Notes under the pieces: generated by a model
What the model saw: only the letters and a program-made list of their open reading frames with translations
Databases searched by the model: none
Told to the model about the DNA's origin: nothing
Origin: Macrostomum lignano
Lineage: Eukaryota
Assembly (NCBI GenBank): GCA_002269645.1
Contig: NIVC01001738.1
Span: 1-52,462, forward strand
DNA length: 52,462 nt
Direction: 5' to 3'
In this document: positions 1 through 52,462 of the stretch, piece by piece
How positions within the stretch are numbered: the first letter of the stretch is position 1
Layout: each line of letters starts with the position of its first letter
Program-made: the position numbers and the translations under genes

Positions 1-1747
1 GCAGCAAAGCACAAACAATGGGAGAGCACTGCCCTCCAAAAAGCGAAAGATTTGGCCAAAAATGACCGGTTCCAAAATTCAGAAGAGGAGTTAAAACAAT
101 GCTTCGATATTCTGTGGGAGACAATAATAAGCGAGCTACCACTGAGCAGCCGCATGACGCTGCTCCGATTGATGAGCAGATTGAGAGATTGCTACAAGAC
201 TTGTTCCACAAGGATGTCTCCATATTAAAAGCTCAGCTTCAGCAGACTCCACTTAGCCAGACAATGTCTGAAGACGATTTGAGCTGTTTCTATCCGACTG
301 CATCGAAGAAATTAGCTACACTAACGAAGCCGCCCCAACAGCTCGAAGCAAGCTTTCACAGCAGGCGGTAAAGCGTTTAATCTGCCCAACTGCTGCTCCG
401 TGACACTGCCAGAAGGACTCTGGGTTCTACATTGCTGACGCCCGGAAGATTTTGGCTGAGGTCATAAGAGTTTTGCGAGATGAGCGAAGCAATCTGGCTA
501 ACGACGGCATCGGCCTTACAGCGGCCTTTGAGATCAAAGTGTCTATCGGAATCTGCAAACTTGCCATTCCCACGTTTTGAAAAGATCAACGAAGCTTATC
601 GAGCAAAGTTAGTATTGCGGCGCGGCTTCAGACTCTGAAGGAGAAGATCTGGAATCTCTTCAAAAAATATGGTAGCCAGCAAGGCTGGTGAAAAGATTTC
701 GGCCGATTTCGTCCGGGATCATTTGGCTGGCCTTATCAAGGCGGCCGTCTTGGAGAGAATGGCTGACAAGCTGAAAGCTCATGTGCGTAACCAGATAGGA
801 AAGCATAAATATTACCTTATAGTCATGATGCTGACAGAGTGGGCCGACAAGGATATATTTCCGATCGATCATATCTTACATAGAAAACTCCAAAGTGGCC
901 GCCCTTGAATGGCTCACTGCCTTCATCGATCGCTTTCTGTTCACTCGAAACGAAGCGCAGAGGACGGCCTTCTCAGAGATCGTGGAAGCTGATGTCGCCG
1001 CATCAAATCTTTAAAACAGCTCACGATTCATGCGATCAAGCATGCAAAGCAATGGCGGGGAGGTCTGGAGACGATTGCATGAAGGAGTGGAGCGAAGACT
1101 TCTGCCAGCGCATGTCCCGAGAGCTGGCCGTGAAAGCCGAAGACTTTTGCCGAGATATTCACGCAGCCGATTGCGACTTCTCCGACTTCTCAGAGTGCCT
1201 GAAAGAAGGCCTGCGCGTCAACTCTCGTCAACTGACGGAGTGGCTGAGCACACTGGATGAAAGCTCAGTGCAATGGCCTGGCAAAAGTACTCTGTACTCT
1301 GCTGTGCTTGACAGCCTGTGGGGCTGCGATGCTCAGTGCCCGTTCTGCAATGAGCCGTGCTCCAATGCGTCCGCTGAACACCAAGAGTTCTCTCACAAAT
1401 GCATCCAGCACAGACCCCAGTGTACTGCCGGAATGCGCAGAGTTGGATCGAACCAGGCAGTACCGGACACGTGTGGCTTCAGCATTAATGATCAAAGAAT
1501 GAGATTTGGCTGCGTAAAATGTGAAAAAATGGAGTGCATATGTTTACTTACCATCCATACAAAGAATACAAGAAGTTCTTTCCCTCGTGGGACATTGCTC
1601 CTGACGCATCAAACACTGGTTTCGAAATTCTGGATGTGGTTTGTCTGGACTTTTAGAGAGAAATTAAAAGAACAGTACGATTACAAAATTGACGAACTTC
1701 CTGGTGCTTGGCCGCCGTCACCAAGGACGCCGCGCAGCAGAGCCTGA
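1..1747 (+). pseudogene. 3' part of a very large inducible GTPase (GVIN1/URGCP-like) gene, broken by several frameshifts (decay or sequencing error)
   Basis: Overlapping ORF pieces read KAKDLA..LKQCFDILWETIISEL (frame 1 from base 1), then 99-371, 669-908 and 905-1747. The last piece carries the family C-terminal Cys/His block LWGCDAQCPFCNEPC...H..H.C..HRPQC..G and ends FWMWFVWTFREKLKEQY...P.AW, like GVIN1/URGCP C-termini. The 5' part is outside the window. Confidence 0.75.
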
Positions 1748-2859
1748 GAGAACTGCTGAATTAATTCATATTTTATTATTTATCTCCAATATTGACTGAC
1801 AATACAATGTGGGATTCGAGAACTGTTTCAGCCTAAAGTTGGTGGTAGAGCTATCAGAATTTTATGCCATCCAGGATAGGTGTTCCCAAATGAGCTTAGG
1901 AATAATAGACTCAACAGTTTGACACAGAGTTGATCTTTGTTTTGAATGGAGGAGTAGCACTCATCTATGGTGAAATTTTCATGATCGTTCATGCGTGGTA
2001 ACTGTCACGTTATTAATTCATGTTTCAATGTAATCATGTTTTCAGCTGGACTAATCTACTATACCTACATGTACATTTAGTGTGCAGTTACATGTTTAAC
2101 TCGAATGCAGGGGCCGACATCATGAAGGAAGTTCTAGTTGACGAGTGATATTTCTCACGATTCTCACAGTTTAATGATGAATTTTATTGCATCACAGTTG
2201 TACTTTCTTTATGAAATCGGCCCCAGAAGTTTTCGCGTTTATTCGACTTCAATACTTTGCACTCTTTCTAACCTATATTCCATATTATTTGGTCTGTAGC
2301 TACCTTTCCTTGTTAAGCTTACAGCTTAGTGACATTAGCATGCAAACCAAGTAACTTTTTGTTTCTAACTTTTACTAAATAACCGCATGCTGTTCATGTT
2401 TTTCTGTTTTACTGGATAATATTTTTCGAGAACTAATGCTCTGTGTAAAAACTTTCCAAAATTTCTATTATCGAAACTTTATAACCGATTGCTTTATGAG
2501 CTTTTAAAACTATTTTATTCAGACAAGACACAAAATCTTTTCTATTGTTAACATAATCTCGCTCACTTTGCAAATTGAAGTACTTTCTCTATCAACATAC
2601 ACCAATATGCTACTACAACTGAGTAGCAAGTTTTGCTTGTCAATACATATTTTTCTTCACAGTCTTGGCTTTTCATTGGCTGTCGGAGCAAAGAAACTTT
2701 ATTGGACATGAATATTATCAAGTGGAATTTTACTGAAGTGTTCTGAAATGAAATAAATAGTTTCTTCTTAAATTATTGACACATACAGAATTATCAAGAC
2801 TGAGACAGAACATCTAGATAAATCAAAAACACTAGGAAATAAAAGATAAAACACTAGGA

Positions 2860-3043
2860 TATAACAAATAGAAAACTAAGATAGTACAGATAGAACACTA
2901 AGATAGTACAGATAGAACACTAGGATAGAACAGACAGAACACAAGGATAGAACAGATAGAACACTAGGATAGAACAGATAGAACACTAGGATAGAACAGA
3001 TAGAACAATAGGATAGAACAGATAAAACAGATAGAACACAGCT
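2860..3043. repeat. Degenerate purine-rich tandem repeat (GATAGAACA / CTAGGATAGAACA type)
   Basis: Repeated tagaacactaggatagaacaga units end just before the ATG at 3046. Confidence 0.8.
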
Positions 3044-3045
3044 CG

Positions 3046-9108
<6,063 letters not shown>

Positions 9109-10429
9109 CACAGAGAGAGTGTGTGACAATCCTGATCCTAGACAAGTAATGGTAGTTATGCTGTTGTCCAGGCCGTAGTGCACCTACTCCATAGTACAAA
9201 TATAACATTAATGCTGTTCTGTCTTTTCTGTAAAACGATGAAATGATTGTGCATCAATTTTCCCATGTTATTCCTAACCGAAACGAGCCATAGTTTGCTC
9301 AATCTTGTTGATTGAATTTCGCATTGGGCAGAGAAAATAAGGCACCGAAAATTTCATAGTTGATTAAGCCTTCGGGCCGGGATTTGGGCTAATGAACTTC
9401 GCACAGTTGCTGGCAGCAACTTCAATTGTAGATTGAGTCGATTTGAGCTCAAACACATCAACAAACGCATCAAAGGTCATAATTACTACCTTATGAATAG
9501 TATATCGATGGAGGCCAGCTGCATCTGCATCACTCACTCCTTAATGTTTTGCACTTAAGCTAAACTTAGGTTTTCGGAGGAGAGCTTATGGCTACACTTA
9601 ATGAAGTACATAAGCTAATTTAAAAAAATAAAGGCAGCTGAAATAACTTTGATAAGTTTAGAAGCCCAAGCTTGCAGGCGTAAACAACTTGCTAATTGGT
9701 TCAGCAATAATGTAAATTAGCCAGTCCACTGAAATGTACATGGCAGCTTTAGGCTGGAATTCCGAGAAAGACAATAAAAATTTGGGCTGGGCGGGGGTAG
9801 TGTGGAAAGGCGCGGTTGGAGGGTTTCAAGCTGGGGGTAAAAGCCAATAAATAAGTATTGCCTTTAAAATGCATTAAAATGCTTCCAATTTCAAACTTAC
9901 ACTACTGAACTGAAAGTAGCTTGCACGCGAATGTGCTAAGTGGCCCATCTAGTTATTCTGGTATCTAGTATCGACAGATCGATAAGTTAGAAATATACGA
10001 ATGCAACTAATATACCTAAAATTTTCTTGATACTTTACTTACAGTACAAGTAGCAGAATATTACATGTATAAAAGTAATTATAATAAACTTTTATTTAAC
10101 AATACTAGTCGTAAAATGTACATGAAAAATACGTAAAATATATAATCGTATATAAAGCGTATCGATATAATACGCTCGTATGTTAAATCCATGCACAATC
10201 CTAATACTCGTAAAACTAAGTTCTTAGTCGAGACACAACAAAAATCTCCAGATTACTTCGTTTCTTAGAAATTCGGAACATAAATAGTGATAGATAGTTT
10301 TCTATTGTAAGCAATTCGAAAGCTCAGCTTTATTTATAAAAAAGAATCAGATTTACATAAATTACTATAAAAAGTCGGATAAATATTGTACATGGATTAT
10401 ATAAAAGTAATCAAATAATTAACCAACGG

Positions 10430-10860
10430 AACCCTCTCGGGTCATGGCTGTTTTGCCAGGCATCGCTATCTCCAGGAAAATCCGTAGTGAGGAATGCCGG
10501 CCCTTTCTGTCTCTCTGGTGTCGGGAATGCGGAGCACTTCATCTGTAAATGCCCCGCATTTACTCAAGACAGGCTCGCCTACCTCATCTCCCGAAACCTG
10601 GGCCTTTCCCACGTTTTCAGGCCCAAGAACCTCTGCCAGCTAGTCCGCAATCTAAGGGCCACAGGGCGAGCGACCATCCACCTTCTGGACTCTCCGGAGG
10701 GGACCGCTCTGAGGACACCGGCACCACCGGATCTCCCTGCGTGACAACGCAGCACCAGCTGCCCGTGGTCGCCAGGGGTTTGCGGAATGAGCGAAGACGC
10801 GCCATCGCTGTATCCGGATGCCCGGAGCCCCTTGCAGCTGAGTCAAAGTAAGTCATGTCA
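10430..10860 (+). mobile_element. 3' end fragment of a non-LTR retrotransposon (I/R1 group, C-terminal CCHC finger)
   Basis: CPFCLSGVGNAEHFICKCPAF matches the CX2CX7HX4C finger and resembles CPFCRSGSENAEHFICHCPVF in the 12.5-13.5 kb element. Confidence 0.7.
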
Positions 10861-11200
10861 ACATCGGAACGCAGAGCACTGCGGTCTTCTGCGTTTTGAC
10901 CACCAAGCTGACACTCTCAGCAAAAGCGACCAGCCTGTCCAACTGTCGCTGGGCACCCTCGACAGTCGAGGACAGCAGGGCGAGATAATCGGCGTAGCCA
11001 AGCAAACTGAGCCACCTCTCCGGTTGTCGTCGACCCACGCGTCACCGCCGCAGAAAGCTGTCGTCGTTGGTGGAAAAAGAGCCATTCCAGTTAAGCATCC
11101 GCAGCACCCAGTTAAGCACGAGAACGAACAGAAAATTCGTGAGCGCATCTCTCTGGAGCACTCCAGAGGAATCTCGAAAGAGTCCGACAAACCGTTAAAA
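10853..11200 (-). mobile_element. Degenerate reverse-transcriptase fragment of a non-LTR retrotransposon (RTE/RTE-X-like)
   Basis: With one frameshift and a stop it reads SDSFEI..SGVLQRDALTNFLFVLVLNWVLR...LLGYADYLALLSSTVEGAQRQLDRLVAFAESVSLVVKTQKT. This corresponds to the RT motifs GVLQGD.L.P.LF and YADD; the catalytic YADD is changed to YADY. Confidence 0.75.
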
Positions 11201-12480
11201 AGTACTTCAATAAGTTTAGGGCAATGCCCTTTATCTTAAGCGAAATAACAATGAGAAGCTTTCTTCGTTTTAGACTCGCTTAGTTATGCGTCAATAATGA
11301 ATGATCATTGGGGTTAGTTTACCATTGTGCAGTTTTTCCGTTCATTAGATATCAGATCCTCGTGCACCCGTTTCAACGCAATCAGTAATTGCATTGCCGA
11401 ACCTGCACTCGCCCACCAATAGGCAGAACTTCTTTCTTCAGTCCAGTCCATAATTGTATGCCTCATGGAAAGATGGAGAAAATTTTATTTAAGCCAAATT
11501 AGCTCGTATGCCAAACGTAAATAGCAAGGAGGCGGAGGAGACCGCCCATTTCGCTAGCCTTTGGCGACCAATGACTTCCATCGAAGTGATGTCGCTCAGG
11601 GGGACCCGTCGGTCTCGCCTGCTGAAGAGTTTAAGAGTGGTGATCAGTCACTCAAAAACTCCCACTTCTAGACACTGGAGAACAAGTGCCTAGGTATTTA
11701 CCAGTTCAAATAACTTACTGCGGTGGATCCTCTTGTGGTTGGTAGACTTCTGGTTCTTGCGGTGTGTGTGACTCTGTCTAACTTGGCTGAGCAGTAGTGA
11801 CGGCCGATTTGGAGTAGTCTTCTTGAGTCCTTGACTTTTATCTGTGGGTCGACCAAAACGAGAGCGAATCAGAATTCTTGTGACGGTCCTCGAGCTCGGA
11901 ATTAACAATAGAACGTGCGCCCTAATGAACAATTGAATTCTGTGATAGGTCCTCCTGAAGGGCGGCTTCTTCGTTACGTCCGAAACGTGACGGATAACTC
12001 AATTAAATCAATAAATCCTCTAGGAATATATCCTAGGCAATAAGGAGGCCTTTTTCAACTGTGTCGACAATAAACAGCTCTCTTAAACTCAATGAATCAA
12101 CTTATTAACGCTAACAATAAAAGAACTGAAACCAGTAAACGCTTACCAATTGGACAGGTGTGGTCCCTCAGAGATTGGTCTTCCTGTTTCTTCGGAGTCT
12201 TCTTAGAGACCGCTCTGAGTCTGAATTTTTTACTCAAATTTTCACTTATATTTATAGCAAAATTTTGGAGAAAAACCGGTTTGGGATTGGGTATTTACTT
12301 AGGTCAAAAATGTTTAATTAAGCTTTCATGCATGTTTGAGCATTACCATATATAAGCAAATACAGCTGTTGGAATCCGGTTCCTTGATCAAACAATGTAG
12401 GGTTCTAAATCATTCTGTTTGCGCGTGATTCCTAAAAATAGATATGTCTCATTCTAGAATAAATTGACTTTCCTAGAATA

Positions 12481-13475
12481 TTACTTTAAGTAGAGCATTA
12501 CGGTATGGTTTAATAACTCTCTACACTGCTGCGCGGTCCTCCTCACCCGCGGTGGGGAAGAAATCAGCTCGTCTCGTGTCCCTGAGGTACCGGGCGATCG
12601 GCGGTATGCTCTCAGGCATGCAAACGTCGGAGAGAACCGGGTTTGGCCCGAGGTGAGTGAGCCTGCCCCCCCTGGGGAAAACTGGGCAGTGGCAGATAAA
12701 GTGCTCGGCGTTTTCACTGCCTGAGCGGCAGAAGGGGCACCGCTTCTCAGGTACCTGGCCCTGAAGGAAGCGGTGACGAGAGAAGCAGCCTACGCAGTAG
12801 GGCTCTACGCAGGAGGGGGAGGGACAGGGGACGGCAGTACGGGATTGCCTGCAATTCCAAGTGTCGTAACACCTGCGGAGATGCTCGGAATCAGCCCAGC
12901 GCTTAACACGGGAGTTGATCACCGAGGCGGGGATGGGGCCCCTGGGCCCGGCCCCAGCAGCGCGCCGGCGGAGCCAGCCTTGGCCAGCAGGTCGGCGCGC
13001 TCGTTGCCGAGGAAACCAGCAGATCCATCTGAGCTCCACCTGGTTGCCTAGCGCAAGCCCGTTGAGCTGGGCGTTGCAGTCCAAGGCAGATCTGGAGCTG
13101 GTGGTGCTGCGGCAGAGGGCCCGAAGGGCTGCCTGGCTTTCAGAGTGAAATATATATTTCCGACAGCTGAGCTGCCTTCGGCGCAGCTCTGCCGCGCAGG
13201 AGCTGATGGCAAGCATCTCGCTCCGAAAAACACTGAAGTTGAGTCCAGTTGTGCTGGGAGTAGCTCCACACCGCTTCTCCCTTGAAGAAGATGCATGCTC
13301 CGAAACCTGGAAGACCATGCCTCATTGAGCCGTCAGTGTAACAGTGGACTTCAGAATCGCTCCAGCTGTCACTCGCCTCGTGTCGAGGCTGAATGGTGAC
13401 CTTATACCTCTGGCTCAAGAGAAGGGTGGCTGAGATCGAGTCCGTGAGGATGTTGCGCCCGCAATCAGCAAACAT
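12481..13475 (-). mobile_element. 5'-truncated non-LTR retrotransposon fragment with RNase H and C-terminal CCHC (I/R1/Loa type)
   Basis: RNase H motifs CYTDGS..GFGACI, SVFRSEMLAI, IFHSESQAALRAL and VELRWI are followed by CPFC...HFICHC, spread over frameshifted ORFs 13140-13475 and 12521-13318. Confidence 0.85.
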
Positions 13476-14510
13476 TGTTTTTGAATTACTCTAATGAGTA
13501 GGCCAATTTAGCGAATGCAAGATTTACTGACTGTATGAGCAGATAAGAAGTTCCATCAATGTAGCTCGTACAATCGCACAAAGCATTTTAACTAGAAAGT
13601 GCAGAATGCTTGATGCAAGGACTACTCAAGTAGAAGGACGGGAAACTATGTCTCCTGGAAAATTTTACAAGGCAGGTTTCTTTTCGAAAAAATACATTTC
13701 GGAGAATGAAGGTTTTCATTTTTTCAGCACAAAAATTGTTATTGCTTTTGATAGGAGGCAGACCCAATGTTCATCTTTTGAAATGTTGTGCCTTTCTTAT
13801 AGCTCTATCGATATTCATAAAGCTTTTTGCTTAGAAAATAAAGTTTCTGTGTCCTGTATGCAAAATTATAAAAATGCATGGCACGGCTCGACTCATTGGT
13901 TTTGTGAATCAAATTGTTTTTCTGCTACACAGTCAGCTAATAATGATAAAATCGATTCATGAAACCAATGAGCCGAGCCGTGCCATTTTTATGCTTTTTA
14001 GGCGCAGAACATATACGAGTAAAACAAACTTAGTCAACAGGAACAGGCTAAGCCAGAGTCCATGCAATTAAAATACATATGCATATGCATATGATAAATA
14101 GAATGGAACAGATAAAGTCTGTTTTGAATATACCCAAGTACCAGCCTACAATATCTTAAATATAGCTTTCTCCAAACATTTACTTTTGCTGATAGACATG
14201 TTCTTAACCTGATTTGTTGCGAACACAGGGCAAATTTCCGGCAGAAATTATGTTGACAAAATTGAAGAAACGGCTGTCGGATTTTATTGAGTTTATAATA
14301 TATAGAAAAAAGAACTGTAGGTCGATAGGTTTGTTAATGACAATATTGAAATGAGCAGTCGTTACACGAGCAAAACTAGCCAGTGCACTAGATAGAACTG
14401 TCTGTACTTTGAGAGAGGAGTACTCTAGATATGTGCTTTTGTGTACAGGCCTGGGGCAGCAGATCCAATTGTACTGCGCCGGTTCGCCGTACATTTTTAC
14501 TCTTTGATTT

Positions 14511-14524
14511 GTTTCCATAGCAAC
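14511..14524 (+). promoter_or_regulatory. RFX X-box upstream of scramblase paralogue 1
   Basis: GTTTCCATAGCAAC is a perfect match to GTTNCCATRGNAAC, about 105 bp before the ATG at 14628. Confidence 0.6.
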
Positions 14525-14627
14525 ACAAAGGGGAAGAGAGAGGAGAGACGGGCTAAAAATTTTCCCACTCCTCTAAATCCAGCCAGTTCGCTTGGATTTC
14601 TCCGTTTCAGTCTCTCTAAACTTTGAC

Positions 14628-16356
14628 ATGAGCAGCGTTGACCCACCGCCGTATCCCGGACCACCGGAGCAGCAGCAGCCTTGGATGTAGCAGCCAATTG
14701 ATGCAGTGGAGCCGAGTCGAAATGGCTTGGAGTATCTTCTGCCTTTGGAGACTGTGCTGCTGCAGCAGAAAAGAGATCTTATGACAAGTGAGTTGCCTAC
14801 CAGATAGTTCACGAGGTACTTTATGACAGTTGAATTGGCACTCATATTGTTTTCTATCTCACTCAAAACTCCCGCAGCTCTAACGAGGGTTCCTCTGCCC
14901 AAGTGTTACGCGCTGAAGACGAACAACGACGAGCTGATCTGCGAAATGAAAGAGAGTGAGCGCTGCAATTTCTATCTGCAATTTAAATAGGAATTTAATG
15001 GCAGAATATCTCAAGCATTCATAGATTGTTGATATCGTGGTAAATGTCTCTTAGGCAGCCTACTAATCGATAAATCGATAGTCCAGTATTGAATAATCGA
15101 TACAAGGTTCACTAATCAATAGTTTGAAATGCAAAAAACGCAAATTTGATTGCCCAATCTCTCACAGCTTCCAACGGCTACAAAACGGGCGGCACGTGCC
15201 AGCCTCATCGGCCATTCACGGTGAGCGCGGTGGACTCCGGTGGCAGGGAAGTGGCCGTGTTTACTAGAAAGCGCAAATCCACGCAGTGCGTCGGCAGCTG
15301 CGCCAAGGACGAACAATACATGGACAACATGACTATCGAGTCACCGCCTGGACAACTGGTGAGCTGTATCAAGCAGGTGTACAACGGCAACGTTACCATG
15401 TACATGATCCAGGACGCCAACGGCGAGGCTATTTTTCGCATCTACGGCATGAGCTACACCCTGTGCTGCGTAACTGGCCAGACGCAGGTTGAGTTTCCAG
15501 TCACGGCGCCGGACGGTACGGGGAACCCTGTGGCATCAATTACTAAGAAGTTCTACATGAACACGATGCAGCAGATGATGACTCTTGGAGCAGATACCTT
15601 TACGATCAATATGCCGAAGGATTTGCACCTGGAAATGAAAATCACACTTATTGGAGTCTGCGTACTATTCGTGAGTTTTATGCGTTACCGTATTTTTGAT
15701 TTGTAGAAATTAGATTGGATTTCTCATAAAGAAGTTGTTGGGAATACGAATTCTGGTTCGATTTCTGGCACCCTCGAGAGCCAACCCCCAAGGGATAGAG
15801 AGTTTTTTATTTTATTGCAAAGTCTCTATAGTCTATGCACATGATCTAGTCAAAACAGCGTGTAAAACAAAAACTGACTTAGCCAAAGAAGATGTAGAAA
15901 AGGTGTTGTTTCTCATAAACGAAACGTTGCCTGATCTTTCCGCAGGACTTCTTGTTTTTCGACACTTCGCTGAGGGATTCTCATCAACACTCGGGAGCGT
16001 ATGCACATAGTGGTCAAATGGTGCAACAGCAGATGGCTTTTAACTTGCTGCAGCAGCCGTCACAGCAACCGTTCCAGCAGCCTGGTCTGCAACAGCAACT
16101 TTCTGGACAGCCGCTTCAGCAACCGTTCCAGCAGCCTGGTCTGCAACAGCAACTTTCTGGACAGCCGCTTCAGCAACCGTTCCAGCAGCCTGGTCTGCAA
16201 CAGCAGTTTTCTGGACAGCCGCTTCAGCAACCGTTCCAGCAGCCTGGTCTGCAACAGCAGCATCAGCACTCAGAACAACAATTTGATAATCCAGCGATGA
16301 GTGCAGAGCAACTCTACTCAGTAAAAAAGGAGGACGGACAACCGGAGCGGCTCTAA
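14628..16356 (+). CDS. PLSCR: Phospholipid scramblase-like paralogue 1. Exons 14628-14787, 14878-14955, 15168-15670, 15946-16356; in-frame TAG at 14688-14690
   Basis: N-terminal PPPYPGPP, then GLEYLLPLETVLLQQK, HRPFTV, IESPPG, VASITK, GADTFTINMPKDL..KITLIG.CVLF|DFLFFD, typical of the Scramblase family. GT-AG introns in phases 1, 1, 0; C-terminal Gln-rich tail. Confidence 0.85.
16063..16260 (+). repeat. 54-bp coding repeat (QPFQQPGLQQQLSGQPLQ), about 3.5 copies
   Basis: Tandem periodicity inside the last exon of paralogue 1. Confidence 0.9.
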
Positions 16357-17107
16357 CAGCTATTCGTTACGATATTTAAGGTTTTGACTCGTACTTATAT
16401 TACATATTCGACCAATTAGGGTGTTTAGGCTTTATGGATACTATCATTAAGGGTGTTGTCGGAGTAACACAGTGATAGAAATGTGCGCTCCACAAACATA
16501 TTGCCTTGCATGTGTGCTAACCCTGTATATATATATGAGCTCATTCCGACGAATGCGCACATTCCAAGTACTCTCATTACCCCGCATTTAATTATTAGTC
16601 CCTAACTGCTACTTATTTATCTGGATCAAAGCGCTATTGAATTTGCTTTTTAACATCTATTCTAGTATTGGCACGTCCATTATTGGTTTCGAACGCTTTA
16701 TTTTTTATTCGCATGTGGAAAAGGTAACAAAGTTCATTCGTGCAGAACTTGAGACGAGTAGTTCTTATTTAAACTTGTCTGTATTTGAAGCATTCTTACT
16801 TTAATCTACCTAGGTCATCAAGCATTTTTATCCTATAATTGATTCCGTTTGTTTCTATATACTTTCAAACTTAATTGACTATCTATATGGAGTTCTCTTC
16901 CCAACTTCCCAATTTTGCGTGCGCGCTAAATGCTGGTTGATAAGAAACTGCTTGCTTTCCTGATAAACAAAATCAGAATCTCGATAAAAAGCTTATCGCG
17001 TACTTATAGGCCTGTGTTCGCGTCCTAGCACAGAGTTGCGCCTAGTAACGCTGCTCCTCTTCTTAATAATAATAAAATAACTGATTACTCCTGCCCTAAA
17101 GGTCAGT

Positions 17108-17341
17108 TGTGCAACCGGCAGCTCAGCCGCAGCTATTGTGCGGCGCATCTAAAGGCTGCTTACGGCTGTTCAGTCCAGGGACTGGGGGTCCCCACACACC
17201 CTCATTTACCCCCAGCTAATGCTGGCACCCAGTTTACAGTTAGATGAACTGAAGCAATGCAGAGTTACGTGGGGATCGGGAATCGAACCCCCGACCTTTA
17301 AGTCGTGAGTCTGACGCTCTAACCACGAGGCTACAACCCCC
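17108..17341 (-). mobile_element. tRNA-derived SINE, copy 2
   Basis: The reverse complement reads GGGGTTGTAGCCTCGTGGTTAGAGCG...GGGGGTTCGATTCCCGATCCCC, followed by the same body as 8248-8477. Confidence 0.8.
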
Positions 17342-17955
17342 TTAGGTATCGTTATCGTGCTGTGGTATTTTTCCTGTTTCTTAAAAGCAGGTTAGAAGTT
17401 AATACTGATCAATGCATCTTGCAATACCATTGGGAGGATATCACTGTAAGCATTATTCAGTCTCGTTAAAAAGAGCTTTCAGTCAAGGAAAATCATTTAT
17501 GATCAGTCCTATCTTCTTCTATTAATATAGTTGCAATGTTCAGATCAACGAAATGTGCGATTGCTTGCCTTCAGGCCAGTCCCCTCAAGTACGTCACAAT
17601 GCAAGGGGGAAATAAATCGGTTAGGAGAGTCAAGAGGAAGTACAGGCGAACTCCATCTCTATAATGCAAACAAAAAGAAATCGTTAAAAATCTACTGTTT
17701 TCCAGTGCTCAAGCTTATGCTCCCAGGGAGAAGGCAATTGCGAAGCAATGTACTCTCTGCATGAGCCTTTGTGCACAGATTGTCTCTCCCCTATACAGTA
17801 GACCCTAGTGGTGGGTCGCTCAGCCTTTTCTGACCCACAATTAAAAGCGACAAGACATGCCCATTAAATGTGAATTTTCTCGTCAGTTTTTTTCATAAAA
17901 TTTGCAAGTCTCGAAAAAATTCAAGTTATAAAGGAATATTCGTCTCTTTCACCCT

Positions 17956-18894
17956 ATGATGAGCCATGTTGAGCCAGCGGCACCGCCGTATCCAGGACCC
18001 CCAGACTAGCGGCAGAAATATCAGGTTTCGTGGTTGAATCCACCCTTACGGTGAAACAGAAGCGATTCACAGAGGACTAGAGAATCCGTTGTCTTTGGAG
18101 ACTGTGCTGCTGCAGCAGAAGAAGAATCTCATGTCCAGTGAGTATCCAGATTGTTCAATGAACTTGTTCAATAGTTTATGTTTTGTCAAATGCTTCGACC
18201 TGCAGTGCTGACTGCAATTCCAACGCAAACTTCTTACTCGTTGAAGATGGCAAACAATGAACAGATCTACAAAATCAGAGAGAGTGAGTTTATACATTTT
18301 ATTGTCGAGATATCGTGTCAATTCTCCCAAAGATTGTCAAATCTTGAAATTTATACTTTAATCTTCCATCGACTAAGGTCTACTTAGATTTATTAAAAAT
18401 AATTTGCACATCGTAGGCGTCTCATCAACCGCGTTCATTAGCTTGTTGTTTACACTCCACGATTCTCCTGTAGATTCCAACGCCCGCGAGCTTGGTCAGA
18501 CTGACAGAGGCTGCACAACAATGAGCGTTGTGGATTGAAAAAAAACGGAGAAGTGGCTCTGGTTGTTAAAAGTTCCTCTAAATTCAAATGCACGGATGAA
18601 ATTATTGTCGAGTCCCCACCCGGAAAATTGGTTGTTGTTGTTGAGGATGCCAATGAACAGGCTGTGTTCCACATTCAGGGCATGAGGTGCTGCCTCTGCT
18701 GTGTGCTGGACGGGTCTCCTCGAGCTGCAGTGATGGAAGCGAGCGGCACTGGGAGACAAGTAGCCTCGATTATTAAAGAGCGTGCAACCGCTGCTCAAAT
18801 GGTGACTCAAGGAGCAGACACATTTTCTATCAACATATCAAAGGATATGCCTCTGAATATGAAGATAACCCTGATTGGAGCCTGCGTTAGACTT
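17956..18894 (+). pseudogene. PLSCR: Phospholipid scramblase-like paralogue 2, disrupted. Exons 17956-18137, 18206-18283, 18474-18894; last exon unresolved
   Basis: Same exon layout (78-nt exon 2, same intron phases) and motifs LETVLLQQKK, VESPPG, GADTFSINISKDMPLNMKITLIGAC. It has TAG and TGA stops plus a frameshift in exon 1, a stop/frameshift near 18535, and internal deletions in exon 3. Confidence 0.8.
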
Positions 18895-19099
18895 GTAAGT
18901 CCCTAAATAAACACGTGACAACTGAATTTAACAGCTTCAAGTTGACTTCTAACGGTAGATGGCATTCCTCTGAGTGTTAGTCTCATACCTTTCTAGTTCT
19001 AGTTAACATGAAATTTATAATTTCACCCGTTTCATCACTGTTTCCAGCACCGCAGATTCAGACTCAAGAGCGAGAGCAAAATAAGAAGCGACATCACAA

Positions 19100-21160
19100 G
19101 CAGCTGTAGCAGCAGCAGCAACAAACAGCATCAGAGACAGCAGCACAGACAGTAGCAGCAACAACAACAGCATCAGAGACAGCAGCAGAGACAGCAGCGA
19201 GACAGCAGCAGAGACAGCAGCAGAGACAGCAGCACAGACAGCATCAGAGACAGCCTCAGAGACAGCATCAGAGACAGCATCAGAGACAGCATCAGAGACA
19301 GCAGCAGAGACAGCAGCAGAAACAGCAGCAGAGACAGCATCAGAGACAGCCTCAGAGACAGCATCAGAGACAGCATCAGAGACAGCATCAGAGACAGCAG
19401 CAGAGACAGCATCAGAGACAGCAGCACAGACAGCAGCAGAGACAGCAGCACAGACAGCAGCAGAGACAGCAGCAGAGACAGCAGCACAGACAGCAGCAGA
19501 GACAGCATCAGAGACAGCAGCAGAAACAGCAGCAGAGACACAGCAGCAGCAGCAACAACAACAGCAGCAGAGACAGCAGCAGCAACAACAACAGCATCAG
19601 AGACAGCAGCATAGACAGTAGCAGCAACAACAACAGCATCAGAGACAGCAGCAGAGACAGCAGCACAGACAGCAGCAGAGACAGCAGCAGAGACAGCAGC
19701 AGAGACAGCATCAGAGACAGCAGCACAGACAGCAGCAGAGACAGCAGCACAGACAGCAGCAGAGACAGCATCAGAGACAGCAGCAGAAACAGCAGCAGAG
19801 ACACAGCAGCAGCAGCAACAACAACAGCAGCAGAGACAGCAGCAGCAACAACAACAGCATCAGAGACAGCAGCATAGACAGTAGCAGCAACAACAACAGC
19901 ATCAGAGACAGCAGCAGAGACAGCAGCAGAGACAGCAGCAGAGACAGCAGCACAGACAGCAGCAGAGACAGCAGCACAGACAGCAGCAGAGACAGCAGCA
20001 GATACAGCAGCACAGACAGCAGCAGAGACAGCAGCAGAGACAGCATCAGAGACAGCAGCACAGACAGCAGCAGAGACAGCAGCAGAGACAGCAGCAGAGA
20101 CAGCAGCAGAGACAGCAGCAGAGACGGCATCAGAGACAGCATCAGAGACAGCATCAGAGACAGCATCAGAGACAGCATCAGAGACAGCAGCACAGACAGC
20201 AGCAGAGACAGCAGCACAGACAGCAGCACAGACAGCAGCAGAGACAGCAGCACAGACAGCAGCAGAGACAGCAGCACAGACAGCATCAGAGACAGCCTCA
20301 GAGACAGCATCAGAGACAGCATCAGAGACAGCATCAGAGACAGCAGCAGAGACAGCAGCAGAGACAGCAGCAGAGACAGCAGCACAGACAGCAGCACAGA
20401 CAGCAGCACAGACAGCAGCAGAGACAGCAGCAGAGACAGCAGCACAGACAGCAGCACAGACAGCAGCACAGACAGCAGCACAGACAGCAGCAGAGACAGC
20501 AGCAGAGACAGCAGCAGAGACAGCAGCACAGACAGCAGCACAGACAGCAGCAGAGACAGCATCAGAGACAGCAGCAGATACAGCAGCACAGACAGCAGCA
20601 GAGACAGCAGCAGAGACAGCAGCAGAGACAGCATCAGAGACAGCAGCAGAGACAGCAGCACAGACAGCAGCAGAGACAGCAGCACAGACAGCAGCAGAGA
20701 CAGCAGCAGAGACAGCATCAGAGACAGCAGCAGAGACAGCAGCACAGACAGCAGCAGAGACAGCAGCACAGACAGCAGCAGAGACAGCAGCACAGACAGC
20801 ATCAGAGACAGCAGCACAGACAGCAGCACAGACAGCAGCAGAGACAGCAGCACAGACAGCAGCACAGACAGCAGCACAGACAGCAGCAGAGACAGCAGCA
20901 GAGACAGCAGCACAGACAGCAGCACAGACAGCAGCAGAGACAGCAGCACAGACAGCAGCACAGACAGCAGCAGAGACAGCAGCAGAGACAGCAGCAGAGA
21001 CAGCAGCACAGACAGCAGCACAGACAGCAGCACAGACAGCAGCAGAGACAGCAGCAGAGACAGCAGCAGAGACAGCAGCACAGACAGCAGCACAGACAGC
21101 AGCAGAGACAGCATCAGAGACAGCAGCAGATACAGCAGCAGCAACAACAACAGCATCAGA
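19100..21160. repeat. 12-bp minisatellite (GAGACAGCAGCA with CAC/CAT variants), about 170 copies
   Basis: Direct tandem periodicity; it lies where the repeat-bearing last exon sits in the neighbouring paralogues. Confidence 0.95.
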
Positions 21161-21886
21161 AACAGCCGGATCTGAAGAAGAAGCTGTAGCAACAGCAACG
21201 GAAAAAGCAACAGCATTCACCGCTTCAGAAACAATAGCAACAGCAACTGCCGTGTCGTCTGTACCAGCATTAGTGTGGCAATTGTTCCAACTGAAGTTGG
21301 AGTTTTACAAAAAAATATGGTGAAAACTAATCTTTCCTATGTAGAAATATACTGCTTCTACGTTTGCACTGTTGCTAATGTCGAGCCATTTCTTTCGTAT
21401 TGCGTACGCACCCATTTACCAATGTTCACCAATTAAGGAAACCACAAGGAAGTTATTCATGCAAAACGCTTATGAGTAAAATTTTATCAATTGCTTTTTG
21501 ATTGAAGTCTTAACTGATATGATATGTTTGTCCATACTGGTAGACTGACGATAGTAAACTTCTTTTTGTAACTTCAGCTAGAAAAGCTTTTCTACCTTGC
21601 TCCTACGCTGATTAAAGTAACAGTCCCTTCTCTTAAGACTATTACCAGTATTTAAAATTTTTTCTAACATACTAATAAGCTCGCTTAAGTCAACAGTGCC
21701 ATAGCCTATTTTAAGAGAAAACACTGGCTGGGCCCACACTCTCCTCTAGTCCCCGATGGTCAAGCTGAACTCCACTGAGCATATGCAAACAAAGGAATGA
21801 CGAAGCTAAATGAAACACTACGCTGCATGGCTTTTAGTACAGAAATTCTCTCTTCCCCTCCCCCTGGCTAGGCTGTACTGTTTTCT

Positions 21887-21900
21887 GGTGTCATAGCAAC
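21887..21900 (+). promoter_or_regulatory. X-box-like element upstream of scramblase paralogue 3
   Basis: GGTGTCATAGCAAC shares the CATAGCAAC half-site with the 14511 box, about 160 bp before the ATG at 22061. Confidence 0.45.
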
Positions 21901-22060
21901 CTGGTGGGTTCAGAGCTGCATGTATGGGGAGAGAAATTGAATCTGACATGCAAAATGCTCGCCCAATTCTCCAGCCAAGACTTGACTCTACGAGCGTATT
22001 TTACATATCAAAAGTGTCAGCCGTTCAAGAGAAAAATTTTCAAAGTTGAGTACTTTGAAA

Positions 22061-24457
22061 ATGAGTCGCATTGAGCCAGAACCACCGGCGTATCCGGGAC
22101 TGCAAGGGCAGCATCCGTTGCCTCTAGATGGTGCACCAGAGCCTAGTCATCGCGATAGACTGGAGAACCTGCTGACTTTAGAAACGGTGCTACTGCATCA
22201 GAAAAAGGATATCATGTCAAGTGAGTAGCAATATTATTTTATTACAAACCAAAATGAGTACCTTCTGGCATTTGGCAACAAAACTAATGCATGTATCTTG
22301 TCATTCACTTTCCACTTCAACTTGCAGCCCTAACTGGAGTTCGATTACCGAACTCGTACTCGTTGAAGACGGTTAACGACGAGCAGATTTTCTTCTTAAA
22401 AGAGAGTAGGCAGTTGGTGGCTTCAAAAAGTTGATTTAGAACCAGAGAGACTACTTAATGAGCGGCTGATAATTTGGGCATGCTCCGACGTCATCGAGCC
22501 TTCACTGTCGGCGCAGTGGACTCTACCGGCAGGGAGGCGGCGGTGTTTGTGAGGAAGCCAAAATCGACCAACTGCATCGGATGCTGCGCCTGTGGCGAAA
22601 AGTACATGGACGACATCACTGTAGAGTCGCCGCCAGGTCAAGCGGTGGGTCAGATCAAGCAGGTGTACAGCTGCAGCGGCTTTAGGTACATGATCAATGA
22701 CGCCAATGGCGAGGCAGTGTTTCGCATCGACGGTTTGGACTACTGCATCTGCTGCCCGGGCTCTAAACCGTTGGAGTTTCCGGTGACCTCAGCTGAAGGA
22801 TCCGGGGCGCAGGTGGCCTCAATTACCAAGACGCTGAACACCGGCATGCAGCGTTTAATGGTGCCTGGAGCGGAAACTTTCACCATCAACATGCCGAAGG
22901 ATTTGCACCTGAACATGAAGCTCACCCTGATTGGAGCGTGCATTCTTTTTGTGAGTCGGGATGAATTTACCTGAATAGACCGACCTGTAGGAATCTAAAA
23001 AAATTCTAGCACAGCAAATAGTATTGATTCAGAAGAATTTGTCAGGGTTGAAAGCCCAGCCTTAAATACGGTTCGTAGAGGACAGTGTTGGCAACCCCAA
23101 TTAATTTGATCGGTCGAAATCGCTGTCTTCCTCGATCGGGTATTTTTTCTGGAGTCACTAAACGATTCACTGAATCTGGGAGGCCATGGAATTGGAATGG
23201 CCGGTCTCCGTCACGCTGAGCAGGACCTACATGTAGGTAATTAATTTGTCTATGGTACAAGCAGTACCATGGCAGCGATTCGTAGAGCAGTAATTTGTGA
23301 TTTGTTGTGCCAAACATCCTCACCATTCCTTAAAACCTCCGCAGGACTTCATGTACTTTGATCTACAACCTATGGGTGCTGGCCAGAATCGCCGTCGAAA
23401 TCAAATGATGATGCAGTATCAGATGGCTCTGAATATTCAGCAGCAGCAATTGCAAATCAACGCTCAGAATCAGTATCCACACCCAAATGGGCAGCAACCT
23501 CATGCTCCGCCGCCTCAGAACCAGTACACACACCATAATGAGCAGCAGCTTCATGCTCCGCCGCCTCAGAACCAGTACACACACCCTAATGAGCAGCAGC
23601 TTCATGCCCCGCCGCCTCAGAACCAGTACACACACCATAATGAGCAGCAGCTTCATGCTCCGCCGCCTCAGAACCAGTACACACACCCTAATGAGCAGCA
23701 GCTTCATGCTCCGCCGCCTCAGAACCAGTACACACACACTAATGAGCAGCAGCTTCATGCTCCGCCGCCTCAGAACCAGTACACACACCCTATTGAGCAG
23801 CAGCTTCATGCCCCGCCGCCTCAGAACCAGTACACACACCCTAATGAGCAGCAGCTTCATGCCCCGCCGCCTCAGAACCAGTACACACACCCTAATGAGC
23901 AGCAGCTTCATGCTCCGCCGCCTCAGAACCAGTACACACACCCTAATGAGCAGCAGCTTCATGCTCCGCCGCCTCAGAACCAGTACACACACCCTAATGA
24001 GCAGCAGCTTCATGCTCCGCCGCCTCAGAACCAGTACACACACCCTAATGAGCAGCAGCTTCATGCTCCGCCGCCTCAGAACCAGTACACACACCCTAAT
24101 GAGCAGCAGCTTCATGCCCCGCCGCCTCAGAACCAGTACACACACCCTAATGAGCAGCAGCTTCATGCTCCGCCGCCTCAGAACCAGTACACACACACTA
24201 ATGAGCAGCAGCTTCATGCTCCGCCGCCTCAGAACCAGTACACACACCCTAATGAGCAGCAGCTTCATGCTCCGCCGCCTCAGAACCAGTACACACACCC
24301 TAATGAGCAGCAGCTTCATGCTCCGCCGCCTCAGAACCAGTACACACACACTAATGAGCAGCAGCTTCATGCCCCGCCGCCTCAGAACCAGTACACACAC
24401 CCTAATGAGCAGCAGCAGAAGCAGCACGATGAAACAGCCAATGAAATGATGTTCTGA
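22061..24457 (+). CDS. PLSCR: Phospholipid scramblase-like paralogue 3. Exons 22061-22220, 22328-22405, about 22463-22950 (5' boundary uncertain), 23345-24457
   Basis: PPAYPG, LENLLTLETVLLHQKK, 78-nt exon 2, HRAFTV..VESPPG..GAETFTINMPKDLHLNMKLTLIGACILF|DFMYFD; long Gln/Pro/His repeat tail. Confidence 0.85.
23470..24420 (+). repeat. 51-bp coding repeat (NQYTHPNEQQLHAPPPQ), about 18 copies
   Basis: Near-identical tandem units, in frame within the last exon of paralogue 3. Confidence 0.95.
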
Positions 24458-24824
24458 CCGAACTAACTGAATCGAAAAAAACTGTGCAAATTCGTTGGTA
24501 ATCGTTTAGCGCCAATGCTTTGACACACGCTTATGTTTAATCCTTTTATTTATGAGCCGCGTTCTCGGCCTATCTATCTATCAGAAATATAAAGCTATGA
24601 GATTAATAAAGCAAGAAAAGTTAATCCCAACATTTGTTAAAATTGAACGACACTTCGCTCTTCATAGAGCATCGCCAATGTGTAGCTTTTTGACTGTTTA
24701 TGTATCACCGTAGAGGTACTCGTAGATTTTAACCACAACCTGACAATCGATGTTTGAACTTGTAGATGGACAACTTGGCAGTTCCCATGCTTAGCGGGCA
24801 CAACATAGCAAAACCCCAATCAGA

Positions 24825-25555
24825 GGAACCCCAGTCAGTGGTATCCCAGTCAGTGCAATCCCAGTCAGTGCAATCCCAGTCAGTGCAATCCCAGTCAGTG
24901 CAATCCCAGTCAGTGCAATCCCAGTCAGTGCAATCCCAGTCAGTGCAATCCCAGTCAGTGCAATCCCAGTCAGTGCAATCCCAGTCAGTTGCAATCCCAG
25001 TCAGTGCAATCCCAGTCAGTGCAATCCCAGTCAGTTGCAATCCCAGTCAGTTGCAATCCCAGTCAGTGCAATCCCAGTCAGTGCAATCCCAGTCAGTGCA
25101 ATCCCAGTCAGTGCAATCCCAGTCAGTGCAATCCCAGTCAGTGCAATCCCAGTCAGTGCAATCCCAGTCAGTGCAATCCCAGTCAGTGCAATCCCAGTCA
25201 GTGCAATCCCAGTCAGTGGTATCCCAGTCAGTGCAATCCCAGTCAGTGCAATCCCAGTCAGTGCAACCCCAGTCAGTGCAATCCCAGTCAGTGCAATCCC
25301 AGTCAGTGCAATCCCAGTCAGTGCAATCCCAGTCAGTGCAACCCCAGTCAGTGCAATCCCAGTCAGTGCAATCCCAGTCAGTGCAATCCCAGTCAGTGCA
25401 ATCCCAGTCAGTGCAACCCCAGTCAGTGCAATCCCAGTCAGTGCAATCCCAGTCAGTGCAATCCCAGTCAGTGCAATCCCAGTCAGTGGTATCCCAGTCA
25501 GTGCAATCCCAGTCAGTGCAATCCCAGTCAGTGCAATCCCAGTCAGTGCAATCTC
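24825..25555. repeat. 15-bp minisatellite (CCAGTCAGTGCAATC), about 48 copies, intergenic
   Basis: Direct tandem periodicity. Confidence 0.95.
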
Positions 25556-26114
25556 CGTTAAATCTATAAATGACAACAGCCTTTACAGATTTAGGAATAG
25601 GCCAACAAAAGTTGAATAAACTAGCTAGCGCTACTATGTACATTCAAGTGTATGTACACACAGAGTGTACATAGCCACTTATTTTCAACCCGCAGCTGTC
25701 CTTTCTGCCCCCACCCTACATACCCCTGATTGGCTCTGGACCAAATTAGATAGAGTGCAGAAGGGGTTGAGGGACGTCAAAGGTTGGTTTATGACCTTCA
25801 GTGTGGCCTCAACCTTTGATTTGTTTATTATTTGCAAGTGCAGTGCCATTTTATGTCTGTGAAGTAAGTGTTATTGATGATCATGTAAACAAGATTACGC
25901 TTAGTGACATCACCGTAACCTCGTGCTCTTGTCAAGACCCCTACTGTTTAAGTTTTTAGCACCAGACCGATACGAATCGAAAAATAGAATTTCATTGACA
26001 CAATTGATTAAAAGTCCAATGTGCATGGAAATTCCGTTGAAAACGTTTATAAATAACTTTGTGTGGTGTGTGGCTACCCCAAAATCTAGAACTCTGTGTT
26101 TAGGTACCTGAGCC

Positions 26115-27680
<1,566 letters not shown>

Positions 27681-28258
27681 TGCTGGGTTTAGGGTTAGAG
27701 TTAGGGTTGCAATTTTTCAAGGTGAACTTTGTGTTTTAACTCTGTTTCAATATCGCCATTTTAATTTGAATTATACCGGTCAGTTTAAACTACAAATATA
27801 CTTCGAAAAAATGGTGTTATTCACTCCGCACTAGACTCACGGCATTTCACTGACTTTCACTGACCGCATTTGGAAGCCGTGTATTGCTGCCGTTTAAACT
27901 GAATAAATTCTCAATGTATATTATAGGGCGTTGGCTATCGCACACAGACCGTTGAGATTAGGGCTGAAGTTTTGAATTTCGAGAATAACTAGAGAAAGAG
28001 AAAGAGAGAGAGAGAAAGGTTGTGAGTCCCTGGTGTTGATTGCGCTCAAAAGTAATGTACACCGAATTCAGCCAACAGCAGATAAGACCGCTGTAGGGCG
28101 AGCGATCTAAGACCTTTGAGCTATACTTAAGATCCACGTGAGATAGCGCAAGAGATCTGACCAATTCAGTTGACAAGAGCCGTCAAAAATTTCTGCTTTT
28201 TGAGTAAAGAGAAAAAGCTGAAAATTAGCTGAAAGAAGACAGCAGCTGCAGCAGTGAG

Positions 28259-28534
28259 ATGGCCGACACCACCGCGCCACCAGGAGTGACCAGCCCGGGC
28301 CCGACCCAGTTCGTGCTGGCCACACCCGAGAGAGTCATTGTGGTGGTCTTCATCGGGATCGCCCTGGCAGCACTGTCACTGGTTACCTGCGCCATCACGC
28401 ACCTGAGGCGGACCGCGCTGGCCAATAAGTTGCGCTGTCCTGGCAAGGGCCAGCCCTACACTGTCAATCCGCCGAATAAGGAGGCACCGCCGGATGAAGA
28501 GGCGGCAGCTGGGACTGCAGATGGCAGGGTCTGA
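28259..28534 (+). CDS. Putative small single-pass membrane protein (91 aa)
   Basis: ATG in a GAGATGG context, one hydrophobic segment VIVVVFIGIALAALSLVTCAI followed by basic residues (HLRR), GC-rich codon usage like nearby exons, AATAAA about 50 nt after the stop. No family recognised. Confidence 0.5.
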   Translation: MADTTAPPGVTSPGPTQFVLATPERVIVVVFIGIALAALSLVTCAITHLRRTALANKLRCPGKGQPYTVNPPNKEAPPDEEAAAGTADGRV

Positions 28535-28634
28535 GTTCAGGAGAGTCGAGGGCCTCTGTGCTGTTTGCTTTGATTGTTTTATTGTCAATAAAACTGTCCT
28601 TTTTATGTCCTAGTTGTCCCTGATCTCGTGTCTT

Positions 28635-29290
28635 CCCATCCCCTTCTCTCCTCGCTCTTCTCTTCATCCCCTTCTCTCCCCGCTCTTCTCTTCATCCCCT
28701 TCTCTCCCCGCTCTTCTCTTCATCCCCTTCTCTTCCCGCTCTTCTCTTCATCCCCTTCTCTCCCCGCTCTTCTCTTCATCCCCTTCTCTCCCCGCTCTTC
28801 TCTTCATCCCCTTCTCTCCCCGCTCTTCTCTTCATCCCCTTCTCTTCCCGCTCTTCTCTTCATCCCCTTCTCTCCCCGCTCTTCTCTTCATCCCCTTCTC
28901 TCCCTGCTCTTCTCCTCATCCCCTTCTCTCCCCGCTCTTCTCCTCATCCCCTTCTCTCCCCGCTCTTCTCCTCATCCCCTTCTCTCCCTGCTCTTCTCCT
29001 CATCCCCTTCTCTCCCTGCTCTTCTCCTCATCTCCTTCTCTCCTCGCTCTTCTCATCCCCTTCTCTCCCTGCTCTTCTCCTCATCTCCTTCTCTCCCTGC
29101 TCTTCTCATCCCCTTCTCTCCCTGCTCTTCTCCTCATCTCCTTCTCTCCCTGCTCTTCTCATCCCCTTCTCTCCCTGCTCTTCTCCTCATCCCCTTCTCT
29201 CCTCGCTCTTCTCATCTCCTTCTCTCCCTGCTCTTCTCCTCATCTCCTTCTCTCCCTGCTCTTCTCCTCATCTCCTTCTCTCCCTGCTCC
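28635..29290. repeat. Pyrimidine-rich minisatellite of about 28 bp (CATCCCCTTCTCTCCCCGCTCTTCTCTT)
   Basis: Tandem periodicity with drift towards the 3' end. Confidence 0.9.
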
Positions 29291-29759
29291 CCTCCCAATC
29301 CACTCCTCCCTGTTTTCTATTCTCCTTCCTTCCTTTTCTTTCTTTGAGCCAATTCGAATATTTGATCTGATTCATATCAAAGAATCCACTGATTTCTTGT
29401 ATTCAATTTTAGCTGTTGTACAAAGTGAAAAAGTGCGGGCTTTCTTGCTAGCTAAGCCGGGTGGGGGTCGTTTTTGTTCGTTTAAATTTAAGAGCTTGAA
29501 AGCAGATGTGATGAGAAACGTAATGTTTTTCCGTACTGTACTTTCCGTGCAAATAATACTTGCGGCTTGAGCTCTCAGAAATGACAGCATGAGACACTTA
29601 TGTCTGTTCCGGCGAATGTTCCCGCCCCTTATAAGATAATTTTGATTTATATTTTTCTACGAGTATTATTTAAACGAGACCATTGTCTGACACTTAAAAG
29701 TATAGCTTTTTCTTTCTTAATTATATTTGATTCCGAGTCTGTTGAGATAGGGCTGCAGC

Positions 29760-30845
29760 ATTGGGTGAATGGGTGCTGTTGTGAGTGAATGGATGCTGTT
29801 GTGAGTGAATGGGTGCTGTTGCGTGTGAATGGGTGCTGTTGTGAGTGAATGGGTGCTGTTGTGAGTGAATGGGTGCTGTTGTGAGTGAATGGGTGCTGTT
29901 GCGTGTGAATGGGTGCTGTTGTGAGTGAATGGATGCTGTTGTGAGTGAATGGGTGCTGTTGCGTGTGAATGGGTGCTGTTGTGAGTGAATGGGTGCTGTT
30001 GTGAGTGAATGGGTGCTGTTGTGAGTAAATGGGTGCTGTTGTGAGTGAATGGGTGCTGTTGTGAGTGAATGGGTGCTGTTGTGAGTGAATGGGTGCTGTT
30101 GCGTGTGAATGGGTGCTGTTGCGTGTGAATGGGTGCTGTTGTGAGTGAATGGGTGCTGTTGTGAGTGAATGGGTGCTGTTGTGAGTGAATGGGTGCTGTT
30201 GCGTGTGAATGGGTGCTGTTGTGAGTGAATGGGTGCTGTTGTGAGTGAATGGGTGCTGTTGCGTGTGAATGGGTGCTGTTGTGAGTGAATGGGTGCTGTT
30301 GTGAGTGAATGGGTGCTGTTCTGAGTGAATGGGTGCTGTTGTGAGTGAATGGGTGCTGTTGCGTGTGAATGGGTGCTGTTGTGAGTGAATGGGTGCTGTT
30401 GTGAGTGAATGGGTGCTGTTGTGAGTGAATGGGTGCTGTTGTGAGTGAATGGGTGCTGTTGTGAGTGAATGGGTGCTGTTGTGAGTGAATGGGTGCTGTT
30501 GCGTGTGAATGGGTGCTGTTGTGAGTGAATGGGTGCTGTTGTGAGTGAATGGGTGCTGTTGTGAGTGAATGGGTGCTGTTGTGAGTGAATGGGTGCTGTT
30601 GTGAGTGAATGGGTGCTGTTGTGAGTGAATGGGTGCTGTTGTGAGTGAATGGGTGCTGTTGTGAGTGAATGGGTGCTGTTGTGAGTGAATGGGTGCTGTT
30701 GTGAGTGAATGGGTGCTGTTGCGTGTGAATGGGTGCTGTTGTGAGTGAATGGGTGCTGTTGTGAGTGAATGGGTGCTGTTGTGAGTGAATGGGTGTTTTT
30801 GTGAGTGAATGGGTGCTGTTGCGTGTGAATAGGTGCTGTTGTGAG
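29760..30845. repeat. 20-bp minisatellite (GTGAGTGAATGGGTGCTGTT), about 54 copies
   Basis: Direct tandem periodicity with a recurring GCGTGT variant. Confidence 0.97.
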
Positions 30846-31415
30846 TTAACGGTTGTTATTGTGGTCGAAAGGGTGCAGTCGTGGGTGAATAGTATTGTAG
30901 ATGAATGGGTATCATTTTTAAGTCGTTTAAAGAGTCACACTACTGTTTTAAAGTAATAGCTAATAAAGAAAAAGGCAAAAAATGATGTAGAATATTTTAT
31001 CCAGGAGTAAATAAATATTTTCCTGCACGTGAACTTCTATTTTGAGCTGAAAAAGAGTACGGAATCTTAAAACAACTGTTTGGCTACAAAAGCAGTTAAT
31101 ACAAGGCTTTCTTGGAGATTAAAAAAATTCCTTTAATTGAAATAAAATTCAGTATTTTAGCACGATGGGGGTGCAAGAAATACTTTGCTGAAATAAGAGT
31201 TCGAAAAAGTAAAAAATAGCACAGAGACCAAAGCAGAAGACAGATTGTTTGTGCTCGTACCGTACACCAGAGCGATAAAATCACAGCTATGCTCGTATTT
31301 AAATTTGACAACCTGCTTGGAGTAAAAAGTACGAAGTATAAATATCTCTTTAGCAGCTGCTCAGAATGAGAAGTGAATACGTATTAAATTTCTTGAAGCC
31401 AAATCAATCGAGATT

Positions 31416-41512
<10,097 letters not shown>

Positions 41513-43250
41513 GGCAGCCGCTTACTTCCAATGATTATGATACTCAGATCAGATGCGACAGAAAATGTGAAAGGAACAGCGAAGTTAAAATTTAGCCACT
41601 CGAAATGTCTTAGTAGTAATTAGTTAAACAAAAGTTGGAGCATCTTTAGTATGGACCAAAAAATATAATAAGAGTATTTTAAGGAAAAACGTTTTTTACT
41701 TTAAATAAAAGAGAATATTGTTCTGCTATCTGTTCCTCGACAAAACGCGCAATGTTTAAAATTCTTGTGTTAAATAATTACGTCAAACGGTTCTCTGTTG
41801 AGTTATACTCAAGTCAATTCATAACTAAATATTATCCTGTTTTGAACATGGAATGCGTTACAAATTTTTATTATTATAAAATTATTATTAAATTATAATA
41901 TTTTATTATTATTGATGGGTTCGGCCTTTTTAAGCCTACGAGCGTATAGCTTCGGGCCTCAGAACTCAGAAATGAATCACTTAGAACTCTGGCCTCTCAC
42001 TCCTGTCAGATGGTCAGCCCCATGGTAGCTAGATTGTGGGCGAGCAGCAAGGTCCTATACCTAAGAGAAGACAGCGAGAGACAAGCAGGGAGAATTTGAA
42101 AGGTAGAGATTAGCTAATCCGCAGATTAACTAACCCGCTGCCACCAGTCCGTGCGCCCCGGCTCACCATACCGGAGCTATCGAAATCGGACTTCCGACTA
42201 GAGGGGCACTGCATTTACCTGCCATCTAGTGTCTTTTAGCTGTCTAAATCTCGAAGTCATAGCCGAATAGAAGGGACGCTGCTGGGACTAAGATCGCATT
42301 GGCCATGCAGGGACAGAGAGGACTTCTGCAGGGGGTTCTTGCGCTGGCGAGCCTCTATACACTACTAAATGTACTATTTCATTACTGAATTCCCAGAAGT
42401 ACATGTATAAGTACACGCAACTGTACGCTTTTGGCACTAAATGTGTTAACACGCCGACAGATAGCGATGATGTAGATGTATTGTTACTTTAGGAGACCTT
42501 CAGACTAATATTTATCTCGTTTTAGCCGCTTAGCTGCCTGAGGCCGCGCGAAAGCGCCAGTCTGGCACTTAATTCGCATGCTTATCATGATTTCTGAGAA
42601 CGACTGATTGACTGGGAACTGCGCCGCTTCCGGTCCACTGTGACCCCTGCCTCTAGATCTAGCCACTCATCTCAGCTGGCATTGCGAAAAAGAAAGAAAA
42701 CATTGAGTCTTTAACTTCCAGATTTAACTTTCTCACTTAATCCGCAATCCTAGACACTTTAGATTGAGTTAGAGCGAATGGCTACTTTTAATATTAACTG
42801 ACACTTCTGCCTCGAGATTGGCACACAAAAGCAAGTAAGCAAAAGTGCAAATCCTATCAGAATACCTAGGAAGGGGTCAGACAAAGGGCGCACCCAGTTA
42901 AGCAGGTCAAGAAAGCCTCTCACCAAACCAATCAGAGGACCTATCTGCCGGTAGCCAAGGAATCCACAGAGACCGCAGCGCTCGGATGGGATGCTGCTGC
43001 TGATCTTAACTGACGAGTGCCGCCGGTACTCTTCACCTGCCGGTTGTCGTTGCTGCTCTTAGATCACTGCCGGAAAATATCGATGATGCTTCTCAGGGAG
43101 AACTTAGCTGCTGAAGCCGGAACTGCCGGGGGAAGGGGGACCAGACGTCGAAGACGCTGCAGAAGCCGAAGGGGATCAGGTCGGCAGGTCTGGCTAAGGC
43201 CAAGGTAGGGATAACCACCAGTTACTTCGAGCGCGGGTCGAGTTGCCGCC

Positions 43251-43381
43251 TTTTATAGCTCTCAAGCGGCCGATTTGTTATAACGCGCGCCGAATTTTCT
43301 GATTGGTTGAGAGCTTTTGTTAAAATAGGCGCCGAATTTTCCGATTGGTCGAGCCGGGGGCAGTCAGGTGACTCTGATTGG
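43251..43381 (-). promoter_or_regulatory. Pol II promoter-like module: three CCAAT boxes and a TATAAAA box
   Basis: ATTGG at 43302, 43344 and 43377 (two inside a 21-bp direct repeat GCGCCGAATTTTCYGATTGGT) and TTTTATA at 43251-43257, all in minus-strand promoter orientation. Confidence 0.45.
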
Positions 43382-44328
43382 CTGAGCTCAAGACCCCAAA
43401 ACCCACCCCACCAGGTGGCCTTCAGACCCCAGGGAAGATGACAGGTGCGGTCATAAATCATGCGCAAAACATAATAAAAGTCACTTGTCTAGACATCCTG
43501 GCGCCAAAAGTGACAGCAAAACACCCATAAATTAAAAGAGAAAGTAACAGAGCGAGTGGGTAGAAAGCTGGAAAGACCTCCTTGACCCAGACAGGCTGGA
43601 GCCAAAAGTGACAGCTAGACCGCCATAAATCACTGAAAACAGTGAAAAAGCCGCTAATCTTGTGGTCAGAATGGGGTTGAAACCATTCCTCCCAGACTTA
43701 GTGTCGCCCGTCTAGACTGCTAGAGGTCAATCCGTCTCAAACCCAGACAGTCTGACCTTCAAAGATGCGTAAACAATCCAAAATTAGAATCCTAAGAGAA
43801 GTACATTGAGTATTTATCATAATTAATAATGATGGCATAAATTAGTGTAGAACTTAGCCTGGATGAGAGAATGGAGAGAGATTCCTCAAGCTAGCCTACT
43901 GACAGTAGGGGAAAAGCGCATCGAAGTGAAATGTGCGGTTTTAAGATTGCAAAAACATCCTCATCATTATTATTAATATTATTATTATTGTTTCTATAAT
44001 ATTGTTATTATTTAAATTTATTATTATATATTTTGCTATGAAAAAAGATAAGTTTTTCATCTACAGAAATGATGTGTATTGTACATGCATGTACATGTAG
44101 GCAACTCAAGATGTAGCCATATTGGTTTGACAGAGATAGGCGGAAATTTAGTGGCCATGGACTGTAATTTAGTGAAATTACAGCAAATCGGTTTTTGAGC
44201 ACCATGTACGGTTTCTTTTTTGTTTGCACTGCATCTGATAAAAGGCTATAAAAGTCAAGAGCCACTAGAAGTTACCGTTGTATAAATCGTATAAACTTCG
44301 AAGTTACGTTGGCTAACGAAAATCCTTG

Positions 44329-44870
44329 AGTAGTAGGGGAAATGTGGACTCTGCCGCAGGAATTTCCGTGGGAAAACCACGGGCCTGTAGTGTGTAAACA
44401 TAGCGCCTATGTAAATGCATTGGTGGACTCTGCCGCAGGGAAAGCCACGGAATTTCCATGGGGTGGGGGGTCGGAGAGCGAAATATACGGGCTTTTCATA
44501 TTACCGATTCCAGAACCAGAATCGGTTCGAAGCTTTTCATATTGTCTGTTCCGTCTTCATAGTCGGTTCCAGAACCGTGATCCGATTCTGGAATTCGGTT
44601 CGAGAAATTTTCTCGATCCTTTGTCGTATTTCTATAGAAACGAAAGGACGAATTTGAAATAACATTTCAAACATTTCAAAAGAATACTAGTTTCTAGATT
44701 TTAGATAGACATGTTTTTATCCTTTAAGAAGTAGACAAAAATAGAATAGAAAAATTCGACGCTTTTCATTTTCCTACTCGATCTTCAATGAAAAAAGCCG
44801 AATAGAGCTCTATGTAAATGGATTGGTGGACTCTGCCGCGGGGAAAGCAGCATAAGTTCCTGGGAAGCCC
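44329..44870 (+). repeat. Candidate left terminal inverted repeat region of the Polinton
   Basis: Starts AGTAGTAGGGG; contains three GTGGACTCTGCCGC motifs, a roughly 40-bp direct repeat (44407 and 44810) and a CCGTGG-GAAAA-CCACGG hairpin (44366-44382). The partner end is not in the window. Confidence 0.5.
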
Positions 44871-45429
44871 AAAACTGATTCTCTAAAAATAGTAAAAAAC
44901 TTCTCTAGTGTACATTAGCCATAATTAATTGAGAATTGGGTGAACCTGGCTTCCGATCTCCACAATATTTAAACTTTGTTGGCAGTGGGAATACATAGGC
45001 CTATGTTCATGAGTTCCTCCGCACTTTAGTACGAGTCTCGCAAACTGGACTGAATTTGTTGTGAAAGTGAGCTTGCAAAGCGCCGTTTATTGCCTTGTTA
45101 TTGTTTTTCTTGATACTGCTGATTTGGGCGCGGGGAAGTGGGGTGCAGGTCTGGGGTGGAGGTCTTTAAAACTAACTGATGCACGCGACGGGGGGAATGT
45201 TATCAGTTTTATTATTATTATTTCTCAATAACGGTAAGAAAATAATTAGTGCATACACATATGTAACGTTTAAACATATCTGTATGTGTACATATAGGCG
45301 ATATTGCCTGGTGATTTGGATATAAGGACTGAAAAATTCTACTGAGCCATTAAAATATATTTTGTTGAGATTTAAACGGACTTCGAAATTTCAAATTTTC
45401 ACAAAAAACCCTTGATTAAATTTTAAACC

Positions 45430-46341
45430 ATGAGCCATTCTCGGTGCCCATCCTACGTTCATGAGGTGTGTGTCACCTGCAATATTAGTATGCTCGGTGG
45501 ACTAAAGCACCATGTAGCGAATGAAGGCTGCAGTGTCACCCGATGGCTACTATGCCATGAATGCCAGTCCGTTGAGCTCTTCACCGTTAGAGGCCAAATC
45601 AAAAGGCATAAAAATCATTCGACTGTTAACTGGAGCTCTGCTGAGGACCGCGAGCAGGCACGCATTACTGCTCTGGAAGTTGCACGTCAAGAGGAACGCA
45701 ACAGGGCGGCAGAACGCATTCGAGAGCCGGTGAGCACTTTGAGTCAAGTTATCACGAGCTTATGCGGCCGAGTAACGAACACTGGTGACCAGCCCAACGC
45801 CCAGCCTGCTGCTGCTTCTGCTGCTCTACTCGACGGTGATGTCGGAGCTCCCCTGCTTGATGCTGCTGATGGAGGTGGCACCCCTGACTTCGAGCTGAAT
45901 GAGCTGGACACCGCTTTCTTCGAGAACCTCGATGGTGAGCCTGAAGCACAGGAGCAGCAAGAAATGCAACAGCAGCAGCAGCGGCGTGCAATCCCTGTTC
46001 CCGGAAAAAATATGGAGCGTGCCAGGATGCTGGCAGAAGTCAGCCTGTCCGACGTGATTCGCGATATGGACTCAGGCCCTGCGCCTCCACCACCGCCGCC
46101 ACCGACTGAGGTTCAGCCTGCGGTCGAAGTCAGCCTGTCCGACCTGATTCGCGATATGGACTCAGGCCCTGCGCCTCCACCACCGCCGCCACCGACTGAG
46201 GTTCAGCCTGCGGCCGCTAATGAAGTGCAGCAGCCAGCACCTCTCTGCATCCAGCTGGTTCTGCCCAACAGTGTTACGGGTGAATATTGGATTGACTTGG
46301 GAGGGGCTTTCCGTATTCGCCTGAGCAATTCTCAATTCTAA
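45430..46341 (+). CDS. Element-encoded 303-aa protein: N-terminal Cys/His zinc-finger-like motifs, acidic and Gln-rich middle, duplicated 30-aa Pro-rich unit
   Basis: Uninterrupted intronless ORF in AT-rich flanks. Motifs CVTC..LKHH and CHEC-x14-HKNH, DFELNELDTAFFENLDGE, and a 90-bp duplication at 46036/46126. Confidence 0.7.
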   Translation: MSHSRCPSYVHEVCVTCNISMLGGLKHHVANEGCSVTRWLLCHECQSVELFTVRGQIKRHKNHSTVNWSSAEDREQARITALEVARQEERNRAAERIREPVSTLSQVITSLCGRVTNTGDQPNAQPAAASAALLDGDVGAPLLDAADGGGTPDFELNELDTAFFENLDGEPEAQEQQEMQQQQQRRAIPVPGKNMERARMLAEVSLSDVIRDMDSGPAPPPPPPPTEVQPAVEVSLSDLIRDMDSGPAPPPPPPPTEVQPAAANEVQQPAPLCIQLVLPNSVTGEYWIDLGGAFRIRLSNSQF

Positions 46342-47119
46342 ACTAATAATTCTAATGTACCAGTCGTTAAATATTAATTTAGCAACATTTTGTGTTGAAT
46401 TAAATTGCGAGATGCATGATTATCCGTATATTGAAAAAGTGAATAATGTTTATTTTTCTTTTCAACATCTCATTGCTATTTTTAAAGTTCATATTTATGC
46501 AGGCAATGCGCGTTGATCAATTGCAAGCTGTGCTTGGGTGTGAATGCAGATTGGGTTTGATTCTGGTTGGGTTTGTAATCTCCTTCTTTAACTTGTGCTT
46601 CTAATAATGTAGCGTATCATTGCATTTTTAAAATATAAGTTTTAAAGCGCAATGAAGCGCAGAATTTTGGAAAAGTTTTCAGCTTTGAGTTATTTTGAAT
46701 TATTTTTAGAATTCGTTTCATAAGACCCTTTTATTAAACCCATTATGAGACCCCGAAATTTGGCACGTAACGACAAGACCCGAAGTACAACTTTCGAAAA
46801 TATGTACACTTAATACGAGCGTATATCCACAAATTAGGGATTTAAATTTACTTTTGCAAGAAAAAATAATTTCACAAATATGTATTTCAGCAAATTTCCT
46901 CCTCTAATTCTCATCGAAAATGCTCTAAGCCGTGTCATCAACCGAACCGAGATGGCTTCTTCGAGAGACACTTCATCATCATCATCAGCAAGTGATCGGC
47001 CGCTTGAGTCTACCAATTTTGCTATCGAAATCGAACCAACCAGTGAGTCAATCCAATGTGATTAGTAAAGCCAGTAAAGTAGACTCTTCCCTCTATAAAT
47101 ACAAGCAAAAGTAGTCACG

Positions 47120-47650
47120 AAACCCGATTCCCGATTCGCCGATTCACCGATTCCCGATTCACCGATTCACCGATTCACTGATTCCCGATTCACCGATTCC
47201 CGAATCGCCGATTCACCGATTCACTGATTCTCGATTCACCGATTCACCGATTCCCGAATCGCCGATTCACCGATTCACTGATTCTCGATTCACCGATTCA
47301 CCGATTCCCGATTCACCGATTCACCGATTCACTGATTCCCGATTCACCGATTCCCGAATCGCCGATTCACCGATTCCCGATTCGCCGATTCACCGATTCA
47401 CTGATTCTCGATTCACCGATTCACCGATTCCCGATTCACCGATTCCCGATTCGCCGATTCACCGATTCCCGATTCCCGATTCCCGATTCACTGATTCCCG
47501 ATTCACCGATTCCTGATTCGCCGATTCCCGATTCACCGATTCCCGATTCGCCGATTCCCGATTCACCGATTCCCGATTCGCCGATTCCTGATTCACCGAT
47601 TCCCGATTCGCCGATTCCCGATTCACTGATTCCTGATTAACCGATTCCCG
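47120..47650. repeat. 7/8-bp compound satellite (CCGATTC with CA/CG/C spacers) inside the element
   Basis: About 70 tandem CCGATTC-type units ending about 75 bp before the PolB ATG. Confidence 0.93.
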
Positions 47651-47724
47651 CACCATAATGAGGTGGAATTAGGATTATGATTTATAAATTTTAACTGTCG
47701 AGTGAAACGCGTACACCCAACAAC

Positions 47725-50700
47725 ATGCTAATTCATGCAGGCATTCAATTCAGCTCGGCTATTCACGCTAGTGCGCATGATGACACGCTGCAGGTCAGAC
47801 GCTTCACTCCAGCATCAAGAGGTCTCGAGCCATTTCATTTTTTATCATCAACGAAGTTTGCAGTGCTACAGGCTGTTGAGATGAGATTCGATTCATCCGA
47901 GAATAAATCTATTCGAGCGCAGCTCAAGTTCAACATCAGAATGGTGAGAATCAAGGAAGCTGCGGTAATCAATGCAGAAGATAAGTGGATCGCATGCGGT
48001 CTTGAGCTTCTCTCTGATCTAAGAGATTTTGAATTGTGGTGGTTGCAGCAGTTTTCTGAGCTGGAACGCAAGATTGATGCCTACAATTCAAATGGGAGCG
48101 GTTGGATGTTGAGCAAATCAACTATTTTGATCTGTGCTCTGCCCTCACTGATCGCATTCGCTACTATCGTGGACGATGCGCGAATTTTCTTTGCCCAATC
48201 AGCTGGCCGTTAAGAAGGCCATAATCAACCCACCGAGCGATGGAAACAATTGCTTTCTGTTTGCCTGTCTCGCTTACCTGCACAACAGAGATCCAGGTGT
48301 GATGAAGTCTTGCCATCGACTAACAACTTACAGCAGATGGTTGGATGAAATCGATCTGAGCGGCATCGCACTACCAGTCGCAATTTCCGATTTAGACGTT
48401 ATAGAGGAAAAGAATTCCGAAATCTGTTTCACAGTTTTTAGCTGGGAAGATGATGAGGCCTATGTCATTCGCCAGCCTCTTCCTGGGATTTGTGCCTCTC
48501 GCAAGGTTATTCCTCTACTCTTGCTTCGCAACTCCAGCTCCGATGATGCTGATGATGATGATGGTGGTGATGAGAATTGTGGGACTGGACACTGGTGTGC
48601 AGTTTCGAACCTGGACCGGCTCCTGAACAGCAAAAAAGGTCTGAGGAATCGCAAATGGTGTGAGAAGTGCATTTCTCCGTTTCGATTCCAGGAAGAGTTG
48701 GAGCAGCATCGAGACAGCTGCAATCCTCAACTGAAACCAGCCATCATGGAGCGCATGCCTGATGCAAGTAGCAACACAATGCAGTTCATGGCTTGGGAAA
48801 AGACAATCAGTCCCCCATTTGTTGTCTACGCAGATTTTGAAGCTCTGAACACCCCACGTGAACCAGTGAAGCCTGAAAGAGAAGTTACTGTCACCAAGTT
48901 AACTGAGCATGTACCTGTAGCTGCTGGCTACATTGTTATTCCAAGAGAGGGTATGAGCAGCAAAATTCTGAGGCCGAGTGAGGATGTTTTCCTCTGCAGC
49001 GGACCCAATCCGAATTCTGTCGTGAAACAGTTTTTGGCCTCACTCGAACGTCTTGCTCGTGAAGTTTATGGTTGGAATACCGAGTTTAGTCATCAGATTG
49101 CTGACAGAAACAGTGATGACAACAGGCGCAGCTTTCAAGATGCCACACAGTGCTATTTATGCAATGCAGTGTTCATTTCATCTTCTGACAAGCACTGGGA
49201 TCACGACCACCTCAGCGGTGAATACAAGGGTGCTGCCTGCGCTTCGTGTAACAAGCTTGCTCGGCTGAAACGGCGATTTTTGCCAATAGTTTTCCACAAT
49301 CTTCGCGGATATGACCTGCATTTGATTTTCTCAACTGCGCTGGGTGACATGACTGGTTGGAGGGTGAGCGTCATCCCCCAAACTGCTGAGTCGTACCTCT
49401 CCATGAGGGTCGAGTTCCAGATTGATGAGTATGAGAAAGATGGCGTAAAAAAGCCCCTGTTTTTCACGCTACAATTCATCGACTCACTGCAATTCCTACA
49501 CAGCAGTCTTCTCAACTTATTAAGAACTTGCCGGAGGACAACTGTCCCATCACTAATGCGATGCGATCAAAGTATCCAAATCTCTCAAGCGATGTACTGT
49601 TTAGTAAGGGAGTTTTCCCGTATGATTATCTCTCGAATTTGAATGCGCTTGATGATCGCCAACTACCAAAAGTAGAAAGCTTTTTTAACCGACTCACCAA
49701 CAGCCACTGTACCGAGGCGGAGTATCGGCATGCGCAGAAGGCCTGGACTGAATTCGAATCTACAACATTGCGCGATTACATGCTCTGCTACTTGGAGCTG
49801 GACATCAGGCAACTAGCAGATATCTTTGAAGGGTTTCGAAGGCTGAGTTTGCAGGAAGACAAGCTAGATCCGGTGCATTTTGTGTCAACTCCAGGCTATC
49901 ATTCGCTTCTGCACTAAAGTCTTCTCAAGTCAAGATCGAACTGCTAACTGACCTCGAGATGTATAAAATGTTTGAAAAGGAATTCGGGGTGGAATGTCTT
50001 TTGTCAATGTACATCATGTCCAGAGCGAAAGTAGTGATGATGATAATGAACCAGCAGGTAGGAGTTTACTGGCTGTTGATGCTAATAACCTTTATGGTCA
50101 TGCGCTCACAATGCCCCTACCTGTTGGGCTTTCGCTGGCTCAGTCAAGAGGAGCTGTGCTCTGGTCCGAGTGCCGCTTTCTTTCCCTGGATGATGACGCT
50201 CCAATCGGCTACCTTGTCGAAGCGGATTTGCTCTACCCAGCCGAAATCCACACGGCAACGGAGGATCTTCCATTCGCCCCAGAAAAAGGTGTCCGAATTT
50301 CGAAGAATTTCCGCAGTACATGCGAGAATTATGGGTACTGCTTCAACATGACAATGATCATTCTCATCATCATCAGCAGCAGCAGCCCGACGCGAACACG
50401 ACTGAGAATCCTACCGTTGCGCGCTACCGTGGAGTACAAAAATTAATGCTCACATGCCACAACAAGTTTTCCTATGTACTGCACTCGTCTGCTCTCCGAT
50501 TCTATCTATCGCACGGAATGAAGTTGCATGGGCTCCACAGGATGATCGAATTCAGGCAAGAACCTGTCTTCGCGGACTACATTAAGATGAATAGCGAGAA
50601 GCGCTCTATGGCGAAAAATGATTTCGAGAAGGATTTCTATAAACTGAAAAATAACTCCCTGTTTGGCAAAACAATGGAGAACGTGCGCAAGCGGCGGGAC

Positions 50701-51471
50701 ATCAGAGTGTAGTGACAAGAAAAAAGCCAAGACTGTTTCTTCTCAACCAAATGTCGCATCATTCACAATCATTACGCCGTCACTCAGCATCTTTGAGCTT
50801 CAAAAGCACGAAGTAACTCTTGATCGCCCAATCTTCATGGGCAGTGTGTTCTAGATCGCTCCAAGATCATCATGTATCGACTTTACTATGACAAAATAAA
50901 ACCCATGCTAGAATTCCGTGATGGAGCAAGAGTTCGAGTTTGCGGTGGCGATACAGACTCGTTGTTTTTGAGCTTAGAGAACCTTAGTTTGCAGAGAGAA
51001 GTGCTGCCAATCCTGCATGCCGAAGGCCTCTTGGACACCTCCAATTTTTTCACTAATCATCCTCTCTTCTCGAATCGGCTAAAGGCCAAGCTAGGCTGCA
51101 TTAAAGATGAAGCTGGTGGACTGCAACAGATTGAGTGGGTGCTGCTAAGGCCCAAGCTCTATTCTTTCCTCGCTGAAAGCTCGGCGGCATGCAAAGCAAA
51201 AGCAAAAGGCATCCAACGAAGCGTGCTGAAGAATGAAGTCTCCCACGACGACTACGTCAAGATTTTCAAGGGGGCTTCAAAGCTGTCGCTCACTGTTCGT
51301 CGAATTGGAAGTGAGAAACATCGCGTTTTCACCATTGAGCAACGTAAGCTCGCTCTCAGTATCTGGGAGGACAAGCGAGCGTGGACTGGCTCGAACTCAA
51401 GTCTTCCGTTCGGCCACTTTCAGCTGTTAATCAGGGGTAGTCCGAAAAGGACAGCGGACTGCTTAGAGTGA
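47725..51471 (+). CDS. polB: Protein-primed family B DNA polymerase (Polinton type) with terminal-protein-like region, vOTU protease, zinc finger and endonuclease VII-like insertion; split by about six 1-nt frameshifts
   Basis: In order: NGSGWML; KKAIINP..DGNNCFLFACL; GHWCAVSNLDRLL; CEKC..F..LEQH..C; ExoI VVYADFE; CYLC..DHDHLSGEYKGAACASCN; ExoII FHNLRGYDLH; FIDSLQFL; KGVFPYDY; ExoIII YLELDI; motif A DANNLYG; motif B KLKNNSLFGKTMEN; motif C GGDTDS; LRPKLYS; KAKGI; EDKR. Confidence 0.93.
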
Positions 51472-52186
51472 TGCTTTGCACATCTGTGTAACCTTGGCGT
51501 TGAAATTTATTGACTTTTACTTATGTACTCCATGAATTGTTTCTGTGGTTTAATTAATCTGAATGATGATGATGATGATAATGATGGATGATGATGATAA
51601 TGACAATGCTGGAACGAATAGAGCCAATTCAGTTAGTTACATATTTGTAGTCTCTAAGCAACTAACTAACTCAAGTAACATTTTCGAGTTGAGTTGTTCC
51701 AGATTTATTTCAATACGAACTTGTGAAAGCCATGTTGGAATAATTTGCGTCATATTGGTCTGGCTTTCCTCTTTTTTACTATCCTTGAATTTTTGCACAA
51801 TTGAATGAACTGAGTTACTGTCCTTTTTTATCTTTGCTAGCTTTGCTACTCATATTTTTTGTAACCATTATCCAATGATTATCTGAAAAATATTTGCTTC
51901 CTTTTTCATTTCTGCTAGTTCTTGTTCGTTTTTGTCTTAGCAGTGCATAATCTGAGTGATGGGTGTGCTTTTTTTTCTTGAGTTGGTGGTGGTCTGATTA
52001 AATTTTCTATACTCAAACTAATATTGCGATTTCAGTTTGAAAATAAAGAAAAAGTCGATCGAAGTCTGATTTTCAGGTATATTGATTAAAATGCACGCAT
52101 CTTAATACGTGGTATATGCATGCAAAATTATTATATTTTGTTCAGCTGTCGTCTTTTTATTTAATTGTTGAAACATATGGTTATTA

Positions 52187-52462
52187 TTAGCACAGAAAAC
52201 GGACAAGCAAGGAAAAGTCGGAAATTAGCATGCTCATTGTTTTTGCACCACTGAGAACAAATGAGCCATTGTGAAAAAGCAGGCATTTGCAGAAGCTTAG
52301 TTTGCAGATCAAAGCAGAAAATGATTCTGGCTCATATTGAGCACTTGGTAAAGTGTTTACAAGATTAGCGAGGGGAAGGCTCTGCACAAGTCAATCTTCC
52401 ATGAGCAGTAATAGTTTTAATCCGCACATGCACAGCTTTGATGAGGCAGCAGTTGAGCAGGC
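52187..52462 (-). CDS. Diverged TATA-binding protein (TBP)-like ORF, C-terminal repeat; 5' part beyond the window, one frameshift near 52380
   Basis: PLANLVNTLPSAQYEPESFSALICKLSFCKCLLFHNGSFVLSGAKT aligns to TBP IRLEGL..SYEPELFPGLIYRM..PRIVLLIFVSGKVVLTGAK. The adjacent frame upstream gives VRIKTITAHGRL, matching FKIQNMVGSCDV. Confidence 0.75.

Follow-up and report, generated by a model that had tools for sequence, protein, structure and literature searches.

A divergent TATA-binding protein gene in the Polintons of Macrostomum lignano and a variant TATA-like box before their genes

Few surfaces in eukaryotes are as conserved as the DNA face of the TATA-binding protein (TBP). What, then, is a strongly diverged TBP gene doing beside the DNA polymerase of a Polinton, and which promoters, if any, does it read? 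The gene was met at the end of a 52,462-nucleotide stretch of Macrostomum lignano DNA (the window), which is an entire contig (G000:C1738). We find that the gene belongs to the Polinton, is under selection and recurs in every Polinton family that we sampled in this genome, and we propose that its product may switch on part of the element through a TATA variant.

The window copy and its intact sisters

The contig end at position 52462 falls inside the TBP gene. What the window retains is a minus-strand frame of 67 amino acids (52187..52390) containing the motifs YEPESFSAL, LLFHNG and VLSGAK, from which a sequence-only reading had recognised a TBP C-terminal repeat. This is borne out by a PF00352 match (E 2.5e-8; 34.1 bits, where the cut-off is 22.9) with all three motifs in frame: the stretch equals the end of an intact 187-aa ORF of sister copies, that is, the second TBP repeat and C-terminal helix. 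The frame closes just upstream of 52390, and comparison with the sisters places the matching residues of the truncated middle of the gene (52391..52462, minus strand) in other frames. The gene had also been described as convergent with the protein-primed DNA polymerase (pPolB) at about 700 bp, and the last pPolB frame indeed ends at 51471, a distance of 715 nt. The AT-rich gap between the two genes (51472..52186) differs between subfamilies and is not conserved; on the TBP strand an AATAAA stands at 52156-52161, after the TBP stop.

The polymerase itself, a type B enzyme joined to an endonuclease-VII-like domain (47695..51471, plus strand; PF03175 E 6.1e-7, PF02945 E 2.7e-7), is split over several frames in this copy. 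The element begins with a left terminal inverted repeat (TIR) of 135 bp (44329..44463, plus strand), which starts AGTAGT and matches, inverted, the right ends of sisters L017, L024 and L027 at 96-98.5%. Between TIR and polymerase lies a left-end ORF with a 304-aa frame (45430..46341, plus strand), found in sister copies too. It is preceded by a TATA-like site near 45321 and has 90-bp repeats within; a Pfam search with it gave no match. These repeats (46036-46216) vary in number among copies, and a short-period tandem array occupies 47115-47640, between the left-end ORF and pPolB. In the host flank, on the minus strand, we noted an ankyrin-repeat ORF (38693-39538; PF12796 E 6.9e-21) and, at 12521-13321, a weak zf-RVT match.

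A DNA search with window positions 50500-52462 returned at least 41 matches, of which 23 span the full query (the window included), and 40 of 337 candidates were scored. The two-repeat TBP ORF is intact and free of introns, with 187 codons, in 10 of 14 sister loci (PF00352 76.3 bits over two stretches, E 1.6e-21). The earlier description of an intronless gene therefore holds for the sister ORFs but not for the window copy, which is frameshifted, cut by the contig end and not intact. In copy G000:C1545 the TBP ORF lies between 135-bp TIRs about 16.5 kb apart, within the Polinton size range of 15-20 kb. A 6-bp target-site duplication is a criterion for Polintons/Mavericks; at the flanks of the one copy with both ends, five of six bases match.

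The gene order of this family (family 1) runs from TIR through left-end ORF to pPolB. On the opposite strand and directed towards pPolB come a PC4-like gene, an integrase with chromodomain, a putative penton gene, a basic ORF and a putative major capsid gene, continued by protease, ATPase, two unassigned ORFs, an exonuclease-like ORF and finally TBP. The polymerase (PF03175 E 4.5e-9) and integrase (PF00665 E 1.6e-7) are well matched, the adenain-like protease lies barely above its cut-off (PF00770 E 2e-4), and the packaging ATPase is a P-loop ATPase with weak Pfam matches, a relative of which on metagenome contig L079 matches Pox_A32 (E 9e-4). Two ORFs of about 440 and 270-330 aa stand in the expected positions and are conserved across families; going by size and position, we call them putative major capsid and penton, and they had no match in Pfam, NCBIfam, PDB or phage sets. 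No RNA polymerase gene was seen in the 16.5-kb element. The named homologues, 78-98% identical, belong to Macrostomum lignano. An OTU-like N-terminal PolB domain gave no Pfam match here; Starrett 2021 detected theirs by structure prediction.

The PC4-like coactivator/ssDNA-binding gene (PF02229 E 3.7e-6; L017:7565-8332 and L072:2471-2788, both minus) is present in family 1 and in a second family, family 2. The exonuclease-like ORF (L024:8416-9258 and L072:631-1512, both plus) has a predicted RNase T/DEDD-like fold (TM 0.62-0.66; Maelstrom lead 0.88). In both families it lies always immediately upstream of TBP and overlaps it, running stop-free over the first 106-110 TBP codons in family 1 and over 128 in four of five family 2 copies. 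Between subfamilies, L024:9200-9500 is 90-100% identical per 100 nt to L062, L065 and L066 until TBP codon 90-110 or so; beyond, identity falls to 60-82%, then to about 50% behind the gene. Synonymous divergence follows suit, with dS at least 1.1 from codon 110 to the end, as against 0.06-0.8 before it, in all but one near-identical pair. Both changes suggest recombination with its breakpoint between the two TBP repeats, which would have united the structural and polymerase arms.

Divergence, selection and spread of the Polinton TBP

Could the gene still be the host's? Family 1 proteins share 25-29% identity with host TBP and 23-26% with a host TRF-like protein, both of which are encoded at separate loci. 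The host TBP core (L029-L031) and the TRF-like gene (L035-L037) have one open frame each, at three loci each. In a tree of 42 rows the near Polinton TBPs (families 1 and 2; all Polinton TBPs are hereafter called vTBPs) form one clade with 100/97 support, apart from cellular TBPs, and a quick-method tree of 148 rows (133 of 144 background matches used) is concordant; the 42-row tree, where long branches meet, allows one or several origins of the Polinton TBPs. The fold is that of TBP: besides the PF00352 match, an AlphaFold2 model (pLDDT 89.5) forms a saddle that aligns with solved TBPs (Foldseek E 5.8e-14, TM about 0.8). The sequence-only reading had judged the copy far too diverged for host TBP, and on identity, clade and location this stands. 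In fact, the separate clade and the position inside the TIRs rule out a host TBP/TRF paralogue, the family 1 ORF being intronless and grouping with neither host protein. A chance ORF was likewise rejected.

dN/dS is 0.14-0.38 over 36 pairs among nine family 1 copies, and by this codon comparison the gene is under purifying selection. Divergent Polintons had been fetched as intended TBP-less controls, and all seven families sampled in the genome contain a TBP-like gene, so that no TBP-less Polinton was found to serve as a negative control. In family 2 (ATPase about 41-46% identical), a TBP of 198-201 aa follows the exonuclease-like ORF in five of five copies and is about 35% identical to that of family 1. 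In five distant families (ATPase 30-35%) a TBP-like ORF lies on the polymerase side in seven of ten copies; the other three are cut by a contig end, or the fetched stretch is without that arm. Four of five distant representatives match PF00352, three of them above cut-off; the one that was modelled folds as TBP (pLDDT 83.5, Foldseek E 3.4e-10), and near and distant profiles match each other (hhalign 95.9%). The distant proteins had no protein relative at E 1e-8. The pPolB-TBP neighbourhood thus recurs in many copies and families.

These data bear on the thought that we are looking at a recently captured, decaying and functionless retrocopy of host TBP or TRF. A broken window copy, four of 14 sisters without an intact ORF and a host TBP core that is itself intronless would all suit such an origin, but the low identity to both host proteins, the well-supported separate clade, a dN/dS far below 1 and the presence in all seven families do not. 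Selection and distribution refute it, and its chances are negligible. The earlier suggestion of captured cargo is right in that the gene is element-borne and understated in that the gene is old, has been kept by selection and turned up in each family sampled: it is a Polinton-encoded TBP, a real, selected and long-standing accessory gene.

Several observations extend this picture. Distant vTBP ORFs (L084:7257, L100:7340, L096:2996, L092:7101 and L081:1348) lack an ATG ahead of the first strand and all open at the identical codon, where a pyrimidine tract is followed by AG; for these reasons they are probably spliced. In distant families a deoxynucleoside kinase (PF01712 E 4e-19) stands beside vTBP, and a dUTPase (PF00692 E 3e-32) was also found; the Pfam sites are L100:6092-6751, L100:494-1159 and L081:2213-2647. 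Outside this genome, metagenome contig L079 pairs a divergent TBP (1471-2022, plus; PF00352 E 1.4e-12) with a Polinton-type packaging ATPase (3-698, minus) in divergent orientation; the metagenome scan gave two loci with the same match. Several unnamed proteins from outside the genome fall within the near vTBP clade, and nine short unnamed TBPs (P0024, P0032, P0083, P0116, P0122, P0123, P0132, P0142 and P0144) share a change of Asn159 to Thr; judged by sequence, these are candidates for Polinton TBPs of other hosts. Scans of viral contigs with A1, P0142 and P0024 gave no relative, an Atlas search with P0024 gave generic TBP clusters only, and a PF04665 scan of the genome gave nothing.

DNA-facing residues and a shared promoter-like box

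What might such a protein read? We numbered residues by the yeast positions of Table 1 in PMC12529657. Family 1 retains N69, V71, F190, F207, E186 and E188; it has replaced F99 by Pro, F116 by Tyr, V122 by Ser, T124 by Cys, N159 by Thr, V161 by Thr and P191 by Ser or Thr. Several of these changes recur across the 22 element rows: F116 has become Tyr, V122 Ser or Thr and N159 Thr or Ser; F190 and F207 are kept, and Pro stands at F99 in 20 rows, the other two being unplaced. The earlier remark that both intercalating Phe are kept is therefore correct for the second repeat, but in the first repeat of the sister copies Pro and Tyr stand in their place. The canonical set of four Phe and two Asn is thus incomplete, with F190, F207 and N69 kept and F99, F116 and N159 replaced. 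The acidic stirrup is preserved: E188 together with an acidic residue at 186 is found in 22 of 22 non-host rows (E186 in families 1 and 2, Asp or Glu in distant families), and the acidic C-terminal stirrup of TBP is the contact for TFIIB (PMC12529657).

The elements themselves contain a recurrent box. In the right arm of family 1, TTAAGAA occurs seven times in sense and once in antisense orientation, against 0.7 expected from 200 shuffles; the counts are those of each of three near-identical copies and therefore amount to one observation. The full family 1 box is YTTAAGAA, with C at the first position in five of seven (L024). It stands 41-46 nt before the integrase ATG in three mutually dissimilar versions of the intergenic sequence, and upstream of penton (45 nt), ATPase (56-57), orfA (51), the exonuclease-like ORF (57), TBP itself (64-79) and the basic ORF (about 148). 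The putative major capsid gene has a longer spacing (103-166 nt; 103-109 in family 1), and family 1 protease, orfB and pPolB have no box within 160 nt. The PC4-like gene of family 1 and the left-end genes have host-like TATA sites, the PC4-like one canonical.

Other families vary the theme. Family 2 boxes read YATAAGA or CTTAAGA, starting with C or T, and the family 2 TBP gene has a canonical TATA, TATAAAAG. In the distant families the box is TATAAG and starts with T, which the search pattern imposes by construction; a search for CATAAG gave a single site in each copy of one distant family, and no ORF follows it. In two families unseen when the pattern was chosen, TATAAG occurs seven times in sense, once in antisense and 1.8 times by expectation, and five, zero and 1.2 times, respectively. 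The common core is TAAG, with G in place of the A of TATAAA. Five representatives together have 31 boxes, of which 16 stand 40-60 nt ahead of an ATG; the background is 2.4-3.5% of positions, and the distance window was set after family 1 had been inspected. In the two held-out families the count is seven of 12. Host genes look different: upstream of histone H3 and small heat-shock genes, TATAWA occurs in 14 of 26 regions, TATAAG in one and TTAAGAA in two (far upstream), in a small control of 26 distinct regions from 60 loci that includes near-identical alleles.

Protein and box may be linked through one residue. P191 favours T at the first TATA position (PMC12529657); it is Ser/Thr in family 1, Asn in family 2 and kept in the distant TATAAG families. 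Loss of P191 thus tracks boxes that accept C, which fits a vTBP reading the box, although the link amounts to about one evolutionary event because families 1 and 2 are sisters.

The boxes might instead serve RNA processing, or mark the 3' end of the upstream gene, with vTBP playing an unrelated role, for example at element ends or in chromatin. Several of them do lie at the end of the preceding ORF, and the distant vTBP ORFs open at apparent splice acceptors, so RNA processing does seem to occur in these elements. Yet the spacing follows the downstream ATG, the vTBP box stands midway through the exonuclease-like ORF and the integrase box is intergenic; moreover, the box resembles a TATA variant, and an ordinary AATAAA already lies behind the vTBP stop. 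We hold this reading to be very improbable.

A possible late-gene switch and its relatives

The proposal that we favour, as probable if far from certain, is that the viral TBP drives Polinton late genes through its own variant TATA box, much as herpesvirus ORF24 does. Host TBP would first read the host-like TATA boxes of the TIR-proximal PC4-like and left-end genes. vTBP would then bind the variant box before the genes for integrase, packaging ATPase and putative capsid proteins and before their neighbours; the acidic stirrup that it retains would let it recruit host TFIIB and RNA polymerase II. In family 1 the vTBP gene itself has the variant box, so that positive feedback could follow. We infer promoter function of the box, its binding by vTBP, TFIIB recruitment and early/late timing; the labels early and late derive from gene function. 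The common promoter-like box thus lends support to the earlier idea that the protein steers element transcription. A complex prediction for vTBP with the 172-aa exon-encoded part of host TFIIB scored 0.01, informative neither way, and the contigs of three presumed-RNA runs and one run of unspecified kind cover element and host flank alike.

Part of the evidence weighs against this proposal. There are crystals of plant wild-type TBP on DNA with the G(-26) or the T(-30) variant singly (PDB titles 1qn5 and 1qna), so host TBP may read TATAAG. DNA bending by vTBP may be impaired, since one Phe has become Pro and Asn159 Thr/Ser, and herpesvirus ORF24 needs all four of its Phe. Host TBP might then read the boxes while vTBP acts as a decoy or repressor that dampens host or early genes, by sequestering TFIIB or TBP regulators or by occupying TATA boxes without transcription start. 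The crystals show that a host-type TBP accepts one change at a time, G at position 6 or T at position 2; one host small heat-shock promoter reads TATATAAG; and the loss of one Phe and one Asn from the DNA face of vTBP, with the stirrup kept, would suit a decoy. The family 1 box, however, departs from TATAAAA at up to three positions together, the altered DNA face shows conservation, not drift, from family to family, and box position 1 follows the state of P191. We consider a decoy unlikely, while granting it real weight.

A further possibility, less likely still, is that another element protein reads the late promoter box and vTBP is the scaffold of a small viral initiation complex. Candidates for the specificity factor are the PC4-like protein, the left-end ORF and the exonuclease-like ORF: the first is encoded in families 1 and 2, the last always adjoins vTBP there, and ORF24 is active only in a six-protein complex (PMC12529657). 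Distant families, though, have vTBP and box, and 20 stretches of them gave no tblastn match to the PC4-like or exonuclease-like genes.

If the favoured late-gene model is generalised, one can envision a broad lineage of animal Polintons with a one-protein late switch, in which a bare vTBP co-evolves with a family-specific TATA variant and uses host TFIIB and polymerase II; we put this at somewhat short of an even chance. Such a switch would parallel the herpesvirus late system while being independent of it and much simpler. By what means Polintons regulate capsid and packaging genes, and whether animal Polintons go through a true viral cycle, is to our knowledge an open question. vTBP and a defined box of 6-8 bases make late-gene control testable in Macrostomum lignano, a laboratory flatworm, and with seven natural pairs of TBP and box in a single genome one could see how TBP specificity gets rewired. 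If true, these pairs are a natural set of altered-specificity partners, and Polintons would have a staged viral programme.

How does vTBP compare with known systems? It shares the two-repeat saddle of eukaryotic and archaeal TBPs (PF00352) and differs in being encoded by a mobile element, in having no N-terminal extension and in its low identity to host TBP. TRF2/TLF and other animal TBP paralogues are divergent TBP folds that, like vTBP, have lost intercalating Phe; the host TRF-like protein, unlike vTBP, is a separate gene with another pattern of change and groups with cellular TBPs. Giant viruses (Nucleocytoviricota) also encode the fold, with Foldseek matches in BFVD down to E 4e-11, but at 8-20% identity to vTBP these are weaker than the cellular matches. 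Most giant viruses with a TBP bring their own RNA polymerase.

With the adintoviruses and Polintons of PMC8502044 (Starrett 2021), the present elements have in common TIRs, a PF03175-type pPolB (the Alpha class, by definition in that paper), an integrase with chromodomain, an adenain-like protease and a packaging ATPase. The sequence-only reading did not know TBP as a described Polinton gene. This needs partial correction, since the Fig. 5 legend of that paper names a TBP-like gene for at least one element with an adintovirus-like PolB, as does the preprint (10.1101/697771); we found there no analysis of that TBP or of its spread, residues or promoters. On these three subjects we found no paper about Polinton TBPs in the open full-text collection searched.

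A close parallel is the TBP of beta- and gamma-herpesviruses, exemplified by KSHV ORF24. Both are virus-type TBP folds with a more polar DNA face, and in both, for Polintons at sequence level, late genes stand behind a variant TATA and early genes behind host-like promoters. According to PMC12529657, the ORF24 late box is TATTWAA, and ORF24 keeps four Phe, has no acidic stirrup for TFIIB, contacts polymerase II directly and requires five partner proteins. The Polinton vTBP, compared here at the level of fold only, is by contrast a bare core of 187 aa that has kept the stirrup. If binding holds, vTBP would work like a viral late-promoter TBP without being a member of the herpesvirus system.
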